In this document: positions 1 to 64,000 of the stretch, one piece after another
Position numbering within the stretch: the stretch's first letter is position 1
Layout: every line of letters starts with the position of its first letter
Assembly (NCBI GenBank): GCA_944329385.1
Contig: CALVIE010000002.1
Location: 775-64,774 of the forward strand
Direction: 5' to 3'
From: an uncultured Bacilli bacterium
GTDB taxonomy: Bacteria; Bacillota_I; Bacilli_A; RF39; UBA660
Length of the DNA stretch: 64,000 nucleotides
Made by a program: the position numbers and the translations under genes
The notes under the pieces: generated by a model
Seen by the model: the letters and a program-made list of their open reading frames with translations, nothing else
Databases searched by the model: none
What the model was told of the DNA's origin: nothing

Positions 1-1
1 A

Positions 2-274
2 TATGCGGCAGGAAGTAGTTGTTTATCAACAGAACTTTATAATTATGATGGTGATTGTAAAAACAGTGATTATTTATCAGGATTAACTGAATGGTTACAG
101 GCTCCTCATGCCAGTCTTAGTTCCCGTGCAGCCCTTTTGAACAGTACTGGCTCTGTCAACGGTAACAACCTCGTGTCCGGCACCATCGCCGTCCGCCCAG
201 TCTTATATCTAAACACAAATGTACAAATCACAGGTGGAGATGGCAGTCAAGGAAATGCATTTCAATTGGGATAG
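2..274 (+). CDS. C-terminal fragment of a secreted lectin-like protein (5' end outside window)
   Basis: Frame 2 is open from the window edge to TAG at 272-274. The tail reads ...WLQAPHASLSSRAALLNSTGSVNGNNLVSGTIAVRPVLYLNTNVQITGGDGSQGNAFQLG. It is paralogous to the C-terminus of 14642..15550 (WWTLS...GRPSFYLSADIKIIGGDGSQSNPYMIE). Confidence 0.6.
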   Translation, partial: YAAGSSCLSTELYNYDGDCKNSDYLSGLTEWLQAPHASLSSRAALLNSTGSVNGNNLVSGTIAVRPVLYLNTNVQITGGDGSQGNAFQLG

Positions 275-395
275 AGCAGCGAAGCGTCCCCTGTAAGGCG
301 AAGTCTTACGGGGACAGGCCCAAATTTCAAGGCAAAGCAAGGTCTTGTTAAGATTGGTGTGTAAATTTTTGATAAATTTTGAAAAGAGTGTATAA

Positions 396-426
396 TTTAG
401 TATGTAGAAAGCATACTAAATTTTTG
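396..426 (+). terminator. Rho-independent terminator candidate
   Basis: 9-bp stem tttagtatg/catactaaa with a 7-nt loop, followed by TTTTT. Confidence 0.5.
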
Positions 427-512
427 TTGTAAAAAAGTGTTAAATTTATTAGGTTACTTTTGTTTTTGGGGTAAAAATGATATAATTGATATGTAATAAT
501 GGAGAGGATATC

Positions 513-2696
513 ATGGCGAAAAAGAAAAGCAGAAAACAAAAGAAGGAACAGCCTTCTTATAGTATAGAGTTAAAAGGGATTGTACTTATTTTAATTATGA
601 TAATTGGGTGCTGTCCATTTGGAGTTACAGCTGATATTATTAAAGGGTTTGCCGGTTTTTTGGCTGGTGGATGGTATATTTTACCTTTAGTGGCTACTGG
701 TGCGGCTGGAATATATATGATGGTTAAAAGAGAAAAACCTGATTTTTTAACTTCAAGATTAGTGGGCCTTTATATTTTGGTGATTGGTGTACTTATTTTA
801 TCACATACAGAATATATTAAAGCTATGGGAAATAATGATATTTCGGCGTGGGAAATTATTATCGCAACAATAGATAATTTAATGGCGTTTGTTAATCATA
901 CAGCTGATATTCAAGGCGGAGGTATGCTTGGGGCTATTTTTTCAGTTATTGGGGTGAAATTACTTACTTTAGAGGGAACTAGGGTTGTTTGTTTTGCTTT
1001 GATTATTTGCGGTTTAATTATGTTTACTGGTATATCTATTTATGATGCAGTACGTGGAGTTAAAAATAAAGTTAAACAAGCTAAAGAAGTTAAAATAAAT
1101 AAAAAAGCGGAAAAAGCGGCTAAGGAGGCCGAGGAAGAGTTTGAAAATGAAGATAAGAAAGTTGTTATTTCATCAATTGATGAACTTCCGAAAGAGCCTG
1201 TTAAAGAGGAACAAACAGAATCTAAAGAAATTCATATTGATAGTTCTGGTTATAATAAACCGCCAATTGGTCTTTTAGTAAAACCAAAAATAAAAAAAGA
1301 AGCAATTAAAGCTAATCAAGATTCAATTAAGAATAATGTGACTGAACTTGAAAAAGTTATTAAAGATTTTGGCGTTGAAGGTAAAGTGGTAGCGGCTAAT
1401 ATTGGTCCGTCTGTTACCCAGTATGAGCTTGAAATTAAATCTGGAACTAGACTTTCTAAAATTACGGCTTTGAATAAAGAAATTGCTTTAGAGCTTGGTG
1501 CTAGAGATGTGCGTATACAGGCACCTATTCCTGGAAAGAAAACGGTAGGAATTGAACTTCCTAATAAATCTATTATGCCTGTTTCAATTAGAGAAATTTT
1601 AGAAGCGGTACCTAAAAGTAAAGATAATTCTAAGTTGCTTGTTGCTTTAGGCAAAAGCATTATGGGCGATTCGGTTTGGTGTGAAATTGATAAAACTCCA
1701 CATTTGTTAGTGGCAGGTTCTACTGGTAGTGGTAAATCAGTGTGTATTAATAGTATGATTACATCTATTTTGATGAGAACTAAGCCAGATGAAGTAAAGC
1801 TTGTATTAGTAGATCCTAAAAAAGTTGAACTTTCAATGTATAATGGAGTTCCACATTTACTTACACCGGTGGTTACTGATCCTAAAAAAGCTAATATTGT
1901 TTTACAAAAAATTGTTAAAATAATGGAAGATAGATACGATTTATTTGAAGGAAGTAAAACAAAAAATATAGCTGGTTATAATGCTTATGTTGATAAGAAA
2001 AATGAAAGTTTGCCAGATGATGAAAAGATAAATAGACTTTCTTATATAGTGGTTATTATCGATGAGCTTGCAGATTTGATGCTTGTTGCAGCTAAAGAGG
2101 TTGAGGATTCAATCATGCGAATTACACAGATGGCAAGAGCGGCTGGTATTCATTTGATAGTTGCAACTCAAAGACCTAGTACAGATGTTATTACTGGTGT
2201 AGTTAAAGCAAATATTCCATCACGTATTTCTTTTGCAGTATCTTCTAGTATTGATTCTAGAACCATTTTAGATATGAGTGGGGCTGAAAAATTACTTGGT
2301 AAAGGTGATATGCTTTTTTTGCCACAAGGTGAGAGTATTCCGACACGTGTTCAAGGTACTTTTGTTAGTGATGATGAGATTAAAGCGGTTGTCGATTATA
2401 CTATTTCTCAGCAAAAAGCCATGTATGACAGTTCTTTGACTATTTCTGATGAAGATAAAGGTGCGACAACGATGGTAGAAGATGATGATTATGAAGAACC
2501 GCTTTATAATGAAATTAGGGAATTTGTTATTACCCAAGGTAAAGCTAGTGCGTCACTTTTACAAAGAAGATTTAGACTTGGTTATAATAGGGCGGCTAGA
2601 TGTATTGATTTACTTGAAGAAAGAGGAATTGTAGGACCTCCTAATGGTTCAAAACCAAGGGAAGTACTAGTAAAATTAGAGAAGAAGGATGAGTAA
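513..2696 (+). CDS. ftsK: DNA translocase FtsK/SpoIIIE
   Basis: N-terminal TM helices, Walker A GSTGSGKS, Walker B IVVIIDELADLM, and a C-terminal gamma winged-helix LLQRRFRLGYNRAARCIDLLEERGIV. ATG at 513 lies 6 nt after RBS ggagagg, so it is preferred over the TTG at 486. Confidence 0.95.
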   Translation: MAKKKSRKQKKEQPSYSIELKGIVLILIMIIGCCPFGVTADIIKGFAGFLAGGWYILPLVATGAAGIYMMVKREKPDFLTSRLVGLYILVIGVLILSHTEYIKAMGNNDISAWEIIIATIDNLMAFVNHTADIQGGGMLGAIFSVIGVKLLTLEGTRVVCFALIICGLIMFTGISIYDAVRGVKNKVKQAKEVKINKKAEKAAKEAEEEFENEDKKVVISSIDELPKEPVKEEQTESKEIHIDSSGYNKPPIGLLVKPKIKKEAIKANQDSIKNNVTELEKVIKDFGVEGKVVAANIGPSVTQYELEIKSGTRLSKITALNKEIALELGARDVRIQAPIPGKKTVGIELPNKSIMPVSIREILEAVPKSKDNSKLLVALGKSIMGDSVWCEIDKTPHLLVAGSTGSGKSVCINSMITSILMRTKPDEVKLVLVDPKKVELSMYNGVPHLLTPVVTDPKKANIVLQKIVKIMEDRYDLFEGSKTKNIAGYNAYVDKKNESLPDDEKINRLSYIVVIIDELADLMLVAAKEVEDSIMRITQMARAAGIHLIVATQRPSTDVITGVVKANIPSRISFAVSSSIDSRTILDMSGAEKLLGKGDMLFLPQGESIPTRVQGTFVSDDEIKAVVDYTISQQKAMYDSSLTISDEDKGATTMVEDDDYEEPLYNEIREFVITQGKASASLLQRRFRLGYNRAARCIDLLEERGIVGPPNGSKPREVLVKLEKKDE

Positions 2697-2773
2697 TCTT
2701 TCTTTTTATGTCTAGTTTTGGCGAAGTTATTTTTTTATGATGGAAAAAGTGCTAAAGTAAGATTGGTGATGAT

Positions 2774-3100
2774 ATGCTAGAGATAGATATGACCTCGAGG
2801 TATGGTATTTTGTTTGTGAGGTTATTTGGTGAAGTAACTAAAAAAACAAGAAAAAAATTAAATGATGAAGCTGGGGCATTAATTAAGAAAGCCGGAATAT
2901 TGAATGTTGTTTTTAATTTGGAAAATGTAAGTATGATGGATGAAAGTGGATTTAAGACAGTTGTTAAATATTATAATTTATGTAACAGAAATAATGGTAA
3001 TAGCTTGATTTGTTTAAGCAAAAATCGTTTTAATTTTGATTTTACTAGATTTAATATGGTTCCTGATGAATTTTCAGCTATTAAAGTAGTCAATATATGA
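2774..3100 (+). CDS. STAS-domain anti-sigma-factor antagonist (SpoIIAA-like)
   Basis: 108 aa with the STAS pattern ...VVFNLENVSMMDESGFKTVV... It sits immediately upstream of a SigF-type sigma factor. Confidence 0.7.
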   Translation: MLEIDMTSRYGILFVRLFGEVTKKTRKKLNDEAGALIKKAGILNVVFNLENVSMMDESGFKTVVKYYNLCNRNNGNSLICLSKNRFNFDFTRFNMVPDEFSAIKVVNI

Positions 3101-3110
3101 GGGGGAGATT

Positions 3111-3749
3111 ATGGATGAGATAAAAGAAGTTATTTTAAATAATAGTAATTTGATATATAGTATTGCAAGTAAATTTAAAGGTCATGATATTGATGATTTA
3201 TTTCAAGTGGGATGTATCGGGATGATTGAAGCTTATAGGAATTTTGATAAGAGTAAGAATGTAAAATTTACGACTTATGCTTATCCTTTTATTTTAGGTA
3301 AAATTTCGGAATATGTAAGAGAAAATCATAATGTGCGTGTTAGTAAGGACGTGCAGAGAATGAAAAAGAAAATTTTAAAGGTAAGGGAGGCTTTGACTCA
3401 AGAGTTAATGAGGGAACCTTCCAATATTGAAATTAGTGATTATTTAGATATTCCACTTAAGAATTTAGAGCGAATTATGAGTTATGGTTTAGATGGGGTT
3501 AGTTTGGATGAGGTTTATTTGGATGATTTATCACTTTATGATGTAATAGGTGATAAAGTGATAGATTATAACACTTTAACTTTTTTAAAAGATGAAATAA
3601 ATAAATTAAAGGAACCTGAACGTTCAATTATGATTAAAAGATATTTTGAAGATAGGACACAATGCGATACAGCTTTTGATTTGGGGTTGAGTCAGGTTGA
3701 GGTATCTAGAAAAGAAAAGAAGGTTTTGGTTAAGCTTCGTCAGATATAA
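3111..3749 (+). CDS. Sigma-70 family sporulation-type sigma factor (SigF/SigG/SigB group)
   Basis: Region 2 DDLFQVGCIGMIEAYRNFDKSKNVKFTTYAYPFILGKISEYVRE and region 4 HTH GLSQVEVSRKEKKVLVKLR. RBS gggggag lies upstream. Confidence 0.85.
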   Translation: MDEIKEVILNNSNLIYSIASKFKGHDIDDLFQVGCIGMIEAYRNFDKSKNVKFTTYAYPFILGKISEYVRENHNVRVSKDVQRMKKKILKVREALTQELMREPSNIEISDYLDIPLKNLERIMSYGLDGVSLDEVYLDDLSLYDVIGDKVIDYNTLTFLKDEINKLKEPERSIMIKRYFEDRTQCDTAFDLGLSQVEVSRKEKKVLVKLRQI

Positions 3750-3795
3750 TTGACAATCATAATTCATTACACTATAATTAATAATAGGTGATGGT

Positions 3796-4200
3796 ATGAA
3801 AAAAGGTTTTACTTTGGCTGAATTACTCGGAGTTATTGTTATTTTAGGTCTTATTGCGATGATTGCGATTCCAACTATTAATAGTGCTATAAATTCATCA
3901 AGGGATAAGGCTTATGATGAACAGATTAGAACTATTGAAGAAGCTTCGAGAACATATATATCTAAAAACTCATTAAAATTGCCAAATATGACTGAAGGAA
4001 GTACGTGCTGTTTAAGAGTTGAAACGTTACAGGAAGCGGGTTTACTTAAAGCTGATGATATTAAAAATCCAAAGTATGTTAAGGACAGTACGGATACTGA
4101 TGAGAGATTTGAAAATTTTAATGGTTCAGTAATCATTACCTTTACTAAAAATAAATACAATTATGAGTATGTAAATGATAATACATGCACTCCTTGTTAG
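3796..4200 (+). CDS. Prepilin-type N-terminal cleavage/methylation domain protein (type IV pilin/pseudopilin-like)
   Basis: MKKGFTLAELLGVIVILGLIAMIAIP is a canonical class III signal (G|FTLxE plus a hydrophobic helix). The globular part contains two Cys pairs. Confidence 0.85.
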   Translation: MKKGFTLAELLGVIVILGLIAMIAIPTINSAINSSRDKAYDEQIRTIEEASRTYISKNSLKLPNMTEGSTCCLRVETLQEAGLLKADDIKNPKYVKDSTDTDERFENFNGSVIITFTKNKYNYEYVNDNTCTPC

Positions 4201-4259
4201 GGTGCATTTTTTGTATAGAAAAAAACTTTTGATTCATAATAGTTTTAGGAGGAAATTAT

Positions 4260-4697
4260 ATGAAACAAAGTTATCAAGATATTGTTAGTAAAAATAGTCC
4301 AAAAGAAAATGTTTTAATGAATGCCGTTGTAGCTTTTATTTCTGGTGGTTTAATGGGGATAATAGCCCAGTTTTTAATTGATGGCTATAGTGCGTGGCTT
4401 GATATTTCAACTAAAGAAGCGACAAGCATTATGCTTGTTACATTAATATTTTTGAGTTGTTTGTTTACTTCTTTAGGTTTTTTTGATAAATGGGTTAATT
4501 TTTGTAAATGCGGACTTATTATTCCAATTACAGGATTTGCTCATGCAACAATGAGCGCAGCTTTGGAGTATAGAAAAGAAGGCTTAGTTACGGGTATTGG
4601 TATGAATATGCTTAAACTTTCTGGAGCTGTTATTATTTTTGGCGTTGTAAGCAGTTTTGTATTTAGTTTAATTAGGATGGTGGTGGGACTTATATGA
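4260..4697 (+). CDS. spoVAC: Stage V sporulation protein AC
   Basis: 145-aa polytopic membrane protein of typical SpoVAC length and sequence, placed directly before spoVAD/spoVAE. RBS aggagg. Confidence 0.85.
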   Translation: MKQSYQDIVSKNSPKENVLMNAVVAFISGGLMGIIAQFLIDGYSAWLDISTKEATSIMLVTLIFLSCLFTSLGFFDKWVNFCKCGLIIPITGFAHATMSAALEYRKEGLVTGIGMNMLKLSGAVIIFGVVSSFVFSLIRMVVGLI

Positions 4698-5680
4698 CAT
4701 TTAAGTTTAATAATGTTTATATAAATGCATCATCTACGGTAACGGGTCCTTATGAAAGCAATGGTCCTATTGGAAAGTATTTTGATTTGTGTCACGGAGA
4801 TTTATATTTTGGAAATAGGAATTGGGAGGAAGCTGAGGAGTATTTAATTAAAGAAAGTTTTAGTATTTTAGAAAAAAAATGTGGAGTTAATTTAAAAGAT
4901 ATAGATCTTTTTATTGGTGGTGATTTATTAAATCAAATTGCTCCTTCTAATTATGCGATGAGTAATTTTGATAAGAGTTTTATTGGAATTTATGCGGCAT
5001 GTGCGACATCAACTTTAGGACTTATTTTAGGAGGAAGTTTGATTGAAGGTGGTTTTGCGAAAAAAATATTAACATTTACGTCATCACATAATATGGCTGC
5101 TGAAAAACAATATCGTTATCCGACAGAATATGGAGGTCCAAAACCAAAGACAGTGACGTTTACAGCTACGGGAGCGGCTTCATGTTTACTTACTTCAAGT
5201 GGTAATATTAAACTTGAAAGCGGAACAATTGGTACATCTGTCGATTCTACGGTAAAAGATGTTTTTAATATGGGGGCTGTAATGGCTAAGGCGGCAGCTG
5301 ATACGATAGTTAGACATTTGAAGGATACTGGACGAGATATTGATTATTATGATTTGATTTTAACAGGTGATTTGGGAGTATATGGTAAGAAAATTTTAAA
5401 GGAGTATATGAATATGGAATATGGAATAAAACTAAAAAAATATAACGATACTGGAGTAATGCTTTATGATAGAAAAGAGCAGCCAGTTTATGCGGGAGCT
5501 TCTGGGCCTGTTTGTGCACCGCTTGTTACTTATAGTTATATATTTGATGAGATGCGTAAGGGAAAATATAAAAAAGTACTTTTGGCGGCAACTGGGGCAC
5601 TTATGAGTCCTACAATGGTTAATCATAAGCTTTCTATTCCAGCTATTTGTCATGCGGTTAGTTTGGAGGCTACTATATGA
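4694..5680 (+). CDS. spoVAD: Stage V sporulation protein AD
   Basis: 328 aa with a thiolase-like fold. The N-terminus ...STVTGPYESNGPIGKYFD resembles SpoVAD. A 4-nt overlap gives translational coupling with spoVAC. Confidence 0.85.
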   Translation: MTFKFNNVYINASSTVTGPYESNGPIGKYFDLCHGDLYFGNRNWEEAEEYLIKESFSILEKKCGVNLKDIDLFIGGDLLNQIAPSNYAMSNFDKSFIGIYAACATSTLGLILGGSLIEGGFAKKILTFTSSHNMAAEKQYRYPTEYGGPKPKTVTFTATGAASCLLTSSGNIKLESGTIGTSVDSTVKDVFNMGAVMAKAAADTIVRHLKDTGRDIDYYDLILTGDLGVYGKKILKEYMNMEYGIKLKKYNDTGVMLYDRKEQPVYAGASGPVCAPLVTYSYIFDEMRKGKYKKVLLAATGALMSPTMVNHKLSIPAICHAVSLEATI

Positions 5681-6027
5681 TATATTTAAATGCTTTTATT
5701 TTTGCTGGATTAGTATGTGCTTTGGGACAAATTATTTTAGATACAACTAAATTGACACCTGGTCATATTACGGTTATATTTGTGGTTGTTGGAGCTTTTT
5801 TGGATATTTTTAATATATATGATAGGCTTGTTTTGTGGGCAGGTGGTGGTGCACTTGTACCAATTACAAGTTTTGGTCATAATTTAATTCATGGGGCAAT
5901 TCATGGATATAATACTGAGGGTGTTTTAGGACTTTTTAGTGGAACTTTAGATTTAACAGCAGCTGGTATTAGTGCGGCTATTATATTTGCTTTCTTTTTG
6001 TCACTTGTTTTTGAACCTAAAGATTAA
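5677..6027 (+). CDS. spoVAEB: Stage V sporulation protein AE (AEB type)
   Basis: 116-aa membrane protein related to SpoVAC, with a 4-nt overlap with spoVAD. Confidence 0.8.
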   Translation: MIYLNAFIFAGLVCALGQIILDTTKLTPGHITVIFVVVGAFLDIFNIYDRLVLWAGGGALVPITSFGHNLIHGAIHGYNTEGVLGLFSGTLDLTAAGISAAIIFAFFLSLVFEPKD

Positions 6028-6030
6028 ACT

Positions 6031-6054
6031 TCTAGTGTTTACTAGATGTTTTTT
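6031..6054 (+). terminator. Weak terminator candidate after the spoVA genes
   Basis: Stem tctagt/actaga with loop gttt, followed by tgtttttt. Confidence 0.4.
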
Positions 6055-6055
6055 A

Positions 6056-6084
6056 TTGACAAACCTTTGTTCGTTTAGTAGAAT
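6056..6084 (+). promoter_or_regulatory. SigA-type promoter
   Basis: TTGACA (6056-6061), 17-nt spacer, TAGAAT (6079-6084). Confidence 0.6.
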
Positions 6085-6142
6085 GGTTATAGCAAATATA
6101 AGTATTGACATTGATGATATAATAGTTTTGGATGTGATTAAA

Positions 6143-6601
6143 ATGTTTGTTGTTGGTTATAAAGCTTTTAATAAAGATTTGACTAATAGATATGGTGATA
6201 AATTTGAGGTTGGAAAGGTTTATCATGCAGATGGTGAAATTAAGTGGGGAAATAATGGCAATGGCTTTCATTTATGTACATATTTAGAGGATTGTTTTAG
6301 ATATGTAGATCCTAATATTTCATTAATAACTGAGGTAATTGGTTTTGGTAAGATAAAAAAATATGATGATGATTATTATGGATATTATGATATGTATGTG
6401 TGTGAAAATTTGAGGGTTGTTAGGGTGATTTCTAGAGAAGAAATTATTAGTATGATGCTTAATACGTATGATGATAGAAAAGATAGATTTATTAGGGATT
6501 TTAATTTAACTTTAGATGAGTTAAAATTGTTTGAAGGAGTGGATGAATATGGATCAAATTATAGTGAAAGGTGCGAGGGAAAACAATTTAAAAAATATTA
6601 A
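6143..6601 (+). CDS. Hypothetical protein (DUF7666-like by recollection)
   Basis: The internal ATG at 6143 gives MFVVGYKAFNKDLTNRYGDKFEVGKVYHADGEIKWGNNGNGFHLCTYLEDCFRYVD. The upstream part of the tracked ORF (5972-) overlaps spoVAE and the promoter. The 3' end overlaps the uvrA start by about 50 nt. Confidence 0.5.
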   Translation: MFVVGYKAFNKDLTNRYGDKFEVGKVYHADGEIKWGNNGNGFHLCTYLEDCFRYVDPNISLITEVIGFGKIKKYDDDYYGYYDMYVCENLRVVRVISREEIISMMLNTYDDRKDRFIRDFNLTLDELKLFEGVDEYGSNYSERCEGKQFKKY

Positions 6602-9368
6602 TATTACTTTGCCTAAGAATAAGTTAATTGTTATGACGGGAGTTTCTGGGAGTGGTAAAAGTAGTTTAGCTTTTGATACGATTTATGCGGAAGGGCAAAG
6701 AAGATATATTGAAAGTTTAAGTGCTTATGCAAGGCAGTTTTTAGGTGGGTCTGAGAAACCCGATGTCGATAGTATTGACGGTCTTTCACCGGCGATTAGT
6801 ATTGATCAGAAAACGACTAATAAAAATCCGCGTAGTACGGTTGGAACAGTTACGGAAATTTATGATTATTTAAGGCTTTTATTCGCGCGTATTGGAGTAC
6901 CATATTGCCCTAAACATCATATTCCAATTAGTAGTCAAAGTATTGAAGAGATGTGTAATGATGTGATGAAGCTTCCTGAGAGAACAAAAATTAGAGTTTT
7001 AGGACCAGCTGTTTCTTTAGAAAAAGGGACGCATAAGGATTTACTTTTAAATTTAAGAAAAGATGGGTATGTAAGAGTTATTATTGATGATAATGAATAT
7101 GATTTATCTGAGGATATTGAGCTTGATAAGAATAAGAAACATACAATTGAAGTTATTGTTGATAGACTAGTTATTAAACCGGATATTAGAAGTAGGCTTT
7201 ATGAGAGTATGGAGGTTGCTTCAAAACTTGGACATGGTAAGTTATTAATAGATGTTATAGGCGGGGAAAAGATGCTTATGAGTGAAACTTATGCTTGTCC
7301 TTATTGTGATTTTTCTTTACCTGAACTTGAACCTAGGATGTTTTCATTTAATGCACCTTGGGGAGCTTGCCCAGAGTGTAAGGGGCTTGGAGTTAAGTAT
7401 AAGATAGATGAGGATTTGATTATTCTAGATAAAAGTTTAAGTATTAATGAGGGGGCTATTTCGGCTATTAATACTTCTGATGAGAGCAATATTACTTATA
7501 CTAATTTGGAAACAGCGTGCAGGCATCACTCTATTGATATGGATAAACCGGTTCGTGATTTATCTAGAGATGAGCTTGATATTGTTTTATATGGTTCACC
7601 TGATTTGCTTACTTTTAATTATGTTTCTAAAAGTGGTAATAAGAGAACGACTAAAGGTTATTTTGAGGGTATTATTACTAATTTAGAAAGACGTTATATG
7701 GAAACTAAGAGTACTTGGATTAGGGCGTGGATAGAAAATTATATGACGGAGCTTAAGTGTCCAAAATGTCATGGAGCAAGGCTTAATGATGATGTTTTAG
7801 CTGTTTTAGTTGGTGGCAAGAATATTTATGAAGTGACACAATTTAGTATTAAGGATTTATATTCATTTTTAAGTGATTTGAGGCTTACTAAAGAACAAAA
7901 GGAAATATCTGAGCTTATTATTAAGGAAATTAGTTCTAGGCTTTCATTTTTGATTAATGTTGGACTTGAGTATTTAACTTTAGATAGAGAGGCGAAGACT
8001 TTATCTGGTGGTGAGGCTCAAAGAATTAGATTAGCTACACAAATTGGTTCACAGCTTACGGGTGTTTTATATGTTTTAGATGAACCTAGCATTGGTCTTC
8101 ATCAAAGGGATAATCAAAGATTAATTAATTCTCTTTTGAAGATGCGTGATTTGGGTAATACACTTATTGTGGTTGAGCACGATACTGATACAATGCTTGA
8201 GGCGGATTATTTAGTAGATATTGGTCCGGCTGCTGGTGTTCATGGTGGTGAGGTTGTAGCTGCAGGTACACCTAAAGAGGTTATGGCTAATCCAAACAGT
8301 TTGACTGGTAAGTATTTGACTGGTGAGATGAAAATTGAGGTTCCTTCAAAAAGAAGGAAGGGAAATAAGAAATATTTAGAAATAGTGGGAACTAAAGAGA
8401 ATAATTTAAAAAATATTAAGGTTAAGTTTCCACTTGGTAAGTTTATTTGTGTGACTGGGGTATCTGGAAGTGGTAAAAGTACTTTAGTTAATGAGATTTT
8501 ATACAAGGTTGTTTCTAATAATTTGTATAAGTCTAAGGAAAAACCTGGGGCTTATAAATCAGTTAAAGGTCTTGAGAATATTGATAAGGTTATAGATATT
8601 TCTCAAGCACCGATTGGAAGAACACCTCGTAGTAATCCGGCTACTTATACATCTGTTTTTGATGATATTCGTGATGTTTTTGCAGAAACTAAAGAGGCAA
8701 AAATGAGAGGTTATGATAAAGGAAGATTTTCATTTAATGTTAAAGGCGGAAGATGTGAAGCGTGCTGGGGTGATGGTGTTAAGAAAATCGAGATGCATTT
8801 TTTACCTGATGTTTATGTACCTTGTGAGGTTTGTCATGGAACACGTTATAATAGCGAAACTTTACAGATTAAATACAAGGGTAAGAATATTTATGAAGTT
8901 TTAGAGATGACAGTTGAAGAGGCTTTAAAGTTTTTTGAAAATGTTACAAAAATTAAGAATAAATTACAAATGCTTTCTGATGTTGGACTTTCTTATATAA
9001 AACTTGGTCAAAGTGCACCAACACTGTCTGGTGGTGAGGCAGCTAGAATTAAGCTTGCAAAAGAGCTGCAAAAAAAGCCTACAGGCAAGAGTTTGTTTAT
9101 TTTAGATGAACCAACTACTGGGCTTCATTCTGATGATATTAAGAAGTTACTTGTTATTTTAAATAGGATAGTTGATAATGGAGATACAGTTTTGGTTATT
9201 GAACACAATTTAGATGTTATTAAGCAAGCTGATTATATTATTGATTTGGGTCCAGAAGGCGGCGATGGTGGCGGCGAGATTGTTGTTACTGGAACACCTG
9301 AGGAAGTTGTTTTATGTGAGAAAAGTTATACTGGTAAGTTTTTAAAACCTTATTTGACTATAGATTAA
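6549..9368 (+). CDS. uvrA: Excinuclease ABC subunit A
   Basis: Two ABC modules (GVSGSGKSSLAFDT and GVSGSGKSTLVNE, LSGGEAQR and LSGGEAAR) and zinc-finger Cys clusters (CPYCDF..CPECKG, CEACWGDG..CEVCHG). ATG at 6549 lies 9 nt after RBS gaaggag. Confidence 0.97.
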   Translation: MDQIIVKGARENNLKNINITLPKNKLIVMTGVSGSGKSSLAFDTIYAEGQRRYIESLSAYARQFLGGSEKPDVDSIDGLSPAISIDQKTTNKNPRSTVGTVTEIYDYLRLLFARIGVPYCPKHHIPISSQSIEEMCNDVMKLPERTKIRVLGPAVSLEKGTHKDLLLNLRKDGYVRVIIDDNEYDLSEDIELDKNKKHTIEVIVDRLVIKPDIRSRLYESMEVASKLGHGKLLIDVIGGEKMLMSETYACPYCDFSLPELEPRMFSFNAPWGACPECKGLGVKYKIDEDLIILDKSLSINEGAISAINTSDESNITYTNLETACRHHSIDMDKPVRDLSRDELDIVLYGSPDLLTFNYVSKSGNKRTTKGYFEGIITNLERRYMETKSTWIRAWIENYMTELKCPKCHGARLNDDVLAVLVGGKNIYEVTQFSIKDLYSFLSDLRLTKEQKEISELIIKEISSRLSFLINVGLEYLTLDREAKTLSGGEAQRIRLATQIGSQLTGVLYVLDEPSIGLHQRDNQRLINSLLKMRDLGNTLIVVEHDTDTMLEADYLVDIGPAAGVHGGEVVAAGTPKEVMANPNSLTGKYLTGEMKIEVPSKRRKGNKKYLEIVGTKENNLKNIKVKFPLGKFICVTGVSGSGKSTLVNEILYKVVSNNLYKSKEKPGAYKSVKGLENIDKVIDISQAPIGRTPRSNPATYTSVFDDIRDVFAETKEAKMRGYDKGRFSFNVKGGRCEACWGDGVKKIEMHFLPDVYVPCEVCHGTRYNSETLQIKYKGKNIYEVLEMTVEEALKFFENVTKIKNKLQMLSDVGLSYIKLGQSAPTLSGGEAARIKLAKELQKKPTGKSLFILDEPTTGLHSDDIKKLLVILNRIVDNGDTVLVIEHNLDVIKQADYIIDLGPEGGDGGGEIVVTGTPEEVVLCEKSYTGKFLKPYLTID

Positions 9369-9384
9369 TTTCTATAGTTTTTTT
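9358..9384 (+). terminator. Rho-independent terminator of uvrA
   Basis: Stem ctataga/tctatag with loop ttaat, then T7. It overlaps the stop codon. Confidence 0.7.
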
Positions 9385-9441
9385 GTTTTTTAAAGGAAAA
9401 TTTCTAAAAAAATCGTATGTTTATATATAGAGGTGAAAATT

Positions 9442-10326
9442 ATGAATTACTATGATGAAATAAAAGGTGTTTTAGTAAAAAATGAGGTTTATAAAAAAGT
9501 AAAAGATTATTCAAAAAACAGAAGTGATTTAAATGCTTACTTTGAAGTGGGCAGATTAATAGTGGAAGCTCAAGGTGGTGAGGCAAGGGCCAAATATGGA
9601 AATAAGTTAATCAAAGAATATTCTATTAGATTAACTGAGGAGCTTGGTAAGGGGTATACTGAGAGAAATTTACGTAATATGCGGAATTTTTATATTAAAT
9701 TTAGGAAATGGTACGCAGTGCGTACCGAATTAACTTGGACGCATTATCGTGTAATGTTATCATTAACAGATTTTAAAGAAATTGAATATTATATGAATAT
9801 TGCAGTGATACAAAACCTTTCATATAGAGAACTTAGAGAAAGAATAAAGTCGAAAGAATATGAAAGACTTGGAAAAGATATTAATATAGAAGAGCCAAAA
9901 GTAAATACATTAATTAAAAATCCAATATTGATCAAAGTTAAAAATAAAAATGAAAGGTTAACTGAATATGCCTTACATCAATCTATTTTAGAAAATATTG
10001 ATGATTTTTTAAAGGAACTTGGTATTGGTTTTACTTTTGCAGGTAGTGAAATAAAAATTCAAATAGGTGATAGATATAATTATATAGACTTCTTGTTATT
10101 TAATGTAAAATTTAATTGTTATGTAGTAATCGAACTTAAAATTACAGAAATGAAAGCTGAATATATTGGTCAAATTATGAAATATGTTAGTTATGTTGAT
10201 AAGCATATTAAAGAAATGCATAATGATAAAACAGTAGGTGTAATTATTTGCAGAAAAGAAAATAAATATGTGATGGAGTATTGTACAAACCTTAATATAT
10301 TTGTATCTACTTATGAAACTATATAG
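9442..10326 (+). CDS. DUF1016/YhcG-family PD-(D/E)XK nuclease, paralog 1 of 4
   Basis: The N-terminal DUF1016-type region (...FEVGRLIVEAQGGEARAKYG...NMRNFY...LTWTHYR) and the C-terminal nuclease core (YIDFLLFNVKFNCYVVIELK) match the family. ATG at 9442 after RBS aggtga aligns with the starts of copies 2-4. Confidence 0.8.
   Translation: MNYYDEIKGVLVKNEVYKKVKDYSKNRSDLNAYFEVGRLIVEAQGGEARAKYGNKLIKEYSIRLTEELGKGYTERNLRNMRNFYIKFRKWYAVRTELTWTHYRVMLSLTDFKEIEYYMNIAVIQNLSYRELRERIKSKEYERLGKDINIEEPKVNTLIKNPILIKVKNKNERLTEYALHQSILENIDDFLKELGIGFTFAGSEIKIQIGDRYNYIDFLLFNVKFNCYVVIELKITEMKAEYIGQIMKYVSYVDKHIKEMHNDKTVGVIICRKENKYVMEYCTNLNIFVSTYETI
9710..9726. repeat. 17-nt perfect palindrome inside paralog 1
   Basis: ggtacgca-g-tgcgtacc, GC-rich in an AT-rich gene, centred on the first base of the Val codon of the A-V-R motif. 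Confidence 0.9.
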
Positions 10327-10340
10327 AAAGAAGTGATAAT

Positions 10341-11225
10341 GTGAATTATTATAATGAAATAAAAGATACGCTGGTTAAAAATGAAGTTTATAAAAAGGTT
10401 AAAGATTATTCTAAAAATAGAAGTGATCTAAATGCTTATTTTGAAGTAGGAAGATTAATTGTAGAAGCTCAGGGCGGTGAAGCTAGAGCTAAATATGGAA
10501 ATAGACTGATTAAAGAATATTCTTTAAAATTAACTGAGGAGCTTGGTAGAGGATATAATGTTACAAATTTAAAAAATATGAGGCAATTTTATTTAAGAAT
10601 TAAAAAAGGTCGCACAGTGTGCGACCAATTGCAATGGAGTCATTATAGATATTTATTGCCTATTATTGATGAACAAGCTTTTGATTATTATGTTATGATT
10701 ACAGAAATGTTAAATTTATCAGTAAGGGAACTTAGAGAAAGGATTAAGTCGAAAGAATATGAAAGAATTGGTAAGAATGTAAATTTAGAAAATACTAAAG
10801 TAAATACATTAATTAAGAATCCAATATTAATTAAAGTAAAAAATAAAAATGAAAGGTTAACTGAATATGCTTTACATCAATCTATTTTAGAAAATATGGA
10901 AAATTTTTTGAAAGAATTAGGTGTTGGTTTTGCTTTTATCGGTAGTGAAATAAAAATTAAAATGGGTGATAGATATAACTATATAGATTTTTTACTATTT
11001 AATGTTAAATATAATTGTTATGTAGTAATTGAACTTAAAATAACAGAAATGAAAGCTGAATATATAGGACAAGTTACTAAATATATAAATTATGTAGATA
11101 AACATATTAAAGAAATGCATAATGATAAAACAGTAGGTGTAATTATTTGCAGAAAAGAAAATAAATATGTGATGGAGTATTGTACAAACCTTAATATATT
11201 TGTATCTACTTATGAAACTATATAG
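10341..11225 (+). CDS. DUF1016/YhcG-family PD-(D/E)XK nuclease, paralog 2 of 4
   Basis: 294 aa with a GTG start 14 nt after the previous stop. It has the same architecture as paralog 1, and its 3' ~125 nt are identical to copy 1. Confidence 0.8.
   Translation: MNYYNEIKDTLVKNEVYKKVKDYSKNRSDLNAYFEVGRLIVEAQGGEARAKYGNRLIKEYSLKLTEELGRGYNVTNLKNMRQFYLRIKKGRTVCDQLQWSHYRYLLPIIDEQAFDYYVMITEMLNLSVRELRERIKSKEYERIGKNVNLENTKVNTLIKNPILIKVKNKNERLTEYALHQSILENMENFLKELGVGFAFIGSEIKIKMGDRYNYIDFLLFNVKYNCYVVIELKITEMKAEYIGQVTKYINYVDKHIKEMHNDKTVGVIICRKENKYVMEYCTNLNIFVSTYETI
10608..10626. repeat. 19-nt perfect palindrome inside paralog 2
   Basis: ggtcgcaca-g-tgtgcgacc, at the same codon position as in paralog 1. Confidence 0.9.
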
Positions 11226-11239
11226 AAAGAAGTGATAAT

Positions 11240-12133
11240 GTGAATTATTATAATGAAATAAAAGATACGCTGGTTAAAAATGAAGTTTATAAAAAGGTTA
11301 AAGATTATTCTAAAAATAGAAGTGATCTAAATGCTTATTTTGAAGTAGGAAGATTAATTGTAGAAGCTCAGGGCGGTGAAACTAGAGCTAAATATGGAAA
11401 TAGACTGATTAAAGAATATTCTTTAAAATTAACTAAGGAACTCGGCAAAGGATATACTTATACTAATTTGAGTAGAATGAGACAATTTTATTTACTTTCT
11501 TTAAAAGTTGCGACACTGTCGCAACAATTATATAAAATTAGTTGGAGTCATTATACTGAATTATTGAAAATTAAAAATGTAAATGAATTAAAATATTATA
11601 TCTATGTTATTCAAAAGCAAAACTTATCAGTAAGAGAGCTTAGGGAAAGAATAAAGACTAATGAGTATGAAAGGTTAGGGAGTAAAACAAAGTTAGAAGA
11701 GCCAAAAGTAAATACATTAATTAAAAATCCAATATTGCTCAAAATTAAAAATAAAAATGATAAATTAACAGAATATGCTTTACACCAATCTATTTTAGAA
11801 AATATGGATGTTTTTTTAAAAGAATTAGGTGTTGGTTTTACTTATGTAGGCAATGAAGTAAAGATTAACATAGGAACTAGTTTTCATTATATTGATTTTT
11901 TACTTTTTAACGTGAAATTTAATTGTTATGTTGTAGTAGAACTTAAGATAACTGAATTTAAAGCTGAATATATTGGACAGGTTATGAAATATATAAATTA
12001 TGTTGATAAAAATATTAAAGAGTGTTTTAATGATAAAACGGTTGGTGTGATTATTTGCAGAAAAGAAAATAAATATGTTATGGAATACTGCACGGATAAT
12101 AGGATATTTACTACTACATATGAAACTATATAG
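11240..12133 (+). CDS. DUF1016/YhcG-family PD-(D/E)XK nuclease, paralog 3 of 4
   Basis: 297 aa with a GTG start. The 5' end is nearly identical to copies 2 and 4, and the 3' ~270 nt are identical to copy 4. Confidence 0.8.
   Translation: MNYYNEIKDTLVKNEVYKKVKDYSKNRSDLNAYFEVGRLIVEAQGGETRAKYGNRLIKEYSLKLTKELGKGYTYTNLSRMRQFYLLSLKVATLSQQLYKISWSHYTELLKIKNVNELKYYIYVIQKQNLSVRELRERIKTNEYERLGSKTKLEEPKVNTLIKNPILLKIKNKNDKLTEYALHQSILENMDVFLKELGVGFTYVGNEVKINIGTSFHYIDFLLFNVKFNCYVVVELKITEFKAEYIGQVMKYINYVDKNIKECFNDKTVGVIICRKENKYVMEYCTDNRIFTTTYETI
11507..11525. repeat. 19-nt perfect palindrome inside paralog 3
   Basis: gttgcgaca-c-tgtcgcaac, at the same codon position as in the other copies. Confidence 0.9.
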
Positions 12134-12147
12134 AAAGAAGTGATAAT

Positions 12148-13041
12148 GTGAATTATTATAATGAAATAAAAGATACGCTGGTTAAAAATGAAGTTTATAA
12201 AAAGATTAAAGATTATTCTAAAAATAGAAGTGATCTTAATACCTATTTTGAAGTAGGAAGATTAATTGTAGAAGCTCAGGGCGGTGAAGCTAGAGCTAAA
12301 TATGGAAATAAACTGATTAAAGAATATTCAGCAAAATTAACTATGGAACTTGGTAAAGGATATGGTGTATCTAATTTAAAGAGAATGAGGCAGTTTTATT
12401 TATTGTTTGAAAAAGGTGCCTCACTGCGGCACCTTTTTGGAAATCTTACTTGGACTCACTATAAATATTTATTACCTTTAAATGATAACAAGAAAATATC
12501 TTATTATATGAATATTGCAATATCTGAAAATTTATCATACCGTGAGTTAAGAGAAAAAATAAAAATTAACGAGTATGAAAGGTTAGAAAATAAAATAGAG
12601 TTAGAAGAGCCAAAAGTAAATACATTAATTAAAAATCCAATATTAATTAAAGTAAAAAATAAAAATGAAAAGTTAAGTGAGTATGCACTGCACCAATCTA
12701 TATTAGAAAATATGGGAGATTTTTTGAAAGAGCTTGGCATTGGATTTTTATATGCAGGTAGTGAAGTAAAGATTAACATAGGAACTAGTTTTCATTATAT
12801 TGATTTTTTACTTTTTAACGTGAAATTTAATTGTTATGTTGTAGTAGAACTTAAGATAACTGAATTTAAAGCTGAATATATTGGACAGGTTATGAAATAT
12901 ATAAATTATGTTGATAAAAATATTAAAGAGTGTTTTAATGATAAAACGGTTGGTGTGATTATTTGCAGAAAAGAAAATAAATATGTTATGGAATACTGCA
13001 CGGATAATAGGATATTTACTACTACATATGAAACTATATAG
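12148..13041 (+). CDS. DUF1016/YhcG-family PD-(D/E)XK nuclease, paralog 4 of 4
   Basis: 297 aa with a GTG start and the same architecture as the other copies. Confidence 0.8.
   Translation: MNYYNEIKDTLVKNEVYKKIKDYSKNRSDLNTYFEVGRLIVEAQGGEARAKYGNKLIKEYSAKLTMELGKGYGVSNLKRMRQFYLLFEKGASLRHLFGNLTWTHYKYLLPLNDNKKISYYMNIAISENLSYRELREKIKINEYERLENKIELEEPKVNTLIKNPILIKVKNKNEKLSEYALHQSILENMGDFLKELGIGFLYAGSEVKINIGTSFHYIDFLLFNVKFNCYVVVELKITEFKAEYIGQVMKYINYVDKNIKECFNDKTVGVIICRKENKYVMEYCTDNRIFTTTYETI
12410..12438. repeat. 29-nt near-perfect palindrome inside paralog 4
   Basis: 11-bp arms aaaaaggtgcc/ggcaccttttt around tcactgc, whose ca/tg can also pair. It sits at the same codon position as in the other copies. 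Confidence 0.85.
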
Positions 13042-13047
13042 AAAGAT

Positions 13048-13758
13048 TTATCTTTTGCTAAAAATATAAAGAAATAAGGAACTGGAAGAAATTACTAAGA
13101 GTGTAAATAATAGAATATATATTTCTATACCCAAGTTATTTATTAAATTGATAAGAATGTCATTTACTGATGTTCCAAAAAATTGAATGTTAAAAATAGC
13201 TACATTATCTACATAATTTGAAAAATTAAACGGATCTAAAAATGTATTTAAAAAAATATAATTGGATCCATTTTTTATTAAGGAATTGGCTATATATGCT
13301 AGAAAAATTTGAATAAACATTAATAAAATGTTTTTAAAGGAAAATTTAGCTTTATAGTTTTTGGTTATAAATGCTCCAGATATTAATAAAAAGAAGTGAT
13401 AGAGATAACAATATAAGTTATTAAAGTTGAGTATTTTTGGATTTGTAAAGAAAATGGCAGCAATAGAAAAAAATATTCCGAAGGCGCTTAAGTAATTTAA
13501 TAGAAATTCTTTTTTGGTTTTTAGATAAATTATACCAATAATAGGGTATAGGTAACAAAGTTGAAGAGGTAAATCATTATTTAGATGGAAATTATTAGTG
13601 AAAATTAAAAATAAAAATTTTGATATTTCTAAGAATAATAATAGAAGTAAGATGTTTGTTAAGTTTGCTTTATTTTTTTTTAGTTTAAATCCAATTATGA
13701 TAGGCAATATTATAAGAGTTAAAATGATTAATATATGGGGTATAGAAAATATTTTCAT
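13048..13758 (-). CDS. Polytopic integral membrane protein, function unknown (possibly YwaF/TIGR02206-like)
   Basis: 236 aa and almost entirely hydrophobic helices. The family assignment is only a recollection-level guess. Confidence 0.5.
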   Translation of the reverse strand: MKIFSIPHILIILTLIILPIIIGFKLKKNKANLTNILLLLLFLEISKFLFLIFTNNFHLNNDLPLQLCYLYPIIGIIYLKTKKEFLLNYLSAFGIFFSIAAIFFTNPKILNFNNLYCYLYHFFLLISGAFITKNYKAKFSFKNILLMFIQIFLAYIANSLIKNGSNYIFLNTFLDPFNFSNYVDNVAIFNIQFFGTSVNDILINLINNLGIEIYILLFTLLVISSSSLFLYIFSKR

Positions 13759-13867
13759 GTAATCACCATTATATGGTATGCGGCTTTTAAATAATTTTTA
13801 AATATTAATATCTAAAATATAGATGATATTTAATATTCGTCTTCAATTAAATTTTAATATAAAATGG

Positions 13868-13921
13868 TTTATCTATTAAAAATGTGATATTTCTAACTGT
13901 TTTATCTATGAAAAATGTGAT
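13868..13921. repeat. Two 21-nt direct repeats spaced 33 bp apart
   Basis: tttatctattaaaaatgtgat (13868-13888) and tttatctatgaaaaatgtgat (13901-13921), with one mismatch, in the intergenic region upstream of the XRE gene. Confidence 0.6.
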
Positions 13922-14042
13922 TTAAAATTGATTTTTAATGTAAATAATGATAAAACAAAGGTAAAGTTAGTACCTCTTTATGTGGCATTTTGTATAGAAA
14001 AAGATTTTTGCAAAATTATACAGTTTTGTATAGTTATTTTTA

Positions 14043-14062
14043 TTTAACCTTGTGTGGTTAAA
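14043..14062. promoter_or_regulatory. Palindromic operator candidate TTAACC-N6-GGTTAA
   Basis: tttaacc ttgtgt ggttaaa lies about 40 nt upstream of the XRE regulator gene. A second copy is at 14369-14386. Confidence 0.5.
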
Positions 14063-14097
14063 CGATATGCGGTTAATATTGTTAAACTTAATATAAG

Positions 14098-14346
14098 GTG
14101 AGGCTTGTGAAGTTAAGCGAAGCAATGTCGAAAAAATTACTGAAAATTTGTGATGAACGGAATATTTCAATAAATAAACTAGCAACTACTTGCTTACTTA
14201 CACAAAGTACAGTTCAAAATATTATTGAATGTAATTCATCTAATCCAAAATTACTTACTATTGTTAGGATATGTGATGGTTTGGGTATAACTTTGGAAGA
14301 ATTTTTTTCAGATGATTTATTTACTAATATAGATAGAGAAGATTAG
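14098..14346 (+). CDS. XRE-family helix-turn-helix transcriptional regulator
   Basis: ...ERNISINKLATTCLLTQSTVQNIIECNS... is an HTH_3-type motif in a protein of about 80 aa. The start is uncertain (GTG at 14098 or 14107). Confidence 0.75.
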   Translation: MRLVKLSEAMSKKLLKICDERNISINKLATTCLLTQSTVQNIIECNSSNPKLLTIVRICDGLGITLEEFFSDDLFTNIDRED

Positions 14347-14368
14347 AAGATGTTATTTATTAAATAAT

Positions 14369-14386
14369 TTAACCTTGTAGGGTTAA
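14369..14386. promoter_or_regulatory. Second TTAACC-N6-GGTTAA operator candidate
   Basis: ttaacc ttgtag ggttaa lies between the XRE gene and 14442..14627. A T-run follows, so it could alternatively act as a weak terminator. Confidence 0.45.
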
Positions 14387-14441
14387 GTTTTTTTAAAATA
14401 TTTTTTTATAATTAATATGTAAGATTGTGGGGGTTTATATA

Positions 14442-14627
14442 ATGAAAGAATTTATGAAGAGATATTTGTGTGGTTTTTTAATAGGTGGAATTTTATTTGG
14501 AAGTATTAGTGTGAAAGGAATGAGTGAGTTTTATAGTAATGATGTAAGTTATGATAATAAGGAAAGTGGTCTTACATCTACAAATGTAAAAAGTGCGATA
14601 GATGAACTTTATAATGTGTGTAAATAG
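14442..14627 (+). CDS. Small membrane-anchored protein with a TSTNV-x-A-x-DELY motif
   Basis: ATG after RBS gtggggg. An N-terminal TM helix is followed by SGLTSTNVKSAIDELYNVC, the same motif found at the N-terminus of the next gene. Confidence 0.55.
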   Translation: MKEFMKRYLCGFLIGGILFGSISVKGMSEFYSNDVSYDNKESGLTSTNVKSAIDELYNVCK

Positions 14628-14641
14628 AAAGGACATATATT

Positions 14642-15550
14642 ATGAAAAGAAAATTTTATTTTAAAGAAAATTTTATTGGTTTTATTGTAGGAGCGTTTGT
14701 TTTTAGTGTTGGAGGTGTTTTGGCGGTAACTTATTTTCCAAGTTCATCTACAGTTTATGATAATTCTGATAGTGGAATGACATCAACAAATGTTCAAGAT
14801 GCTGTGGATGAATTATATGAGGTTTGTTCTGCAAAACCTGCAGGAGAACAAATAATAGAAGATGCAGGATTAATAAAAGATCTTTATGAATGTAGATATT
14901 TTTTTACAGGGGCAAATCCTAATAATTATATAACATTTAATAATGAAATGGCTGGATGGAGAATTATGTCTGTAGAATGTGATGGTACTATAAAAATTAT
15001 AAAAAATGAAACGATTGGGAAAGCAGCTTGGAGCTCATTATTAAATACTTGGCAGAATGCATCACTTAATACAAAGTTAAACAGAGATTATTATAATGGA
15101 CTAAATTCTATAGCGCAAAACCAAATTGTCCAACATAATTGGAGTATAGGTTTAGTAACTTATGAAAATAATGATTTGGCAAATCAAATATATAACGAAA
15201 ATAGTGAGCAATGGACTGGTAAAATTGCGTTGCCAACTGTTAGTGAGTATATAAGAAGTAATAGTGATCAAAGTAGCTGTGGAACTTTTAGTAAAATAAA
15301 TGATAATACAAGAACATGTCAAGATAGCAGTTGGATGGTTATAAATAAACAATGGTGGACTTTATCAAAAGGTAATATTACTGATAGAGCTGTATATATA
15401 GTTAGTAATAATGGTGCTATATCTAGTATGGATGCTAGTTATTATAATGCTTATGTAGGTTATGAAGGAAGGCCGTCTTTCTATTTATCTGCAGATATTA
15501 AAATAATCGGTGGTGATGGTTCGCAAAGTAATCCATATATGATAGAGTAG
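14642..15550 (+). CDS. Membrane-anchored lectin-like protein (paralog of 2..274)
   Basis: An N-terminal TM helix and SGMTSTNVQDAVDELYEVC are followed by the C-terminal module WWTLS..RAVYIVSNNGAIS..GRPSFYL..GGDGSQSNPYMIE. Confidence 0.65.
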   Translation: MKRKFYFKENFIGFIVGAFVFSVGGVLAVTYFPSSSTVYDNSDSGMTSTNVQDAVDELYEVCSAKPAGEQIIEDAGLIKDLYECRYFFTGANPNNYITFNNEMAGWRIMSVECDGTIKIIKNETIGKAAWSSLLNTWQNASLNTKLNRDYYNGLNSIAQNQIVQHNWSIGLVTYENNDLANQIYNENSEQWTGKIALPTVSEYIRSNSDQSSCGTFSKINDNTRTCQDSSWMVINKQWWTLSKGNITDRAVYIVSNNGAISSMDASYYNAYVGYEGRPSFYLSADIKIIGGDGSQSNPYMIE

Positions 15551-15634
15551 ATTGTATTTTAAATAATGATGTTAATGTTTGTTTTAATAAAGGAATAAAA
15601 AGCAGAGTTGCTTCCAAAAAATGAAATAAAATTA

Positions 15635-15663
15635 TTGACAAACATATAATGAAATGATATATT
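15635..15663 (+). promoter_or_regulatory. Promoter of the str operon
   Basis: TTGACA (15635-15640), 17-nt spacer, TGa-TATATT extended -10 (15655-15663). Confidence 0.6.
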
Positions 15664-15759
15664 ATTTATGCATTTAATTTTAGGTTTACTTTTTAGTAAA
15701 TCTTTAATTAAGGAGAAAAATGAAACACCTGGGTATGTGTAATGGAAGGAGGTTAATTT

Positions 15760-16176
15760 ATGCCAACTATTAATCAACTTGTTAGAAAAAGAAGAGGTTC
15801 TAAAACAAAGAAAAGTAAATCACCCATGTTAAATATTGGATATAACAGCAAAGATAAAAAAGAAACAGTAAGTAATTCTCCACAAAAACGTGGTGTATGT
15901 ACTCGTGTTGGAACTAAAACACCAAAGAAACCGAACTCAGCTTTAAGAAAATATGCGCGTGTTAGACTTTCAAACGGAAGAGAAGTAGATACTTATATTC
16001 CAGGAGAAGGACATAACTTACAAGAACACAGTGTTGTACTTGTTCGTGGTGGACGTGTTAAAGACTTAATCGGTGTTCGTTATCACATTATTCGTGGTAC
16101 TATGGATACTGCTGGAGTTGATGCAAGAAGACAAGGCCGTTCTAAATACGGTGCTAAAAAACCAAAAAGTAAATAG
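15760..16176 (+). CDS. rpsL: 30S ribosomal protein S12
   Basis: [10 protein letters not shown]...[10 protein letters not shown]...[11 protein letters not shown]...[13 protein letters not shown]. Codon 104 is Ile where the family normally has Pro. Confidence 0.98.
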
Positions 16177-16207
16177 TTTTTAAAATATAATTGGAAGGAG
16201 GATTATT

Positions 16208-16675
16208 ATGCGTAAAAGAAGAGCTGAAAAAAGAGATGTTTTACCAGATCCAATTTACAAATCTAAAGTTGTTACTAAGTTAATCAATCAAATTATGTTA
16301 GATGGTAAAAAAGGAACTGCACAAACAATTCTTTATGATGCGTTTGATATGGTTAAAGAAAAAACTGGCGCTGAACCAACAGAAGTATTTAATAAAGCTT
16401 TAGAAAATATCAAACCAGCTTTAGAAGTCAAAACAAGAAGAGTAGGCGGAGCAAATTATCCAGTACCTATTGAAGTTAGACCTGATAGAGCTCAAGCTTT
16501 AGGATTACGTTGGCTTGTTAATTATGCTAGATTAAGAGGCGGACATTCTATGGCTGAAAATTTAGCTAATGAAATAATTGATGCTTCTAACGGTGTAGGA
16601 GCTGCAGTTAAAAAACGTGAGGAAACTCATAGAATGGCAGAAGCTAATAAAGCATTTGCTCATTATAGATGGTAA
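16208..16675 (+). CDS. rpsG: 30S ribosomal protein S7
   Basis: 155 aa with ...[26 protein letters not shown]...KAFAHYRW. Confidence 0.98.
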
Positions 16676-16690
16676 GAAAGGAAATAAAAT

Positions 16691-18763
16691 ATGGCTCGTG
16701 AATATAGTTTAGAAAAAACTCGTAATATTGGAATCATGGCCCACATTGATGCAGGTAAAACTACATGTACTGAAAGAATTTTATTCCATACTCATAAGAT
16801 TCACAAAATTGGTGAAACTCACGATGGTGAATCACAAATGGACTGGATGGAACAAGAACAAGAACGTGGTATTACTATTACATCAGCTGCAACAACTGCA
16901 TATTGGAATGGCTATAGATTAAATATTATCGACACTCCAGGACACGTTGACTTTACTGTTGAAGTTCAAAGAAGTTTACGTGTACTAGATGGTGCAGTTG
17001 CTTTAATTGACGCCCAAGCAGGTGTTGAACCACAAACTGAAACAGTTTGGAGACAAGCAACTGAATATAATGTTCCTAGAATGATTTTTGCCAACAAAAT
17101 GGATAAAATGGGAGCAGATTTTGAATTTAGTTTAAAAAGTATTGATGAGCGTTTAGGTGTTAATGCTAAACCAATTGAATGGCCTATTGGAGCTGAAAGT
17201 GATTTCAATGGTGTAATTGATTTAGTTACTAAAACTGCTTATAAATATGATGGTAAACCAGAAGAAAATCCAGAAATCATTGATATTCCTGCTGACTTAG
17301 TAGATGTAGTTGAAGAAAAACGTAATGACTTAATCGAAGCGGTTGCTGAATTTGACGATGATTTAATGAATAAATATTTAGAAGGTGAAGAAGTTTCAGT
17401 AGATGAAATTAAAGCAGCTATTAGAAAAGGAACTTTAGCTGTTAAATTCTTCCCAGTTATGTGTGGTACAGCACTTGGAAATAAAGGTATTAAATTATTA
17501 CTTGATGCGGTTGTTGATTATTTACCAGCACCTACTGATGTAGAAGCTATCGAAGGTGTTGATATGAATGGTAATGAGATCAAAAGAGCACCTAGTGATA
17601 AAGAGCCTTTCTCAGCTTTAGCATTTAAAGTTATGACTGATCCATTTGTTGGACGTTTAACTTTCGTTAGAGTATATTCTGGTCATTTATCTAATGGTTC
17701 ATATGTACTTAATTCAAATAAAGATAAAAAGGAAAGAGTAGGACGTATCTTACAGATGCATGCGAACCACAGACAAGAAATTACAGATATTTATACTGGT
17801 GATATTGCAGCAGTTGTCGGACTTAAGAACACAACTACTGGAGATACTTTATGTGATGAAAAACATGCTTGTATTTTAGCTCCTATGGAATTTCCTGAAC
17901 CAGTTATTGAACTTGCTGTTGAACCAAAATCTAAAGATGACCAAGATAAGATGGCTTTAGCTTTACAAAAATTATCTGAAGAAGATCCAACATTTAGAGC
18001 TACTACTGATCATGAAACTGGTCAAACAATTATAGCCGGTGTTGGTGAGTTACACCTAGATATTATAATTGACAGAATGAAAAGAGAATTCGGCGTTGAA
18101 GCTAATGTTGGTAACCCACAAGTTGCTTATAGAGAAACTATTAAACAAAAAGGTGACTGTGAAGGAAAATATATCAAACAATCAGGTGGACGTGGACAAT
18201 ATGGACATGTTTGGGTTGAATTTGAACCAAATCCTGGTAAAGGTTATGAATTTGTCGACGCTATTGTTGGTGGTGTAGTTCCAAGAGAATACATCCCAGT
18301 AGTAGATAAAGGACTTCAAGAAGCTATGGAATCTGGCATATTAGCAGGATTCCCAGTAATCGATGTAAAAGCTACTTTACACGATGGTTCATATCATGAT
18401 GTTGACTCATCAGAAATGGCCTTTAAAGTTGCAGCATCACTAGCTTTAAAAGAAGCTAAAAATAAATGTAACCCTGTTATTTTAGAGCCAATCATGAGCG
18501 TTGAGGTAACTGTTCCAGATGAATTTTTAGGAACTGTTATGGGTGACATCACGGCTAGACGTGGTAGACCAATGGGTCAAAGATCACGTGGTAATGCATT
18601 AAGTATTGATGCGATGGTACCACTTTCAGAAATGTTTGGTTATGTAACAAGTTTACGTTCTAATACACAAGGTAGGGGAAACTTTTCAATGAAGTTTGAT
18701 CATTATGAAGAAGTACCTAAAAATATCGCTGAAGATATTATCAAAAAAAATGGCGGAAACTAA
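16691..18763 (+). CDS. fusA: Elongation factor G
   Basis: GTPase motifs [17 protein letters not shown] and NKMD. The protein is 690 aa and sits in the str operon. Confidence 0.98.
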
Positions 18764-18773
18764 ATTAAAACAG

Positions 18774-18802
18774 TTGAAATTTTAGTTTAGTCATGTTAAA
18801 AT
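18774..18802 (+). promoter_or_regulatory. Internal promoter for tuf
   Basis: TTGAAA (18774-18779), 17-nt spacer, TGt-TAAAAT extended -10. Confidence 0.5.
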
Positions 18803-18835
18803 GTTTAATGAAATAAGAAAAAGGAGGAAATTAAA

Positions 18836-20026
18836 ATGGCAAAAGAAAAATTTGACCGTTCTAAACCACATGTTAATATTGGTACTATTGGACACGTTGA
18901 CCATGGTAAAACAACATTAACTGCGGCTATTACAAAATATTTATCAGATCAAAATCCAAAATGGGCTAAATTCGAAGCTTATGCTGATATCGATAAAGCT
19001 CCAGAAGAAAGAGAAAGAGGTATTACTATTAATACTGCTCATATTGAATATGAGACAGCTAATAGACACTATGCTCACGTTGACTGCCCAGGCCACGCTG
19101 ACTATGTTAAAAACATGATCACTGGTGCTGCTCAAATGGATGGTGCTATCTTAGTTATTGCGGCTACTGATGGACCTATGGCACAAACTCGTGAACACAT
19201 CTTACTATCTCGTCAAGTTGGAGTACCTCGTATGGTTGTATTCTTAAACAAATGCGATATGGTAGATGATGAAGAATTATTAGACTTAGTTGAAATGGAA
19301 GTTCGTGAACTATTAACTGAATATGGTTATGATGGCGACAATACTCCAATCATCAGAGGTTCTGCTTTAAAAGCTTTAGAAGGAGACGCTAATTATGAAG
19401 CTAAAATTGGTGAATTAATGGATGCTGTTGATTCATGGATTGAAACTCCAGTTCGTGATAATGACAAACCATTCTTAATGCCAATTGAAGATGTATTCAC
19501 TATCACTGGACGTGGTACAGTTGTTACTGGACGTGTTGAACGTGGTGAATTAAAATTAAATGAAGAAGTTGAAATCGTTGGTCTTAAACCTACTAAGAAA
19601 ACAGTTGTTACTGGTATCGAAATGTTTAGAAAACAATTAGACTTCACTGAAGCTGGAGATAATACTGGTTTATTACTTCGTGGTGTTTCACGTGACGAAG
19701 TTGAAAGAGGACAAGTTATTGCTAAACCAGGATCAGTTACTCCACATACTAAGTTCAAAGCTCAAGTTTATGTACTTAGTAAAGAAGAAGGTGGAAGACA
19801 TACTCCATTCTTCAGTAACTACCGTCCACAATTCTACTTCCGTACAACTGATGTAACTGGTGTTATTGAACTACCTGAAGGTGTTGAAATGGTAATGCCT
19901 GGTGACAATGTTGAAATGACAGTAGAATTAATCGCACCAATCGCTATTGAAAATGGTACTAAATTCTCTATCCGTGAAGGTGGTAGAACAGTTGGTGCTG
20001 GTAACGTTTCAGAAGTTATCGAATAA
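18836..20026 (+). CDS. tuf: Elongation factor Tu
   Basis: [17 protein letters not shown] and NKCD. The protein is 396 aa. Confidence 0.98.
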
Positions 20027-20042
20027 TAAATGTTTATTAAAA

Positions 20043-20067
20043 TCAGAGATTTGTTCTCTGGTTTTTT
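20043..20067 (+). terminator. Rho-independent terminator of tuf
   Basis: Stem cagaga/tctctg followed by a T6 run. Confidence 0.75.
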
Positions 20068-20114
20068 CTTGCTTTATTTTTGTTTTTATTGTATATTTAT
20101 AATAGGGAGGAATA

Positions 20115-20486
20115 ATGATGAGTAAAAAGGGACTTAATAAAGAAGTTAAAAATTATGAGAGAAATGTAACAATTGTTTTAGTTGTTTTAACGGCTATTAG
20201 TTTAATAATTGATTTTATTGCATATACTGGTATGGTGTATAGTGATAAAGTAATGTATGAAACTAATACTTTAAGGACTGTAATGAATAGTGGTTTATTT
20301 ATGTTTTTAATATGGGTAGATAATATTGCTATTTATATAACTAATTTATTTTATTTTGCTGGTATTATAGATTCTAAACGTGATATGATTGTTAAAATTG
20401 CTTTTATGATTTTCTCTGTTCTTTCAACAATTTTGATCAATCTTCAAATTGTTAATTTAATAGCTGATTTATTTGGAATATTTTAA
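20115..20486 (+). CDS. Small membrane protein, unknown function
   Basis: 123 aa with three or four hydrophobic helices. RBS gggagg lies upstream. Confidence 0.5.
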   Translation: MMSKKGLNKEVKNYERNVTIVLVVLTAISLIIDFIAYTGMVYSDKVMYETNTLRTVMNSGLFMFLIWVDNIAIYITNLFYFAGIIDSKRDMIVKIAFMIFSVLSTILINLQIVNLIADLFGIF

Positions 20487-20655
20487 AAGATAATATGTTA
20501 AAGAAGTGTGGCGTAAATATAAAGTGTTATTTTAAATTTGCGTTATTATATTATTATTTTCTGATTGATAGAAGAAATTTTTATGTTACAATAAGCTATA
20601 TTTGATATTTGTCACTTGTGAATTTTTACAAGTGCTTTTAATATTGGCTATTTTA

Positions 20656-20684
20656 TTGACTTTTATCTTTAAAACCAATATAAT
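20656..20684 (+). promoter_or_regulatory. Promoter of hisS-aspS
   Basis: TTGACT, 17-nt spacer, TATAAT (20679-20684), about 25 nt upstream of the hisS start. Confidence 0.6.
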
Positions 20685-20709
20685 TTTAGATAGTGAAAGG
20701 GTGTTTATT

Positions 20710-21990
20710 ATGTTACAAAAACCAAAAGGAACTTATGATATATATGGTGATAAGGCTTTAATTTATCTTTATTTTAGAAAACTAGTGGAAGCTTTAATGG
20801 ATAAGTATAATGCGAAATTTGTAGAAACTCCTATATTTGAAACTGGCGAACTTTTTCATAGAGGAGTAGGAGAAACTACGGATATTGTTAGTAAAGAAAC
20901 TTACGATTTTAAAGATAGAGGAGATAGAAATTTAACTTTAAGGCCAGAAGGAACTGCGGGTGTTGTTAGATGTTTTATTGAAAACAAGTTATATGCGGAA
21001 AATTTACCTTTAAAGGCTTGGTATTTAGGACCAATGTTTAGATACGAAAGACCACAAGCTGGTAGACATAGAGAGTTTTATCAATTTGGTTTTGAAGCTT
21101 TTGGATCTAGCGATCCTATGATGGATGCGGAAGTTATTGGGATTGTCTATAATTTATTTAAAATTCTCGGTTTAAAAGGCATAAGTGTGAATATAAATAC
21201 TTTAGGGGATAAGGAGTCTAGAGAAAATTATAGAAAAGCTTTGCTTGATTATTTTAAGCCTTATTTAAATGATTTGTGTGATGATTGCAGAAGAAGATAT
21301 GAAAAGAATCCACTTCGCATTTTAGATTGTAAGGTGGATAGTGAAAAAGATATGATGAAAGATGCTCCAAAAATGGTGGATTATTTGAATGAAGAAAGTA
21401 AAGAACATTTTGATAAAGTTTTAAAATATTTATCTGATATGAATATTAGTTATAAGGTAAATTCTAATATTGTTAGAGGCCTTGATTATTATACGCATAC
21501 AGTTTTTGAGGTTCAAGCTGATATAGATGGTTTTGGAGCCCAAAATACTTTGGCAGCAGGTGGAAGGTATGATCATTTAGTAGAGTTTATTGGTGGCCCT
21601 AGCACGCCTGGTGTTGGCTTTGCTTTAGGTTTAGAGAGATTATTTTTGGCTTTGGAAAAAGAAAATATTGATATTAAAGAAATAGTTAACCCTGATGTTT
21701 ATATTTTTAGTGTGGGTGATGAATTTAAAGGGAATGTTTTAAGTTTAGCTAATGATTTAAGAATGGCTGGGTTTAATGTAGAGATTGATTATAATAGTAA
21801 AAGCTTTAAAAGTAATTTTAAAAAAGCTGATAATCTTTTAGTACATTTTATTATAATTATTGGTGAAGAGGAAGTTAATAGTAAAATTTTGACTGTTAAA
21901 AATAATAAAACTAAAGAGGAATATAAAGTTAAATTAAACGAGATAATTGAATTTTTAGATGAAAAATTAGGTGATGAAGATGAAAATTAG
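20710..21990 (+). CDS. hisS: Histidine--tRNA ligase
   Basis: Class II motifs RPEGTAGVVR, FRYERPQAGRHREFYQFG and AAGGRYD. ATG at 20710 follows RBS gaaagggtg. The tracked ORF start at 20602 covers the promoter and is rejected. Confidence 0.95.
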   Translation: MLQKPKGTYDIYGDKALIYLYFRKLVEALMDKYNAKFVETPIFETGELFHRGVGETTDIVSKETYDFKDRGDRNLTLRPEGTAGVVRCFIENKLYAENLPLKAWYLGPMFRYERPQAGRHREFYQFGFEAFGSSDPMMDAEVIGIVYNLFKILGLKGISVNINTLGDKESRENYRKALLDYFKPYLNDLCDDCRRRYEKNPLRILDCKVDSEKDMMKDAPKMVDYLNEESKEHFDKVLKYLSDMNISYKVNSNIVRGLDYYTHTVFEVQADIDGFGAQNTLAAGGRYDHLVEFIGGPSTPGVGFALGLERLFLALEKENIDIKEIVNPDVYIFSVGDEFKGNVLSLANDLRMAGFNVEIDYNSKSFKSNFKKADNLLVHFIIIIGEEEVNSKILTVKNNKTKEEYKVKLNEIIEFLDEKLGDEDEN

Positions 21991-23704
21991 CAATACTAGT
22001 TTGAATAAAAAAAATGTTGGTGATATTGTTACTCTTTATGGTTGGGTTAATAAAAAAAGAGATTTAGGTGGTCTTATTTTTATTGATTTAAGAGATAGAA
22101 GTGGTATTATACAGTTAGTTATTAATCCGGAAAGTAAAATATATGAGCTTGCTTCAACTTTAAAAAATGAGTATGTTATTAAGGTTAGTGGTGAGGTTGT
22201 TTTAAGAAAAGAGGCAAATAAAAATCTAAAAACAGGTGAAATTGAAATCGAAGTAAATAATATGAATATTTTAAATAAATCTTGGGATTTACCATTTGAT
22301 TTAAATAATATGACGGCTTTAGAAGATACGAGATTAAAATATCGTTATTTGGATTTAAGAAGAGAAGAGTTAAAAAATAATTTAATTGTAAGACATAAAG
22401 TTCTACAAAGTGTAAGAAGTTATTTAAATTCTTTAGATTTTTTAGAGATTGAAACACCAATTCTTTGTAAGTCAACGCCAGAAGGAGCTAGAGATTATTT
22501 GGTACCATCTAGAGTAAATAAAGGTTGTTTTTATGCTTTACCACAGTCCCCACAACTTTTTAAACAAATTTTGATGATGGGTGGTTTAGAAAAATATTAT
22601 CAAATTGCCAGATGTTTTAGAGATGAGGATTTAAGAGCAGATAGACAGCCAGAATTTACGCAAATAGATATGGAAATGAGTTTTTTATCGCAAGATGAGA
22701 TTATGAGTATTACTGAGGGATTACTTTATAATGTTTTTAAAGATGTGAAAGGAATAGAAATTGATTTACCAATTAATCGAATGACTTATGATGAAGCAAT
22801 TAATTTATATGGTTCTGATAAACCTGATTTAAGATTTGAAAATAAAATTTATGATATTACTTTGGATTTTAAGGAAAGTGATTTTAGTTTATTTAATAAT
22901 ATTATTAATGAAGGTGGAATTATTAATGCTTTAGTTTTTAATGCAGCGGATAAGTATTCTAGGAAAGATATTGATAAGTTAGGTGAGTATGTAAAAATTT
23001 ATGGGGCTAAGGCACTTGCTTTTCTTAAATATAATGGGAATTTTTCAGGAAGTATTTCGAAGTTTGTGAATGAGAAAATTGGTGATAGTTTAATTAAAAA
23101 ATTAGCTTTAAAAGATAATGATTTAATTTTAATTATTGCTGGTGATAGAAAAATGGTTAAGACTTCTTTAGGTGCTTTAAGGTGTAAAATGGCTAAAGAT
23201 TTGAATTTAATTGATAAAGATAAATTTGCTTTTACTTGGGTTACGGATTTTCCGATGTTTGAATATAGCAGTGATGAGAAAAGATATATTGCTTGTCATC
23301 ATCCGTTTACTTTACCAAAGAATATTAATAGTTTATCTGATAAAGAAAATGCGAAGGCTTATGCTTATGATATTGTTATAAATGGTTATGAAGCTGGAGG
23401 CGGAAGTCTTAGAATTTATGATCCTGATATGCAGGAAAAAGTTTTAGAAGAACTTGGGTTTAGTAAGGAAAGTGCTATGGCACAATTTGGATTTTTAATT
23501 AATGCTTTGAATTTTGGATGTCCACCTCATGGAGGGCTTGCTTTAGGCTTAGAGAGATTAGTTATGATTTTATGTGGTACAGAAAATATTCGTGATGTTA
23601 TTGCTTTTCCTAAGACGACTAGTGCTTCTTGTTTGATGAGTGATGCACCTAGTGAGGTTTCTTTAAAACAATTAGATGAGTTACATATAAAACTTAGTGA
23701 ATAG
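21974..23704 (+). CDS. aspS: Aspartate--tRNA ligase
   Basis: OB-fold N-terminus, FRDEDLRADRQPEFTQIDMEMSF, GGGSLRI and GLERLVM. It overlaps the hisS stop. The start is ATG 21974 or 21980. Confidence 0.95.
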   Translation: MKMKISNTSLNKKNVGDIVTLYGWVNKKRDLGGLIFIDLRDRSGIIQLVINPESKIYELASTLKNEYVIKVSGEVVLRKEANKNLKTGEIEIEVNNMNILNKSWDLPFDLNNMTALEDTRLKYRYLDLRREELKNNLIVRHKVLQSVRSYLNSLDFLEIETPILCKSTPEGARDYLVPSRVNKGCFYALPQSPQLFKQILMMGGLEKYYQIARCFRDEDLRADRQPEFTQIDMEMSFLSQDEIMSITEGLLYNVFKDVKGIEIDLPINRMTYDEAINLYGSDKPDLRFENKIYDITLDFKESDFSLFNNIINEGGIINALVFNAADKYSRKDIDKLGEYVKIYGAKALAFLKYNGNFSGSISKFVNEKIGDSLIKKLALKDNDLILIIAGDRKMVKTSLGALRCKMAKDLNLIDKDKFAFTWVTDFPMFEYSSDEKRYIACHHPFTLPKNINSLSDKENAKAYAYDIVINGYEAGGGSLRIYDPDMQEKVLEELGFSKESAMAQFGFLINALNFGCPPHGGLALGLERLVMILCGTENIRDVIAFPKTTSASCLMSDAPSEVSLKQLDELHIKLSE

Positions 23705-23727
23705 GTGCTTTGAGATAGGGTGATTAT

Positions 23728-24672
23728 ATGCGTGATTATTTGATATATGAAATGCTTAGTGATAAACTTTGTATTCAAGATGAAGCTTTAAGAAAATTAA
23801 TATGGGTTTTAGATAAAAATTTTAATTTTGGTGATGATTTTAAACAGAATATTTTGCTTGTTGGAAAAAGAGGAAGCGGTAAAACAACAATGCTTAAGAA
23901 AGTTGCTGAAGTAATGGAAATTCCAGTTGGTGAAGTTTATAATATGTTTATACCTGGTGGTTTTAATGTGGATTTATTTATAAATGGAATATATCAAATG
24001 ACAGAGTGTTGTAATGATAATCACGGTATTTTACTTTTGCACGATTTTCAAAATAGTTTTATTTATGGTGCTAGTGATAGTTTTAATGCTATGGTTTCTT
24101 CTGGAGTTATTCAGATAGGTGAAAATGATCGTTATGATATTTCTAATATTACTTTTGTTGGTGAGATAGATACTAATAATGCAACAGATTTATTTCCAAA
24201 GGATGTAGATTTTTTAGAAGAATTTAAGAATTATAGATTTATGTCACCTACACTTAATATTTTGCATGAAAATTTATCTGATGATAATACTATTTATACA
24301 GATGAAGATAATAATTTAGTAGCAAGTTTTGGACTTGAAAGATATTTGGCTAGTAAGATTAGAGAGAGGTTTTTATCTGTGCACTGTAAAAATGCTTTTG
24401 GTGAGAAAATTTATATGAATGATATGAATTTAGATGAAATATTAAATGCTTTAAAGTCACCTATTTCGGCTTTAAATTTATATCGTAATGATTTAAATAA
24501 TGAATATTTTTATTCTGAAAATTTTGTTAGAAAAGTGGCATGTCAAATTATGGAAAGTGGTGAAGGGCTTCATTATGTGAGAAGAGCTGCTTCTGATACT
24601 ATTTATCATGATTTTAAAGCTGATAGTAAAATTTTGAAAAAAGAGTCTTTACTTAGAGTTAATAAAAAGTAG
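23728..24672 (+). CDS. ClpX-like AAA+ fold protein with degenerate Walker B, paralog A
   Basis: Walker A VGKRGSGKTT. The Walker B position reads GILLLHDFQN, with no DE pair. The C-terminal helical lid resembles ClpX (...LDEILNALKSPISALNLY). Confidence 0.6.
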   Translation: MRDYLIYEMLSDKLCIQDEALRKLIWVLDKNFNFGDDFKQNILLVGKRGSGKTTMLKKVAEVMEIPVGEVYNMFIPGGFNVDLFINGIYQMTECCNDNHGILLLHDFQNSFIYGASDSFNAMVSSGVIQIGENDRYDISNITFVGEIDTNNATDLFPKDVDFLEEFKNYRFMSPTLNILHENLSDDNTIYTDEDNNLVASFGLERYLASKIRERFLSVHCKNAFGEKIYMNDMNLDEILNALKSPISALNLYRNDLNNEYFYSENFVRKVACQIMESGEGLHYVRRAASDTIYHDFKADSKILKKESLLRVNKK

Positions 24673-24683
24673 TGGGTGATTTT

Positions 24684-25613
24684 ATGAATACAAAAGAAGT
24701 TTATACTGAGCTTTCAAGATTACTTTGTAATCAAGATAAGGCTTTAAAAGATTTGATTTTAACTATAGTTAATAATAACAAATTAGTTAAACCTAAGAAT
24801 GCTTTATTGGTGGGGCCACTTGGGAGTGGTAAGACAACGATGGTTCAAATGGTGGCTAGAATGATGAATATTCCTATGGCAGAGGTTTCAGGCTTTTGCA
24901 CTTCTAATGGTTTAAATAATAAAGTTTTGTATAATGCTTTTTCAAAACTTTATGTTTTAAATGAAAATAAAGAATGTTTTGGAATAGTTTTAATTCATGA
25001 TATGAGAGAATGCTTTTTATATGGTGGTTTTTCAGACTTAGAATCTTTAATTGTTTCTTCGTCATTTACTTATGAAAATCATTTTGTAGATTTGACTAAA
25101 ACAATGTTTATTGGTGAAGTTGATAATAATGGTTTTGAGGATTGCTTTGTACCAAGGCCTGAGTATACGTTTGAACAGTTAGAGGAAGCAATAATGTCTT
25201 TGGATTATTCTGGTGATGAGATAAAAAAAATAATTGAAGATTTGGTTTTATTTGGTAGTGAGATAGATGATGTGGAAAATATATATACATCAAAGTATAG
25301 AGAGGCTTTAAAAAATACTTTTTTATCAGTAGAGTGTAATAGAGTTTTTAATAAAAAAATTTTTATGGATAATATGAAACTTGAAGATATTAAAAAAGCT
25401 TTAAGTTCGCCAATTTCTGAACTTAAAGTTTACTGCGATGATTTATGTGAAGAATATATGACATCGCCTAGATTTATGAATTTGTTAGCTAGTCATATAA
25501 AAGAAAGTAGAATAGGTCTTCATGATTTAGATGCGGCAGTAGCAGATGTAACAGATTATGATAATAAAAGAAAGGTAAAGGTTTATAAGGATAATTCTTT
25601 AATGAAGTTATAG
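24684..25613 (+). CDS. ClpX-like AAA+ fold protein with degenerate Walker B, paralog B
   Basis: Walker A VGPLGSGKTT. The Walker B position reads GIVLIHDMRE. It has the same length and layout as the upstream gene. The start is ATG 24684 (or GTG 24672). Confidence 0.6.
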   Translation: MNTKEVYTELSRLLCNQDKALKDLILTIVNNNKLVKPKNALLVGPLGSGKTTMVQMVARMMNIPMAEVSGFCTSNGLNNKVLYNAFSKLYVLNENKECFGIVLIHDMRECFLYGGFSDLESLIVSSSFTYENHFVDLTKTMFIGEVDNNGFEDCFVPRPEYTFEQLEEAIMSLDYSGDEIKKIIEDLVLFGSEIDDVENIYTSKYREALKNTFLSVECNRVFNKKIFMDNMKLEDIKKALSSPISELKVYCDDLCEEYMTSPRFMNLLASHIKESRIGLHDLDAAVADVTDYDNKRKVKVYKDNSLMKL

Positions 25614-25615
25614 AT

Positions 25616-26413
25616 ATGGAAAAGGTTCGAAAAATAGAAAGAAGTATTATTAAAAAATTTAGACCTTCTATTTGGCACAAGTTTGTAAAAGCTGTTTATG
25701 ATTATGAGCTAATTAAAGAAAATGATAGGATTGCGGTATGTATAAGTGGGGGAAAAGATTCCTTTTTACTAGCTAAGTGCTTGGAAGAACTTCAGAAACA
25801 TGGAAAGGTTAATTTTTCGCTTCGATATATTATTATGAATCCTGGTTATACCGATGATGTTTTAAAAAAAATAAAAGACAATTTAAATACTTTATCTATT
25901 TCTGCAGAAATTTTTGATAGCTCTATTTTTAATGTTATTTTTGATAAAAAAAATCCGTGTTATTTATGTGCGAAAATGAGAAGAGGTTATTTATATAATT
26001 ACGCAAGGAAAATAGGCTGTAATAAAATAGCTTTGGGGCATCATTTCGATGATGTTTTAGAAACTATTTTAATGAATTTAATTTATAATGGAATGTATGC
26101 AGGAATGCTTCCTAAGTTAAAAAGTGATAATTTTGAAGGAATGGAATTAATTAGACCTTTATTTTTAGTTAGAGAAAATGATATTAAAGCATGGTGTGAA
26201 TATAATGATTTATCATTTATAGATTGTGCATGTAATGTGACAAAGAAAAATAGTGGTAAGCGTATTTTAATGAAGAAATTAATTTGGGATTTAAAGAAAT
26301 ATTATATTGATGCGGATAGAAATCTTTTTAATTCTTTAAGTAATGTAAAATTGGATAAGGTTATTAAGTATTATGAAAGTGGAAAAGAAAATAATTTTTT
26401 AGATAAGTATTAA
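25616..26413 (+). CDS. ttcA: PP-loop ATPase, tRNA 2-thiocytidine synthase TtcA-like
   Basis: PP-loop CISGGKDS, CYLCAKMRRG and ALGHHFDD. Confidence 0.8.
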   Translation: MEKVRKIERSIIKKFRPSIWHKFVKAVYDYELIKENDRIAVCISGGKDSFLLAKCLEELQKHGKVNFSLRYIIMNPGYTDDVLKKIKDNLNTLSISAEIFDSSIFNVIFDKKNPCYLCAKMRRGYLYNYARKIGCNKIALGHHFDDVLETILMNLIYNGMYAGMLPKLKSDNFEGMELIRPLFLVRENDIKAWCEYNDLSFIDCACNVTKKNSGKRILMKKLIWDLKKYYIDADRNLFNSLSNVKLDKVIKYYESGKENNFLDKY

Positions 26414-26535
26414 TTATGATTTATTAGTTATAGGCTTTTAAATAATAAGAAAGTTTTATTTTTAAAAAGTGAAAAAAGAATGTGAAGTTTTGTAAATGGC
26501 TAGTCAAAATAATATATCTATGGTATAATTTAATT

Positions 26536-26740
26536 GTCTAAAAGAAGAATACCGCTATGAAAAACCTACTAAGTATAACGATTGGGAATCTAATTCGCTG
26601 GTGGTGTAGAATACTTTAATTTATTAAAGGATCCTAAAACTAGTGATGTGATGCCCACCTGGGAGATCAGGTTTTTAATTCGTTAAGGTTTCTCTTTTGG
26701 ACTTTATTTGAAAAACTCTTGAATTTCAAGGGTTTTTCTT
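26536..26740 (+). ncRNA. Candidate ~200-nt independent transcript (sRNA, leader or small-peptide mRNA)
   Basis: An extended -10 TGgTATAAT (26521-26529) is followed about 190 nt later by a hairpin ctcttg/caaggg plus a T-run (26711-26740). The segment contains locally GC-richer stretches and a 20-codon ORF, MKNLLSITIGNLIRWWCRIL. No known riboswitch motif was recognised. Confidence 0.3.
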
Positions 26741-26954
26741 TGTTAATATGAATTATAAATACCAATAGTTAGGGTGGATAATACACAAAGATTTTTGTTA
26801 TATTTTAAATCTTTTGTGTGTTTTTTACTTTAACTATAAATGTAGTTGATATTATCTTTTTTTTTATATTTTTGAGCTTTTTTTGTCATTTTTTCTTGTA
26901 TTTTAAATATTATATGTTATAATAATTTGCACGACAGAAAGTGAGGGAGTGTAT

Positions 26955-29900
26955 TTGAAAATAAGAAACTGTCTAGGGGTGGTTTGTTTATTATTAGCAC
27001 TTTGTGTCAGTATATTTTTAAATGGCAGCGTGAGTTATCATAACAGTAATTTAAAAATGACAGATTCATCTTTGAGTATGGCAAAATTTGATGAGGAAAA
27101 GAGCGTACAAGATGTAGAAATTGCTCATTTTACTCGCTCAGTTATACAACATGATTTAACAGATTATTTAGCTTTTGAAAAAAGTTATTTCACTATTAAT
27201 GGTCAACAGATTAGTTCTGATATAACTGTTAATTATGGTGATGCGATTGATGTTCATTTGGAATGGGCACTTCCTAATACGGTAAGGTGGACAACGGATG
27301 ATGTTTTCACATATCAATTACCTGAGGGTTTTGAGTTTACAAATGTACAAAATGGACCAGTTCGAAATGAAAGTGGTCAAACTGTTGGTGTTTATACCAT
27401 TAATAATAACAAAGTAACAATTCAGTATACTGATGAGGAATTTGTTAAATTAAGTAATATTGTAGGGGCATTAAATGTGTCAGGTAAAATTACGGAAAGT
27501 TCTTATAATAGTGGAGATGGAGGCGTTATTGACTTAGATATACCTGGTGTTGGAACAGTTGTTGTTAACGTTAATCCGGTTAGTGCACTTAGAATTAATA
27601 AATCAGTTACAAAAATCGATACGGATACTTATGAATTTAAAGTTGAAGTAAAATCTATAACTGACAATACAAATGTAGTAATTACTGATACAATGGGCAA
27701 ATATTTAGAGCTTGTTGAAAATACTTTATCAATTAAGAATAATGGCAGCGTAATGACGGAAGGGGTTACTTTAGATGTTGAAAGTGCACCTGATTTCGTT
27801 TATGAAATTGATAAATTAAACAAAGGCGATGAGATAGTTATTACTTATCAGGCTAATGTTTTAGATGGAGGATTTATTAGTAGTTCTACTGATAATGATT
27901 TGAAAAATACAGCTAGTGTTAAAAGTGATGAACTGCCTAAAGAAATTTCAGCTAGTGCATTAGTTACTACTAAAAAGGCTAGTTTAAGTAAAAGTGGTAA
28001 TTATAATATTAGTGATAATACAGTTACATGGACAATTATTATAAAACCTGGAGAAAAAGGTGTAACTTTAGAAGATAAGATTTTAGATAATCAAGAGATT
28101 ACTGGTGATATTAAAGTTGAAGAAAGTGATAATAATGGTTCAACTTATTATGATTCTAAGTTAGTAATAACGGAAGATGATTTAGAAAAAGGTTATACTT
28201 TTAGTGCTGATTTATCTGGCAATAAAACTTATAGAATTACTTTTAAAACTAAAGCAACAACTGAGGTTACCGAGTTAAAGAATAAAGCTATTATTTATGT
28301 TGGAAATAGTGATTATGTAGATAAAGAGGCTACTGCTGGTATTATTCCGGGCGTAAGTATTGATAAAACTGTTTCTAGTGCTAATGATAGGGATGGCATT
28401 ATTAATTGGAATACTAAAGTAACTATTCCTAATGTTGATAATATTTCTAAAAATGTTGTTTTTAAAGATGTGTTAGGCACGGGACTTACTTTAGTTGAAG
28501 ATTCGGTTAAAGTAGATGGTCAAACAGTTAATGAAAAAACAGATTATAAACTTGAAATAACGGTTAATGGATTTAATATTGATTTTGGAAATATTAATCC
28601 TGGTCAATTTTTAAATATTTCTTATCAGACAAAATTTGATAATAGTAATTCTCAAAAATTTACAAATACAGCGACAGTAAGTGTCGGTGGAGAGGAAAAG
28701 TCTGATACAGCTGAGTACAATTACAATAAGAAGAGTAATTATATTCAGAAATATTTGAATAATGCGAGTGATAATTTTAATAAAACAGGTATAGCAAGAT
28801 GGGAAATTAAGATTGATCAGTTACCTAATAATGTTACTAACACTTATGTTACTGATATAATGCCTGAAGGTATGGAATATGTAGAAGGTTCAGCAGAGCT
28901 TGTATTGAATTATAGCCCTTATGATACTTATAAACTTAAGCCTATTATTCAAGATGGTAAATTAGTATTTAATTTAAACGACTATATTGATAAGCTTAGT
29001 TTAGATAGTAAGGGAGCATCAATTTTCTATGATAGTAAATTAACTTATATTTTTGCTGAGCAAAAGACTTATACTAATAAGGCAAATATTACAATTAATG
29101 ATGAAACTTACTCAAATGTAGAGGCTTCTATTACTGGAGCAGTTACTAATTTATTAAGTAAAACAGCTGTTTATAATACTTCAACAGCACCTTTAGTCAA
29201 TTATACAATTAAAGTTAACGAAGGTGCAGCTGATATTTCACCAACTTCTAATAAACTTAGATTAGAAGATAAAATGGGAAGTGCTATTGATTTTGTCAGA
29301 GGTTCATTAAAGATTAATGGAAAAATAGCGGATAGTGATAGTTATACTTGGGATAGTGAAAATAAAGTATTAACTATTGATGTTCCAGATGAGACTTCTT
29401 TAACAATAACATATCAAGCACTTGTATCTTTAATTCCTGGCGAAGAACTTAATGAAGAAAATGCTTTTAATAGAGTTAATATATATGGATATGATAAAAA
29501 TCAGACTGAATCTGAGTGGATTATTAAAGGAGAAGTTTTAGAAAGTAATGCGTCATCTTCTAGTAATTCAGCATCTTTAAGAGTTTATAAGCACAAAGAA
29601 GGAGATGCGAATACGCCGCTTGCTAATGTAAAATTTGATTTATATGAAGTGGGATTTACAGTAGAAAATGGAGTAGTTAATTTTACTGGTGAAGAAGAAT
29701 TAATTAATAGTATAAGGACAGCTTCAGATGGATTTGCTAATTTCACAGGTATTAATTATGACCATATATATAAATTAGTAGAATCTGAAACGGTAAATGG
29801 TTATATATTAAATACTGTTCCATATTACTTTGTATTTCCTGGTAATGATAATATAACTTATCCAGATTATATTGACGGTGGTTATAAAATAACTAAATAT

Positions 29901-31049
29901 GATCAACTACAAATAGGTACTGTAGAGATTGGCAATGAATATTCGCTTTTAGATATTAATATTAGTAAAGTTTGGGATGATAATGATTATTCAAAAAGAC
30001 CTTCAGAAATTACTGTATATTTAAAACGTAATGGAGAGTATGTTATAGAAAATGGCCAAAAGAAATCAGTTATTTTGAGTAGCACTAATAATTGGCAGGC
30101 TTCTTTTGAAGGCTTAGCTAAATATGATGATAATCATAATCGTTATGATTATACTATAGAAGAAGCATTACCAGAGCATTATCAAGATGAATATGAAAAT
30201 ACTTTTACTACTGATGAGGAGAACTGGACGATTACCAATACTTTAGAAGATAGTAGTTTGACTATTAGTAAAGTGGTTAGTGGTAATGCTGGTGATCAAG
30301 AGAAAGAGTTTACATTTAAGGTTATTTTAACTGATAGAGATGGTAATGTTTTAGAAGATGAATTTTTCTATACTGGTTCTAAAGAAGGCGTTATTAAATC
30401 AGGCGGAACTGTTAAGCTAAAACATGGTGAGTCTATTACAATTAATGGTTTACCAGTAGAGGTTAATTATGAAGTTACCGAACTTGAAGCTAATAGTGAT
30501 AGATATGAAACAACTTCAATCAATGATAAAGGAATTATCGATTTTGATGGAAACAAGGTAGTATTTACTAATACAAAAAATGAAGGAAGTTTAACTATTG
30601 ATAAAACTGTTGGTGGTAATAGTGGAGAGACTGATAGGTACTTTAATTTTAAAGTTATATTATTGGATAAAGATGGTAATGTTTTAGAAGGTGTATATAG
30701 TTATACTGGAAGCAAAACTGGAACAATTAAATCTGGTGATATAATTAAATTAAAACATGGTGAGTTTATTACTATTACTGGGCTTCCTATAGGCGCAAGT
30801 TATAAAGTTACCGAACTTGAGGCTAATAGTGATGGTTATACTACTGAAACAACTAATGATAATGGAATAATTGATTTAGATGGAAATATTTCTTCATTTA
30901 TGAATTATAAAGATGTATTTAAGAAACCTTATGAGAAATCTAATATTCCACAAACTGGTGGCAGAAATAATTCGTCTATTTATGGACTTGGAACTATAGT
31001 TTCTTTTGCCCTTGGTATTTATTTGATTAAAAAGAAAGCAAATGTTTAA
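26955..31049 (+). CDS. Sortase-anchored multi-domain surface adhesin (Cna-B/SpaA-type Ig-fold repeats)
   Basis: A signal peptide follows the TTG at 26955 (RBS gagggag). There are many beta-rich repeats, including two tandem ~110-aa modules (SLTISKVVSGNAGDQEKEFTFKV... and SLTIDKTVGGNSGETDRYFNFKV...). The C-terminal sorting signal is IPQTG plus a hydrophobic helix and KKKANV. Confidence 0.85.
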   Translation: MKIRNCLGVVCLLLALCVSIFLNGSVSYHNSNLKMTDSSLSMAKFDEEKSVQDVEIAHFTRSVIQHDLTDYLAFEKSYFTINGQQISSDITVNYGDAIDVHLEWALPNTVRWTTDDVFTYQLPEGFEFTNVQNGPVRNESGQTVGVYTINNNKVTIQYTDEEFVKLSNIVGALNVSGKITESSYNSGDGGVIDLDIPGVGTVVVNVNPVSALRINKSVTKIDTDTYEFKVEVKSITDNTNVVITDTMGKYLELVENTLSIKNNGSVMTEGVTLDVESAPDFVYEIDKLNKGDEIVITYQANVLDGGFISSSTDNDLKNTASVKSDELPKEISASALVTTKKASLSKSGNYNISDNTVTWTIIIKPGEKGVTLEDKILDNQEITGDIKVEESDNNGSTYYDSKLVITEDDLEKGYTFSADLSGNKTYRITFKTKATTEVTELKNKAIIYVGNSDYVDKEATAGIIPGVSIDKTVSSANDRDGIINWNTKVTIPNVDNISKNVVFKDVLGTGLTLVEDSVKVDGQTVNEKTDYKLEITVNGFNIDFGNINPGQFLNISYQTKFDNSNSQKFTNTATVSVGGEEKSDTAEYNYNKKSNYIQKYLNNASDNFNKTGIARWEIKIDQLPNNVTNTYVTDIMPEGMEYVEGSAELVLNYSPYDTYKLKPIIQDGKLVFNLNDYIDKLSLDSKGASIFYDSKLTYIFAEQKTYTNKANITINDETYSNVEASITGAVTNLLSKTAVYNTSTAPLVNYTIKVNEGAADISPTSNKLRLEDKMGSAIDFVRGSLKINGKIADSDSYTWDSENKVLTIDVPDETSLTITYQALVSLIPGEELNEENAFNRVNIYGYDKNQTESEWIIKGEVLESNASSSSNSASLRVYKHKEGDANTPLANVKFDLYEVGFTVENGVVNFTGEEELINSIRTASDGFANFTGINYDHIYKLVESETVNGYILNTVPYYFVFPGNDNITYPDYIDGGYKITKYDQLQIGTVEIGNEYSLLDINISKVWDDNDYSKRPSEITVYLKRNGEYVIENGQKKSVILSSTNNWQASFEGLAKYDDNHNRYDYTIEEALPEHYQDEYENTFTTDEENWTITNTLEDSSLTISKVVSGNAGDQEKEFTFKVILTDRDGNVLEDEFFYTGSKEGVIKSGGTVKLKHGESITINGLPVEVNYEVTELEANSDRYETTSINDKGIIDFDGNKVVFTNTKNEGSLTIDKTVGGNSGETDRYFNFKVILLDKDGNVLEGVYSYTGSKTGTIKSGDIIKLKHGEFITITGLPIGASYKVTELEANSDGYTTETTNDNGIIDLDGNISSFMNYKDVFKKPYEKSNIPQTGGRNNSSIYGLGTIVSFALGIYLIKKKANV

Positions 31050-31707
31050 AAAATTATTTATAATTTTATGTTTTGTAATTTGTCTTTGCTGTTTTAGTTT
31101 ATTGGTATTAGACATTTTAGATAAAAAAGAAGGGGAGGCGTTTTATAAAAATGTGCTTCCCTCAAATAATATAATTAACATTGATGAGATGAACAGTGAA
31201 TATGAAGAAACTATAGGTTATATTGAAATTTTAGATACTAATATTGCTTTTCCAATAGTGCAAGGGGAAAATAATTCTTATTATTTAAAACATTTACCTA
31301 ATGGTAATAAAAATAAGATGGGTTCTATTTTTCTTGATTATAGAAACGATATGTATAATGATAAAAATACAATTATATATGGTCATAATTTTAATGATGG
31401 AACGATGTTTAGTGATCTTTTGAAATTTAAAAACAAAGATTTTTATAATACTCATTTGAATTATGTAATTTATACAAAACAAGGCATTATGAATGTTTCT
31501 ATTATTGGGGGCTATTTAGCCGATGCAACTAAAAGTGAATTATTAATTGATTTTAATTTTTTGGATGAATTAACTTTTAATTTTGAGAAAATATTTGAAA
31601 ATGATATAGAGATAAATGAAGATGATAAATTCATCACTTTGTGTACGTGTGATGAAAAGTCAAATTTAAGATTTATTTTGATTGGTAAAGTAGATAAAAG
31701 GAATTAG
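31042..31707 (+). CDS. srtB: Class B sortase
   Basis: An N-terminal TM helix, ...IAFPIVQGENNSYYLKHL...GSIFLDYRN...IIYGHNF...TLCTC. It overlaps the adhesin stop by 8 nt. Confidence 0.85.
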   Translation: MFKKLFIILCFVICLCCFSLLVLDILDKKEGEAFYKNVLPSNNIINIDEMNSEYEETIGYIEILDTNIAFPIVQGENNSYYLKHLPNGNKNKMGSIFLDYRNDMYNDKNTIIYGHNFNDGTMFSDLLKFKNKDFYNTHLNYVIYTKQGIMNVSIIGGYLADATKSELLIDFNFLDELTFNFEKIFENDIEINEDDKFITLCTCDEKSNLRFILIGKVDKRN

Positions 31708-31725
31708 TTTTTGGCTAATTCCTTT
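31697..31725. terminator. Bidirectional terminator between srtB and rnhC
   Basis: 11-bp stem aaaggaattag/ctaattccttt with T-runs on both sides. Confidence 0.7.
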
Positions 31726-32654
31726 ATTTTTTCGGTATTTTTAAAATTTTTTTTAGCAATTTCATCTAGGATGTTTTCACCATATTCATTTATTAGTTTT
31801 GCACCTATTTCATCAACGATATGTCCTGCACCTTTAGGGATTGTTTGATTATATTTTTTAGATAGTTTATCTATTTCTTTAATAAATATATATCTACTGA
31901 TGATGGCAGATACGGCAACAGATAGGCACTTATCTTCAGCTTTGGTGATAAAAGTTATGTTTTTTTGGACGTTTGGCGAGTTTTTCAAATAATTATAGTA
32001 GACATATTTTTCGGCAAATTGATCAACTACTATAAAGTCATAGTTTGGATATTTTTTAGTCATTTCAAGTAATGCTTTGTTGTGAAGAATGGCTTTCATG
32101 GCATTCATATTATATTTTTGATGTTTTTGATTATATTCAGTGTTAGATAAGGTCATAGTATAATATGGGATTTTTTTAATTATTTCTGGAGTAATTTTTA
32201 ATATTTGTTCGTCTGTTAGTTTTTTAGAATCTTTTATTTTCAAGTTTTCTAGGAAAGGAATATTTTCTTTGGTTACATAAGAGGCGGTAACAACAATTGG
32301 GCCAAAGTAATCACCAGTTCCTACTTCGTCAGAACCAATGGTATTGGCAAAGTAGATTTTATTATTCTTTTTAGTTTCTTTTTTTTCACCGGCTATTTTC
32401 ATATCAATTTTTTTTGTGGGATTTAGATTTTTTTCCATTTGTGACCAAAGGTTTGCATCAATATCGGCACTTATGCCTTGAAACACAGCTTTTCCTGATT
32501 CATAGAGTGTGACTACAGTATCAGCTTCATCGGCTTGGAAAACAGCATAAGGTGGTGTTTTTATCCTTTTTTTATCATTGAAATACTCGTTCATTTTGTC
32601 CATGGTATTTTTACTTACTTTTAAAGTTATTGTTTTTGTTTTTTCTTTTTTCAT
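31704..32654 (-). CDS. rnhC: Ribonuclease HIII
   Basis: GSDEVGTGDYFGPIVV catalytic motif with an N-terminal RNase HIII-specific domain. ATG at 32654 follows RBS aggtg. Confidence 0.9.
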   Translation of the reverse strand: MKKEKTKTITLKVSKNTMDKMNEYFNDKKRIKTPPYAVFQADEADTVVTLYESGKAVFQGISADIDANLWSQMEKNLNPTKKIDMKIAGEKKETKKNNKIYFANTIGSDEVGTGDYFGPIVVTASYVTKENIPFLENLKIKDSKKLTDEQILKITPEIIKKIPYYTMTLSNTEYNQKHQKYNMNAMKAILHNKALLEMTKKYPNYDFIVVDQFAEKYVYYNYLKNSPNVQKNITFITKAEDKCLSVAVSAIISRYIFIKEIDKLSKKYNQTIPKGAGHIVDEIGAKLINEYGENILDEIAKKNFKNTEKIKELAKN

Positions 32655-32757
32655 GATTTTCACCTGTAAACATTTTAACATATTTTTAATATTGCTTCAA
32701 TAAAGGCTTTACTTTGTTTGCTTTAATGTAATATAATTATTGTAAAGGGGAATGAGT

Positions 32758-33492
32758 ATGAATATTGTTGATATTTTAATTGTTATTTTTGTTTTGCTTG
32801 GAGCTTTTGTAGGAGCGAAACAAGGTTTTACGAAGGCTTTAGTTAGTTTTTTAGGCATTATTATTGTAGTAGTAATAGCTTATTTTTTGAAAAATCCTGT
32901 TAGTGAATTATTAATGAGTGTTGGACCATTTTTTAATTTTGGAGGTATTATAAAAGGTGTTACGGTTTTAAATATTGCTGTTTATGAAATTATAGCTTTT
33001 GTGTTAGTGTTTGCTATATTAATGGCTATTTTAAATGCCCTTTTATTTGCAACGGGTATTTTTGAAAAACTTTTGAAATTTACAATTGTACTTGGAGTGC
33101 CTTCTTCAATTTTTGGGGCGATTATAGGTGCTATAAAGAATTATGTTATTGCATTTTTTGTGCTTTATATTTTATCAATGCCGAACTTTGTTGATGTTAC
33201 ATTTGTTAAAGATTCAGAGTTTAGAGAACCTATTTTGAGAAATACACCGCTTCTTTCAAATATTGCAGGGTCGACTTTAGAGGTTTTAGATGAATTTAAG
33301 GGGATTGCAGATAAGTATACTGATAGTGAGGATACTAATGCTTATAATTTAGAAACGTTAGATGTATTTTTGAAATATAAAGTGGTGACTGTAGATACTA
33401 TAGAAAAATTAGTAGAAAATGGTAAAATAAATATTAATGGAATTGAAACTGTTTTAAATAAGTATAAGGAGGATAATTATGGAAATAATTAG
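32758..33492 (+). CDS. cvpA: CvpA-family membrane protein
   Basis: MNIVDILIVIFVLLGAFVGAKQGFTKALVSFLG is a typical CvpA N-terminus, and the protein has four TM helices. Confidence 0.75.
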   Translation: MNIVDILIVIFVLLGAFVGAKQGFTKALVSFLGIIIVVVIAYFLKNPVSELLMSVGPFFNFGGIIKGVTVLNIAVYEIIAFVLVFAILMAILNALLFATGIFEKLLKFTIVLGVPSSIFGAIIGAIKNYVIAFFVLYILSMPNFVDVTFVKDSEFREPILRNTPLLSNIAGSTLEVLDEFKGIADKYTDSEDTNAYNLETLDVFLKYKVVTVDTIEKLVENGKININGIETVLNKYKEDNYGNN

Positions 33493-33775
33493 TGGAAATA
33501 TAGATAATTTTGATAGTATTATAAGTAAGGGTGATGTTTTAGTAGATTTTTATGCAGTTTGGTGTGGCCCTTGTAAGATGCTTGCACCTGAACTTGAGGA
33601 GATTAAGGATAAGGTTCAAATTGTAAAAGTTAATATTGATGAAAATTTGGAACTTTGCAAAAGGTTTGGTGTTATGAGTGTACCAACGCTTGTTTATTTT
33701 AAGAAAGATGGAAGTTATATTATTAATATTGGTTATATGAGAAGTGAAGAGATTTTAAAATTTATAGGTAAGTAA
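33479..33775 (+). CDS. trxA: Thioredoxin
   Basis: WCGPCK active site in a 98-aa protein. Confidence 0.95.
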   Translation: MEIISGNIDNFDSIISKGDVLVDFYAVWCGPCKMLAPELEEIKDKVQIVKVNIDENLELCKRFGVMSVPTLVYFKKDGSYIINIGYMRSEEILKFIGK

Positions 33776-33806
33776 AAAGCTATTAGGAAATGTTCTAATA
33801 GCTTTT
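33775..33806. terminator. Bidirectional terminator between trxA and comEB
   Basis: 12-bp stem aaaagctattag/ctaatagctttt. Confidence 0.75.
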
Positions 33807-34302
33807 AGTTATTTTTGATTTTTAAGTTTATTTCTTTGTTTATATTTAATTTATGGTATTTTACATGGCATTTGTCAAAAAGTAGGCGTGATGCGATGTT
33901 GTTTTCAGAATTTGCATATTTATCATTTAAATAAATAACTTCTTTAATGCCTGATTGAATTATTAATTTAGCACATTCATTACATGGAAATAAGTCAATG
34001 TAAATTTTGGCGTTTTCTAAATCTTTTTTATGACCACGGTAGTTTAAAATAGCATTTAATTCGGCATGACAAACGTAAGGATATTTGGTATTTAAATTTT
34101 CGCCTTCACGGTTCCATGGAAATTCATCGTCATTAAAGCCATTAGGGGCACCATTATAACCGATTGATAATATTCTATTATCATCACTTACAATACATGC
34201 ACCTACTTTAGTAGATGGGTCTTTACTTCTTAAAGCACTGAGCTCTGTAATGGCAATAAAGTATTCATCCCATGTTAGATAATCTTTGCTTTTTGTGTTC
34301 AT
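33805..34302 (-). CDS. comEB: dCMP deaminase (ComEB-type)
   Basis: CHAELNAI ... PCNECAKLIIQSGIKEV zinc-binding motifs. Confidence 0.9.
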   Translation of the reverse strand: MNTKSKDYLTWDEYFIAITELSALRSKDPSTKVGACIVSDDNRILSIGYNGAPNGFNDDEFPWNREGENLNTKYPYVCHAELNAILNYRGHKKDLENAKIYIDLFPCNECAKLIIQSGIKEVIYLNDKYANSENNIASRLLFDKCHVKYHKLNINKEINLKIKNN

Positions 34303-34387
34303 AATTTCACCTCGTTTTATATTTTATCATAAATTTTGTATTTTGAATAATAGATTTTTTTTGATATAATATGTGTTGGGTGAGATT

Positions 34388-34861
34388 ATGAAAAAATTTT
34401 ACGGATTTGCTTTAGGGACTATTTTGCTTGATCAAATCATTAAAAATTTATTTTTGTTTTTTATGAATTTTGGGCAATCTAATGTAGTAATTCCAAATTT
34501 TTTCAGTATCACTTTGATAGGAAATACAGGAGCTGCTTTTAGTATTTTGAGTTCTAATACGTTTTTACTTATAATTATTTCGGTTGTCATATTAAATTTG
34601 ATTTTTTTTCTTTTTATAAAAGGAAAGAAACTTATGAAGTTTGAACAAATTTCTTATGGCCTTTTAGTTGGTGGAATTATAGGTAATTTAATTGATAGAG
34701 TAGTTCATGGACAGGTTATTGATTATTTGGATTTTAATTTATTTGGATTTAATTTTCCGGTATTTAATTTAGCGGATGTTGCGATTGTTATTTCGATGAT
34801 TTTAATAGCGTTTTTAATTATAAAAGGTGATAAAAATGGAATATCAAGTAAAGGAAAATGA
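34388..34861 (+). CDS. lspA: Lipoprotein signal peptidase II
   Basis: NTGAAFS, IGNLIDR and FNLADVAI motifs. Confidence 0.9.
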   Translation: MKKFYGFALGTILLDQIIKNLFLFFMNFGQSNVVIPNFFSITLIGNTGAAFSILSSNTFLLIIISVVILNLIFFLFIKGKKLMKFEQISYGLLVGGIIGNLIDRVVHGQVIDYLDFNLFGFNFPVFNLADVAIVISMILIAFLIIKGDKNGISSKGK

Positions 34862-35711
34862 TATTAGGCTAGATATTTTTTTGACTAGCGTTTTGGATGA
34901 TAGCCGTAGTCAGGTGACAAAAATGATTAAATCTGGTGAGGTTTTGGTTAATGGAAAACAAGTGAAAGCGGGCTTTTTACTTAGTATAGGTGATAAAGTT
35001 TTAGTTAATCATGTATCTAAAGATACTATGATACCGGAGAAGATGAATTTGGATATTGTTTATGAGGATGATGATTTGATTGTTGTTAATAAGGCTAATG
35101 GGGTGGTTGTTCATCCGGGCGCTGGTAATACTAGTGGAACGCTTGTTAATGGTCTTTTATATCATACGAAGCTTAGTGATGTTAATGGCGATGAAAGGCC
35201 GGGTATTGTTCATAGGATAGATGCTTATACAACAGGACTTTTAATGGTTGCTAAAAATAATAAGGCTCATGAGTTTTTAGCTAAGGAGCTTGCTTTAAAA
35301 AAAACTTATAGAAAGTATATTGCTTTAGTTTGGGGAGTTATTCCAAATGATACTGGTGAGATAGATGCTCCAATTGGTAGAAGTAAAAATGATCGTAAAA
35401 AGATGGCAGTTAGATCGGACGGCAAGAAAGCGGTGACTCATTTTAGGGTTTTAAAAAGATATGAAAAAGCTACTTTGATTGAACTTAAATTAGAAACGGG
35501 TAGAACTCATCAAATTAGAGTACATTTAGATTATATTGGACATCCGATAGTTAATGATCCTGTTTATGGAAATAGAAAATTATTTGATGATACTGGTCAG
35601 TGTTTGCACGCTAAGGAACTTGGGTTTGTGCATCCTAGAAGTTTAAAATATATGCAGTTTGATAGTGAACTTCCTTTGTGTTTTACTAATATATTAAAAA
35701 AATTTGAGTAG
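34836..35711 (+). CDS. rluD: RluA-family 23S rRNA pseudouridine synthase (RluD-like)
   Basis: An S4 domain is followed by HRIDAYTTGLLMVAKN and GRTHQIRVH. Confidence 0.9.
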   Translation: MEYQVKENDIRLDIFLTSVLDDSRSQVTKMIKSGEVLVNGKQVKAGFLLSIGDKVLVNHVSKDTMIPEKMNLDIVYEDDDLIVVNKANGVVVHPGAGNTSGTLVNGLLYHTKLSDVNGDERPGIVHRIDAYTTGLLMVAKNNKAHEFLAKELALKKTYRKYIALVWGVIPNDTGEIDAPIGRSKNDRKKMAVRSDGKKAVTHFRVLKRYEKATLIELKLETGRTHQIRVHLDYIGHPIVNDPVYGNRKLFDDTGQCLHAKELGFVHPRSLKYMQFDSELPLCFTNILKKFE

Positions 35712-35716
35712 GTGAT

Positions 35717-36859
35717 ATGATGAATGAGGTAGTTATTAATAAAAAAGAAGAACTTGTTATGAAACTATTACACTATTTTATTACTGAAAGAGGATATAAT
35801 CCAGTAATTATTAGAGGTGTAAAGGATGAAATATGGCTTGAAAATTTGGAGGATGATTATAAAATTGTAAGAATTGTTTCAGGATATATTCATAATAATG
35901 AGCAATTTAAGTTTGATATTTTTAAGACAAAGAGTTTACTTAAAAGTATAAAGAAAAAAACATTATCTTTTAAGATTAATGCTTTAAGTATTTTTGTTAA
36001 TTTAGGTGATAATGTCGATATTAGTAAATTTGATGATACTCCTAATATTAAGTTTGCAAATATTCATAAGGAAGATGATTTAAAGAAGTATCGTTTTGTT
36101 ATTTCTGCTTTTCCGGATATTACAAAGGATATGAATTTTAAGGAAAAAGGGTTAGAACTTTTTCTTAAAATTACAAATGATATTAATAAGAAAAATGAGG
36201 ATGATGCAAGGATGAATGAAAATGTATTTAAGCCTAAAAAGCCAATTATTACTTATATTCTTATTGCTATAAATGTATTAGTGTTTATTTCATCGATGTT
36301 TAATGAGAATATTTTATTAAATTTTGCAGTCAATAGAGAATTAATTGTAAATATTGGTCAGTATTATAGACTATTTACTGGTATGTTTTTACATTCTGGT
36401 ATTATTCATTTACTTTTTAATATGTATGCTTTATATATTATTGGTATGCAACTTGAGAGTTTTCTTGGAAAATGGAAATATTTAGTGGTTTATTTGCTTT
36501 CTGGATTAGGTGCATCGATGCTTTCAATTTTCTTTAGCAATAGTTTTAGTGTAGGTGCTTCTGGTGCAATATTTGGATTAATGGGTGCTTTACTTTATTT
36601 TGGTTATCATTACCGTGTTTATTTGGATAGTGTAGTTAAATCACAGATTATACCACTTATTGTTCTTAATTTAATTTTAGGTTTTACTTTATCTGGTATT
36701 GATAATTGGGCTCATGTTGGTGGTTTAGTTAGTGGTATTTTAGCTACTATGGCCGTTGGTGTTAAGTATAAATCGACTAAATTTGAAATGATTAATGGGG
36801 TTATTCTTTATTTAATTTATATTGGTTTTCTTGGATATATGGTGTTTTTTGGCATATAA
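35717..36859 (+). CDS. Rhomboid-family intramembrane serine protease with an N-terminal cytoplasmic domain
   Basis: GASGAIFGLMGA (Ser) and AHVGGLVSG (His) lie in a 6-TM core. Confidence 0.85.
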   Translation: MMNEVVINKKEELVMKLLHYFITERGYNPVIIRGVKDEIWLENLEDDYKIVRIVSGYIHNNEQFKFDIFKTKSLLKSIKKKTLSFKINALSIFVNLGDNVDISKFDDTPNIKFANIHKEDDLKKYRFVISAFPDITKDMNFKEKGLELFLKITNDINKKNEDDARMNENVFKPKKPIITYILIAINVLVFISSMFNENILLNFAVNRELIVNIGQYYRLFTGMFLHSGIIHLLFNMYALYIIGMQLESFLGKWKYLVVYLLSGLGASMLSIFFSNSFSVGASGAIFGLMGALLYFGYHYRVYLDSVVKSQIIPLIVLNLILGFTLSGIDNWAHVGGLVSGILATMAVGVKYKSTKFEMINGVILYLIYIGFLGYMVFFGI

Positions 36860-36890
36860 AAAGTCCTTAGTGTTTATCTAAGGGCTTTTT
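36858..36890. terminator. Bidirectional terminator
   Basis: Stem aaaaagtccttag/ctaagggcttttt with one wobble pair. Confidence 0.7.
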
Positions 36891-37673
36891 AGTTAAGATT
36901 TTTTGTTTTTCTTTTACTTGTTTTTTTTCTAGTTCATAAAATATTGCTTGATGATTTTCTTTTTTAAGTTTTAATTTTGGGATTTTTGTTTTTTCTTGGA
37001 CAGTGGTTTTTGTGTTTTGTTTTTCTTTTGTTTCTTCTTCATTGCTTTTTACTTCATTTTTTCTTTTTTCAAGGTGTTTTTTTAAATCGTTTGAATATTG
37101 TTTTATATTTATTATTTGTATGGGCATGGTTGCAATACTTAAGGCAGTGCTTGCAGCAATAAGGGTTTCATTGGTGATGCCAGATATATTTAGATTTTGA
37201 ACGGCTAGGGCGAGATAGGCTAAAATTAAGGCAATTGATAGAGGCCATATTTTTACTTTACCTAGAAGGTTACTTTTGGGTTTACCATTTTGGGCAAGTA
37301 GTTTAGCGTTAGTTAGAGCTATTTTTCCTTCTAATGCACCGTTGATAGCAAATATTGGCATAATTGGTAAGATACCAATAATTAATAGGACTGAAAAAAT
37401 TTTATCAGATACTGCATCTAGCATTGCTCCTTCTTTTGTTTCTTCTTTGGCGATTATTCGTGCTGTAAATCCATCTAAAAAATCTGATAGAGCTAGGAAG
37501 GTGATTACTTTAAAAAGCATTGGTAATGGGGCGTTTGTATAGGCCATTATTGGAATTATAAATCCACCGATCACTCTTGAGAATGAAAGCCAATTGGGGA
37601 TTAGTGATAATTTATTGTTTGGGTTTAATAATCCTTTGGCAAAGTTTTTTGTTGTATTTTTTATTGCATCCAT
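36867..37673 (-). CDS. CDP-alcohol phosphatidyltransferase family protein with a K/E-rich C-terminal tail
   Basis: DFLDGFTARIIAKEETKEGAMLDAVSDKI matches D-x2-DG-x2-AR...G-x3-D-x3-D. ATG at 37673 follows RBS ggaggg. Confidence 0.8.
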   Translation of the reverse strand: MDAIKNTTKNFAKGLLNPNNKLSLIPNWLSFSRVIGGFIIPIMAYTNAPLPMLFKVITFLALSDFLDGFTARIIAKEETKEGAMLDAVSDKIFSVLLIIGILPIMPIFAINGALEGKIALTNAKLLAQNGKPKSNLLGKVKIWPLSIALILAYLALAVQNLNISGITNETLIAASTALSIATMPIQIINIKQYSNDLKKHLEKRKNEVKSNEEETKEKQNTKTTVQEKTKIPKLKLKKENHQAIFYELEKKQVKEKQKILTKKPLDKH

Positions 37674-37827
37674 GAAATCCCTCCGACAATTTATATATTT
37701 TAGCACATTTTTTTATATAAGTAAATTGTTTTTAAAATGTCAAATAATGTCTAATTTTATTTTGGAAATAGTGCGTTTGGATAGTATTTTTGGTATAATT
37801 ATTTTAGAGTAAATAGGAGGCATAGAT

Positions 37828-40800
37828 ATGAAAAAATATTTTAAAATTATTATTATTTTATTATTTTTAATGTTTAATTTTATGCCTTTTTATAAGGTGG
37901 AAGCGGCTTCTAGTTATTCAGTAGAAATGGTTGCTAATCAAACTGGTAATAAGGTTATTGGCAAGTATAATAGTTATAGTGCAGCTTTAAATGCGATGAA
38001 TAGTCAAAGTTCAAGTGCGAATAGTGTGGCGACTATTTATAAAGATGGGGTACCGGTTGATAGTAAGTATGCTATTTTTAAGTTTAAGCCTGGTTCTACA
38101 TATAGTTTATATACTTCTAGCAGTTCTAACTCTGCTTATACATCTGTTCATGGTTCTTATGGTACTGATGCGGCTGTTTTAGGATATAGTGATAATGGTA
38201 GAGTTAAGATTATGATTAGCGGCTTTATTGGCTGGACAAATATTAATAATGGAATTGTAACGCCTATTTCTTTACTTGGAGTAAGTGGTAATGTTATTAA
38301 TGTACCGGGCGGTCTTGGAATTAGAATTAGGAAGAGTCCGTCACTTTCTGGAGCGGTGATTACACAGGTTGCTTCGACGACTAATTTTAATTATACAGAA
38401 ACTAAACAAGCTGATGGATATACTTGGTATAAAGTTAGTTATAATGGTAGTGCGGCATGGATTGCGAAGACTGATAGTGTGACAGTTCTTACTGGTATGA
38501 ATGGACTTGGAACTTATTATGAACGAAATACTAGTACTAATAATTTAATTCATCATTTTACTTATTATAATGGTAGCGGATACGGTGATACTTTTTCTAA
38601 TTTAGGAACGGCGCCAACTTATTTAACACCAGGTGTTAGATATTATAGTTTTGATGGTAATTATTTTTATTCTTCTCTTACTTCAATGCTTGATGATTAT
38701 AGAGCTGGCAAATATAGCTTTAGTGTGAATGCAAGTAATCCACATTATGCTTATTATTTATATTTATCAAGTCATTCGGTGACTGGTTATAGTGCTTCTG
38801 ATTTTGACAATATTATTGCAGGTAAGGGTTATACAGCATCAACATCTAAGATGTATGGTACTGGTAAGTATTTTAAAGAAGCTGAGGCTACTTATGGACA
38901 GAATGCGTTGATGATGTTTGGTACTGCAATGAATGAAAGTGCTTCTGGTACGAGTAAGATTGCTATGGATAAGAATAATTTATTTGGCTATGGGGCGGCT
39001 GATAGCTGTGCTTATGAGTGTGCTTATTCATATAGTAGTCCGCGTGATTCTATTATGGATTATGCGAAAAAAACAGGTACTAGTTATTCACTTGCGACTG
39101 GAAAATACTATTATGGTAGTCATTATGGTAATAAGGCGAGTGGCCGAAATGTAAAATATGCGACTGATCCATATTGGGGTGAGAAACAAGCTAGTAATTC
39201 TTTTAACAATGATAAAAGTTATGGAGGTAAGGATTTTAATTCAAGTACAATAGGGACAGTTAGGAAAAACATTTCTAGTCCTTGGGTATTCGATGAGCCT
39301 TTACAAACGAATGAAGGACATATTTATACTTTGAAAAATCCTAATAGTAATGATCGGGTTAATGATTTAGCTGTTAATGTTGTTGATAAGGTTGTTAATT
39401 CATCTGGAGTAGAATTTTATAAGATTTATGCAGATTTATCTGGAACTTCTAATATTTTATATGGTTATGTATTAGCTGCGGAGATTAATGTTACAAATAA
39501 TCAACCAGTCATTAATGCTTCTGATATAACTATTAAAGAAGGGGATTTATTTAATCCTTTGGAAGGTGTGAGTGCATCTGACGTAGAAAATGGAAATTTA
39601 ACTAATAAGATTACTTATGAAAGTAATGTTAATCCTAATAAAGAAGGTACATATAAAGTTACTTATACGGTTGTAGATAATAGTAATTTCCATGCTAGTA
39701 AAACAATTACTGTTAAGGTTATTTCGGCTGAAATGCCAATAATTACGGCTTCTGATAGAGAAGTTAAACAATTTGAAGAATTTGATTATATGGATGGTGT
39801 AAGTGCGAAAGCTTACGATGGAACTGATTTAACTGATAGTATTACTTATGAAGAAACAGTAGATACTGATGTTGCTGATACATATGAGGTTACTTATAAG
39901 GTTAAAGATTCTAAAGGTAAAGAAGTAAGTAAAACAATTAAGGTTACTGTTATTCCTAATGAAAAACCAGTTATAAATGTTTCAGATAAAGAGGTATATT
40001 TAAATAGTGAATTTGATCCATTAGAAGGCGTTAGTGCATATGACGCAGAAGATGGGGAAATTAAAGATATTGAATATAAAGGTGAAGTAAAAACTGATGA
40101 AGTAGGGGACTATAAAATAACTTATACAGTTACTGATAAAAATGGTCAAAAGACAGAAAAAACTATAACAGTAAAAGTTATTGTAAATCAGCTTCCAGTG
40201 ATTAATGCTTATGATAAAACTATAACTATTAATACTGAATTTGATCCATTAGAAGGTGTTACAGCTTATGACGTGGAAGATGGGACAATTAAGGATATAA
40301 CGGTTGTAAAAAATGATGTTAAAACTGATACTTTGGGTAAATATGAAGTAATATATGAAGTTACTGATTTATACGGTCAAACTGTTACTAAAACAATTAC
40401 TATTACAGTTAGTGAAAAAGTATTAATAGAAAAAGAAGGAGAATTCTATTTAGATTATTTGAAAGAAGTAGATGGAAATTTACAAATTAAAGGATACAAT
40501 ATTATTAGAAATATTAACAATGATTTAAATACTAATATAGAATATGAACTTATTTTAGTAAACCAAAATAATAATAAAGAATATTCACAAAAGCTTGAAA
40601 GAATTACTGACAAAAATGAAATGACAATTCCTATTATTTCTGAAGATGGTTATGATTATACCTATTCTTGGTTTGCTGGTAATATTAATTTTAATAGTGT
40701 TCCTGAAGGAAATTACACAGTTTATTTAAAATCTACTAATAGTGATTATTATTCTAAATCTTTAGTTAAAAATATTTTCTTAAATGAACAAGCTTCACAA

Positions 40801-41367
40801 TATAATACTAATGGTAAATATGTAACTATTACTAATGATTATATGAGTGTTGATATTCCAGTTAATTTTACTGTAAGGGATAGTGAACTTGCTAAAAAAG
40901 AAACATCAGCGGATACTAATCAATTTAGTTATATTGAAAAAGTAGAATTGAATGGTAAATATCTACATTTAAAGGGTGCATCTTATTCAGTTGATGTAGA
41001 TATGAATAAAGATGCTAAAGTTTCCAGAAAGATTATCTTTGAAAATCAAGATAGTTTTGATAAATATACTTTTGATTTAGGTTATGTAAATACTGGCACT
41101 TTCATGATAGAATTGGTTGCACCTGATAAATTTGGTATTTCTAAACCTTTAGCTTGGTATGATAGCAATATTGATATTTCTGATTTACCAAAAGGTAAAT
41201 ATGCTATTTATATTACTAACGAATCTAATATAGCTGATTATGGTGAACTTAGTGATATTTTACTATTTACAAGTTTTGATAAAGCTAATGGATCAATAAA
41301 TGGTAAAAAATATAGATTATATTTAAATGATAAACTTCGTTATAGAGTAGAATTAACTATTGAATAA
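37828..41367 (+). CDS. Secreted cell-wall hydrolase: SH3b, GH73 N-acetylglucosaminidase, four Ig-like (DUF5011-type) repeats and a C-terminal domain
   Basis: The protein has a signal peptide. FGTAMNESASGTSKIAMDKNNLFGYGA is the glucosaminidase core. The repeat P(V/I)I(N/T)ASD..EF(D/N)PLEGVSA.D.EDG...I occurs four times. Confidence 0.8.
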   Translation: MKKYFKIIIILLFLMFNFMPFYKVEAASSYSVEMVANQTGNKVIGKYNSYSAALNAMNSQSSSANSVATIYKDGVPVDSKYAIFKFKPGSTYSLYTSSSSNSAYTSVHGSYGTDAAVLGYSDNGRVKIMISGFIGWTNINNGIVTPISLLGVSGNVINVPGGLGIRIRKSPSLSGAVITQVASTTNFNYTETKQADGYTWYKVSYNGSAAWIAKTDSVTVLTGMNGLGTYYERNTSTNNLIHHFTYYNGSGYGDTFSNLGTAPTYLTPGVRYYSFDGNYFYSSLTSMLDDYRAGKYSFSVNASNPHYAYYLYLSSHSVTGYSASDFDNIIAGKGYTASTSKMYGTGKYFKEAEATYGQNALMMFGTAMNESASGTSKIAMDKNNLFGYGAADSCAYECAYSYSSPRDSIMDYAKKTGTSYSLATGKYYYGSHYGNKASGRNVKYATDPYWGEKQASNSFNNDKSYGGKDFNSSTIGTVRKNISSPWVFDEPLQTNEGHIYTLKNPNSNDRVNDLAVNVVDKVVNSSGVEFYKIYADLSGTSNILYGYVLAAEINVTNNQPVINASDITIKEGDLFNPLEGVSASDVENGNLTNKITYESNVNPNKEGTYKVTYTVVDNSNFHASKTITVKVISAEMPIITASDREVKQFEEFDYMDGVSAKAYDGTDLTDSITYEETVDTDVADTYEVTYKVKDSKGKEVSKTIKVTVIPNEKPVINVSDKEVYLNSEFDPLEGVSAYDAEDGEIKDIEYKGEVKTDEVGDYKITYTVTDKNGQKTEKTITVKVIVNQLPVINAYDKTITINTEFDPLEGVTAYDVEDGTIKDITVVKNDVKTDTLGKYEVIYEVTDLYGQTVTKTITITVSEKVLIEKEGEFYLDYLKEVDGNLQIKGYNIIRNINNDLNTNIEYELILVNQNNNKEYSQKLERITDKNEMTIPIISEDGYDYTYSWFAGNINFNSVPEGNYTVYLKSTNSDYYSKSLVKNIFLNEQASQYNTNGKYVTITNDYMSVDIPVNFTVRDSELAKKETSADTNQFSYIEKVELNGKYLHLKGASYSVDVDMNKDAKVSRKIIFENQDSFDKYTFDLGYVNTGTFMIELVAPDKFGISKPLAWYDSNIDISDLPKGKYAIYITNESNIADYGELSDILLFTSFDKANGSINGKKYRLYLNDKLRYRVELTIE

Positions 41368-41406
41368 GTATTGACCTTGATTGACTTAATGTGATAGAAT
41401 TGTTGT

Positions 41407-41470
41407 AGAAAAAAGAGAGATTCCATAAAATGCAGAAGCTGCGTGCTTGTGCCTGGGCTCTCTTTTTTCT
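41407..41470. terminator. Bidirectional terminator with a 13-bp outer stem and a structured GC-rich 38-nt insert
   Basis: Perfect arms agaaaaaagagag/ctctcttttttct enclose attccataaaatgcagaagctgcgtgcttgtgcctggg, which contains an inner hairpin gcag-aag-ctgc. Confidence 0.55.
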
Positions 41471-42138
41471 TATGTGATAATCCATACTAATTCATTTTCT
41501 ATTGTTTCAGCTGTTTCGGTTATGAAACTATTATAGTCATAATGATTATAGTCTTGCAAGTCATAATTCCAAATATCTATATTATCTATTAATTCTTTTA
41601 CTAATATGTTGTTTTTAAAATAGTTAAATGTGAATATTTGTACTGATATTACGTATAATGTTTTTGAATTTATTCTTTCTTTTACAGTAATTAGTGCTTT
41701 ATAACATTTATTATTCATTTTTAATGGTGCTACAAAATGATGGTATCCTATTTCACTCGGACTATTTGTTTTTTGTTTCATTGGTTTTAAAGTATCAATA
41801 TATATTGCGTTTTCAAATAAATCTTTTAAATAACAAGAAGCATTTAAGTTATCAATGTATCTTGAGTTAAAGACTTTAAAATTTGTTTTTGGGTGAATTA
41901 TTTTATTTATTGTTTTATTAGTAATTTTAGCTGTATAGCCTGTTGCTTTATTTATTATTAAGCCTTTGTTATCATATAAATTGTTTTTAGCTTTCTCTAT
42001 TAATAATTTTATATCTTTATATGTTTTTACATTAATATAATCTTTAGATTTTATAAATTTTATTTTATCATTTATATCTATGTATTTATTTCTTATAAGC
42101 ATTTTTATCATCTCCAATACTTGTTTTAAATATATCAT
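41470..42138 (-). CDS. Hypothetical protein
   Basis: 222-aa soluble, Lys/Asn-rich ORF with no motif I can assign confidently. The start codon is uncertain. Confidence 0.45.
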   Translation of the reverse strand: MIYLKQVLEMIKMLIRNKYIDINDKIKFIKSKDYINVKTYKDIKLLIEKAKNNLYDNKGLIINKATGYTAKITNKTINKIIHPKTNFKVFNSRYIDNLNASCYLKDLFENAIYIDTLKPMKQKTNSPSEIGYHHFVAPLKMNNKCYKALITVKERINSKTLYVISVQIFTFNYFKNNILVKELIDNIDIWNYDLQDYNHYDYNSFITETAETIENELVWIIT

Positions 42139-42218
42139 AAATATTTTTGTTTGTAAATGTTTTTACGAACGTTTGTTTTTGTTTTTTTTAAAATTTAAAA
42201 GGAATAATTTTTATTCGA

Positions 42219-44231
42219 TTATTCCTTTATTTTTACTGTAACTTTATTACAAGAGTTTACTGTTATTCCTTGTAGTTCACTCATATTTAATATTTGACCA
42301 CTTTTTCCGTTATTTGCGGGAGCAATATCACAATCAATAAATTTACTATATTTTGATTTGATATTTGAACATGTTTTGTTTGGATCTCCAATGCTTACCC
42401 AGTCTGGAGAGATATTTAAAACTGTTGTTTCACAAGTTGGAGTAGAAGGGGTTGTTGATCCGCTTGTGCTTCCTCCAGAAGAACTAGAATTATTTGATGA
42501 ACTTCCATTAGATGGTCTAGTTGAACTAGAAGTAGATGTTTTATTTGAATTATTTGGTTTTTTATTAGTGGAAATAGTTATAACAATTGTATCTCCTTTG
42601 GAAATTTGTGTTCCTTCAGCAATACTTTGGTTAATTACTTTGCCAGAAGATTTAGTAGAGTATTCCTCTTTAAAAGTACATTTGATACCTAGTTTGTCGC
42701 ATTCATTTTGTGCTTCTTTTTTAGTCATTCCATTAAAATTTGGAATAGTTACAGCTTTTCCTTTTGAAACGTATACTGTAATAGTATCTTCTAAGTTGAT
42801 ATTTTTTCCTTCTTCTATAGAAGTTTTAATTATTTTATCTTTTTCTAGGTTCTCATTAAATTCTTCTTTTATTTCATATTTTATTTGATTGGTATCAGCC
42901 CATGATTTGAAATCATTAATATTATCAAATTTTTTCATGACAAGTGGTCCTTTAGAGAAAGTAATATCAATGGTAGTTCCTTCTTCAATAATATCTCCTT
43001 TTTTATAATTACTTTCAATTACTCTTCCTGATTTGATTTTACTGTCATACTTATCTTTATAATTTATTTGTAAATTATTTTCAACCATCCATTTAGTAAC
43101 GTAAGACATAGTTTTATTTTTTAAATCAGGTACTTTTATTTCTTTACCTTTAGAAATAGTTAAAGTAACCATTTCATCTGGTTTAACGGTTGCTTCCTGT
43201 TTAGGATTACTGTTTATTACATGTCCTTTTTCAATGTTTTCAGAAAATTCATATTTTAACTCATATAAAATGCCATTTCTTCCTAAATATACTTCAGCAT
43301 TTAATAAACTTTCATTTTTTAAATCTTTTAATTTAATAGGGGATAAGGCATCTTTATTACCTAAAGATACTGTGAAAATAATTGGTTCATTTCGTTTAAT
43401 TGTTCCAGTTTTACTTTGAGAAATTACAGTATCTTTTTTAATATTTTCATTTGCTTCAAAGTTTATAGCAATGTTATTTAAAAAGTTTTCATTTATGAAT
43501 TTTAATAAGTCATCTACATTCCAACCAGTCATATCGGCTAATATTAATTCTTTGTTATAGTCTGGACCATTTGAAACAACAAAGTCAACATTATCTATAG
43601 TTTTTGTTAGAGTTTCAGCTTTTTCACTTTGAGATATTACATTATATTTTTTAGTTGTATCACTATATTCAAAATCTTGATTAGTTTTGATTTTATTTTT
43701 TTCGGTCCAATTTATGGCTTTAGTTAAGTTTTTACTTTCAAAGTTTGGTAAGTAACTTTGAATTGGAAGTTTTATTATGTTTGTCATATAAAGTCCGTTA
43801 AATGTAACAGCTGATATTATAAGCAAAGATGTGATGACAGTAGGGGCGGTTTTGTTTTTAAAAAAAGATTTTTTAAAACTAATAAGAAAACAGGTCATAA
43901 TAATTAGAAGTAAAGATGCATTGACAATTTGATAGATTTGATTGATTTTATTTGCGGAGTCAATTACTAAATAGATAAATGCAATGATGGTAATTAAGTA
44001 TGTTAAAGAAAGAATGATGTTAGTTTTAACTGGTTTGTTCATTTTTTCTTCATTTTTAAATGTGTTTTTTCTTTCTTTTTTATAAATGTTTTTTTTGTCA
44101 TCAAAGATTATATCTTTTAGCTCTTTTCTTTTTTCTTCTATGCTTTTTTCTTTTTCCATTTGTTTTGTTTTTAAATTTTCTTCTATTTGTTTTCTTTCGG
44201 TTCTTGTTTTATATGTATTATTATTTTCCAT
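42219..44231 (-). CDS. Membrane protein with about six extracellular PASTA repeats and no kinase or PBP domain
   Basis: A short K/E-rich N-terminus and three TM helices are followed by repeated ~65-aa units ending ...T(I/L)T(I/V)SKG, for example VPDLKNKTMSYVTKWMVENNLQINY... and IPNFNGMTKKEAQNECDKLGIKCTF... A Ser-rich linker and a Cys-containing C-terminal module follow. Confidence 0.7.
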   Translation of the reverse strand: MENNNTYKTRTERKQIEENLKTKQMEKEKSIEEKRKELKDIIFDDKKNIYKKERKNTFKNEEKMNKPVKTNIILSLTYLITIIAFIYLVIDSANKINQIYQIVNASLLLIIMTCFLISFKKSFFKNKTAPTVITSLLIISAVTFNGLYMTNIIKLPIQSYLPNFESKNLTKAINWTEKNKIKTNQDFEYSDTTKKYNVISQSEKAETLTKTIDNVDFVVSNGPDYNKELILADMTGWNVDDLLKFINENFLNNIAINFEANENIKKDTVISQSKTGTIKRNEPIIFTVSLGNKDALSPIKLKDLKNESLLNAEVYLGRNGILYELKYEFSENIEKGHVINSNPKQEATVKPDEMVTLTISKGKEIKVPDLKNKTMSYVTKWMVENNLQINYKDKYDSKIKSGRVIESNYKKGDIIEEGTTIDITFSKGPLVMKKFDNINDFKSWADTNQIKYEIKEEFNENLEKDKIIKTSIEEGKNINLEDTITVYVSKGKAVTIPNFNGMTKKEAQNECDKLGIKCTFKEEYSTKSSGKVINQSIAEGTQISKGDTIVITISTNKKPNNSNKTSTSSSTRPSNGSSSNNSSSSGGSTSGSTTPSTPTCETTVLNISPDWVSIGDPNKTCSNIKSKYSKFIDCDIAPANNGKSGQILNMSELQGITVNSCNKVTVKIKE

Positions 44232-44339
44232 GATTATCACCTATAATAATTATACATTAAATGAATTTTAAACTAAATATTTGAAGGTTATTTGTTTTTT
44301 AATTTGACTATTGGTTTACAAAAAAAAAGATGAGTATTT

Positions 44340-44987
44340 TCATCTTAAATGTTTTTTAATTAAATGCATGACTTTTTCTTTTTCACTTTTACTTTTTAAA
44401 GGATTATGCATTTTTGTTTTAACAGTTTTAATTTCTATATTGTTTTTTCTTTTAGCTAAATCATTTAAATATTCTTTAGCGATAAAAGCATCATCTTTTG
44501 AATAGATAATTAATGTTGGAACATTTACTTTTTCGATAGCTATTTTAGCTAAAGATTGTGTTTTATTAGAGATAATAAGTTTTTTGATTTTATTTTTATT
44601 TAGTTTAGTTTTTTCTTCACCATAAGGTCTGATGATTTTTTCGTCACCTTTTTCGTAATCTATTTGTTTTTGTTCTTCTTCTGTATAGTTACCAAATTCT
44701 GGAGCAATTAAAACTAATCTTTTAATTTTTTTACTTTTACTAGCTGTTAAAACTCCTAAATTACATCCCATTGTGTTGCAAATGAGATTTGCTTTTTGTC
44801 CCATTGGGTTGGCTTTTATAAAGGCGTCGTTTAAAGTGGCATTTAAATTTTTAATAGATGTGAGTGGTAGATCAGCATAGTGTTCAAAAACAAAATTTAA
44901 ATTTAATCCATTTTCGTTAAAAAATTTTCTTGTTTCATCAAGTTCTTCTAAGTTTGTAGTTAATCCTTTGTAATATAAATTATACAT
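44340..44987 (-). CDS. Alpha/beta-hydrolase-fold protein (putative)
   Basis: 215 aa. The nucleophile-elbow-like sequence is LICNTMGCNLG, with Thr where GxSxG has Ser. The assignment is weak. Confidence 0.4.
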   Translation of the reverse strand: MYNLYYKGLTTNLEELDETRKFFNENGLNLNFVFEHYADLPLTSIKNLNATLNDAFIKANPMGQKANLICNTMGCNLGVLTASKSKKIKRLVLIAPEFGNYTEEEQKQIDYEKGDEKIIRPYGEEKTKLNKNKIKKLIISNKTQSLAKIAIEKVNVPTLIIYSKDDAFIAKEYLNDLAKRKNNIEIKTVKTKMHNPLKSKSEKEKVMHLIKKHLR

Positions 44988-45071
44988 TTTTATCCTCCTT
45001 TGGTTATTACATTATAGCATATATTTTTGAAAATATGATATTTTTTTTAATTTAATTTTTTTTGAATTGTT

Positions 45072-46127
45072 TTAGAAAATTGTTTTTCCTTTGATTTTGA
45101 TTTTTCTAATTAGATAGGTAATTAATAGAGAAATAAGAAATACTAATATAGCTATGGTTGGGATTGAAATTATTTGATTGAAACTTGTTATTTGGATGAT
45201 TTTGAATTTTAATAAAGTATTTAATACAAGAACGTGAATAATATAAATTCCTAATGTGCAGTTTGAAATAGTTTTAACTTTTTTTTGATATATGCTTTCT
45301 GATTTGAAGTGATGATGTTTGAAAAATAAAAATATAGCACAGGCTTCAAAAAAAGTAAAAACTGAAAAATAATTATAGAAATATTCAACGTTTTTTCCTT
45401 CATAATATGAGGTTATAAATGTTAGAATGGCACAGCATATAACACTTAAAATACCTAATATATATATTGTTTTTCTTTTGTTTTTTGAAATATCAAAATT
45501 ATACATAAAATATCCTAATAAAAAGTAGCTATAGTACTGACATATTATATCAATTGGTAATTTATTTATAATTAAATTTAAATATTTAATATAAGGTATA
45601 AATGAGATTGATGATATTGTTTTTAGAGCACATGAAATCATAAATATAGTAAATAAATATTTAAATATTTTGTTTGTATCTTTATTTTGTGTTATTTTGA
45701 TTAGAATAGGTGAGATTATATAAAGTCCAATAATGGTAGGAATATACCAAAAATGGTATGGACCATTTATGACTGATGTGACAAAATTATATAAACTAAA
45801 GTCTTTATTATTAATAATTATGTCATAAAAATAATAGATTATAGACCAAATAATGTATATTAAAATTAATTTGAAAACATTCTTGAAAAAAATGTTTTTT
45901 ATTTTATTTTCTTTTTTTGGATTTAAGAAGAAAATACCACTTAGCATAACAAAAAGCGGAACGGCACTCCTAACTAAGCTATCGTAAAAATTATAAATAT
46001 TAAAAGCTAATGTATTGCATGGTGTGTTGTACCATTGGTTGCCTGAAACGTGAATAAATATTACCATAAACGCAGCAAGGATTCTAAGTAAGTCTAAGTT
46101 ATAGTTTCTTGTATTTTCTTTTTTCAT
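45072..46127 (-). CDS. Acyltransferase family 3 membrane protein (polysaccharide O-acyltransferase type)
   Basis: NLDLLRILAAFMVIFIHVSG is a typical Acyl_transf_3 N-terminus. The protein has about 10 TM helices. Confidence 0.8.
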   Translation of the reverse strand: MKKENTRNYNLDLLRILAAFMVIFIHVSGNQWYNTPCNTLAFNIYNFYDSLVRSAVPLFVMLSGIFFLNPKKENKIKNIFFKNVFKLILIYIIWSIIYYFYDIIINNKDFSLYNFVTSVINGPYHFWYIPTIIGLYIISPILIKITQNKDTNKIFKYLFTIFMISCALKTISSISFIPYIKYLNLIINKLPIDIICQYYSYFLLGYFMYNFDISKNKRKTIYILGILSVICCAILTFITSYYEGKNVEYFYNYFSVFTFFEACAIFLFFKHHHFKSESIYQKKVKTISNCTLGIYIIHVLVLNTLLKFKIIQITSFNQIISIPTIAILVFLISLLITYLIRKIKIKGKTIF

Positions 46128-46232
46128 ATTGCACTCTCCAGTCATAGTATAACATATTTTTTTAATTAAATAAATTTTGTTCTATGTTTTGTTATTAATG
46201 CGTGGTATAATATTATTGCTTTAGGAGGAAAT

Positions 46233-47171
46233 ATGGAAAAGATTTCTTTAGTTGTTCCGTGCTATAACGAACAGGATGTAATAAAAATTTTTTATGATGA
46301 AATACAAAAGATAAAAAAGGATTTTGAAAATGTCTGCTTTGAAATTATATTTGTAGATGATGGCTCTTTAGATAAAACACTTAATATTATTAGAGAGCTT
46401 TCTGTAAATGATGATGTGAGATATATTTCTTTTTCACGAAATTTTGGCAAAGAAGCGGCGATGTATGCAGGGCTTCATGCGTCTTTGGGAGATTATGTGG
46501 CTATTATGGATGCAGATTTGCAAGATCCTCCGATTTTATTAAAAAAAATGTATGATATATTAAAAGCTGGTGAGTTTGATAGCGTGGCTACTAGGAGAGT
46601 GACGCGTAAAGGCGAGCCTTTAATTAGAAGTTTTTTTGCAAGACTTTACTATAAGATTATCAATAAGATTTCAAAAACAGAGATTGTTGATGGGGCGAGA
46701 GATTATAGACTTATGAATAGGAAAATGGTCGATGCGATTTTAGAAGTTAAGGAGTATAACCGATTTTCAAAGGGCATTTTTTCTTGGGTAGGTTTTAAAA
46801 CAAAATGGCTTGAATATGAAAATGTTGAGAGGGCAGCTAGTGAGTCTAAGTGGTCTTTTTGGAAATTATTTTTATATTCTTTAGATAGTGTAGTGGCTTT
46901 TTCAACTATTCCACTTTCTATTGCTTCTGTGATGGGAATACTTTTTTGTTTTATTTCGTTTTTGATTATTTTGTTTGTGATTGTAAGAACTTTGATATAT
47001 GGAGATCCGACTAGTGGATGGCCAAGTATGGTTTGTATTATGTTTTTTATTGGTGGTGTGCAGCTGCTTTGTATTGGAATTATAGGACAGTATTTATCTA
47101 AAACTTATTTAGAGGTTAAAAAAAGACCAATATATGTTGTTGCAGAAACTGAGAAAGATAGGGTGGACTGA
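46233..47171 (+). CDS. GT2 polyprenol-phosphate glycosyltransferase (GtrB/CsbB-like)
   Basis: ISLVVPCYNE, VDDGSLD and MDADLQDPP motifs, with two C-terminal TM helices. Confidence 0.85.
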   Translation: MEKISLVVPCYNEQDVIKIFYDEIQKIKKDFENVCFEIIFVDDGSLDKTLNIIRELSVNDDVRYISFSRNFGKEAAMYAGLHASLGDYVAIMDADLQDPPILLKKMYDILKAGEFDSVATRRVTRKGEPLIRSFFARLYYKIINKISKTEIVDGARDYRLMNRKMVDAILEVKEYNRFSKGIFSWVGFKTKWLEYENVERAASESKWSFWKLFLYSLDSVVAFSTIPLSIASVMGILFCFISFLIILFVIVRTLIYGDPTSGWPSMVCIMFFIGGVQLLCIGIIGQYLSKTYLEVKKRPIYVVAETEKDRVD

Positions 47172-49714
47172 TGAGAAAGATTTTATGGATTTGTTTATTT
47201 AGTTTTATATCGATGTTTATGTTTAATTTTTCGGCCAAAGCTTTAGATGGTGGTCAAACGATAGAAGATGGAACTTATGTTATAAAAAGTGCATTAAATG
47301 AGAATATGGTTTTAGATGTTGCTTATAAATCGGTTTCTAATGGAGCGAATGTTCAACTTTTTAATTATACAGGAGCTTCTAATCAAAAGTGGAACGTTAA
47401 GTATTTGAATAATGGATATTATTCTATTAAAACAGCGATGAGTGATAGTATGTCACTTGATGTATTTTGTGCGAGTACTTTACCTGGGGCGAACGTGCAA
47501 TTATTTACGTATAAAGGTGGAGATAATCAGCAGTGGATTATTAAAGATGCAGGAGATGGATATTATTATATTGTAGATAAGAACAGTAAAATGCATTTAG
47601 ATGTTTATAAAGGATCTTCTAGTAATGGGACGAATATTCAAGTGTTTACGCCTAGAACAACCGTTAATCAAAAGTTTAAGTTTGAAAAAGAAGTTATAGA
47701 AGAACCTGTAAAAACGATAGAAGATGGAACTTATGTTATAAAAAGTGCATTAAATGAGAATATGGTTTTAGATGTTGCTTATAAATCGGTTTCTAATGGA
47801 GCGAATGTTCAACTTTTTAATTATACAGGAGCTTCTAATCAAAAGTGGAACGTTAAGTATTTGAATAATGGATATTATTCTATTAAAACAGCGATGAGTG
47901 ATAGTATGTCACTTGATGTATTTTGTGCGAGTACTTTACCTGGGGCGAACGTGCAATTATTTACGTATAAAGGTGGAGATAATCAGCAGTGGATTATTAA
48001 AGATGCAGGAGATGGATATTATTATATTGTAGATAAGAACAGTAAAATGCATTTAGATGTTTATAAAGGATCTTCTAGTAATGGGACGAATATTCAAGTG
48101 TTTACGCCTAGAACAACCGTTAATCAAAAGTTTAAGTTTGAAAAAGAAGTTATAGAAGAACCTGTAAAAACGATAGAAGATGGAACTTATGTTATAAAAA
48201 GTGCATTAAATGAGAATATGGTTTTAGATGTTGCTTATAAATCGGTTTCTAATGGAGCGAATGTTCAACTTTTTAATTATACAGGAGCTTCTAATCAAAA
48301 GTGGAACGTTAAGTATTTGAATAATGGATATTATTCTATTAAAACAGCGATGAGTGATAGTATGTCACTTGATGTATTTTGTGCGAGTACTTTACCTGGG
48401 GCGAACGTGCAATTATTTACGTATAAAGGTGGAGATAATCAGCAGTGGATTATTAAAGATGCAGGAGATGGATATTATTATATTGTAGATAAGAACAGTA
48501 AAATGCATTTAGATGTTTATAAAGGATCTTCTAGTAATGGAACGAATATTCAAGTGTTTACACCTAGGACAACCGTTAATCAAAAGTTTGAATTTGTATC
48601 TACAGATGTGAATGTGGATGAACCGGTTTTTGAAGATGGTGTTTATAGTTTATCACCTGTTTTGAATGAAAATAAGAATTTTGATGTTGAGGCTAAATCT
48701 AGATTGAATAATACAGCAGTTTCTTTATTTGATATTACAAATGATAATAATCAGCTTTGGTATTTAGAATATGTTTCTGAAGGTTATTATAGAATAAATA
48801 GTGCGATGAATCCTGAACTTTCTTTGACTGTATTTAATGGCAGTTTAGTGATTTCTAAGTATAGTGGTTCAAACGATCAATTATGGAGATTTAAGCTTTT
48901 AGGCAATGGGGAAGTTTCTATTATTTCTAAGGCTAGTGAGCTTTATTTATCTTTGGAAAGTTCTTCGGCGGCAAACAATACTAAAATTATTTTATCTGAT
49001 GGTAGTATGGATGATACACAAAAGTTTGTTTTAAAAAGTTATAATGAGAAAAAAGTTTATAACGGGATTGATATTTCTTATTATCAAGGAGATATAGATT
49101 GGCAGGCCTTATCAGTTTCTGGAGTTGAATTTGTTATTATAAGAGCTGGTTATGGAAGCGATTGGACTTTTCAAGATGATGTGAAATTTTTAGAGTATGT
49201 TGCTCAATGTGAAAAATATAATATTCCATACGGTTTATATTTGTATTCTTATGCGAGTAATATAGATAATGGTAATCAAAGTGCACAGTCAGAAGCTAGA
49301 CACATGCTTAGATTAATTGATGAAATTGAGAAAAACAATTATTCTCCAAATTTAGGAACTAAGGTTTTTATTGATATGGAAGATAGTAGTGTTGTAAGTG
49401 TTGGTAAGGATATGCTTACGAAGGTATCTGATACTTTTTGTTCAATTATTGAAAGTAATGGATATGGCTGCGGAGTTTATGCAAATAAGATATGGCTTAC
49501 TAATAATTTAAATGCTTCTTTTCTTGCAAGTAAATACGATATATGGCTTGCGGAGTGGCTTCCTGTTTTAAATCCTACTTTTAATTATGCAAGACAGCAA
49601 AAACCAACTTATAATTTAACAGATTATAAAATTTGGCAATTTGCTTCTGATGGTATTGTTGATGGAATTTCTGGCAATGTTGATGTTGATTTAGGATATG
49701 ATATTTTTGAGTAA
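47171..49714 (+). CDS. Secreted GH25 muramidase with four ricin-B (QxW)3 lectin modules
   Basis: A signal peptide is followed by three near-identical 152-aa beta-trefoil units (NQKW / NQQW / NQKF) and one divergent unit. The C-terminal GH25 domain reads GIDISYYQGDIDWQALSVSGVEFVIIRAGYG. Confidence 0.85.
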   Translation: MRKILWICLFSFISMFMFNFSAKALDGGQTIEDGTYVIKSALNENMVLDVAYKSVSNGANVQLFNYTGASNQKWNVKYLNNGYYSIKTAMSDSMSLDVFCASTLPGANVQLFTYKGGDNQQWIIKDAGDGYYYIVDKNSKMHLDVYKGSSSNGTNIQVFTPRTTVNQKFKFEKEVIEEPVKTIEDGTYVIKSALNENMVLDVAYKSVSNGANVQLFNYTGASNQKWNVKYLNNGYYSIKTAMSDSMSLDVFCASTLPGANVQLFTYKGGDNQQWIIKDAGDGYYYIVDKNSKMHLDVYKGSSSNGTNIQVFTPRTTVNQKFKFEKEVIEEPVKTIEDGTYVIKSALNENMVLDVAYKSVSNGANVQLFNYTGASNQKWNVKYLNNGYYSIKTAMSDSMSLDVFCASTLPGANVQLFTYKGGDNQQWIIKDAGDGYYYIVDKNSKMHLDVYKGSSSNGTNIQVFTPRTTVNQKFEFVSTDVNVDEPVFEDGVYSLSPVLNENKNFDVEAKSRLNNTAVSLFDITNDNNQLWYLEYVSEGYYRINSAMNPELSLTVFNGSLVISKYSGSNDQLWRFKLLGNGEVSIISKASELYLSLESSSAANNTKIILSDGSMDDTQKFVLKSYNEKKVYNGIDISYYQGDIDWQALSVSGVEFVIIRAGYGSDWTFQDDVKFLEYVAQCEKYNIPYGLYLYSYASNIDNGNQSAQSEARHMLRLIDEIEKNNYSPNLGTKVFIDMEDSSVVSVGKDMLTKVSDTFCSIIESNGYGCGVYANKIWLTNNLNASFLASKYDIWLAEWLPVLNPTFNYARQQKPTYNLTDYKIWQFASDGIVDGISGNVDVDLGYDIFE
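47258..48625 (+). repeat. Three tandem 456-bp repeats inside the muramidase gene
   Basis: The units start at 47258, 47714 and 48170. Units 1 and 2 look identical by eye, and unit 3 diverges only in its last ~60 nt. Confidence 0.9.
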
Positions 49715-49717
49715 TAT

Positions 49718-49739
49718 CTATCCTTTTTTTGACTTTTAT
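49718..49739 (+). repeat. Left 22-bp direct repeat
   Basis: Exact match to 56450-56471. It starts 4 nt after the muramidase stop. Confidence 0.9.
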
Positions 49740-49934
49740 GTAATAGGAAAGTTATACTTCTTATTGAATATGGATTAAGTTAATTATTTTTTATATATTG
49801 ACATAATAAAATCGTTTCATTTATTATATAATAAATGAAAATGTTTATAATTGTTGCTATTTTTAACAAGTTGTGATAGTATAATTGGCAGTGAAAAATT
49901 ATTTGTGGGTTATTTGAAGTTTTGTATTAACTAT

Positions 49935-49951
49935 TATATACACAACATAGG
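49935..49951. repeat. Left arm of the inverted repeat bracketing the precursor gene
   Basis: tatatacacaacatagg is complementary to 50153-50170 (cctatgttgtgttatata) with a one-base bulge. Confidence 0.8.
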
Positions 49952-49992
49952 TTTATGTTTATATATATAATCTGTAAAGGGGGAATGTATCG

Positions 49993-50127
49993 GTGAAAAA
50001 AGCAATTTTAAAAAATGATATTGTGAAAAACTTGAAAACAAAAATTTCTTCTAAAAAAATTAAAATTTCTTTTGGAAATAAAATCGGATTAGGGTACGAC
50101 GGTTGTGGTACTCATACACATAAGTAA
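49993..50127 (+). CDS. Candidate RiPP precursor peptide (44 aa)
   Basis: GTG start 8 nt after RBS aaaggggga. The peptide is MKKAILKNDIVKNLKTKISSKKIKISFGNKIGLGYDGCGTHTHK: a Lys-rich leader and a Gly/Cys/His C-terminal core. It lies 55 nt upstream of a rSAM/SPASM gene and is absent from the ORF track because it is too short. Confidence 0.6.
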   Translation: MKKAILKNDIVKNLKTKISSKKIKISFGNKIGLGYDGCGTHTHK

Positions 50128-50152
50128 AAATCTTATTAATTAATCATATTCC

Positions 50153-50170
50153 CCTATGTTGTGTTATATA
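50153..50170. repeat. Right arm of the inverted repeat bracketing the precursor gene
   Basis: See 49935-49951. It ends at the RBS aggagg of the maturase gene. Confidence 0.8.
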
Positions 50171-50182
50171 GGAGGTAATTTG

Positions 50183-51775
50183 ATGCGAACTTCTTGGTTG
50201 AGTCGTGAATATGAAAAATCTAAAAATGTTGTTTCAAAAAAAGTTGATAACAATGAATATTTGTTAAAAAATGAAAAAACTGGTGTAGAAATTATTTTAT
50301 CCAGTGAAGAATTTGATAAATATAATTCTAATCAGTTTAATGAAATTGAATGGGAAAGATTATTTTTAAAAGGATTAGCTATTGATAAGAATTGTGATAC
50401 GTTTGAGGTTAGTTCTGATTTTAATTTAGAAAATAAAAAATTTATACATTCTAAAAAAGTCGCTTCATTTCCTTTAAAAGTAGGTAATGAGAAATTTGAA
50501 ATTCTTATAAATCCAGATTTGGGCTCTTGGATGGCTTTTACTGAAGAAGAATTTAAAAATTATGAAAATAATAATTTATCACAAGATGGGTGGTTAAGTT
50601 TATTTATAAGAGGCCTTGCTAATACTGAAGATAATATGGAAATTGATTTAGACTTTCCTATTCCTGCTGAATATCCTAGTGTAATAGTAGTTAATATTAC
50701 CACAGGCTGTAATTTAAGATGTAAATATTGTTTTGCTGATTGTGGACCTTTTAAAGGCGAAGATATGACTGAGGATGTAATGGATGCTACAATAGATAGT
50801 ATGTTATCAATGCCACAGATTAAAGTTGTAACTTTTGAGTTTCAAGGTGGAGAGGCTTCTACGAATGTAGCAGGTATGAGAACTTTTATTGAAAAAGTTG
50901 AAAAGGTTAAAAACAAATATGATAAATTAGTAAAATATAGAACAGAAATTAATTGTGTTTCTGTCACAGATGAATTAATTAAATTGGTAAAAGATTTTAA
51001 TGTTAGTGTTGGAATTAGTTTAGATGGTCCTAAATATATGACAGATAAGACTCGAGTAGATATTAATGGTATTGGTGCGTATGATAGGATTATGAGAGGA
51101 ATTAAAAAATTGCGTGATAATGGAATATATATAGATGGCGCAGTATGTACTGTCGGACAACACAATGTTCATTATCCGAAAGAATTAATGGAATTTTTTG
51201 ATGAATTAGGTATGAATTTTAAACCTAGACCAGTTAATATATTAGGTAGGGAAAAAGAAAATCATTTAACAACTAGGCCTGGTGAATGGGCCAAATGCTT
51301 TAAAGAAATGCACAAGATGAAAAATGATGTAGATGTTGAAAATTATTCTGTACATATATTTGAAGAAAACGTTTATACTCCAATTCGTGATTATATTTGT
51401 TTACGTTATCCATGTGGAGCAGCTAGGGAACTTGTTTCTGTGAATCCTAATGGTGATGTTTTCCCTTGTGATGGATTTAAAGGTGAGAAAAAATTTGTTA
51501 TGGGTAATGTACTTAATGAAAAAATCGAAGATATGTTGAAAAAACCTGAAATCGTTAAGTTAAGAAATAGAACAGCTCAAACTATTAAAAAATGTAGTAC
51601 TTGTATTTTTAGGGGGATGTGTTGTTCTTGTTGTTATTCTGCTTATGGAGAATTTGGAGATATATATAGGGAAGATCCTCAATGTGTTGATAGACGTCAG
51701 ATGTATGTATATTTAATCCAATCATGGATAGAAGAAAATGTATTAGAAAAAGGAAAAGACAGGGTAAATGTATAA
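50183..51775 (+). CDS. Radical SAM/SPASM peptide maturase with a duplicated N-terminal RRE-like module
   Basis: CxxxCxxC is present as GCNLRCKYC. The SPASM Cys clusters are CGAARELVSVNPNGDVFPCDGF and CSTCIFRGMCCSCCYS...QCVDRR. The N-terminal ~165 aa contains two similar ~55-aa units (...SSEEFDKYNSNQFNEIEWERLFLKGLA and ...TEEEFKNYENNNLSQDGWLSLFIRGLA). Confidence 0.85.
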   Translation: MRTSWLSREYEKSKNVVSKKVDNNEYLLKNEKTGVEIILSSEEFDKYNSNQFNEIEWERLFLKGLAIDKNCDTFEVSSDFNLENKKFIHSKKVASFPLKVGNEKFEILINPDLGSWMAFTEEEFKNYENNNLSQDGWLSLFIRGLANTEDNMEIDLDFPIPAEYPSVIVVNITTGCNLRCKYCFADCGPFKGEDMTEDVMDATIDSMLSMPQIKVVTFEFQGGEASTNVAGMRTFIEKVEKVKNKYDKLVKYRTEINCVSVTDELIKLVKDFNVSVGISLDGPKYMTDKTRVDINGIGAYDRIMRGIKKLRDNGIYIDGAVCTVGQHNVHYPKELMEFFDELGMNFKPRPVNILGREKENHLTTRPGEWAKCFKEMHKMKNDVDVENYSVHIFEENVYTPIRDYICLRYPCGAARELVSVNPNGDVFPCDGFKGEKKFVMGNVLNEKIEDMLKKPEIVKLRNRTAQTIKKCSTCIFRGMCCSCCYSAYGEFGDIYREDPQCVDRRQMYVYLIQSWIEENVLEKGKDRVNV

Positions 51776-52406
51776 TAGGTTTGTTGTAGATGGTAGAAAT
51801 GTTGGAAAGACAACATTTCTACTTTCTGAAATAGAGAAAAATATGTCTGAGAATAGTAGAATTATTGTATTGGATTCTGCTACTGAACATGAGGATAAAT
51901 CATTATTAAAAAAAGTTGAAAAAAAATATGATGATGTGGTGGTTTTTTCGCCTAATGATATAAATGATATTGTGTTAAACCATATTAATATAGATGAATT
52001 TATTCAAAATTTTAGTTCTTATTATCCATATGATGAAATCGTAAAAAATAAGAATAAATTAATTTGTTTTGACTTGTCTTATTTTCTAGAGTTTGCTCAT
52101 ACAATTTATGATGAAACTAATAATGAAGAATTATATAAATATTATAGGTCATGTTATAATTTTTTATCTGAACAGATTGTACTTGTCATTATTTTGATGA
52201 AAAAATATGATATAATTGATACGAATTTGGTTGTTATGGATGAACTGGAGTTTCCTATAACAACTTATGATATTTCTTGTTTTCAAGAAAATATATCGTT
52301 TTTAGCTTCTGTTCACCCAGAAAATTCTTTTGGAAGTTTTTACAAAAGTTTTGAACCAGCTGATTTTAAGCCTTATAAACCTTATGTTAAGAGAAAGGAA
52401 TGTTAA
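51768..52406 (+). CDS. Small P-loop NTPase, unknown family
   Basis: Walker A DGRNVGKTT and Walker-B-like LVVMDELEF. It overlaps the maturase gene by 8 nt. Confidence 0.55.
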   Translation: MYNRFVVDGRNVGKTTFLLSEIEKNMSENSRIIVLDSATEHEDKSLLKKVEKKYDDVVVFSPNDINDIVLNHINIDEFIQNFSSYYPYDEIVKNKNKLICFDLSYFLEFAHTIYDETNNEELYKYYRSCYNFLSEQIVLVIILMKKYDIIDTNLVVMDELEFPITTYDISCFQENISFLASVHPENSFGSFYKSFEPADFKPYKPYVKRKEC

Positions 52407-52407
52407 T

Positions 52408-54489
52408 ATGAATTTGACACCTGAACAATTAGAAGAAGAAAAAAAATACTTAGAAGAAGTAATGAAAGTAGTTAAAGAATTATATGATAAAAATAGTGAT
52501 TCTATTGATAGTCAGATTGATTCCATACAAGAATTAAAAAAATATATATGGGATAATATTTCTGAATTAGATGATATGGAAGTCGCTGGAGAAATGTATA
52601 ATGTTAATACAAATGTGGGATATGCAAATAAAAGAATAGCTAATTTACAACAATTGAGAAAATCTTTATATAGTCCTTATTTTGGTCGAATTGATTTTAA
52701 ACGTGATAAAGCTAGAAGTAATAAACCTAAAAAAATATATATTGGTTTAAATGGAATATCTAAGGATATGAATCATTTTGTATTTGATTGGAGAACTCCT
52801 ATTGCTAGTTTGTTCTATAATTATGGTATTGGTAATGCTTCTTATGAAGCTCCAGTTGGTACTATAAGCGGAGAAGTTACTTTAAAAAGACAATATAAAA
52901 TTACTGATGGGCAATTAGAAAGATGTTTTGAAAGTGATTTGAATATTGATGATGAATATTTGCAGGAAATTTTATCTAATGCTTCTTCTGAAAAAATGAC
53001 TAATATTGTTAAAACTATCCAAAAAGAACAGAATGTTATTATTAGAAATGTTGTTGATAAATATTTAATTGTGCAAGGTATTGCTGGGAGTGGTAAAACA
53101 TCAGTCGCATTACATAGAATAGCTTATTTATTATATGCTGAAAAGGATTTAACTTCTAATAATGTTTTGATTTTTTCTCCCAATGATGTATTTTCTGAAT
53201 ATATTTCGAATGTTTTACCTGAATTGGGGGAGGATAATGTTCTGCAAACTACGTTTAGTGATTTTGCTAAATCTTATATTAAGGATTATAAAAATATAGA
53301 AAGTTTTACTGAGTTTATAGAACGTTATTATAAGAATGAAAATTTTGATGAAGAAGAATTTAGAATAATAAAATATAAGTTATCTAATGAATTTAAAAAA
53401 AATTTAGATGAAGCTATTGTGGCTTATAAAAATGGTTTATCATTTAATCATGGATTTATAATTAATGATAAGTTTATTTCTAAAGGTGAATTAAATCAGT
53501 TATTTAATGAAAAATTGTCACGTTTACCAATTCCAGAAAGATTTGATGTTTTAGCTGAAAATTTATGTGATATATCTGGAGTTCCTTATAAAAAATATGA
53601 AAAAACAATTAAAAAACATTTACTTGAAATGATTTCTGGGCAATTATCAATTAAAGATTTGTATGTATCTATTTTAAATTCTGATAATTTTAAACAGAAA
53701 GTTGAAGTTTCAAAAGAGATTGAACTTAAAAAAGGAAAAAAATTGATGTTTGAGGATCTTTTACCATTACTTTATATAAATTTTGAAATTAATGGTTATC
53801 CTAGAGGTAATTCAATAAAGCATATTATAATTGATGAAGCCCAAGATTATACTAAATTACAAATTAGTATGTTGAAGAAAATTTTTACTAAGGCTTCATT
53901 TACAATTTTAGGTGATGTGAATCAAACTATTAATCCTTATTATATGTATGGTTCTTTGAATGAAATGAATTCTATTTTTGATAATGAAGGCCGTTATATT
54001 GAGTTAAGTAAGACATATCGTTCTAGTGAAGAAATTATAGATTATACAAATGAAATTTTGGGTATTAATAATGCTTGTTCTGTTAGAAAATCTAATTCTA
54101 TTCCAGTTACTGTTGAGGATATTGAATCTTATGATCTAGTTAAAAAATTAAAATTAGAGATTGATCGTATGACATCAATTGATTTAAAAAGAGTAGCAAT
54201 TATTACTAAAAATAATGCGCAAGCTTTAGATATTTATAATAAATTAGAAAATGAAGTAGAAGGGATTACTTTAATTGATGGAATTTCTGAACAAAAAATT
54301 GGTCGAATTGTTGTTTTACCTTCTTATATTTCTAAAGGATTAGAATTTGATGGTGTTATAGTTTATACTGATGATGAGCATAAATATAATGATAAAGATA
54401 AATATTTGTTCTATGTTGTATGTACAAGAGCTCAGCATTGCTTAACAATATTTAATCAAAAAGCAATGAAAAAGACTATTAATAAATGA
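52408..54489 (+). CDS. HelD-like UvrD/Rep superfamily-1 helicase (RNA polymerase-associated type)
   Basis: An N-terminal coiled coil precedes the signature SPYFGRIDF...IYIGLNGI...VFDWRTPIASLFYNY. Walker A is GIAGSGKTSVALHRIAYLLY, followed by IIIDEAQDY and a C-terminal VVCTRAQH. ATG at 52408 follows RBS aaagga. Confidence 0.8.
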   Translation: MNLTPEQLEEEKKYLEEVMKVVKELYDKNSDSIDSQIDSIQELKKYIWDNISELDDMEVAGEMYNVNTNVGYANKRIANLQQLRKSLYSPYFGRIDFKRDKARSNKPKKIYIGLNGISKDMNHFVFDWRTPIASLFYNYGIGNASYEAPVGTISGEVTLKRQYKITDGQLERCFESDLNIDDEYLQEILSNASSEKMTNIVKTIQKEQNVIIRNVVDKYLIVQGIAGSGKTSVALHRIAYLLYAEKDLTSNNVLIFSPNDVFSEYISNVLPELGEDNVLQTTFSDFAKSYIKDYKNIESFTEFIERYYKNENFDEEEFRIIKYKLSNEFKKNLDEAIVAYKNGLSFNHGFIINDKFISKGELNQLFNEKLSRLPIPERFDVLAENLCDISGVPYKKYEKTIKKHLLEMISGQLSIKDLYVSILNSDNFKQKVEVSKEIELKKGKKLMFEDLLPLLYINFEINGYPRGNSIKHIIIDEAQDYTKLQISMLKKIFTKASFTILGDVNQTINPYYMYGSLNEMNSIFDNEGRYIELSKTYRSSEEIIDYTNEILGINNACSVRKSNSIPVTVEDIESYDLVKKLKLEIDRMTSIDLKRVAIITKNNAQALDIYNKLENEVEGITLIDGISEQKIGRIVVLPSYISKGLEFDGVIVYTDDEHKYNDKDKYLFYVVCTRAQHCLTIFNQKAMKKTINK

Positions 54490-55004
54490 AAAAGAAAACA
54501 AATTGCGGTAGTTCTTGCGTAAAATATGTTTTAAATGCTCAAAATTTATCAATAGACAATGTTAATGATGATATGTATTGGATTAGTGAATTAGCTTTAT
54601 CTTTGAAGAAAAATAGCATTAATAATTTGGAAGTGTTTTTCTTTAATAGTTCATTGTATAGTGGGTATGTAAATGATTATGATCCAAATTTTATAGGCTT
54701 TAAGTTGCTTGATGAACTGATTAATGAAAATATAAAATTATCAGAAAGAAAACTTTCTATTAAAGAGTTGATAAAAGAAATTAATGATAGCCAATTTATT
54801 ATTTTATGTGTTGAATCTAGTAAATTTAATCATAACAAAAATATGAGTGGTGGACATTTTGTTATTATCAGTAAAATGGAAGGAAATCTTGTGCAAATAA
54901 TAAATCCTATTAAAGACAAATATGAAATAAAAACAATGTCGAAAAGATTTATAGTAAATTGTTGTAAACATTATGGATCTTGGCGAATATTAATAAAGGG
55001 GTGA
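54486..55004 (+). CDS. Standalone peptidase C39-like (papain-fold) protein
   Basis: An N-terminal Cys motif TNCGSSCVKYVL and a distal His motif GGHFVIISKMEG...IINP. There is no fused ABC transporter. It overlaps the helicase gene by 4 nt. Confidence 0.6.
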   Translation: MKKKTNCGSSCVKYVLNAQNLSIDNVNDDMYWISELALSLKKNSINNLEVFFFNSSLYSGYVNDYDPNFIGFKLLDELINENIKLSERKLSIKELIKEINDSQFIILCVESSKFNHNKNMSGGHFVIISKMEGNLVQIINPIKDKYEIKTMSKRFIVNCCKHYGSWRILIKG

Positions 55005-55008
55005 TATA

Positions 55009-55560
55009 GTGATAAAAGTGATTGCTTTTGATATGGTAGGTGTGTTAGTAACTGAAAAGGATATTAATTTATCTTTAGAAGAGGATAAATTAGAACGATT
55101 ATTTGGAGATAATATTGATGATGCAGATTATTTGATGAATGCTAGGAAAATAATTTCTAAAGATTCAATTATAATGAGAATAACTGAAGATATTATAGAA
55201 AAATTATATAAAGTAAAAGATCCAAAAATATTTGAGAAAATTAAGGTTAAATATAATGATGTTAAAATTGTGATTGCTACTAATCATGTTTCATTTGTAA
55301 GAAATTATATAGGTGAACATTTAGATGTAAATTATTTGGATGATGTTATTATTTCTGCTGAAGTTCATAAGATAAAACCTAATGCCGACTTTTATCAGTT
55401 ATTATTAGATAAATATAATGTGAATCCTGATGAGATGTTATTTGTTGATGATAATCAAAAAAATGTTGATGGTGCGAAAAAACTTGGTATTAAAACAATT
55501 AAGATTGATAAAGGTATGGATGTATGTAGCGAAGTAATGAAATTTTTAGATAATATGTAA
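55009..55560 (+). CDS. HAD-superfamily hydrolase (atypical motif I)
   Basis: Motif I reads IAFDMVGVLV, with the second Asp replaced by Val. Motif IV is FVDDNQKNVDGAKKLG. The start is GTG. Confidence 0.7.
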   Translation: MIKVIAFDMVGVLVTEKDINLSLEEDKLERLFGDNIDDADYLMNARKIISKDSIIMRITEDIIEKLYKVKDPKIFEKIKVKYNDVKIVIATNHVSFVRNYIGEHLDVNYLDDVIISAEVHKIKPNADFYQLLLDKYNVNPDEMLFVDDNQKNVDGAKKLGIKTIKIDKGMDVCSEVMKFLDNM

Positions 55561-55563
55561 TAT

Positions 55564-55620
55564 AAAAGAGATTAATTATGATAACTTTAAAATTTATTTA
55601 TATCATTATTAATCTCTTTT
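55564..55620 (+). terminator. Strong hairpin terminator ending the RiPP-like operon
   Basis: ~20-bp arms aaaagagattaattatgata/tatcattattaatctctttt with one mismatch, followed by a T-rich tail. Confidence 0.7.
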
Positions 55621-55789
55621 CATTATTTTTATAACTTATGTATGTTTTTTTAAAACAAATTCTACTATTTGTATGGCAATTCCATAAAAAAATTAAATAG
55701 TTTAACCAAAGCAAAAAAAATAAGTTATAATTAACTAAAATTGTGGGAGTTGATTAGTTGTGAGTTTATAAATATAATAATAATGACAA

Positions 55790-56400
55790 TTTAAGCGATT
55801 TTATGTGGTTAAATAGATTATATAAATATTGCGTATTTTATGATGATAAAAGAAGATTATTTTACAAATTTATTAGGATTAGAAAATGGAATGACATCGC
55901 ATGATTGTTTGTCATATTTATTTTCTAGAATTGATTTCTAAAAATTTATGGAAGTGTTTATAGATTGGGTAAAAGAAATAGTTAAAATTAAAAGTGGTGG
56001 AAAATAAGTATATCTGGTAAAGCCATTAAAAGTGCACATTCTGTTTTAAAGATTAAAGATAATCAAAAGCAATTAAATAGAGATGTAAAAAGGCAGTTTA
56101 ATAAATTCAACAATTTATATTGGAGTAATGATGAAGTAAAAACTACAGAACATTATTATATAATTGATTATAAAATAGACATTGAAACATTAGAGAAAGC
56201 TATAAGATATAATTGAAATATTCAATATTCTCTTTACTGGAGATTAGAGGTAATTATGGATGAAGAACACTAAAGAAATAGAGAGGAAAATTTTATACAT
56301 AATTTAGATACTTTTTGAAAAATAGTATTTAATTTAGCTGATTTAGATAATAGTTTTGTATTTGATTTTAAAAATATAAAAAGACTGATATTTGAAGTTA
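55790..56400 (+). pseudogene. Decayed ISAs1-family transposase remnant
   Basis: Many stops and frameshifts, but recognisable blocks remain: GMTSHDCLSYLFSRIDF, ISGKAIKSAH (cf. IDGKTLRGS), LKIKDNQKQL (cf. KGNQ) and IRYN*NIQYSLYWRLEVIMDEEH (cf. IRxHWxIENxLHWxLDVxFxED). The central DDE region is deleted. Boundaries are approximate. Confidence 0.6.
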
Positions 56401-56449
56401 TTCCCCAAGTTACATATTAAAAACAATCGCTAAATATTTTTATACGATG

Positions 56450-56471
56450 CTATCCTTTTTTTGACTTTTAT
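56450..56471 (+). repeat. Right 22-bp direct repeat
   Basis: Exact match to 49718-49739. It contains the -35 box of the downstream operon. Confidence 0.9.
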
Positions 56472-56489
56472 TTTTTATTATTATATAAT
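56462..56489 (+). promoter_or_regulatory. Promoter of the Kdo/polysaccharide operon
   Basis: TTGACT (56462-56467), 16-nt spacer, TATAAT (56484-56489). Confidence 0.55.
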
Positions 56490-56514
56490 GAGAGTGTTAA
56501 AGTATGGTGATTGA

Positions 56515-57006
56515 ATGAAAATAAAACTTGTGTTAACAGATATTGATGGTTGTATGACTGACAACTGTGTTTTTTATACGCCAAGTGGTGATAAAGTAAA
56601 GAAGTTTAATATGGCTGATGGAATGGGTGTTAAGATTTTGCAAAACGAAGGACTATCAGTTGGGGTTATTTCAGGTGATAACAGTATGGCTTCTAAAAAA
56701 AGGATGGAAGATTTAAAGGTTAATTATATATATATTAATGTTAAGGAAAAGGATAAAATTTTGGATGAGCTTATTAGAAATTTAAATATTAAATTAGATG
56801 AAGTTGCCTATATGGGTGATGATTTACAAGATTTGTGTGTATTAAAAAAAGTTGGTTTATCTTTTTGTCCTAATAATGCAGTTAGTGAAGTTAAAGAATG
56901 TGTGAATGTTGTTTTGAATAAAAGTGGGGGCGATGGAGCTTTTAGAGAATATGCAGATTATGTTTTAGATTACAATAGAAAAATAGAAAGGAAGAATTTA
57001 GTATGA
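56515..57006 (+). CDS. kdsC: Kdo-8-phosphate phosphatase (HAD-IIIA)
   Basis: VLTDIDGCMTD, GVISGD and YMGDDLQDL in a 163-aa protein. Confidence 0.8.
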   Translation: MKIKLVLTDIDGCMTDNCVFYTPSGDKVKKFNMADGMGVKILQNEGLSVGVISGDNSMASKKRMEDLKVNYIYINVKEKDKILDELIRNLNIKLDEVAYMGDDLQDLCVLKKVGLSFCPNNAVSEVKECVNVVLNKSGGDGAFREYADYVLDYNRKIERKNLV

Positions 57007-57686
57007 AAGTAGTAGCATTTGTTCCAATAAAGTTAAATAGTAGTAGGTTGCCACATAAAAATATTTTAGATTTGAATGGTAAACCTTTATGTTATTATTT
57101 ACCAAATAATTTATTAAAGGTAAAAGGAATTGATGAGGTTTATGTTTTTTGTAGTGATGAGAGTATTAAAGATTATATTCCAAACGGGGTTAAATTTTTA
57201 AAACGTGATGAGTATTTAGATGGCGATTTGGTTAAAGGGCAGGAAATTTATGAGAGTTTTATAAATAAAGTTCCGGCAGATGTTTATGTGCTTGCACATG
57301 CGACGGCTCCTTTTATAAAGTCGAATACTATTGAAAATGCTTTGAGTAAAGTTTTATATGAGGATTATGATTCAGCTTTATCAGTAAAAAAAGTCCAAAC
57401 TTTTACTTGGTATCAAGGTAAACCTTTGAATTATGATTTAAATAATATTCCTCGTACTCAGGATATAGAACCTATTTTTTATGAAACTAGTGCTTTCTTT
57501 ATATTTAAAAAAGAAGTGTTTACAGATATGGGAAGAAGACGTATAGGAAATAAACCATATTTCCAAGAGGTTGATGATATTGAAGGTGTTGATATTGATT
57601 ATCCTAGTGATTTTTCTTTAGCTAAGGCTATTGCTTCTTTTGACGATAATTCTTTAGATGATTTTAAAATTTGGAAAGCGAGTTAA
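57003..57686 (+). CDS. Ulosonic-acid cytidylyltransferase (CMP-Kdo/CMP-NeuAc synthetase family)
   Basis: VAFVPIKLNSSRLPHKNILDLNGKPL is a CTP_transf_3-type N-terminus. It overlaps kdsC by 4 nt. Confidence 0.75.
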   Translation: MKVVAFVPIKLNSSRLPHKNILDLNGKPLCYYLPNNLLKVKGIDEVYVFCSDESIKDYIPNGVKFLKRDEYLDGDLVKGQEIYESFINKVPADVYVLAHATAPFIKSNTIENALSKVLYEDYDSALSVKKVQTFTWYQGKPLNYDLNNIPRTQDIEPIFYETSAFFIFKKEVFTDMGRRRIGNKPYFQEVDDIEGVDIDYPSDFSLAKAIASFDDNSLDDFKIWKAS

Positions 57687-57689
57687 AGG

Positions 57690-58313
57690 ATGATTAGAAG
57701 AGTTTTGCGAAAAATTAAACAAATTTTTGTTAAAAAGAATAATAAATTTAGTGATTGTATAATTGACATGCCATCTAGAGTTGATGATGGTGCTATTTTG
57801 AAAGAGTGCCAAATTGCAAGGGACTGTGATATTAGAAATGGTGTTGAAATTTTAGAACATTCTTATGTGAACAGAGGTTCTAATATTATGTCTGGTAAGA
57901 TTGGCAAGTATTGTTCAATTGGTTATAACGTTGATATTGGTATGTTTGAACATCCAGTTTCAATGGTAAGCAGTAGTAAGGAAATATACAAGTTTACTGA
58001 TGATTGGGAAGAAATATCTTCGCCGCCAATTATTGGAAACGATGTTTGGATTGGTAGCAAAGCAACGATACTACAGGGTGTTACTGTTGGAAATGGAGCT
58101 ATTATTGCAGCAGGTGCAGTTGTGACTAAAGATGTTCCACCTTATGCGATTGTTGGTGGAGTGCCTGCTAAGATTATTAAATATCGTTTTGATGAAGATA
58201 TTAGAAACCGTTTAGAAGAAATTAAATGGTGGGATAAAGATGATGAATGGATAGACAAATATAGAGTATATTTTAAGGATCCGAAAGATTTTTTAAAGAA
58301 AGTTGGGAGGTAA
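57690..58313 (+). CDS. Hexapeptide-repeat O-acetyltransferase (left-handed beta-helix)
   Basis: [53 protein letters not shown]. Confidence 0.85.
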
Positions 58314-58316
58314 TTT

Positions 58317-59099
58317 ATGGAAAAGAAAATGTTACTTATTGCAGGTCCTTGTGTAATTGAAAGTGAAGATAATGTATTATTTATTGCGAAAAAGATGAAG
58401 GAGATTACTGATAAGCTTGATATTGATTATTATTTTAAAGCTTCTTTTGATAAAGCTAATAGAACTTCTATAACATCTTATAGAGGTCCTGGAATTGATG
58501 AGGGACTTAGAATTTTAAAGAAAGTTAAAGATGAAGTTGGTGTTAAGATAGCAACTGATATTCATGAACCTTGGCAGGCGGAAAAAGTTGCCGAAGTTGC
58601 TGATATTATTCAAATTCCAGCGTTTTTGTGCCGTCAAACAGATTTACTTATGGCTGCGGCTAAGACTGGTAAGTTAATCAATGTTAAGAAAGCACAATTT
58701 TTAGCTCCTTGGGATATGGCTAATGTTGTTAACAAGTTAGAGGAAAGTGGTAATAATAACATTATGCTTTGTGAGCGTGGTTCTTGCTTTGGATATAATA
58801 ATTTAGTTGTTGATATGACTGGTATGATTGAGATGAAAAAATTTGGTTATCCAATTGTATTTGATGCGACACATAGTGTTCAAAAACCGGGTGGTAAAGG
58901 AAATGCGACTGGTGGTAATAGAGAGTATGCAAAATATTTAGCTAAAGCTGCTGCGGCAATTGGAGTAAGGGCATTTTTTATGGAGGTTCATCCAAATCCA
59001 GATGAGGCTTTATCGGATGGACCTAATTCAATAAAACTTGATGATATTGAAGATTTATTAAAAACAATAATTAAAATTGCTGATGTGGTAAAGGAGTAA
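58317..59099 (+). CDS. kdsA: 3-deoxy-8-phosphooctulonate (Kdo-8-P) synthase
   Basis: [35 protein letters not shown] and FDATHSVQ. Confidence 0.9.
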
Positions 59100-59102
59100 T
59101 TT

Positions 59103-60083
59103 ATGGAAAAAAACACAATTGTTGATGATGGTAAAAAAGTTTTTAATATTGAAATTGAAGCTGTAAAAAAAGTTAGAGATACACTTGATGATCATTTTGA
59201 ACAGATAGCTAAGGCTTTGATTAACTGTAAAGGTAAAGTTATATTTACTGGTATGGGTAAATCTGGACATATTGCTAAAAAATTAGCAGCTACTTTTGCG
59301 AGTTTAGGCACACCTTCATTTTGTCTTCATCCGGCTGAGGCTTTACATGGTGATTTAGGTATGGTTTCTAAGGATGATGTGGTTGTAGCTATTAGTTTTA
59401 GTGGTGAAAGTGAGGAAATAGTTCGCATTTTACCTAATATTAAGAAGATACAGGCTACATTAATAGGTATTTCTGGAAATGTGAAGTCTACTTTAATTAA
59501 ACAAAGCGATATTTATTATGTGCTTCCACCAATTGAAGAGGCTTGTTATATGAAACTTGCACCTACTTCTAGTACAACATCTGTTTTAGTTTTAGGTGAT
59601 GCTTTAGCTGTCGTTTGTGCTAAGCAAAAAGCATTTACTAAGAAAGATTTTGCCTTATTCCATCCAGCTGGTGCTTTAGGTAAAAGTCTAATTATTACAG
59701 TTGGTGATTTAATGAAAACAGGTAAATATAATTCTGTTGTTAATATAAATTCTAGTTTTGAAGATGCACTTAATGAGATGTGTAAGACAACACTTGGAAT
59801 GGTTAGTGTTGTTGATGATAATAATAAATTAGTTGGAATTTTTACTGATGGTGATTTGCGTAGAAGTTTAGCTAAAAAAGTGGATATTTATTCTATGAAA
59901 CTAGATGATATTATTACTAAAAAACCATTAACTATAAATAAAGATATGCTTGCAGTTGAAGCGTTAAGGCTGATGGTGCAAGATGAAAAACATGTTTCTG
60001 TAGCACCTGTTGTTGATGAAAATGGAATATTACTTGGTGCATTAAAATCAGAAGATATTATTGATAGTGGAATAGTTTTATAA
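59103..60083 (+). CDS. kdsD: Arabinose-5-phosphate isomerase (SIS plus tandem CBS)
   Basis: SIS motif GMGKSGHIAKKLAATFASLGTPS, with a C-terminal CBS pair. Confidence 0.9.
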   Translation: MEKNTIVDDGKKVFNIEIEAVKKVRDTLDDHFEQIAKALINCKGKVIFTGMGKSGHIAKKLAATFASLGTPSFCLHPAEALHGDLGMVSKDDVVVAISFSGESEEIVRILPNIKKIQATLIGISGNVKSTLIKQSDIYYVLPPIEEACYMKLAPTSSTTSVLVLGDALAVVCAKQKAFTKKDFALFHPAGALGKSLIITVGDLMKTGKYNSVVNINSSFEDALNEMCKTTLGMVSVVDDNNKLVGIFTDGDLRRSLAKKVDIYSMKLDDIITKKPLTINKDMLAVEALRLMVQDEKHVSVAPVVDENGILLGALKSEDIIDSGIVL

Positions 60084-60088
60084 ATAAA

Positions 60089-60117
60089 GGGGCTGGTATT
60101 TGCCAGCCTATTTTTTT
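60089..60117 (+). terminator. Terminator or attenuator after kdsD
   Basis: Stem ggctgg/ccagcc followed by T7. Confidence 0.6.
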
Positions 60118-60131
60118 AGAGAGGTGGTATT

Positions 60132-61652
60132 TTGATTAGTAGAGGAAAAATTGCGATGAAAAATATATCTGCTAATTTGATATTACAATTAGTAATAATT
60201 GTTAGTGGATTTATAATGCCAAAACTATTGATAGGAAGTTTTGGTTCTGATACTTATGGTTTGGTTGCATCTATTACACAATTTTTATCGTTGATAATGT
60301 TGTTAGAAGCTGGTATAGGGCCAGTGATAAAGGCAAAACTTTATAAGTATATTGCAAATAATGATAAAAATAAAATACTTTTGGTTTTGAAAGATGCGGA
60401 TAGATTTTTAAAGAAAATAGGATTTATTTTTATTGTTTATGTAATTGTTTTATGTTTTTTATATCCTATTATGAATGATGAGTTTGAGGCTAATTTTACA
60501 ATTATAATGATTATTATTATGTCTATAGGAACACTTTGTGAATATTTTTTTGGAATTATTTATAATTTATATTTGCAAGCGGATAAAAAATATTATATTA
60601 CTTCTAATATTCAAATTGTATGTTATATTTTAAATATTATTTTGGTAGTATTATTAGTTAATATGGGGGCTTCAATAATTGCGGTTAAGATTGCTAATAC
60701 TTTAGCTTTTATTATAAAACCAATCTTTCAATCATACTATGTGAGAAAAAAATTAAATATTCATTTTGAAGAAGCTAAGGGAGAATATAAAATAGATAAT
60801 AAGTACGATGGTTTATCTCAACATGTGGCATATGTAATTTATTCTAATACAGCGGTGAGTATTTTAACTATTTTTACTAATTTAGCTACTGTTGCGGTTT
60901 ATTCTGTTTATAATTTAGTGTCTTCTGCTTTAAAAAATGTTGTGAGTGCTTTTTCTAATGGAATGGATTCAATTTTTGGAGATATGTTTGCTAGAAAAGA
61001 GAAAGATGTACTTAGACGTAGCTTTGGTATATATGAATTTTTATATTATACAGTTGTTTTAATATTTTTCTTGACAGCTATAATTTTAATAATTCCTTTT
61101 ATTAAAATTTATACTAATGGAATAACCGATGCAAATTACATTCATCCTTTGTTTGCAATTTTATTGATGATTGGGGGAATTGTTGGGTGTATTAGAGTTA
61201 TTTATTCAACTTTGGTTTATTCAATTGGGCATTTTAAACAAACTAATATGATTTGTTGGGTTGAAGCTATTGTTAATTTGGTGCTTTCAGTAATAGGGGT
61301 TATTAAGTTTGGACTTATGGGTATTGCTATTGGTCCTATTGTTTCTACTTTAATAAGGCTTTTGTATTTTATGTGGTATGCTTCAAAGGTTGTATTAGAA
61401 CGTGATAATATTATAAATATAAAGTGGCTGTTTATTGTAACATTACAGACTGTTATATGTAGTTTATTAACTTATTATGTGATTGATATTAATCCAGCAA
61501 ATTATTTTGAGTGGGTTTTATATGGTGCTTTTGTTTTATTAGTTGTGTCTATTTTTGTGATTGGTACAAATATTTTATTTAATTATTCTTTATTTAAAGA
61601 GGTATTGTCTTTTTTAAAAGAAAAATTTAGGGAGAAGAGAAATCATGTTTAA
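60132..61652 (+). CDS. MOP/Wzx-type polysaccharide flippase
   Basis: About 12-14 TM helices and about 500 aa, in a polysaccharide locus. The start is TTG 60132 or ATG 60156. Confidence 0.7.
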   Translation: MISRGKIAMKNISANLILQLVIIVSGFIMPKLLIGSFGSDTYGLVASITQFLSLIMLLEAGIGPVIKAKLYKYIANNDKNKILLVLKDADRFLKKIGFIFIVYVIVLCFLYPIMNDEFEANFTIIMIIIMSIGTLCEYFFGIIYNLYLQADKKYYITSNIQIVCYILNIILVVLLVNMGASIIAVKIANTLAFIIKPIFQSYYVRKKLNIHFEEAKGEYKIDNKYDGLSQHVAYVIYSNTAVSILTIFTNLATVAVYSVYNLVSSALKNVVSAFSNGMDSIFGDMFARKEKDVLRRSFGIYEFLYYTVVLIFFLTAIILIIPFIKIYTNGITDANYIHPLFAILLMIGGIVGCIRVIYSTLVYSIGHFKQTNMICWVEAIVNLVLSVIGVIKFGLMGIAIGPIVSTLIRLLYFMWYASKVVLERDNIINIKWLFIVTLQTVICSLLTYYVIDINPANYFEWVLYGAFVLLVVSIFVIGTNILFNYSLFKEVLSFLKEKFREKRNHV

Positions 61653-62529
61653 AAAAGTAGTTGATAAATTTTATGTACTTTTAGGTTATAGACGTTCTAA
61701 TAAATTAAAAAGATTTTTGAATTCTAATAAGAAAGAGAATAAGCAAATTTTAAAATGTAATGCTAAATTTTATAATTTACATAAAGGTAAACGTTGCTTT
61801 ATTATTGGTAATGGTCCGTCCGCTAAAAATATAAATTTTCAAGATTTAAAAAATGAATATACTTTTACAGTAAATCAGTTTGCACGATTTGAAAATTATA
61901 AAGATTTAAATTCTAACTATCATGTTTTTTCTGATGAACGTTTATTTGCATTAGATGAAAATAATCCGGATGATAGAGAAGCTTTAACATATTTGGCTAA
62001 AATAGCAGATTTAAGACCGAAAGTTCAATTTTTTTCAAAATTGTGTTCAAAGAATTTTTTTGAAAATGCATCAATTTTTAAAGATATTGATATTAATTAT
62101 TATATTGATGGTTTAGTATTTCATGATGGTTATGAGTTAGACTGTGATATTACGAAGCAAATTCCGTGGTTTCCAACGTGTATAGATTATTGTATTTTTA
62201 TTGCTATGTACATGGGATTTACTGAAATATATCTTTTAGGATGTGAATGTACAGGGTTTCTTAGGGCAACCATGTTTGATAAAAATATTAATGACAATAT
62301 TTCTTATGGTTATAATGTTTCTGATAACGAAAAAAGACGAATTGAAAGGCAATTTAAAATGTGTGGGATTGCAGATGAATTAGAGATTGGAGCTAAGGTG
62401 TTGAAATATTATGATTATTTAGCAAAAATGGCTAAACGTGATGGAGTACGGATTGTCAATTGTACTGATGGTGGAATATTAGAAAGTTTTGAAAGAATGT
62501 CTTTAGATGATGTTTTAAAAAAATCTTAA
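61645..62529 (+). CDS. DUF115/Maf-like putative ulosonic-acid glycosyltransferase
   Basis: CFIIGNGPSAKN is a Rossmann-like motif typical of DUF115 (motility-associated-factor type) proteins. The assignment is by recollection only. Confidence 0.4.
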   Translation: MFKKVVDKFYVLLGYRRSNKLKRFLNSNKKENKQILKCNAKFYNLHKGKRCFIIGNGPSAKNINFQDLKNEYTFTVNQFARFENYKDLNSNYHVFSDERLFALDENNPDDREALTYLAKIADLRPKVQFFSKLCSKNFFENASIFKDIDINYYIDGLVFHDGYELDCDITKQIPWFPTCIDYCIFIAMYMGFTEIYLLGCECTGFLRATMFDKNINDNISYGYNVSDNEKRRIERQFKMCGIADELEIGAKVLKYYDYLAKMAKRDGVRIVNCTDGGILESFERMSLDDVLKKS

Positions 62530-62615
62530 TTAAAAAGTCTATTGAAATTGTTTATTAATAGGCTTTTTTCGTGTATAATTATAGTTGAGATGTATTTATA
62601 AAAGTAGGAGGAGTT

Positions 62616-63326
62616 ATGCGAAAATTATTTGAACGCTTATATAAAAAAAGTAGTGAAGATTTTTATAAAGAAATGTATGAAAATTTAAAAAACAATAAAA
62701 AAGAATTTATTGTAACAGCTAATCCTGAAACTTTCATGAAGTCTTTGGAGGATAAGGAAATAGAAAAATTTTTACTTGATGAAAAGTCTACATTAGTACC
62801 TGATGGTATTGGAATTGTAAAAGCTGCACATATGCTTGATTACGATGTAAAAGAGAGGATTGCGGGTATTGATATTGCGACTAAGTTATTAGAGTATGGC
62901 AGTAAATTACATAAGAAAGTTTATTTGTTTGGTTCTAAACAAGAAGTTATTGATGATATGAAAAATGTTATTAAAAAAAAATATTCTGGTATTGAACTTA
63001 CTGGGGCCAAGAACGGCTATGAAAAAGATAAGGATAAGGTGTTTTTAGATATTGTTTCTAAAAAACCGGATATTGTTTTGGTAGCTTTGGGTATTCCTTT
63101 GCAAGAAAAACTTATTTATAAATATTTAGATAAATTTGAAAAAGGAATATTTGTTGGGGTTGGAGGTTCTTTTGATGTTATCAGTGGTCATAAAAAAAGA
63201 GCGCCTAAAGTATTTATTAAGCTCAACTTGGAATGGCTATATCGTATAATGAAGGAACCTAGTCGTTTAAAACGTTTTTATGATAGTAATGTAAAATTTA
63301 TTTTTAAAGTTAGAAAGTATAAGTAA
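62616..63326 (+). CDS. tagA: WecG/TagA/CpsF-family N-acetylmannosaminyltransferase
   Basis: TANPETFM, VPDGIGIV, VGVGGSFDVISGHKKRAP and LEWLYRIMKEPSRLKR. Confidence 0.9.
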   Translation: MRKLFERLYKKSSEDFYKEMYENLKNNKKEFIVTANPETFMKSLEDKEIEKFLLDEKSTLVPDGIGIVKAAHMLDYDVKERIAGIDIATKLLEYGSKLHKKVYLFGSKQEVIDDMKNVIKKKYSGIELTGAKNGYEKDKDKVFLDIVSKKPDIVLVALGIPLQEKLIYKYLDKFEKGIFVGVGGSFDVISGHKKRAPKVFIKLNLEWLYRIMKEPSRLKRFYDSNVKFIFKVRKYK

Positions 63327-63337
63327 GGAGTGTTAAT

Positions 63338-64000
63338 ATGATTAAAGTTATGACTGTTTTTGGAACAAGGCCTGAGGCTATTAAGATGGCTCCTTTGGTT
63401 AAGGAACTTAAAAAAAGAGAAAATATTTCTTGTATTGTTTGTGTGACAGCTCAGCATAGAGAAATGCTTGATCAAGTACTTGAGGTTTTTGGTATTGTAC
63501 CTGATTACGATTTGGATATTATGAAAAAAAATCAAACTCTTGCAGGCATTACTACTAGAGCTTTGCTTGGACTTGAAGAGGTTATTAACAAAGAAAAACC
63601 GGATATTGTACTAGTACATGGAGATACTACTACGACTTTCGCAGGGGCTTTAGCGGCTTTTTATAATCAGGTTGATATTGGTCATGTGGAAGCTGGTTTA
63701 AGAACTTGGAACAAATATTCACCATTTCCTGAGGAAATGAATAGACAGATGGTGGATAGAGTTACTGATATGTTTTTCGCACCTACGGATATAAGTAAGA
63801 ATAATTTACTTAAAGAAGATGTTTTAGAAAGTAAAATATATGTTACAGGTAATACTGCGATTGATGCGATGGCAACAACGATTAAAGAAGATTATAAAAA
63901 TGAAATATTTGATTGGATTGGAAATGATAGGATGATTTTACTTACAGCTCATCGTAGAGAAAATTTGGGTGATCCAATGCGTCATATTTTTAGAGCGATT
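63338..64000 (+). CDS. mnaA: UDP-N-acetylglucosamine 2-epimerase (3' end outside window)
   Basis: The frame is open to the window end and absent from the ORF track. MIKVMTVFGTRPEAIKMAPL...HGDTTTTFAGALAAFYNQVDIGHVEAGLRT...PFPEEMNR. RBS aaggag. Confidence 0.9.
   Translation, partial: MIKVMTVFGTRPEAIKMAPLVKELKKRENISCIVCVTAQHREMLDQVLEVFGIVPDYDLDIMKKNQTLAGITTRALLGLEEVINKEKPDIVLVHGDTTTTFAGALAAFYNQVDIGHVEAGLRTWNKYSPFPEEMNRQMVDRVTDMFFAPTDISKNNLLKEDVLESKIYVTGNTAIDAMATTIKEDYKNEIFDWIGNDRMILLTAHRRENLGDPMRHIFRAI

What the first reader, a model, noticed from the sequence alone, without database searches (positions are those of the whole stretch)
9710..12438. Each of four tandem nuclease paralogs carries a different GC-rich palindrome at the same codon (compensatory covariation inside coding DNA)
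All four DUF1016 paralogs contain a palindrome within the FY....(A/T/S)(V/L)(R/C/S)..L.W(S/T)HY segment.
- Copy 1: ggtacgca-G-tgcgtacc (9710-9726).
- Copy 2: ggtcgcaca-G-tgtgcgacc (10608-10626).
- Copy 3: gttgcgaca-C-tgtcgcaac (11507-11525).
- Copy 4: aaaaaggtgcc-tcaCtgc-ggcaccttttt (12410-12438).
In every copy the symmetry centre is the first base of the Val/Leu codon, and the core is CA(G/C)TG. The arm sequences differ completely, and so do the encoded residues (WYAVRT, GRTVCD, VATLSQ, GASLRH), yet pairing is preserved in each copy. Four independent 8-11-bp GC-rich arms at the homologous position of an AT-rich gene are very unlikely by chance. This points to selection on a DNA cruciform, a ssDNA or mRNA hairpin, or a dimeric-protein site, rather than on the protein alone. 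Because each copy has its own palindrome inside its own hypervariable region, each protein might recognise its own site (autoregulation, self/non-self marking, or a recombination or gene-conversion hotspot). I know of no description of this for the family.
Basis: seen in the sequence. Interest (0 to 1): 0.85.

Follow-up and report, generated by a model that had tools for sequence, protein, structure and literature searches.

The report
Nuclease genes carrying their own palindrome
Genes of a widespread bacterial nuclease family (DUF1016/YhcG) carry a near-perfect DNA palindrome at the same codon, and its sequence changes in step with the protein's own ParB-like DNA-reading helix, which suggests that each protein recognises a site written inside its own gene.

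Summary
The four tandem DUF1016/YhcG genes (9442-13041) each carry a GC-rich odd palindrome at the stated coordinates. These are four of only five such palindromes in the 64-kb window. In 102 of 117 homologues from related gut Bacilli, the gene's best palindrome is centred on the same base. The same holds in 111 of 184 distant family members from many phyla (GC 24-68%), including E. coli yhcG. Arms covary: 93.5% paired against 58.7% when shuffled. Codon use is overridden: the centre codon is NTG, and Leu is CTG 45 times against 1.4% elsewhere. G·T wobble is not tolerated, so the constraint acts on DNA rather than mRNA. The palindrome encodes the loop that follows a ParB-type helix-turn-helix (Pfam HTH_ParB, Foldseek ParB/Noc, alignment to Spo0J). 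Recognition-helix residues covary with the arms more strongly than with any other column. Best explanation (about 0.5): a parS-like cognate site for the gene's own dimeric product, inherited with the recognition helix as one module. What the protein does there is unknown. Rivals are a recombination hotspot, template-switch drive and an RNA hairpin. I found no published description.

The parts
9442..10326 (+). DUF1016/YhcG paralogue 1. The ATG at 9442 matches the MNYY N-terminus of the other copies; the ORF tool lists a GTG at 9433.
   Evidence: Pfam DUF1016_N 3.4e-30 and YhcG_C 1.9e-36. PADLOC PDC-S02 2e-69.
10341..11225 (+). DUF1016/YhcG paralogue 2.
   Evidence: Its 3' part is identical to copy 1.
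11240..12133 (+). DUF1016/YhcG paralogue 3.
   Evidence: Its 5' 195 nt are nearly identical to copies 2 and 4, and its 3' part is identical to copy 4.
12148..13041 (+). DUF1016/YhcG paralogue 4.
9710..9726 (.). Palindrome of copy 1, GGTACGCA-G-TGCGTACC. It encodes WYAVRT, the loop between helices 74-88 and 99-106.
10608..10626 (.). Palindrome of copy 2, GGTCGCACA-G-TGTGCGACC (GRTVCD). On the minus strand it is followed by TTTTTT and looks like a terminator.
11507..11525 (.). Palindrome of copy 3, GTTGCGACA-C-TGTCGCAAC (VATLSQ).
12410..12438 (.). Palindrome of copy 4, AAAAAGGTGCCTCA-C-TGCGGCACCTTTTT (14-nt arms, one mismatch; EKGASLRHLF).
9604..9705 (+). Copy 1, coding for the ParB-type helix-turn-helix (aa 55-88; recognition helix TERNLRNMRNFY). 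Equivalent segments are 10503-10604, 11402-11503 and 12310-12411 in copies 2-4.
   Evidence: Alignment to B. subtilis Spo0J 120-194. AF2 helices 55-68 and 74-88. Residues 73-79 covary with the palindrome-encoded residues 90, 91 and 95.
9721..9855 (+). Copy 1, aa 94-138, which match the second half of Pfam HTH_ParB (LTWTHY..LL corresponds to ParB LS.GHAR.LL).
   Evidence: E 0.019, below the cut-off; the Clostridium homologue scores 23.5 bits against a cut-off of 22.6. (28 of 69 members).
9651..9831 (+). Type-defining variable module of copy 1 (gene nt about 210-390: recognition helix, palindrome, next helices). It is hypervariable between paralogues. The equivalent module is invariant within a type in related genomes.
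9910..10320 (+). Copy 1 PD-(D/E)XK nuclease domain (YhcG_C; conserved D216, E231, K233).
   Evidence: Foldseek NucS 2vld, E 1.7e-3. NucS_C matches in 30 of 69 members.

Best explanation
The palindrome is a double-stranded DNA site. It is the cognate, parS-like binding site of the protein encoded by the same gene.

DUF1016/YhcG proteins combine an N-terminal ParB-type helix-turn-helix domain with a C-terminal PD-(D/E)XK (NucS-like) nuclease domain. A symmetric dimer would place its two recognition helices on the two arms of the odd-length palindrome.

The palindrome lies 15-20 codons downstream of the codons for the recognition helix. It sits in the loop that corresponds to the ParB segment 'LPxxVxxLIxxG'. 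Reader and site therefore form one tightly linked module (gene nt about 210-390). They diversify together, which gives each paralogue in the window its own helix and palindrome pair.

Shown here:
- the palindrome is family-wide;
- the constraint acts at the DNA level;
- the domain is related to the ParB HTH;
- helix residues and arm bases covary.

Inferred:
- physical binding by the gene's own product;
- the consequence of binding. The most conservative reading is autoregulation, by a roadblock or occupancy at about +270 in its own transcription unit. In the four-gene array this would also affect the downstream paralogues. Loading or cleavage at the site is equally open.
For: 1. Conservation of position.
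- In 102 of 117 homologues of the window clade, the best palindrome of the gene is centred on the same base.
- In 111 of 184 distant genes (GC 0.24-0.68) it is centred exactly 18 nt before the conserved Trp codon. Arms are 7-18 nt and loops are 1, 3, 5 or 7 nt.
- E. coli yhcG has 15-nt arms.
- Nine or ten of 12 plasmid genes from different phyla also have it.

2. Covariation.
- Cells paired: 93.5% against 58.7% when shuffled. Covariation score 0.762 against 0.169, 0 of 500 shuffles. Slid registers give 24-43%.
- In the broad family, positions ±2 to ±10 are Watson-Crick in 72-87% of genes against 32-60% when shuffled.

3. The constraint overrides coding.
- The centre codon is CTG 45, GTG 36, TTG 18 and ATG 14 times. 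Elsewhere in these genes CTG is 1.4% of Leu codons and GTG 10.6% of Val codons. The preceding codon is NCA in 112 of 117 genes.
- A synonymous GCG to GCC change is coupled to TCG (Ser) to TGG (Trp) in an otherwise near-identical 100-nt background.

4. DNA rather than RNA.
- Stem mismatches of G·T type number 12, of A·C type 29 and of other types 27, out of about 2,350 pairs.
- The innermost pairs are kept.
- The centre base shows strand parity: C 40, G 35, T 18, A 15.
- There is no Rfam match.

5. ParB-type HTH.
- Pfam HTH_ParB matches at aa 94-138: 6.1e-5 and 23.5 bits (above the 22.6 cut-off) in the Clostridium member, 0.019 and 0.041 in window copies 1 and 4. It matches 28 of 69 members.
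- The family profile aligns to Spo0J residues 120-194. hhalign gives E 1.2e-4, probability 54%.
- Foldseek finds ParB and the Noc DNA-binding domain for the N-domain in two separate models.

6. Reader and site covary.
- Helix residues 73, 74, 75, 78 and 79 have their highest mutual information, among all columns of the protein, with residues 90, 91 and 95. Those three are encoded by the arms.
- Window clade classes: TGG. arms with 'LR' 28 of 28; GGTG arms with 'LKR' 17 of 17; nTTGC arms with 'LSR' 11 of 11.
- In a distant clade: TTGTGCAA goes with R..K in 52 of 62, TTGTCCAA with [ATS]..[LMF] in 15 of 15, TTGGTCAA with Q..K in 4 of 5. The TCC class is not monophyletic outside the module.

7. 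The module is nucleotide-identical within a type while the rest of the gene differs by about 6%.

8. Untranslated fragments that still keep the palindromes occur next to one gene.

From my own knowledge of the ParB family: ParB, Noc and KorB bind 13-16-bp palindromes as dimers. The KorB operator TTTAGCSGCTAAA is odd-length. A B. subtilis parS lies inside spo0J.
Against: - No binding, cleavage or expression data exist.
- The HTH_ParB matches of the window proteins are below Pfam's cut-off, and the Foldseek and PDB-sequence matches are individually insignificant (E 0.1-0.6).
- Helix-arm covariation could reflect contacts inside the protein between the loop and the helix. It could also reflect co-inheritance of a 50-nt-apart pair within one recombining module. 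I ran no phylogeny-aware test.
- A sequence-specific nuclease whose only site lies in its own gene looks self-destructive unless binding and cutting are uncoupled.
- No second copy of any palindrome is found near a promoter or elsewhere in the window.
- Eight- to nine-bp arms with a 1-bp centre give a shorter, odd-length site, unlike canonical even-length parS.
Confidence: 0.5

Rival explanations
1. The palindrome is a structure-forming DNA element (hairpin or cruciform). It acts as a hotspot for breakage and recombination, so that the variable module can be exchanged between paralogues, partial copies and alleles. This would be cassette-type diversification. It need not involve sequence-specific binding, and it is not exclusive of the best explanation.
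For: - Alleles are mosaic. The same flanks carry different loops, for example IATLSQ against GATLWH.
- L062 and L300-L303 carry an array of seven 36-200-nt gene fragments, each centred on a different palindrome. The array is identical in four samples. Three of its types are expressed in orthologues elsewhere.
- 5' partial copies end 70-85 nt after their palindrome, and copy order differs between strains.
- The module is nucleotide-identical in genes that differ by 6% elsewhere.
- Two independent IS-associated breakpoints lie inside the E. coli yhcG palindrome.
- In the window, conserved flanks (nt 1-195 and about 440-560) bracket the variable module.
Against: - Most family members are single-copy genes with no donor cassettes, yet they keep the palindrome.
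- In the window, identity breakpoints between paralogues are not at the palindrome.
- Eight- to nine-bp arms are short for cruciform extrusion or SbcCD-type cleavage (my own knowledge).
- Selection for evolvability is second-order.
- This reading does not explain why the recognition-helix residues track the arm sequence.
Confidence: 0.15
2. The palindrome has no function. An ancestral inverted repeat is kept perfect by replication template switching (quasipalindrome correction). This process copies a change in one arm to the other arm and inverts the spacer. The tolerant protein loop simply follows.
For: - Pairing is strictly Watson-Crick with no wobble preference.
- Synonymous and radical non-synonymous changes are coupled.
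- The centre base shows complement parity and frequent G/C flips between close relatives.
- Both orientations of 3-nt spacers occur: GGT and ACC, GCT and AGC.
- Palindromes persist in pseudogene fragments.
- Published work reports that template switching can create and maintain hairpins and homogenise inverted-repeat arms in coding DNA (PMC8794818, PMC8604942, PMC7202029; titles and abstracts seen).
Against: - Loss would be irreversible. Yet the palindrome is kept in about 87% of one clade and about 60-70% of a family whose members share only 26-30% protein identity.
- Arms are not mutational hotspots between close relatives: 0.031 differences per site, mostly the centre base, against 0.061 in the rest of the gene.
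- No other gene in the window shows such a palindrome.
- Drive does not predict covariation with helix residues 30-60 nt upstream.
- Template switching may still be the mutational route by which compensated variants arise.
Confidence: 0.12
3. The element works as an RNA hairpin. In the mRNA it could act through pausing, processing, stability or truncation, as with the arfA hairpin. On the antisense strand it could act as an intrinsic terminator.
For: - The predicted hairpins are stable.
- In the window clade the conserved Lys codons (AAAAA) put a T-run right after the hairpin on the minus strand. Copy 2 scores as a terminator, and copy 4 has A and T runs on both sides.
- A·C mismatches, which are G·U on the antisense strand, outnumber G·T by 29 to 12.
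Against: - G·U-type pairs on the sense strand make up only about 0.5% of stem pairs, fewer than transversion mismatches.
- Pairs ±1 and ±2, which cannot form in a hairpin with a 1-nt loop, are the most conserved in the window clade.
- The centre base shows strand parity.
- T-runs are absent in the distant clades.
- There is no Rfam match.
- Only one terminator-like hit occurs in the region.
Confidence: 0.08
4. The palindrome is bound or cut by some other protein, such as a host factor, a partner from neighbouring Type I R-M or integrase genes, or a transposase, rather than by the DUF1016 product.
For: - Family members often sit between hsdM and hsdS or next to an integrase.
- DUF1016 genes are enriched next to targets of programmed inversion (PMC9881135).
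- IS elements have hit the E. coli palindrome.
Against: - No partner is conserved. The window array lies between uvrA and a membrane-protein gene. Other loci lie next to comEC, MFS or sodA genes.
- The only constant companion of the palindrome across phyla is the DUF1016 protein itself, and its helix residues track the arms.
Confidence: 0.07

Closest known systems
ParB/Spo0J-parS, Noc-NBS and KorB-OB (ParB-family HTH proteins with palindromic sites)
   Same: - The HTH domain is related. The segment GK(G/S)..xNL..MR.FY followed by L(S/P)W(S/G)H..LL parallels ParB GKSRS.V.N.LRLL followed by LS.GHAR.LL (Foldseek).
- The site is a short palindrome, presumably read by a dimer.
- From my own knowledge: the KorB operator is odd-length (13 bp, centre S), and a B. 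subtilis parS lies inside spo0J.
- The parS consensus and the regulatory roles of ParB and KorB are described in PMC7022226.
   Different: - There is no ParB N-terminal CTPase domain (no Pfam hit). The C-terminus is a PD-(D/E)XK nuclease.
- The site is always inside the codons of the protein's own DNA-binding domain, at a fixed codon.
- The site is hypervariable and diversifies together with the recognition helix.
- Binding is not demonstrated.
Controller (C) proteins and C-boxes of restriction-modification systems; antitoxin and operator autoregulation
   Same: A small dimeric HTH reads a palindromic operator linked to its own gene and restrains a potentially toxic nuclease (my own knowledge). 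DUF1016 genes often sit in R-M operons.
   Different: C-boxes lie upstream of the gene, not inside the ORF. The HTH type is different. There is no evidence here for promoter control.
NucS/EndoMS and HsdR N-terminal type PD-(D/E)XK nucleases
   Same: The C-terminal domain matches NucS (Foldseek 2vld, E 1.7e-3; NucS_C in 30 of 69 members and HSDR_N_2 in 42 of 69). From my own knowledge, NucS acts as a dimer symmetric about a single central base pair.
   Different: The N-terminal domain is different (ParB-type HTH). Mismatch recognition is not implied.
Silent-cassette gene conversion (HO/MAT, pilE/pilS, vlsE, tprK)
   Same: An expressed gene is paired with partial, untranslated cassettes that carry alternative versions of a variable segment between conserved flanks (L062 array and 5' partial copies). 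Alleles are mosaic.
   Different: This is seen in only some related species, not in the window, where all four copies are intact. No switching has been observed. Most family members are single-copy.
Conserved intragenic RNA hairpins (arfA, SECIS, frameshift stimulators)
   Same: A stem at a fixed position in a coding sequence constrains the encoded residues across a gene family (my own knowledge).
   Different: Here there is no G·U tolerance, the innermost pairs are kept, strand symmetry is present, and there are no stop or slippery signals in frame.
Quasipalindrome template-switch mutagenesis
   Same: Paired arm changes and inversion of the spacer or centre base (PMC8794818, PMC8604942, PMC7202029, seen).
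   Different: It is a mutational process, not a function. It does not explain the deep retention or the covariation with the recognition helix.

Membership tests
DUF1016/YhcG (Pfam PF17761 + PF06250) | Matches to both domain models above the gathering score. | tested here: met
   All four window proteins match: DUF1016_N 102-111 bits, YhcG_C 116-129 bits.
PD-(D/E)XK nuclease superfamily | Catalytic D...(D/E)xK motif on the core beta-sheet. | tested here: met
   D216, E231 and K233 are invariant in alignments A2, A5 and A7. Foldseek hits NucS, MGME1 and Cas4-family proteins. Activity was not tested.
PADLOC candidate defence system PDC-S02 | Match to the PDC-S02 protein models. | tested here: met
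   E 2e-69. The system is only a candidate. I found no functional study.
ParB/KorB/Noc family | HTH_ParB domain (PF17762) at or above the gathering score. | tested here: inconclusive
   Window copies score 13-15.6 bits against a cut-off of 22.6 (E 0.019-0.096). The Clostridium homologue L081 scores 23.5 bits. hhalign to Spo0J 120-194 gives probability 54%, E 1.2e-4. Foldseek to ParB and Noc gives E 0.1-0.6.
ParB/KorB/Noc family | N-terminal ParB CTPase domain (ParBc, GxxR box). | tested here: not met
   No ParBc match in any of 69 members at E<=1. This is therefore an HTH relative, not a ParB.
ParB/KorB/Noc family | Dimer binds a cognate palindromic DNA site. | not testable with these tools
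   The palindrome and its covariation with the recognition helix are shown. Binding needs EMSA, ChIP or a structure.
Intrinsic (Rho-independent) terminator | GC-rich stem followed by a T-run on the transcribed strand. | tested here: not met
   Only the minus strand of copy 2 qualifies. T-runs are absent in the distant clades.
Any curated RNA family (Rfam 15) | Covariance-model match. | tested here: not met
   No match at E<=1 in 9300-13200.
Structured RNA hairpin under selection | G·U pairs tolerated in stems on the folded strand. | tested here: not met
   Sense-strand G·T-type mismatches number 12, against 29 A·C-type and 27 other, in about 2,350 stem pairs.
Silent-cassette gene-conversion systems | An expressed locus plus partial donor cassettes, with observed switching. 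| tested here: inconclusive
   Donor-like arrays and mosaic alleles occur in related species. There are none in the window. No within-population switching data exist.
R-M controller (C) protein and C-box | Operator upstream of the regulated genes; small Xre-type HTH protein. | tested here: not met
   The site is intragenic and no palindrome lies in the upstream region 9369-9441. The HTH is ParB-type.

The most novel reading that the evidence does not exclude
Each DUF1016 module is a self-contained lock-and-key cassette: the recognition helix plus its own 17-33-bp site, written into the same roughly 180 nt. The nuclease acts on that site and does not merely sit on it. There are two possible routes.

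(a) It cuts or loads at its own gene to trigger exchange of the module with paralogues or silent cassettes. This would be an HO/MAT-like self-switching nuclease.

(b) It attacks incoming DNA (phages, plasmids, ICEs) that carries a gene of the same type. This would be kin-directed exclusion. It would favour rare types, and it would explain both the many discrete types and the arrays of different paralogues.

Either route would be a new way in which a gene family encodes its own target.
Probability: 0.2. Interest if true: 0.92.

Novelty: new variant of a known kind. Interest (0 to 1): 0.82.

Why it matters
DUF1016/YhcG is one of the commonest uncharacterised nuclease families. It occurs in R-M operons, defence islands, plasmids, ICEs and prophages. 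My searches hit their 8,000-candidate scoring cap, and 485 plasmid records carry it.

A family-wide DNA element that overrides the genetic code at a fixed codon, and that co-diversifies with the protein's DNA-reading helix, gives the first concrete and testable handle on what these proteins recognise: their own gene.

That bears on three questions:
- how DNA-binding specificity diversifies without losing its target;
- how toxic nucleases are kept in check;
- how tandem arrays of defence paralogues keep distinct identities.

It is also a caution for annotation and evolutionary analysis. Six or more codons of this family are dictated by DNA symmetry, not by protein function.

Tried and rejected
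- **Chance.** Rejected.
- **Protein-level explanation of the palindrome.** Rejected on codon usage and on the coupling of a synonymous change to a Ser-to-Trp change.
- **-1 frameshift site.** The A-rich run before the hairpin is not in the X XXY YYZ frame and is absent in distant clades (reading).
- **Known RNA family.** None found.
- **Sense-mRNA hairpin.** Disfavoured by the mismatch spectrum.
- **Antisense terminator.** Fits only part of the window clade.
- **Hypermutation hotspot.** Rejected. Arms and flanks are more conserved than the rest of the gene between close relatives.
- **Extra copies of the palindromes elsewhere.** There are none in the window. Related loci have none except in gene fragments. 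In 5,426 E. coli genomes the only copy is in yhcG.
- **Direct PDB sequence homology.** Single proteins gave nothing useful.
- **First AF2 model.** It came from a shallow alignment, was poor (pLDDT 60), and its C-domain was uninterpretable. The second model was better (pLDDT 69).
- **Single-protein scans of viral contigs.** They found only close relatives.
- **Literature searches.** They returned no functional study of DUF1016 and no mention of the palindrome.

Full report
**1. The observation**

The region holds four tandem, co-oriented genes downstream of uvrA: 9442-10326, 10341-11225, 11240-12133 and 12148-13041. All four are DUF1016_N + YhcG_C proteins. They match the PADLOC candidate defence family PDC-S02.

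Copy 4 is better described as 14-nt arms with one mismatch around a single centre base. Each centre is the first base of a Val or Leu codon, and the core is CA-N-TG.

The window has 28.6% G+C. It contains only five palindromes with arms of at least 7, a loop of at most 8 and at least four G/C pairs, and four of them are these. As single strands they fold at -7 to -11 kcal/mol, with z between -3.3 and -4.9.

**2. It is a property of the gene family, not of this array**

A scan of one genome per species returned 80 loci from uncultured gut Bacilli (52-79% identity), often with tandem arrays of two to six copies.

- In 102 of 117 homologous ORFs, the best perfect palindrome of the whole gene is centred on the same base.
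- Among 108 distinct sequences, positions ±1 to ±8 are Watson-Crick in 90-99%, with two to four pair types at positions 3-8.
- Formal counting gives 93.5% paired cells against 58.7% after shuffling. The covariation score is 0.762 against 0.169 (0 of 500 shuffles). Sliding the register by 1-3 columns gives 24-43%.

Very distant members show the same thing at the homologous position, just before the conserved L(S/P)W(S/T/G/Y)H motif. These share 26-35% identity and come from Clostridium, Deinococcus, Cupriavidus, Curtobacterium, Aeromonas, Acaryochloris, Citrobacter, Vescimonas and Fulvitalea.

In 184 non-redundant genes from plasmids, metagenomes and viral contigs (G+C 0.24-0.68), 111 have their longest palindrome centred exactly 18 nt before the Trp codon. 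Arms are 7-18 nt, loops are 1, 3, 5 or 7 nt, and the centre is always at codon position 1. Over all 163 distinct sequences with an aligned Trp, palindrome or not, positions ±2 to ±10 pair in 72-87% against 32-60% after shuffling.

E. coli K-12 yhcG carries AAAGATTTGGCAGAC-GCT-GTCTGCCAAATCTTT plus two shorter units.

**3. The constraint is on nucleotides and overrides the protein**

- The centre codon is CTG 45, GTG 36, TTG 18 and ATG 14 times. Elsewhere in the same genes CTG is 1.4% of Leu codons, TTG 10.9% and GTG 10.6% of Val codons.
- The preceding codon is NCA in 112 of 117 genes, against 23-52% elsewhere.
- Amino acids on the two sides follow base complementarity: A pairs with R or P; T with S, C, F or W; P with A, G, V, D or E.
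- Two alleles identical over about 100 nt differ by the compensating pair GCG..TCG against GCC..TGG. This is a synonymous Ala change coupled to Ser-to-Trp.
- AF2 models place the encoded residues (89-96 in copy 1) in a low-confidence loop between helices 74-88 and 99-106. That loop can presumably absorb such changes.

**4. DNA rather than RNA**

- Stem mismatches of G·T type on the sense strand number 7 and 5 in the two sets. A·C-type mismatches number 17 and 12, and other types 13 and 14, out of 864 and 1,485 pairs. A selected mRNA stem should be rich in G·U.
- In the window clade the two innermost pairs are the most conserved, although they could not form around a 1-nt loop.
- The centre base shows strand parity: C 40, G 35, T 18, A 15.
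- No Rfam family matches.
- Only the minus strand of copy 2 looks like a terminator.

**5. What the protein is**

- The C-terminal domain is a PD-(D/E)XK nuclease closest to NucS (Foldseek 2vld, E 1.7e-3; NucS_C in 30 of 69 members).
- The N-terminal domain turns out to be a ParB-type helix-turn-helix.
- Pfam HTH_ParB matches the residues right after the palindrome loop. The Clostridium member scores 23.5 bits, above the 22.6 cut-off. Window copies 1 and 4 give E 0.019 and 0.041. In all, 28 of 69 members match.
- The family profile aligns to B. subtilis Spo0J residues 120-194. LTEELGKGYTERNLRNMRNFY aligns with LAKRLGKSRPHIANHLRLL, and LTWTHY..LL aligns with LSMGHGRTLL. hhalign gives E 1.2e-4 and probability 54%.
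- Foldseek ranks ParB and the Noc DNA-binding domain for the N-domain in two independent models.

Each match is weak on its own, but they agree. There is no ParB CTPase domain. The protein is therefore a relative of the ParB HTH, not a ParB.

**6. Reader and site covary**

In the window clade, recognition-helix residues 73, 74, 75, 78 and 79 have their highest mutual information with residues 90, 91 and 95. This holds among all columns of the protein, and those three residues are encoded by the arms. The values are 78-90: 0.77; 75-95: 0.77; 74-90: 0.63. They are higher than with the intervening variable positions 85-88.

Classes are clean:
- TGG. arms go with 'LR' in 28 of 28 and 'ER' in 23 of 28.
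- GGTG arms go with 'LKR' in 17 of 17.
- nTTGC arms go with 'LSR' in 11 of 11.

The four window copies follow these rules.

An unrelated clade behaves the same way:
- TTGTGCAA goes with R..K in 52 of 62.
- TTGTCCAA goes with [ATS]..[LMF] in 15 of 15.
- TTGGTCAA goes with Q..K in 4 of 5.

There the left-arm difference is synonymous (GTG against GTC) and the right-arm difference is Ala against Gly. That change is too small to explain the loss of an Arg and a Lys through packing. By the rest of the protein, the TCC class is not monophyletic.

ParB-family proteins bind 13-16-bp palindromes as dimers. From my own knowledge, the KorB operator is odd-length and a B. subtilis parS lies inside spo0J. 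The general properties are reviewed in PMC7022226.

**7. The module**

Between genes that are 90-99.9% identical, the segment from nt about 210 to 390 shows no differences, while the rest differs by about 6%. This segment holds the recognition helix, the palindrome and the next helices. Only the centre base changes often.

Between paralogues the same segment is the most variable, whereas the flanks are homogenised. Copies 2-4 share their first 195 nt. Copies 1 and 2, and copies 3 and 4, share their 3' parts.

The syntenic uvrA locus holds one to four copies of different types in related genomes.

**8. Best explanation and its limits**

I conclude that the palindrome is most likely the cognate, parS-like duplex site of the gene's own product, inherited with the recognition helix as one unit (confidence about 0.5).

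Shown: family-wide conservation, a DNA-level constraint, ParB-HTH relatedness, and covariation between helix and arms.

Inferred: binding, and what follows from it. Such long palindromes have no other copy in the host. There are none in the window, and yhcG holds the only copy in 5,426 E. coli genomes. The protein's only assured target is therefore its own gene. Autoregulation by occupancy at about +270 is the conservative reading. Loading or cutting is open.

Against this reading: there is no biochemical evidence. The covariation could reflect contacts inside the protein or module-level linkage. A nuclease with its only site in its own gene needs some safeguard.

**9. Rivals**

- **Recombination hotspot or cassette exchange (0.15, not exclusive).** It is suggested by mosaic alleles and by an array of seven palindrome-centred gene fragments downstream of one gene, identical in four samples. 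Partial copies and IS breakpoints inside the E. coli palindrome point the same way. However, most family members are single-copy.
- **Template-switch drive without function (0.12).** It explains the perfect pairing and the flips of the centre base (PMC8794818, PMC8604942). It does not explain the deep retention, the low variability of the arms or the link to the helix.
- **RNA hairpin or antisense terminator (0.08).** It conflicts with the mismatch spectrum.
- **Another binding protein (0.07).** It lacks any conserved partner.

**10. Novelty**

Full-text searches for DUF1016, YhcG, PDC-S02, intragenic palindromes and quasipalindromes found no functional study of the family and no mention of this element. 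The kind of system is known: an HTH dimer with a palindromic site. The arrangement appears to be undescribed.

Noticed in passing
L062 1190-1830 (same array in L300 3910-4550, L301, L302, L303): Downstream of a full-length DUF1016 gene lies a non-coding array of seven short gene fragments (36-200 nt). Each is centred on a different palindrome type: WSPLAT, GQPVVA, GATLSH, GVALPH, IAPLAQ, GQPLAD, GATVWH. Each is flanked by aaaaaGG..CCaatt. The array is identical in four metagenome samples. Three of the types are the expressed loop in orthologues elsewhere.
   Followed up: partly
L304-L313 (comEC-DUF1016 locus), about 3000-5000: A full-length gene is followed by a 5' partial copy that ends 70-85 nt after its own, different palindrome. 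The order and identity of types differ between strains: IATLSQ then GATLSH; IATLSQ, GQPLAD, then APLAH; GATLWH then GQPLAD.
   Followed up: partly
L314 2134-2935 (E. coli CP025916.1) and L315 1788-3244 (E. coli AP027679.1): In some E. coli strains yhcG is broken inside its 33-bp palindrome. In one case homology ends 4 nt before the palindrome end and a transposase gene follows. In the other an IS1 is followed by yhcG starting 7 nt into the left arm. These are two independent IS-associated breakpoints in the same 33 bp.
   Followed up: partly
L093 8130-8240 (E. coli K-12 yhcG): K-12 YhcG has three consecutive in-frame 'QTxS' palindrome units (HQTMSG, PQTPSA, WQTLSAK) and lacks the W.H motif after them. 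Tandem units also occur in Fulvitalea (L092), L272 and L295.
   Followed up: no
window 9442-13041: The paralogues are mosaics of gene conversion. Copies 2-4 are nearly identical over nt 1-195. Copies 1 and 2 are identical over their last 120 nt or so, and copies 3 and 4 over their last 280 nt or so. The central module stays distinct.
   Followed up: partly
L078 6888-7896: Two decayed N-terminal-only copies (aa 1-135) are each followed by the same repeat of about 100 bp, which has a terminator-like hairpin (AAGCAATT..AATTGCTTTTTTT). Another stretch (7687-7696) holds an even 10-bp palindrome GTGTCGACAC where the usual odd palindrome would be.
   Followed up: no
window 26532-26707 (+): 6S/SsrS RNA gene (Rfam RF00013, 54.4 bits). 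It is the only Rfam match at gathering score in the window.
   Followed up: no
window 51793-51822: The only other palindrome in the window that passed the G/C filter: GTAGAAATGTTG-GAAAGA-CAACATTTCTAC (12-nt arms). I did not examine it; it may be a terminator.
   Followed up: no
window 6531-9368 and 13048-13758; L296-L299: The array sits between uvrA and a TMEM164-like membrane-protein gene, upstream of rpsL-rpsG-fusA-tuf. Related genomes have one to four DUF1016 copies at the same spot. SpoVA genes nearby indicate a spore-forming lineage.
   Followed up: partly
both sequence sets: Among the rare stem mismatches, A·C types (29) outnumber G·T types (12) on the sense strand. This is the opposite of what an mRNA stem would show, and it is unexplained.
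   Followed up: no

Follow-up and report, generated by a model that had tools for sequence, protein, structure and literature searches.

A tandem array of four YhcG/DUF1016 genes

Four intact open reading frames lie in tandem on the + strand of the window, the whole 64-kb stretch of DNA analysed, and each encodes a DUF1016_N and a YhcG_C domain. Copy 1 (9442–10326, +) starts with ATG and encodes 294 aa, and it can also be listed as 297 aa from an upstream GTG. Copies 2 (10341–11225, +; 294 aa), 3 (11240–12133, +; 297 aa) and 4 (12148–13041, +; 297 aa) start with GTG. Consecutive copies are separated by the same 14-nt spacer, AAAGAAGTGATAAT, present at 10327–10340, 11226–11239 and 12134–12147 (all +). 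The sequence contains a Shine-Dalgarno-like GAGGTG before copy 1 (9430–9435, +), and the GTG starts of copies 2–4 are preceded by GAAGTG. The stop of uvrA at 9368 leaves a 73-nt gap as the sole space for a promoter of the array's own, and the stop of copy 4 lies 6 nt from that of a convergent TMEM164-like gene (13048–13758, − strand).

The setting is a housekeeping neighbourhood rather than a defence island: the neighbouring genes encode FtsK, a sigma factor, SpoVA, DUF7666, UvrA, the TMEM164-like protein, an HTH protein, S12, S7, EF-G, EF-Tu, HisRS and AspRS. No restriction-modification (R-M), invertase, integrase or recombinase gene was found within approximately 18 kb of the array, in agreement with the first-pass annotation, which had reported no methylase nearby. 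The 14-nt spacers hold no attC-like structure and no integrase lies within that distance, so the locus does not have the anatomy of an integron-type cassette array. All copies are direct repeats with no R-M neighbours, which likewise sets the locus apart from DUF1016 genes embedded in Type I R-M systems and from hsdS-like shufflons.

The array was reproduced in independent data. A locus from a different metagenome (L165) matches copies 1, 2 and the start of copy 3 at 100%, and long-read circular MAGs of related species (OZ007022.1, hifiasm; OZ007038.1, metaFlye) carry arrays of 2–3 copies. Copy number at the same locus varies between strains (4 versus 2; 2 versus 1). The array is not an assembly artefact. 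The first-pass annotation's statement that such genes are usually single-copy fails in this lineage, where 25 of 80 loci (79 species-representative loci plus the window) carry 2–4 intact copies. Overall, the window carries four intact YhcG/DUF1016 paralogues in a tandem array whose copy number is polymorphic.

Family membership was supported by several profile searches. All four copies scored 102–111 bits against DUF1016_N (E = 1e-29 to 1e-32) and 116–129 bits against YhcG_C (E = 1e-33 to 1e-37), with gathering cut-offs of 32.8 and 32.5, respectively. The PADLOC PDC-S02 HMMs, which denote a candidate single-gene defence system, matched all copies at E = 2e-69 to 8e-69 and Escherichia coli YhcG at E = 2e-131. 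K-12 YhcG is alignable over its full length with the array proteins at 28–29% identity. The catalytic-motif residues E192, D216 and E231-L-K233, together with G243-Q244, were conserved in three alignments, the E...D...E-x-K residues being invariant; copy 2 has D216 and E231-x-K233, and all four copies retain the catalytic residues. In the AlphaFold model (pLDDT 86.8), the C-terminal domain resembles NucS/EndoMS (2vld and 5gke; Foldseek E = 4e-6 to 1.5e-5), and matches to NucS/EndoMS, Card1/Can2, Bax1 and Shedu SduA together span E = 4e-6 to 1e-3. No significant structural relative of the N-terminal domain was found by Foldseek with the better model or by a PDB profile search; ParB/Noc HTH matches to it appeared only at E ~1, from a first, poor model. 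At the sequence level, the array proteins matched no solved structure. The proteins are best described as an N-terminal helical domain joined to a NucS/EndoMS-like PD-(D/E)XK domain, a predicted nuclease according to this modelling.

The family is widespread: 4468 of 5426 complete E. coli genomes contain it. DUF1016/YhcG is among the commonest uncharacterised nuclease families and is listed as a defence candidate. Its genes are enriched beside R-M and BREX loci (PMC9881135), and the YhcG nuclease domain has been placed near archaeal Holliday-junction resolvases (Kosinski 2005, PMC1189080).

Homogenised ends and distinct central cassettes

Identity along the four genes is strongly mosaic. At the 5′ end, copies 2 and 3 are identical at alignment columns 1–141 and 143–195, so that the block at 10341–10535 (+) differs from 11240–11434 by one mismatch; copy 4 is 95–98% identical to both over these columns. 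At the 3′ end, a 137-nt block comprising the end of copy 1 and spacer 1 (10204–10340, +) is identical to 11103–11239 (copy 2 and spacer 2), and a 285-nt block at the end of copy 3 (11854–12138, +) is identical to 12762–13046 (copy 4). Columns ~211–400 show just 38–77% identity in all pairs, against 82–100% elsewhere for homogenised pairs. In the alignment, these variable central cassettes occupy 9658–9837 (copy 1, gene nt 217–396), 10557–10736 (copy 2), 11456–11644 (copy 3) and 12364–12552 (copy 4), all on the + strand. The first-pass annotation had described the four same-strand frames, identical 14-nt spacers, near-identical ends and divergent centre correctly in every detail, and its figures (~190, ~125 and ~270 nt; codons 62–150) are all close to the re-measured blocks.

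We then compared 41 within-array pairs from 25 loci with between-locus pairs. The two ends were 0.88 and 0.84 identical within arrays and 0.74 and 0.70 between loci; at third codon positions, the corresponding values were 0.78 and 0.74 versus 0.59 and 0.56. The centres were equally divergent in both sets (0.62 within arrays, 0.61 between loci). The ends are therefore alike within arrays and the centres are not, indicating that the ends evolve in concert around centres whose differences are maintained, as had been proposed from the window alone. The 5′ parts, 3′ parts and spacers stay alike through unequal crossing-over or gene conversion, and purifying selection maintains four old, different central cassettes (approximately codons 73–131). 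Between species, the centre dN/dS of each cassette type is 0.08–0.21; this purifying selection on each type demonstrates that the copies are not neutral duplicates. The suggested exchange of cassettes in the middle also found support: the second gene of locus L162 is 99% identical to copy 2 in its centre and merely 86% at its 5′ end, a mosaic that, judged from sequence, shows the centres behaving as cassettes.

A neutral origin, in which the genes are tandem duplicates or an assembly artefact and the palindromes described below are a by-product of a conserved peptide or a small inserted repeat, is very improbable. Selection is not required for tandem duplicates to acquire homogenised ends, the pair of copies at each of two loci (L163 and L164) is nearly identical (6 differences), and copies 2–4 have weak ribosome-binding sites and GTG starts. 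Against this stand arrays in independent samples and long-read assemblies, four intact reading frames with catalytic residues kept, and cassette types conserved across species at the dN/dS values given above. The duplicate and artefact reading is largely refuted by the dN/dS values, intact frames and independent assemblies; the by-product version conflicts with the codon-level tests presented in the next section.

A palindrome inside each gene

The centre of each copy holds its own perfect palindrome of 17–19 nt, centred on C-A-N-T-G, which the first-pass annotation had missed; type-specific and located mid-centre, it gives that annotation's suggestion that the centre may set specificity a concrete candidate. 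In copy 1 it is GGTACGC-AGT-GCGTACC (9710–9726), encoding WYAVRTE; in copy 2, GGTCGCACA-G-TGTGCGACC (10608–10626), encoding GRTVCDQ; in copy 3, GTTGCGACA-C-TGTCGCAAC (11507–11525), encoding VATLSQQ; and in copy 4, AAAAAGGTGCC-TCACTGC-GGCACCTTTTT (12410–12438), encoding EKGASLRHLFG. In the copy 4 element, G+C arms of 6 bp flank a 7-nt centre, and A:T pairs extend these arms to 11 bp; the element has A5 and T5 flanks but sits mid-gene. The window is 28.6% G+C, and these G+C-rich perfect palindromes stand within A+T-rich flanks; dyads of this kind occur in the 64 kb only in the array, and none of the four recurs elsewhere in it. Residues 89–98, encoded by the copy 2 palindrome, form a loop between two helices in the AlphaFold model. 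The element is accordingly a dyad with G+C-rich arms of ~7–9 bp around C-A-N-T-G that codes for a surface loop and differs among the four copies.

At the RNA level, stable hairpins are predicted, with folding energies between −11.6 and −18.6 kcal/mol and z as low as −3.9, the extreme of both values belonging to copy 4 (−18.6 kcal/mol, z = −3.9). Rfam 15 gave no match at E up to 10 over 9000–13500 on both strands. Intrinsic terminator prediction returned no sense-strand site and a single antisense-strand match, in copy 2.

The palindrome is not peculiar to this locus. In 196 gene copies from ~160 loci, the strongest odd-centred dyad lay at 0.22–0.36 of gene length in 86%. Its arms averaged 8.0 pairs versus 4.25 in synonymous-codon shuffles, and in 96 of 190 genes the observed arm was unreached in all 100 shuffles. 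Codon choice is similarly constrained: among genes of low G+C, CAG encodes 60 of the 61 Gln residues at unit codon 2 (25% elsewhere), and 123 of 128 centre codons have the form NTG (24% elsewhere). Taken together, the synonymous shuffles and the codon-choice tests exclude the protein sequence alone as the cause of the palindromes, and the codon position fixed across two domains of life, Bacteria and Archaea, likewise argues against a by-product.

Pairing is maintained while sequence changes. At distances d = 3–8 from the centre, pairs comprise 3–4 Watson-Crick types with 96–100% pairing; 1009 of 1057 cells were paired, compared with 525 ± 13 after column shuffling. Closely related genes showed 67 compensatory double changes versus 29 one-sided changes. 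Mismatches at d = 7–9 were G:T in 19 cases, A:C in 21 and other in 38, with no sense-strand G:U excess. Positions ±1 are also complementary, being A..T in 139 of 175. Conservation of the core CAGAC-NNN-GTCTG extends from E. coli to Woesearchaeota, and arms reach 13–18 bp in Enterobacteria and others. The dyad element is a defining family-wide feature and is under nucleotide-level selection. None of the YhcG/DUF1016 papers found mentions the embedded palindrome or tandem polymorphic arrays.

Genes carry 1–6 tandem units, and 1–3 in E. coli; in K-12 yhcG, three palindromes are internal and a fourth, non-coding, lies beyond the stop codon. This Escherichia unit lies 27 nt past the yhcG stop and retains the same core. 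Between E. coli and E. whittamii it shows a compensatory change, and the E. whittamii 3′ unit equals that species' own second internal unit. Upstream copies were found at two loci (L154 and L182); an external copy accompanies only ~1 in 10 genes. The few free-standing copies elsewhere include some that are terminator-like (A-run, stem, T-run). Within a cassette type (rest of centre at least 0.8 identical), palindrome identity is 0.94, and between types the palindrome diverges more than the remaining centre. None of the 41 within-array pairs shares palindrome arms, but with just ~0.7 expected by chance this carries no weight. The protein motifs beside the loop (NLxxMRxFY, WSHY) are the most conserved and remain unchanged when the palindrome changes. 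Two truncated E. coli alleles of independent origin both break inside the third palindrome: one, linked to IS1, begins at nt 385, and the other, the widespread B / O104:H4 allele, ends at nt 406. A third truncated allele begins at nt 235, in none of the units.

Candidate cognate sites and relation to known systems

We propose, at a probability of roughly 0.45, that the selected palindromes of this tandem paralogue array are cognate sites of their own proteins. Each palindrome would be a nucleic-acid site, most likely DNA, for the protein encoded around it, with the variable half of the N-terminal domain recognising it. Such a site might serve autoregulation, or mark or specify a target. The array would then encode four orthogonal nuclease–site pairs, widening specificity in surveillance or defence. 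A broader proposal, that every YhcG/DUF1016 gene in two domains of life carries the candidate site of its own N-domain, that protein and site codiversify and that arrays are repertoires, is more tentative, possible rather than probable. The lack of a G:U excess, the shared CAGAC core, its retention in non-coding copies, the upstream copies, the near-identity of palindromes within a cassette type and the loop between two helices favour a sequence-specific site at the DNA level. Several observations count against a cognate site: arms of 13–18 bp exceed the requirement of a dimer site and are better suited to a hairpin or cruciform, the NLxxMRxFY and WSHY motifs do not follow palindrome changes, external copies are rare, no palindrome of the array recurs elsewhere in the 64 kb, the N-domain has no significant structural relative, and palindrome and centre may covary simply because they are linked in one cassette. 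The defence role is opposed by the one PDC-S02 gene assayed, the only published test found, which gave no protection against T4, T5 or T7 (bioRxiv 10.1101/2024.09.26.614923).

Alternatively, the selected entity could be an RNA hairpin in the mRNA, which could be a site of processing or decay (for example, by RNase III), cause translation to pause, or act as an RNA ligand encoded in cis. In the ligand version, the nuclease would be restrained as in type III toxin–antitoxin RNA repeats, with paralogue-specific stems preventing cross-talk. Stable predicted hairpins, covarying stems with a conserved 3-nt tip and closing C-G pair, arms of up to 18 bp in 1–6 tandem units, the extra unit in the 3′ UTR of Escherichia yhcG and the resemblance of some free-standing copies to intrinsic terminators are all consistent with such an element. 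Real RNA stems usually tolerate G:U, however, and here it is no commoner than A:C; in addition, the ±1 complementarity is unneeded for a 3-nt loop, Rfam gave no match and no sense-strand U-run follows the palindromes inside genes. We consider an RNA element somewhat unlikely. An unlikely reading is that the palindrome is extruded from DNA as a hairpin or cruciform and becomes a substrate of the protein's own junction- or mismatch-type nuclease domain, or of host enzymes, with breaks driving cassette exchange and changes in unit and copy number. The similarity of the nuclease domain to NucS/EndoMS and its proximity to Holliday-junction resolvases (Kosinski 2005), the G+C-rich palindromes in A+T-rich flanks with long arms in many species, the variable unit number (1–3 in E. 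coli, up to 6 elsewhere) and array copy number, and the two truncations inside the third palindrome would all fit. Palindrome breaks repaired by gene conversion should nevertheless homogenise the centre first, and the opposite is seen. Identity-block boundaries in the window and L162 lie at gene nt ~186–196, 390, 615 and 772, away from the palindrome at 268–288; the truncation at nt 235 falls outside any unit, and the conserved CAGAC core of non-coding copies is left unexplained.

A gene-internal element shared from E. coli to Woesearchaeota offers a first concrete handle on what YhcG proteins may recognise, and the array in a small-genome gut Bacilli lineage is a natural experiment in which a single operon-like unit supplies four proteins along with four palindromes. 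If the broader, family-wide proposal is true, it would represent a self-marking or self-regulating specificity code of a kind not known to be described among defence and repair nucleases. The element also shows clearly how DNA symmetry can dictate amino-acid sequence, which matters for annotation, codon-model selection tests and the synthesis of YhcG genes.

The array copies share both domains, the catalytic motif and length with the YhcG/DUF1016 family (PF17761 and PF06250, COG4804; PDC-S02). In the literature, YhcG is an uncharacterised gene, mostly solitary or R-M-embedded, whereas here it forms a tandem polymorphic array at a core-genome site. NucS/EndoMS, Card1/Can2, Bax1 and Shedu SduA have the fold of its C-terminal domain, but its N-terminal domain is unrelated to these PD-(D/E)XK nucleases.

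Genes that hold the site of their own product include lambda O with the ori iterons, B. subtilis spo0J with parS, and terminase genes with pac. These genes have similar ~19-bp dyad units, variable in number, in a segment coding for a linker or loop, and, as in YhcG, the unit sequence changes along with the adjacent type-specific half of the protein. The lambda O, parS and pac sites belong to replication, partition or packaging; YhcG has no such context, encodes a predicted nuclease and carries a candidate site only. REPtrons, which pair REP elements with RAYT transposases, likewise link paralogue-specific palindromes to the gene of a nucleic-acid enzyme, and YhcG too has a few free-standing copies; YhcG palindromes differ in lying inside the reading frame at a fixed codon, in not being widely dispersed and in their association with another enzyme family. 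The likeness to hsdS drawn by the first-pass annotation stands in part. As in hsdS and other polymorphic specificity loci, exchangeable variable middles lie between recombining conserved flanks and vary between strains. The inversion or shufflon anatomy does not carry over: the array is made up of whole genes in direct repeat, each having a start of its own, without inverted repeats, recombinase or methylase, and, unlike in hsdS, their variable part combines a cis-element with protein sequence.

Homogenised ends and distinct centres in the yhcG array

The four tandem plus-strand YhcG/DUF1016 nuclease genes at window 9442-13041 were recovered from the window sequence with the ORF sizes and identical 14-nt spacers that the first-pass annotation had reported, and the mosaic it described, near-identical ends around a divergent centre, was found in the four copies. 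Over the first 195 nt, copy 2 equals copy 3 but for one base; copies 1 and 2 coincide in their final 137 nt (spacer counted), and a 285-nt 3' stretch is common to copies 3 and 4. At nt ~211-400, identity is 38-77% for every pair of copies. A Pfam domain search matched DUF1016_N and YhcG_C in 4/4 copies, and alignments demonstrated that all four keep the E...D...E-x-K residues. Copy 1 starts with ATG after GAGGTG and copies 2-4 with GTG after GAAGTG, a weak Shine-Dalgarno sequence; the latter three starts (window 10338-10346, 11237-11245 and 12145-12153) read aATGTGAat, so that an ATG with TGA directly after it overlaps the GTG used as start.

Upstream of the array lie, in order, the housekeeping genes for FtsK, a sigma factor, SpoVA, DUF7666 and UvrA; downstream are a convergent TMEM164-like gene and genes for an HTH protein, S12, S7, EF-G, EF-Tu, HisRS and AspRS. 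Within ~18 kb of the array, no gene for R-M, a recombinase or an integrase was found. The DUF7666 ORF (window 5972-6601) lies directly 5' of uvrA and overlaps its predicted TTG start, a position kept in the related strains L162, L163 and L165. Two adjacent plus-strand ORFs of 66 and 302 aa (window 14427-14627 and 14642-15550) share a hydrophobic stretch at the N-terminus together with the motif YDN..SG[LM]TSTNV..A[IV]DELY.VC; the 302-aa ORF matches DUF6273, and the pair looks like duplicated or truncated secreted-protein genes.

We compared 41 within-array pairs (25 loci) with between-locus pairs in a codon alignment of 112 copies. Identity within arrays exceeded that between loci in the 5' segment (nt 1-210; 0.88 vs 0.74) and the 3' segment (nt 400-882; 0.84 vs 0.70), whereas the centre (nt 217-396) was equal at 0.62 vs 0.61, in agreement with the concerted ends and cassette-like centre proposed at first pass. 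Third positions of the 5' segment, centre and 3' segment gave 0.78, 0.56 and 0.74 within arrays against 0.59, 0.55 and 0.56 between loci. The ends are thus homogenised inside arrays and the centres are not. The best counterpart of each window centre belongs to another species (identity 0.80-0.84 for copies 1-3); centre dN/dS is 0.08-0.21 between such cross-species counterparts and 0.25-0.69 between paralogues, with dS near saturation. Rather than decaying duplicates, the centres are old types maintained by purifying selection. These data show a polymorphic array made up of intact paralogues whose flanks evolve in concert and whose central cassettes are conserved and distinct.

A survey with one genome per species yielded 80 loci, nearly all from uncultured small-genome gut 'Bacilli' (closed genomes 1.3-1.5 Mb). 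Counting full-length intact copies only, across the 79 surveyed loci holding one and the window, tandem genes numbered two in 20 loci, three in 3 and four in 2, with surveyed spacers of ~14-24 nt. Copy number and cassettes vary between strains, as the earlier proposal of a cross-strain comparison anticipated: the uvrA/TMEM164 slot holds two copies in strains L162-L164, whose uvrA is 96% identical to that of the window, versus four in the window. The second gene of L162 is mosaic, since its centre matches that of copy 2 at 99% identity, whereas over its first 200 nt identity is only 86% with copy 2 and reaches 93% with copy 1; the centre of the first L162 gene resembles no window copy. This second gene has an ATG start and a spacer that differs from the window's (AAAGAGATGATTAG). 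In L163 and L164, the two copies are alike but for 6 positions, and a second locus, ftsW/FGase, has one and the same protein in 2-copy and 1-copy forms. In the related genome L166, the two-copy yhcG array is placed between ftsW and the FGase gene, and an AbiEi/AbiEii toxin-antitoxin pair (523-1967) lies ~4 kb upstream, where other strains (L167) have a serine recombinase. Tandem yhcG pairs also occur beyond Bacilli, on Ignavibacteriales and Bacteroidota contigs (L127 2501-4581; L156 2501-4811); their second genes carry a different palindrome type, TCAACA-N-TGTTGA, so arrays with diversified palindromes are not limited to the gut Bacilli lineage.

A type-specific palindrome in each centre

The first-pass annotation had missed the palindromes of the centres. 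Each copy carries its own G+C-rich, type-specific dyad at the same aligned position: GGTACGC-AGT-GCGTACC in copy 1, GGTCGCACA-G-TGTGCGACC in copy 2, GTTGCGACA-C-TGTCGCAAC in copy 3 and AAAAAGGTGCC-TCACTGC-GGCACCTTTTT in copy 4. Across the 64-kb window (G+C 28.6%), no G+C-rich odd-centred dyad other than those of copies 1-3 has arms of at least 7 bp. The strongest perfect palindrome begins ~27 nt 5' of the W[ST]H codon in 89/97 full-length copies. That a palindrome is never common to copies of one array (0/41 pairs) is uninformative, because only ~0.7 would be expected by chance. No identity-block boundary of the window falls at the palindrome, and its role as a recombination breakpoint was set aside.

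For 86% of 196 copies, the best dyad lies 0.22-0.36 of the way along the gene, and the mean arm is 8.0 pairs compared with 4.25 in synonymous-codon shuffles, a protein-only null; for 96 of 190 genes, the observed arm length was matched by 0 of 100 shuffles. In genes of at most 40% G+C, Gln within the unit is encoded by CAG in 60/61 cases vs 25% elsewhere, and the centre codon is NTG in 123/128 vs 24% elsewhere. The dyad centre is a codon first base in 163/175. At distances of d = 3-8 from the central base, 3-4 Watson-Crick types occur at each pair with 96-100% pairing, and 1009/1057 cells are paired vs 525 +/- 13 after column shuffling, an excess that is partly by construction because the elements were picked as best dyads. 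Compensatory double changes outnumber one-sided ones by 67 to 29 among closely related genes, as in GGTACGC of copy 1 vs GGCACGC at comparison locus L001. DNA symmetry therefore dictates the heptapeptide that the unit encodes, x-x-[TAPS]-[VLM]-x-x-x. These results show a family-wide dyad element under nucleotide-level selection at the heart of each cassette.

The element in E. coli and across the family

In E. coli K-12 MG1655, yhcG contains three tandem in-frame palindromes (L081 8130-8240; NC_000913.3 ~3368129-3368239) with arms of 13-18 nt and cores CAGAC-NNN-GTCTG, which encode IHQTMSGE, IPQTPSAE and IWQTLSAK. E. coli YhcG alleles are 349, 362 or 375 aa long, the steps between them being whole units of 13 codons (39 nt); yhcG of O157:H7 is 78 nt shorter than that of K-12, and the gene is present in 4468/5426 complete E. 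coli genomes. A search with E. coli YhcG recovered 80 loci, and [CG]CAGACA-N-TGTCTG[CG] is present in nearly all of them, 0.25-0.30 of the way along the gene and frequently in 2-3 units; homologues have 1-6. The sources are bacterial (Proteobacteria, Planctomycetota, Acidobacteriota, Bacteroidota, Cyanobacteria, Cloacimonadota, Bdellovibrionota) and archaeal (Woese-, Nano- and Micrarchaeota, Methanosarcinales, Altiarchaeales). The element is conserved in sequence as well as in shape. Arms are near-constant in this broad family (28 distinct 8-mers in 74 copies, mostly TTCCAGAC and TGGCAGAC) and diversified in array-bearing Bacilli (61 in 101). Within a cassette type, the palindrome is better conserved than its surroundings (0.94 in pairs whose remaining centre has an identity of 0.8 or more); between types, it is less so, with identities of 0.49-0.57 vs 0.57-0.64 for the rest.

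Non-coding copies retain the core of the internal units. In Escherichia, ATTCTGCAGAC-AGT-GTCTGCAGAAT stands 27 nt 3' of the yhcG stop codon, and the non-coding palindrome of K-12 MG1655 lies at L081 8971-8995 (NC_000913.3 ~3368970-3368994). The orthologous post-stop site of E. whittamii (L086) is ATTCTCCAGAC-TAT-GTCTGGAGAAT, a compensatory change relative to E. coli, and its arms are those of the second internal unit of the same gene. Upstream non-coding copies occur at comparison loci L154 (two) and L182, and other flanking copies at L112, L132 and L138.

The consensus TTCCAGACANTGTCTGGAA was found in genomes at no fewer than 122 sites in at least 120 loci. Of the 122 sites listed, 102 fall within yhcG-like genes, and among the remaining 20 are fragments of yhcG as well as palindromes with extended arms that stand free between genes. 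Free-standing copies of this kind at loci without yhcG are those of L263 (~3000-3050), L267/L298, L277, L243, L208, L264 and L266, some flanked by an A-run and a T-run like bidirectional terminators. Among viral contigs, 14 carry the consensus, compared with 1 for each of two scrambled controls, and 13 of the 14 lack a yhcG gene. Enrichment outside yhcG genes was set aside: 8 of the 14 matches are one phage lineage (L169 4305-4323 and seven related contigs), in which the site lies immediately 5' of a GGAGG ribosome-binding site, and the genome counts, being lower bounds, give no reliable expectation. About 1.3 kb from this palindrome, a 493-aa ORF (L169 5615-7096) appears by eye to be of TnpB/IS605 OrfB type. 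Phage targeting by the window palindromes found no support: the copy 2 type occurs in 0 viral contigs and the copy 3 type in 3, one being a phage yhcG gene and two one unrelated lineage. Palindrome units at L202 1942-1960 and 3238-3256 and at L252 2290-2345 lie in short broken reading frames that still resemble the yhcG loop region (…FYLAYP…IFQTLSGKF…); these have the look of yhcG copies, degraded or strongly diverged, that were missed by tblastn.

Candidate function of the palindrome

An AlphaFold model from a 120-sequence alignment spanning distant clades reached pLDDT 86.8; an earlier one from a shallow alignment gave 59.8, with an unusable C-domain. In the model, the palindrome-encoded heptapeptide forms loop 89-98 between helices 74-88 and 99-105 of a helical N-terminal domain. 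The C-domain matched NucS/EndoMS (2vld, 5gke; E 4e-6 to 1.5e-5), then Card1/Can2, Bax1 and SduA, in agreement with Kosinski et al. 2005 (PMC1189080). The N-domain fold had no significant structural relative in PDB or BFVD, and PDB sequence and profile searches with the YhcG protein gave no match. The family is the PADLOC candidate PDC-S02, one representative of which gave no protection against T4, T5 or T7 (bioRxiv 10.1101/2024.09.26.614923). Among the papers found on the YhcG/DUF1016 family, there was no mention of the palindrome or of arrays.

We infer, with a probability of roughly 45%, that the palindrome is a putative cognate site, probably in DNA form, for the N-domain of the protein encoded around it. 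Each N-domain would read the palindrome embedded in its own gene, and the array would supply four orthogonal nuclease-site pairs. That the palindrome instead acts as an mRNA hairpin we consider unlikely. The sense strand has no G:U excess at d = 7-9 (G:T 19, A:C 21, other 38), so the G:U vs A:C comparison, from only 78 mismatches, gave no asymmetry indicative of RNA; positions +/-1 are complementary (A..T) in 139/175, and the symmetry thus reaches the single central base. These counts are small, and together they lean towards constraint at the DNA level. An Rfam scan of the array region gave no match, and an intragenic terminator found no support, the genes having no internal sense-strand terminator signature.

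Somewhat less probable still is that the palindrome extrudes as a hairpin or cruciform, which the gene's own junction-type nuclease would cut or which would serve as a hotspot of rearrangement. In favour of this, two E. coli truncation breakpoints (L308 1490-1520, L309 2880-2910) fall in the third palindrome: an IS1-linked allele begins at nt 385, and a widespread allele of E. coli B, C43(DE3) and O104:H4 ends at nt 406. A third truncation begins at nt 235, outside all units, and homogenisation is weakest in the centre, which counts against this reading. Neutral duplication or an assembly artefact is very improbable: strain L165, from another metagenome, is 100% identical across the first two copies and into the start of the third, and the array-bearing loci include circular hifiasm (OZ007022.1) and metaFlye (OZ007038.1) assemblies, which answers the call for long-read evidence. 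The array finding is real, and the evolutionary interpretation first given to it holds.

The interest of the locus exceeds what was first noted, since it reveals a cis-element, undescribed until now, in an orphan nuclease family that is very common, and this element is directly testable in E. coli K-12. The placement of the palindrome within its gene has a likeness to lambda O with its iterons and to parS inside spo0J.

Follow-up and report, generated by a model that had tools for sequence, protein, structure and literature searches.

A class-I HelD protein encoded in the 64,000-nucleotide stretch of DNA analyzed here (the window) is very probably a functionally integrated component of a mobile six-gene cassette that combines a short ribosomally made peptide with a radical SAM (rSAM) maturase (Table 1). 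In our best reading, which is drawn from gene context and to which we assign a probability of about 45%, this HelD would confer immunity by protecting the producer's own RNA polymerase, as had been proposed in the initial annotation, from a matured peptide that probably acts on transcription.

Table 1. Features of the cassette and its boundaries (window coordinates).
Feature	Position	Strand	Basis and remarks
Left 22-bp direct repeat CTATCCTTTTTTTGACTTTTAT	49718..49739	.	Exact copy, 100% identity, spacing 6732; bounds the inserted segment
Best promoter-like site 5' of the operon	49798..49827	+	TTGACA-18-TATTAT, 11/12, consensus scan; pattern match only
Precursor peptide gene, 44 aa, GTG start, (M)KKAILKNDIVKNLKTKISSKKIKISFGNKIGLGYDGCGTHTHK	49993..50127	+	ORF with GGGGG Shine-Dalgarno-like stretch
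Radical SAM/SPASM peptide maturase	50183..51775	+	Likely start ATG 50183 behind aggagg; longest ORF from 50156
212-aa P-loop NTPase (u212)	51768..52406	+	Walker A G..GKT, then DSAT, then Walker B MDE(I/L)E
HelD ORF, subject of this analysis	52408..54489	+	Stop-free translation, 693 aa; class-I RNA polymerase recycling motor
Stand-alone C39-like cysteine protease, 172 aa	54486..55004	+	Weak sub-cut-off Pfam matches and conserved residues
HAD-IA family hydrolase, putative phosphatase, 183 aa	55009..55560	+	HAD_2 50.8 bits (Pfam); HAD-SF-IA-v3 above NCBIfam cut-off
Decayed ISAs1-type transposase remnant	55800..56330	+	Three-frame translation: stops, frameshifts, internal deletion
Right 22-bp direct repeat	56450..56471	.	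Overlaps the -35 box of promoter-like site TTGACT-17-TATAAT before kdsC

By its sequence, the product of the central reading frame is a genuine class-I HelD. Its whole-protein score of 502.8 bits against the NCBIfam equivalog model HelD_BACSU (NF041464) exceeded the curated cut-off of 419, a six-frame search of its own genome returned 503.4, and Pfam recognized UvrD-helicase and AAA_19. The best match among solved structures was Bacillus subtilis HelD (6wvk_H of PDB entry 6WVK, E 1.3e-109), with an alignment that covers residues 2-683 and sets residues 2-422 against residues 2-435 of chain H, the N-terminal secondary-channel arm included. All hallmark motifs named in the initial annotation were found, namely PYFGRIDF at residues 90-97, DWRTPIASLFYNY at 127-139, Walker A (GIAGSGKT, 224-231) and Walker B (IIDEAQDY, 474-481); with motif VI (VVCTRAQ, 670-676) the SF1 ATPase motifs are intact. 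Equivalog score, end-to-end alignment, acidic-tip arm, SF1 motifs and a C-terminal 2A domain thus liken the protein to B. subtilis HelD as seen in 6WVK, 6ZCA and 6ZFB, although it is about 80 residues shorter, with a gap opposite B. subtilis residues 435-478. In the alignment, D55/D56 of the arm tip ELDDME (53-58) correspond to D56/D57 of B. subtilis HelD, and E58 lies one position off E60. The tip pattern LD-(D/N/P/E)-x-E is kept across the cassette HelDs, and the RNA polymerase-contacting elements PYFGRIDF, DWR.PI and the acidic arm tip are conserved. The HelR models gave scores that exclude membership of this group (NF041254, 146.4 vs 750; NF041258, 141.5 vs 1100).

The genes follow each other in the order 44-aa precursor, radical SAM/SPASM enzyme, P-loop protein, HelD, C39-like protease and HAD hydrolase, and the tight coupling of HelD inside a RiPP operon that had been described before was borne out: with precursor and radical SAM/SPASM enzyme upstream, the stop of the 212-aa gene at 52406 is separated by 1 nt from the HelD ATG, and the HelD stop overlaps the next ATG by 4 nt (ATGA, 54486-54489). 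Because the junctions are tight and no terminator-like sites were found in 49700-56600, the six genes probably share one transcript from one promoter. The upstream candidate belongs to a class of promoter-like sites that shows no enrichment in the AT-rich operon region. Neither the six-gene cassette nor its window flanks, which consist of cell-wall polysaccharide genes according to Pfam and do not form a defense island, contained a transporter.

Every rSAM of the family is preceded by a homologue of the precursor. Its core, GYDGCG(T/S/A)H(T/G)H, is invariant across the homologues, including those from different phyla, and the leader carries the common motif (K/R)ND(I/V)V.(N/G)LK; a full-text literature search for the core motif GYDGCGTHTH returned no match. 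In the maturase, Pfam detected Radical_SAM (62.6 bits) and SPASM (40.8 bits), and the CxxxCxxC motif and the SPASM cysteines are invariant in alignment A1. Together with the adjoining conserved short precursor these are the features of an rSAM/SPASM RiPP system. The nearest NCBIfam models all remained below their cut-offs (HxsB, 165.5/370; DynA, 153.7/450; PapB, 149.6/340), and the enzyme belongs neither to the SCIFF maturases (118.6 vs 425) nor, by the PapB score, to the ranthipeptide maturases.

The other cassette proteins are less readily classified. The P-loop protein u212 had no match in Pfam, NCBIfam or PADLOC, and is conserved in the cassette loci with invariant G13, K14, D36, D158, E159 and H183; it occurs together with HelD in most of them and is fused to a C39-like domain in L060. 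A confident AF2 model (pLDDT 90.9) showed an ASCE/RecA-like fold of generic type, for which nothing in the PDB exceeded a TM of 0.41, and a fold-based function was consequently dropped, as the model matches generic P-loop folds only. The C39-like protein is probably a leader peptidase, as its sequence suggests: its own Pfam matches are sub-cut-off (DUF3335, a C39-like family, E 4e-4; Peptidase_C39, E 2.5e-3, 18.1 vs 22), homologues in L087 (44 bits) and L089 (28.6 bits) pass the Peptidase_C39 cut-off, and C7, H124 and N140-P141 are invariant in alignment A3. The HAD hydrolase is kept at or near the end of the cassette in the cassette loci.

HelD stayed with this rSAM family across phyla. Of 36 further loci that encode the cassette rSAM family in several phyla, 30 have a HelD no more than 9 kb away, compared with none of 46 control loci of other radical SAM/SPASM families, which confirmed that HelD recurs beside homologous rSAM/precursor pairs. 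All 15 informative close loci showed the six genes of the cassette in collinear order, as did the genome G030 from another family. HelD also accompanies distant rSAM homologues of 46-62% identity in Melioribacteraceae, Lentisphaerae, Bacteroidetes, Clostridia and Roseburia, and NCBIfam confirmed its identity in L057, L058 and L060. The rSAM and HelD trees have the sub-clades (L058, L082) and (L080, (L079, (L081, L083))) in common, so that co-location and, in part, co-inheritance with the biosynthetic genes, as looked for in self-resistance genes, were both observed. Strict co-divergence was rejected as only partly true, since L085 and L060 move between the trees and HelDs of a second cassette nest among those of the first. 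In L085 an APH-like kinase occupies the place that the P-loop protein holds in other cassette loci. An apparently split HelD in L074/L054 reflects a run of 10 N in the scaffold without a frameshift and is not a counter-example.

The cassette bears marks of mobility. We consider it mobile because of the direct repeats, the IS remnant and contigs that place it in foreign contexts. Metagenome contigs hold the inner segment without the flanks of the window; one such contig (6.3 kb, run X8) aligns with 49785-55582 at about 97% identity and has ends foreign to the window. A contig of run X5 carries 930 additional letters between 56003 and 56033. The transposase remnant matched Pfam DDE_Tnp_1_assoc at E 1.5e-6 (28.6 bits, under the cut-off of 32.3). 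The sequencing runs containing the stretch are DNA only and derive from chicken-gut and other metagenomes. No empty insertion site was shown among same-genus genomes, which retain the 3' end of the GH25 gene (66-78% identity) but nowhere have the right flank next to it.

Within the genus, HelD is accessory and not housekeeping, and it arrived here as cargo of the mobile cassette. Only this genome among 65 of the genus has the cassette, and 13 of 24 same-genus genomes, among them six that are at least 90% complete, have no HelD. The genus also has solo HelDs in ordinary contexts. The initial annotation had called the protein a HelD paralog, a label that we withdraw, as it is the sole copy found in this 81%-complete genome; two candidates for a second helD, C27 and C24, were rejected as PcrA-like and RecD2-like SF1 helicases, respectively. 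Of the two findings that had been named beforehand as jointly speaking against a self-protective role, a sole helD was thus observed and an adjacency not conserved in relatives was not, which leaves the proposal standing. A second HelD is likewise absent in about 10 of 18 cassette genomes. The usual arrangement, in which a resistant copy stands beside a housekeeping target, therefore does not apply, which counts against immunity.

A separate rSAM clade, represented in Paceibacterota (L087), Parcubacteria (L088), Pseudomonadota (L086) and on a contig labeled 'Thermococci' (L089), shows no HelD. As the Paceibacterota variant retains the same core peptide, rSAM, C39 and HAD genes, HelD is not needed to encode the pathway, and the existence of such variants implies, against the immunity reading, that the product is tolerable without HelD in some hosts. 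An MFS exporter gene was present only in the L089 variant. The same genus also contains a second peptide/rSAM cassette, unrelated to the first; HelD genes flank it, and it encodes a PP2C phosphatase and an APH kinase. Distant relatives of this second rSAM family (42-44% identity) have no HelD, which limits the link to the closer subfamily. The HelD-less clade, the second cassette and the kinase swap in L085 support a putatively non-biosynthetic role of HelD.

The protective role that we favor would proceed as follows. The rSAM enzyme is likely to introduce cross-links into the invariant C-terminal core, and the cytoplasmic C39-like protease is likely to cut off the Lys-rich leader after the G-x-G motif, whereby a product of about ten residues, YDGCGTHTHK, would be freed inside the cell. 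This product is expected to be intracellular because the cassette lacks an export-coupled protease or transporter. The matured peptide would then bind RNA polymerase, and HelD would reach into the secondary channel with its conserved acidic arm and, powered by its intact ATPase, release or shield the polymerase of the producer, analogous to the protection by HelR and B. subtilis HelD against rifamycins. A second layer of control, based on phosphorylation, may come from the proteins that travel with HelD, namely the P-loop or APH-type kinase and the HAD or PP2C phosphatase. The step from conserved linkage to RNA polymerase as the target and HelD as immunity gains plausibility from B. subtilis, in which class-I HelD protects RNA polymerase from rifampicin via its arm, with D56/D57 and E60 being needed (PMC12802891). 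A classical secreted antibiotic is a poor match, since no exporter is conserved in the cassette, which is unusual for such a product and weighs against it, and a core that is invariant across phyla while the enzymes have diverged to about 50% identity appears to fit cofactor-like or intracellular effector peptides better than antibiotics.

A first alternative takes HelD as a co-effector and not as immunity. It is rather unlikely that the cassette represents an intracellular mobile module for phage defense, abortive infection or poison-antidote addiction, in which peptide and HelD act jointly on host or phage transcription, for instance by the peptide locking or loading HelD on RNA polymerase or by a stable peptide poison being countered by continuously made HelD. 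The invariant core, the IS remnant and direct repeats, the lack of an exporter and the stand-alone C39-like protease, which implies that the mature peptide remains cytoplasmic, would suit such a module, as would the surroundings of L057 (WYL, HipA and integrase genes), L058 (a TraG-type coupling-protein gene) and L085 (SMC_N-type ATPase and ResIII/SNF2 helicase genes). Moreover, HxsB (TIGR03978), the best-scoring NCBIfam model for the cassette rSAM, comes from the HXS system (HxsA-D), a proven antiphage defense with an rSAM-matured ribosomal effector (PMC13128918). This affiliation of the nearest characterized rSAM relative also speaks against the immunity reading. However, the HxsB score stays well short (165.5 vs 370), the cassette has a single rSAM (no HxsC) and no HxsD, HXS repeats or peptidoglycan-binding effector, and the HXS system itself has no HelD; both mature a ribosomally made peptide by rSAM. 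PADLOC yielded only generic UvrD/GajB and viperin-level similarity and no known defense system, the cell-wall polysaccharide genes in the flanks are not a defense island, and HelD-less variants with the same core imply that the peptide is not everywhere HelD-dependent. It is also unlikely, yet worth stating, that the cassette is a mobile 'RNA polymerase poison and release factor' module and not a secreted-antibiotic cluster, in which a cross-linked decapeptide would plug a conserved RNA polymerase site, e.g. the secondary channel or active-site region, and would depend on a dedicated HelD for its release or loading, with kinase and phosphatase tuning this partner and mobile elements using the module for addiction or for transcription shutdown upon phage attack.

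Readings that sever HelD from the action of the peptide on RNA polymerase fare worse. The peptide might serve in metal binding, as a redox-cofactor-like compound or in signaling, while HelD and the kinase/phosphatase ride along for another benefit, such as tolerance to RNA polymerase inhibitors in the gut or the clearing of transcription-replication conflicts on a mobile element; we regard this as quite unlikely. A hitch-hiker would not be expected to hold an internal, overlapping operon position in 16 of 16 collinear close loci, to remain next to rSAM genes that have diverged to about 50% identity, with trees that agree in part, or to be linked in the same manner to a second, unrelated rSAM/peptide pair. 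Consistent with this reading are the metal ligands in which the core is rich (Tyr, Asp, Cys and two His), a core invariance resembling that of PQQ and mycofactocin precursors, the lack of a transporter, the solo HelDs of the genus, and the reported horizontal movement of HelD genes among gut bacteria with a link to antibiotic resistance (PMC8655204). Recruitment of the protein for biosynthesis, in which ATP-driven scaffolding or chaperoning would bring the precursor to the rSAM or the protease and the action on RNA polymerase would be lost, is highly improbable: its placement between biosynthetic genes with overlapping or abutting junctions and its co-occurrence with the uncharacterized P-loop protein would agree with it, whereas the equivalog-level score, the conserved RNA polymerase-contacting elements and the Paceibacterota variant with core peptide, rSAM, C39 and HAD argue otherwise. 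An ordinary housekeeping helD lying beside a RiPP operon by chance is hardly conceivable, even though the gene is the only helD found in the genome, given that HelD is missing in 13 of 24 genus genomes, including six that are at least 90% complete, that helD lies inside a mobile segment, and that the adjacency recurs in 30 of 36 further family loci and in none of the 46 controls.

For a protective role of HelD, the functional precedent is HelR, a class-II member from Actinobacteria and an example of HelD-family target protection against an RNA polymerase inhibitor. HelR is associated with rifamycin producers and gives rifamycin resistance by displacing the drug from RNA polymerase. The cassette HelD is of the other class, and its partner would be a ribosomal peptide, that of HelR being a polyketide. 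From B. subtilis HelD, which is encoded by a stand-alone gene with a rifampicin-sensing dual promoter, it differs by its place in a mobile peptide-maturation operon and its accessory status in the genus. We found no publication that joins HelD or UvrD with rSAM precursor clusters or describes the cassette. If protection is its role, the cassette would represent a new ribosomal peptide family aimed at bacterial RNA polymerase, found by resistance-gene-to-target logic, and the first instance in which a HelD-type motor serves a peptide system; if it acts as a module of poison and release factor, HelD-linked rSAM peptides would be a new functional class comprising two or more independent types of cassette. 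A compact set of six genes and an invariant core of ten residues allow the hypothesis to be tested directly in laboratory strains. Even without immunity, the strict linkage, which is repeated with a second rSAM family plus kinase and phosphatase, marks an uncharacterized mobile system in gut and environmental bacteria across phyla. Why many bacteria retain several HelD copies is an open question (PMC8655204), and the cassette would offer HelD biology a concrete natural ligand for testing.

Among peptide systems, the ranthipeptide, SCIFF and dynobactin types (PapB, CteB, DynA) resemble the cassette in pairing a short precursor with a single rSAM/SPASM maturase, and Cys, Asp, Tyr and His of the cassette core are residue types cross-linked by PapB/CteB/DynA-type enzymes; the cassette rSAM differs in that all those models are sub-cut-off for it. 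None of these systems is known to come with a HelD, a P-loop NTPase or a HAD hydrolase. The lasso peptides microcin J25 and capistruin are small ribosomal peptides that block the secondary channel of RNA polymerase, the one that HelD enters; they are made by a lasso cyclase and not by an rSAM enzyme, and immunity of their producers relies on an ABC exporter instead of target protection.

The open reading frame read as a HelD-like helicase in the initial annotation does encode HelD, the RNA-polymerase recycling motor. It scored 502.8 bits with the NCBIfam equivalog model HelD_BACSU (NF041464, cut-off 419), which represents class I, the B. subtilis type, and fell far below the NCBIfam cut-offs of the class-II models HelR and HelD_MYCSM. 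Among solved structures, that of B. subtilis HelD is closest (6wvk_H, E 1.3e-109, residues 2-683 aligned). All motifs originally quoted were recovered, with PYFGRIDF at residues 90-97, DWRTPIASLFYNY at 127-139, Walker A at 224-231 and Walker B at 474-481; motif VI lies at residues 670-676.

The gene is part of a six-gene operon encoding a precursor, a radical-SAM (rSAM)/SPASM enzyme, a P-loop protein, HelD, a C39-like protease and a HAD hydrolase. The rSAM and P-loop genes overlap by 8 nt, 1 nt separates the P-loop gene from HelD, HelD overlaps the protease gene by 4 nt, and 4 nt lie between the protease and hydrolase genes; a scan placed a promoter-like site with a strong pattern match at 49798-49827 and detected no terminator-like site inside the operon. 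On these grounds, the earlier wording "translationally coupled inside the RiPP operon" is fair for the HelD gene. The longest rSAM reading frame opens at the first of its two candidate starts, and the second, an ATG, is the likelier one because it stands behind a perfect aggagg and agrees with the MR.PW N-terminus of homologues.

Features of the HelD operon, its flanking repeats and a second HelD-linked cassette
Feature	Position	Strand	Remarks
Direct repeat, left	49718-49739		22 bp, exact
Precursor	49993-50127	+	44 aa
rSAM/SPASM enzyme	50156 or, likelier, 50183 to 51775	+	
P-loop protein	51768-52406	+	212 aa
HelD	52408-54489	+	open reading frame, 693 aa
C39-like protease	54486-55004	+	172 aa
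HAD hydrolase	55009-55560	+	
Direct repeat, right	56450-56471		22 bp, exact; the two copies enclose the operon plus a decayed transposase of ISAs1 type
Second cassette in genome G020	L032:7516-14844		also on contigs L027, L033, L145, L146, L149

The precursor carries the core G-Y-D-G-C-G-(T/S/A)-H-(T/G)-H, and apart from the two bracketed positions no residue of it varied at any locus examined. In front of the core stand G-x-G or L-G and a leader rich in Lys, with the motif (K/R)ND(I/V)V.(N/G)LK. Both the CxxxCxxC motif and the SPASM cysteines are present in the rSAM enzyme, which fails every named NCBIfam family (score/cut-off: HxsB 165.5/370, DynA 153.7/450, PapB 149.6/340). In the C39-like protein the Cys, His and Asn-Pro are invariant in the alignment, and its relatives pass the Pfam cut-off of Peptidase_C39. 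The P-loop protein, a conserved NTPase with Walker A and B motifs, has a predicted fold that is confident but generic. At one locus it is fused to the C39-like protease in a single 374-aa protein (L060:9559-10683), suggesting that the two work together.

The association of HelD with this maturase is conserved. A search with the rSAM protein returned 16 close loci (73-80% identity), and every one with enough sequence had the identical six genes in identical order, HelD identity being 55-64%; a genome of another family (G030) also harbours a collinear six-gene cassette. A profile search cleanly separated relatives of the maturase (at least 47% identity) from all other rSAM/SPASM loci (at most 29%). 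Of 36 further loci of the maturase family, 30 had HelD within 9 kb, compared with none of 46 control rSAM/SPASM loci, so that HelD does recur beside homologous rSAM/precursor pairs. Distant HelD-bearing loci came from Melioribacteraceae, Lentisphaerae, Bacteroidetes, Clostridia and Roseburia; HelD_BACSU scores were 518.6 bits at L057, 442.9 bits at L058 despite truncation, and 394.6 bits, marginally below the cut-off, at L060. The rSAM and HelD trees have several sub-clades in common and are not identical. In two of the six HelD-less loci (L075, L078) the contig ends right behind the rSAM gene. The other four form a separate rSAM clade (99% support) labelled Pseudomonadota (L086), Paceibacterota (L087), Parcubacteria (L088) and Thermococci (L089), L087 alone having long flanks on both sides. 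An apparently broken HelD in L074 proved to be a scaffold gap. The MAGs of L063, L070 and L074 are labelled Acidaminococcus fermentans or Muribaculaceae, and their sequences group with Bacilli/Mycoplasmatota copies; either mis-binning or very recent transfer would account for these labels.

The initial annotation had taken HelD for an extra paralogue, which proved wrong: neither family search nor tblastn found a second copy in this 81% complete metagenome-assembled genome (1.35 Mb, 28% GC), and the remaining SF1 matches are PcrA-like and RecD2-like. Any HelD occurs in 11 of 24 same-genus genomes, some with two to four, and is absent from six of 90% completeness or more, including one that is a single 1.5-Mb contig. 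The cassette rSAM gene was present in 1 of 65 genus genomes, the source genome itself. The segment holding the operon is mobile. One chicken-gut metagenome run (X8) yielded a 6.3-kb contig matching 49785-55582 at ~97%, with non-matching ends and no read depth on the flanks of the window, and another (X5) contained the 3' part of the operon with a fuller IS copy, reaching 56448. A search for an empty insertion site in relatives found none. From the sole copy, the patchy distribution in the genus, the repeats with the IS remnant and the contigs of foreign context, it follows that HelD arrived as cargo of this segment. A promoter-like site before kdsC (TTGACT-17-TATAAT) has its -35 box within the right repeat copy, and ~30-nt matches at ~90% to the repeat region (joined-flank query 422-459) turned up in several genomes of the genus. 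Immediately ahead of the insertion, 47171-49714 encodes a protein of 847 aa in which Pfam finds nine ricin-lectin matches and a GH25 muramidase domain; many genomes of the genus share the 3' end of this gene at 66-78% DNA identity, and the sequence downstream varies.

The rSAM enzyme would cross-link the precursor core, a cytoplasmic protease would release a product of ~10 residues, and this product would meet RNA polymerase, which HelD would shield or clear. Class-I HelD has been known since 2026 to guard RNA polymerase from rifampicin via an arm reaching the active-site region, and in B. subtilis HelD this protection needs D56/D57 and E60 (PMC12802891); HelR offers a precedent for displacement of a drug from the polymerase by the HelD family. 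Target protection, the core of the producer immunity initially proposed, is given a probability of roughly 45%, since three features speak against a classical antibiotic: the cassette lacks an exporter, the peptide core stays invariant from phylum to phylum, and the nearest characterised rSAM relative serves an antiphage system. A module in which HelD is a co-effector, for defence or addiction, is a less probable though serious alternative. That the product is unrelated to RNA polymerase and HelD is separate cargo seems unlikely. A biosynthetic role of HelD is quite improbable, and chance adjacency of HelD and the peptide operon, set beside the recurrence in 30 further loci, is practically negligible.

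The nearest known kinds are drug displacement by HelD/HelR and resistance genes sited within biosynthetic clusters. Full-text searches turned up no paper containing the core motif and none tying HelD to rSAM precursor clusters; new here are a ribosomal peptide system as partner of HelD and the conservation of this link across phyla.

Cassette composition varies. The HelD-less clade (L087:8956-12946; L089:296-9004) retains this core peptide together with C39 and HAD genes. No transporter is conserved across the loci, and an MFS exporter occurs only at HelD-less L089, which also has a methyltransferase. L087 keeps the peptide, rSAM, C39 and HAD genes, with HelD absent and the P-loop protein undetected. 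In three long variants (L058:10116-15646, L082:4168-9641, L084:4651-9650) additional genes separate the P-loop gene from HelD; those of L058 match Pfam Aminotran_5, NTP_transf_5 and thymidylate kinase/LRR_5, which hints at nucleotide-related tailoring. L058 also encodes a 160-aa ORF that is CYTH-like by eye and a 700-aa protein with a weak C39-like tblastn match at its end. In a Bacteroidetes locus with the core GYDGCGTHGH, an APH-like kinase and a GT9-like glycosyltransferase take the usual place of the P-loop protein (L085:7605-9442).

Three genomes of the same genus (G020, G016, G011) carry a different operon flanked by HelD genes, in the order HelD, precursor, rSAM, PP2C phosphatase, APH-type kinase, second HelD and GNAT gene. 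Its precursor has 40 aa and the C-terminus DACGCTGNGQC, and its 448-aa rSAM is unrelated to that of the window. Two further Bacilli MAGs (L145, L146) share this cassette, and relatives of its rSAM at 42-44% identity are without HelD. The recurring trio of HelD, phosphatase and kinase-like ATPase has the appearance of an accessory module added to rSAM peptides. In the tree, the HelDs of the second cassette nest within those of the first, one being sister to the HelD of the window; further HelDs of the genus are solitary in ordinary gene contexts. At 58% rSAM identity, L149 retains the genes of the second cassette, with a UvrD-type helicase of 688 aa, a candidate HelD, where HelD would stand.
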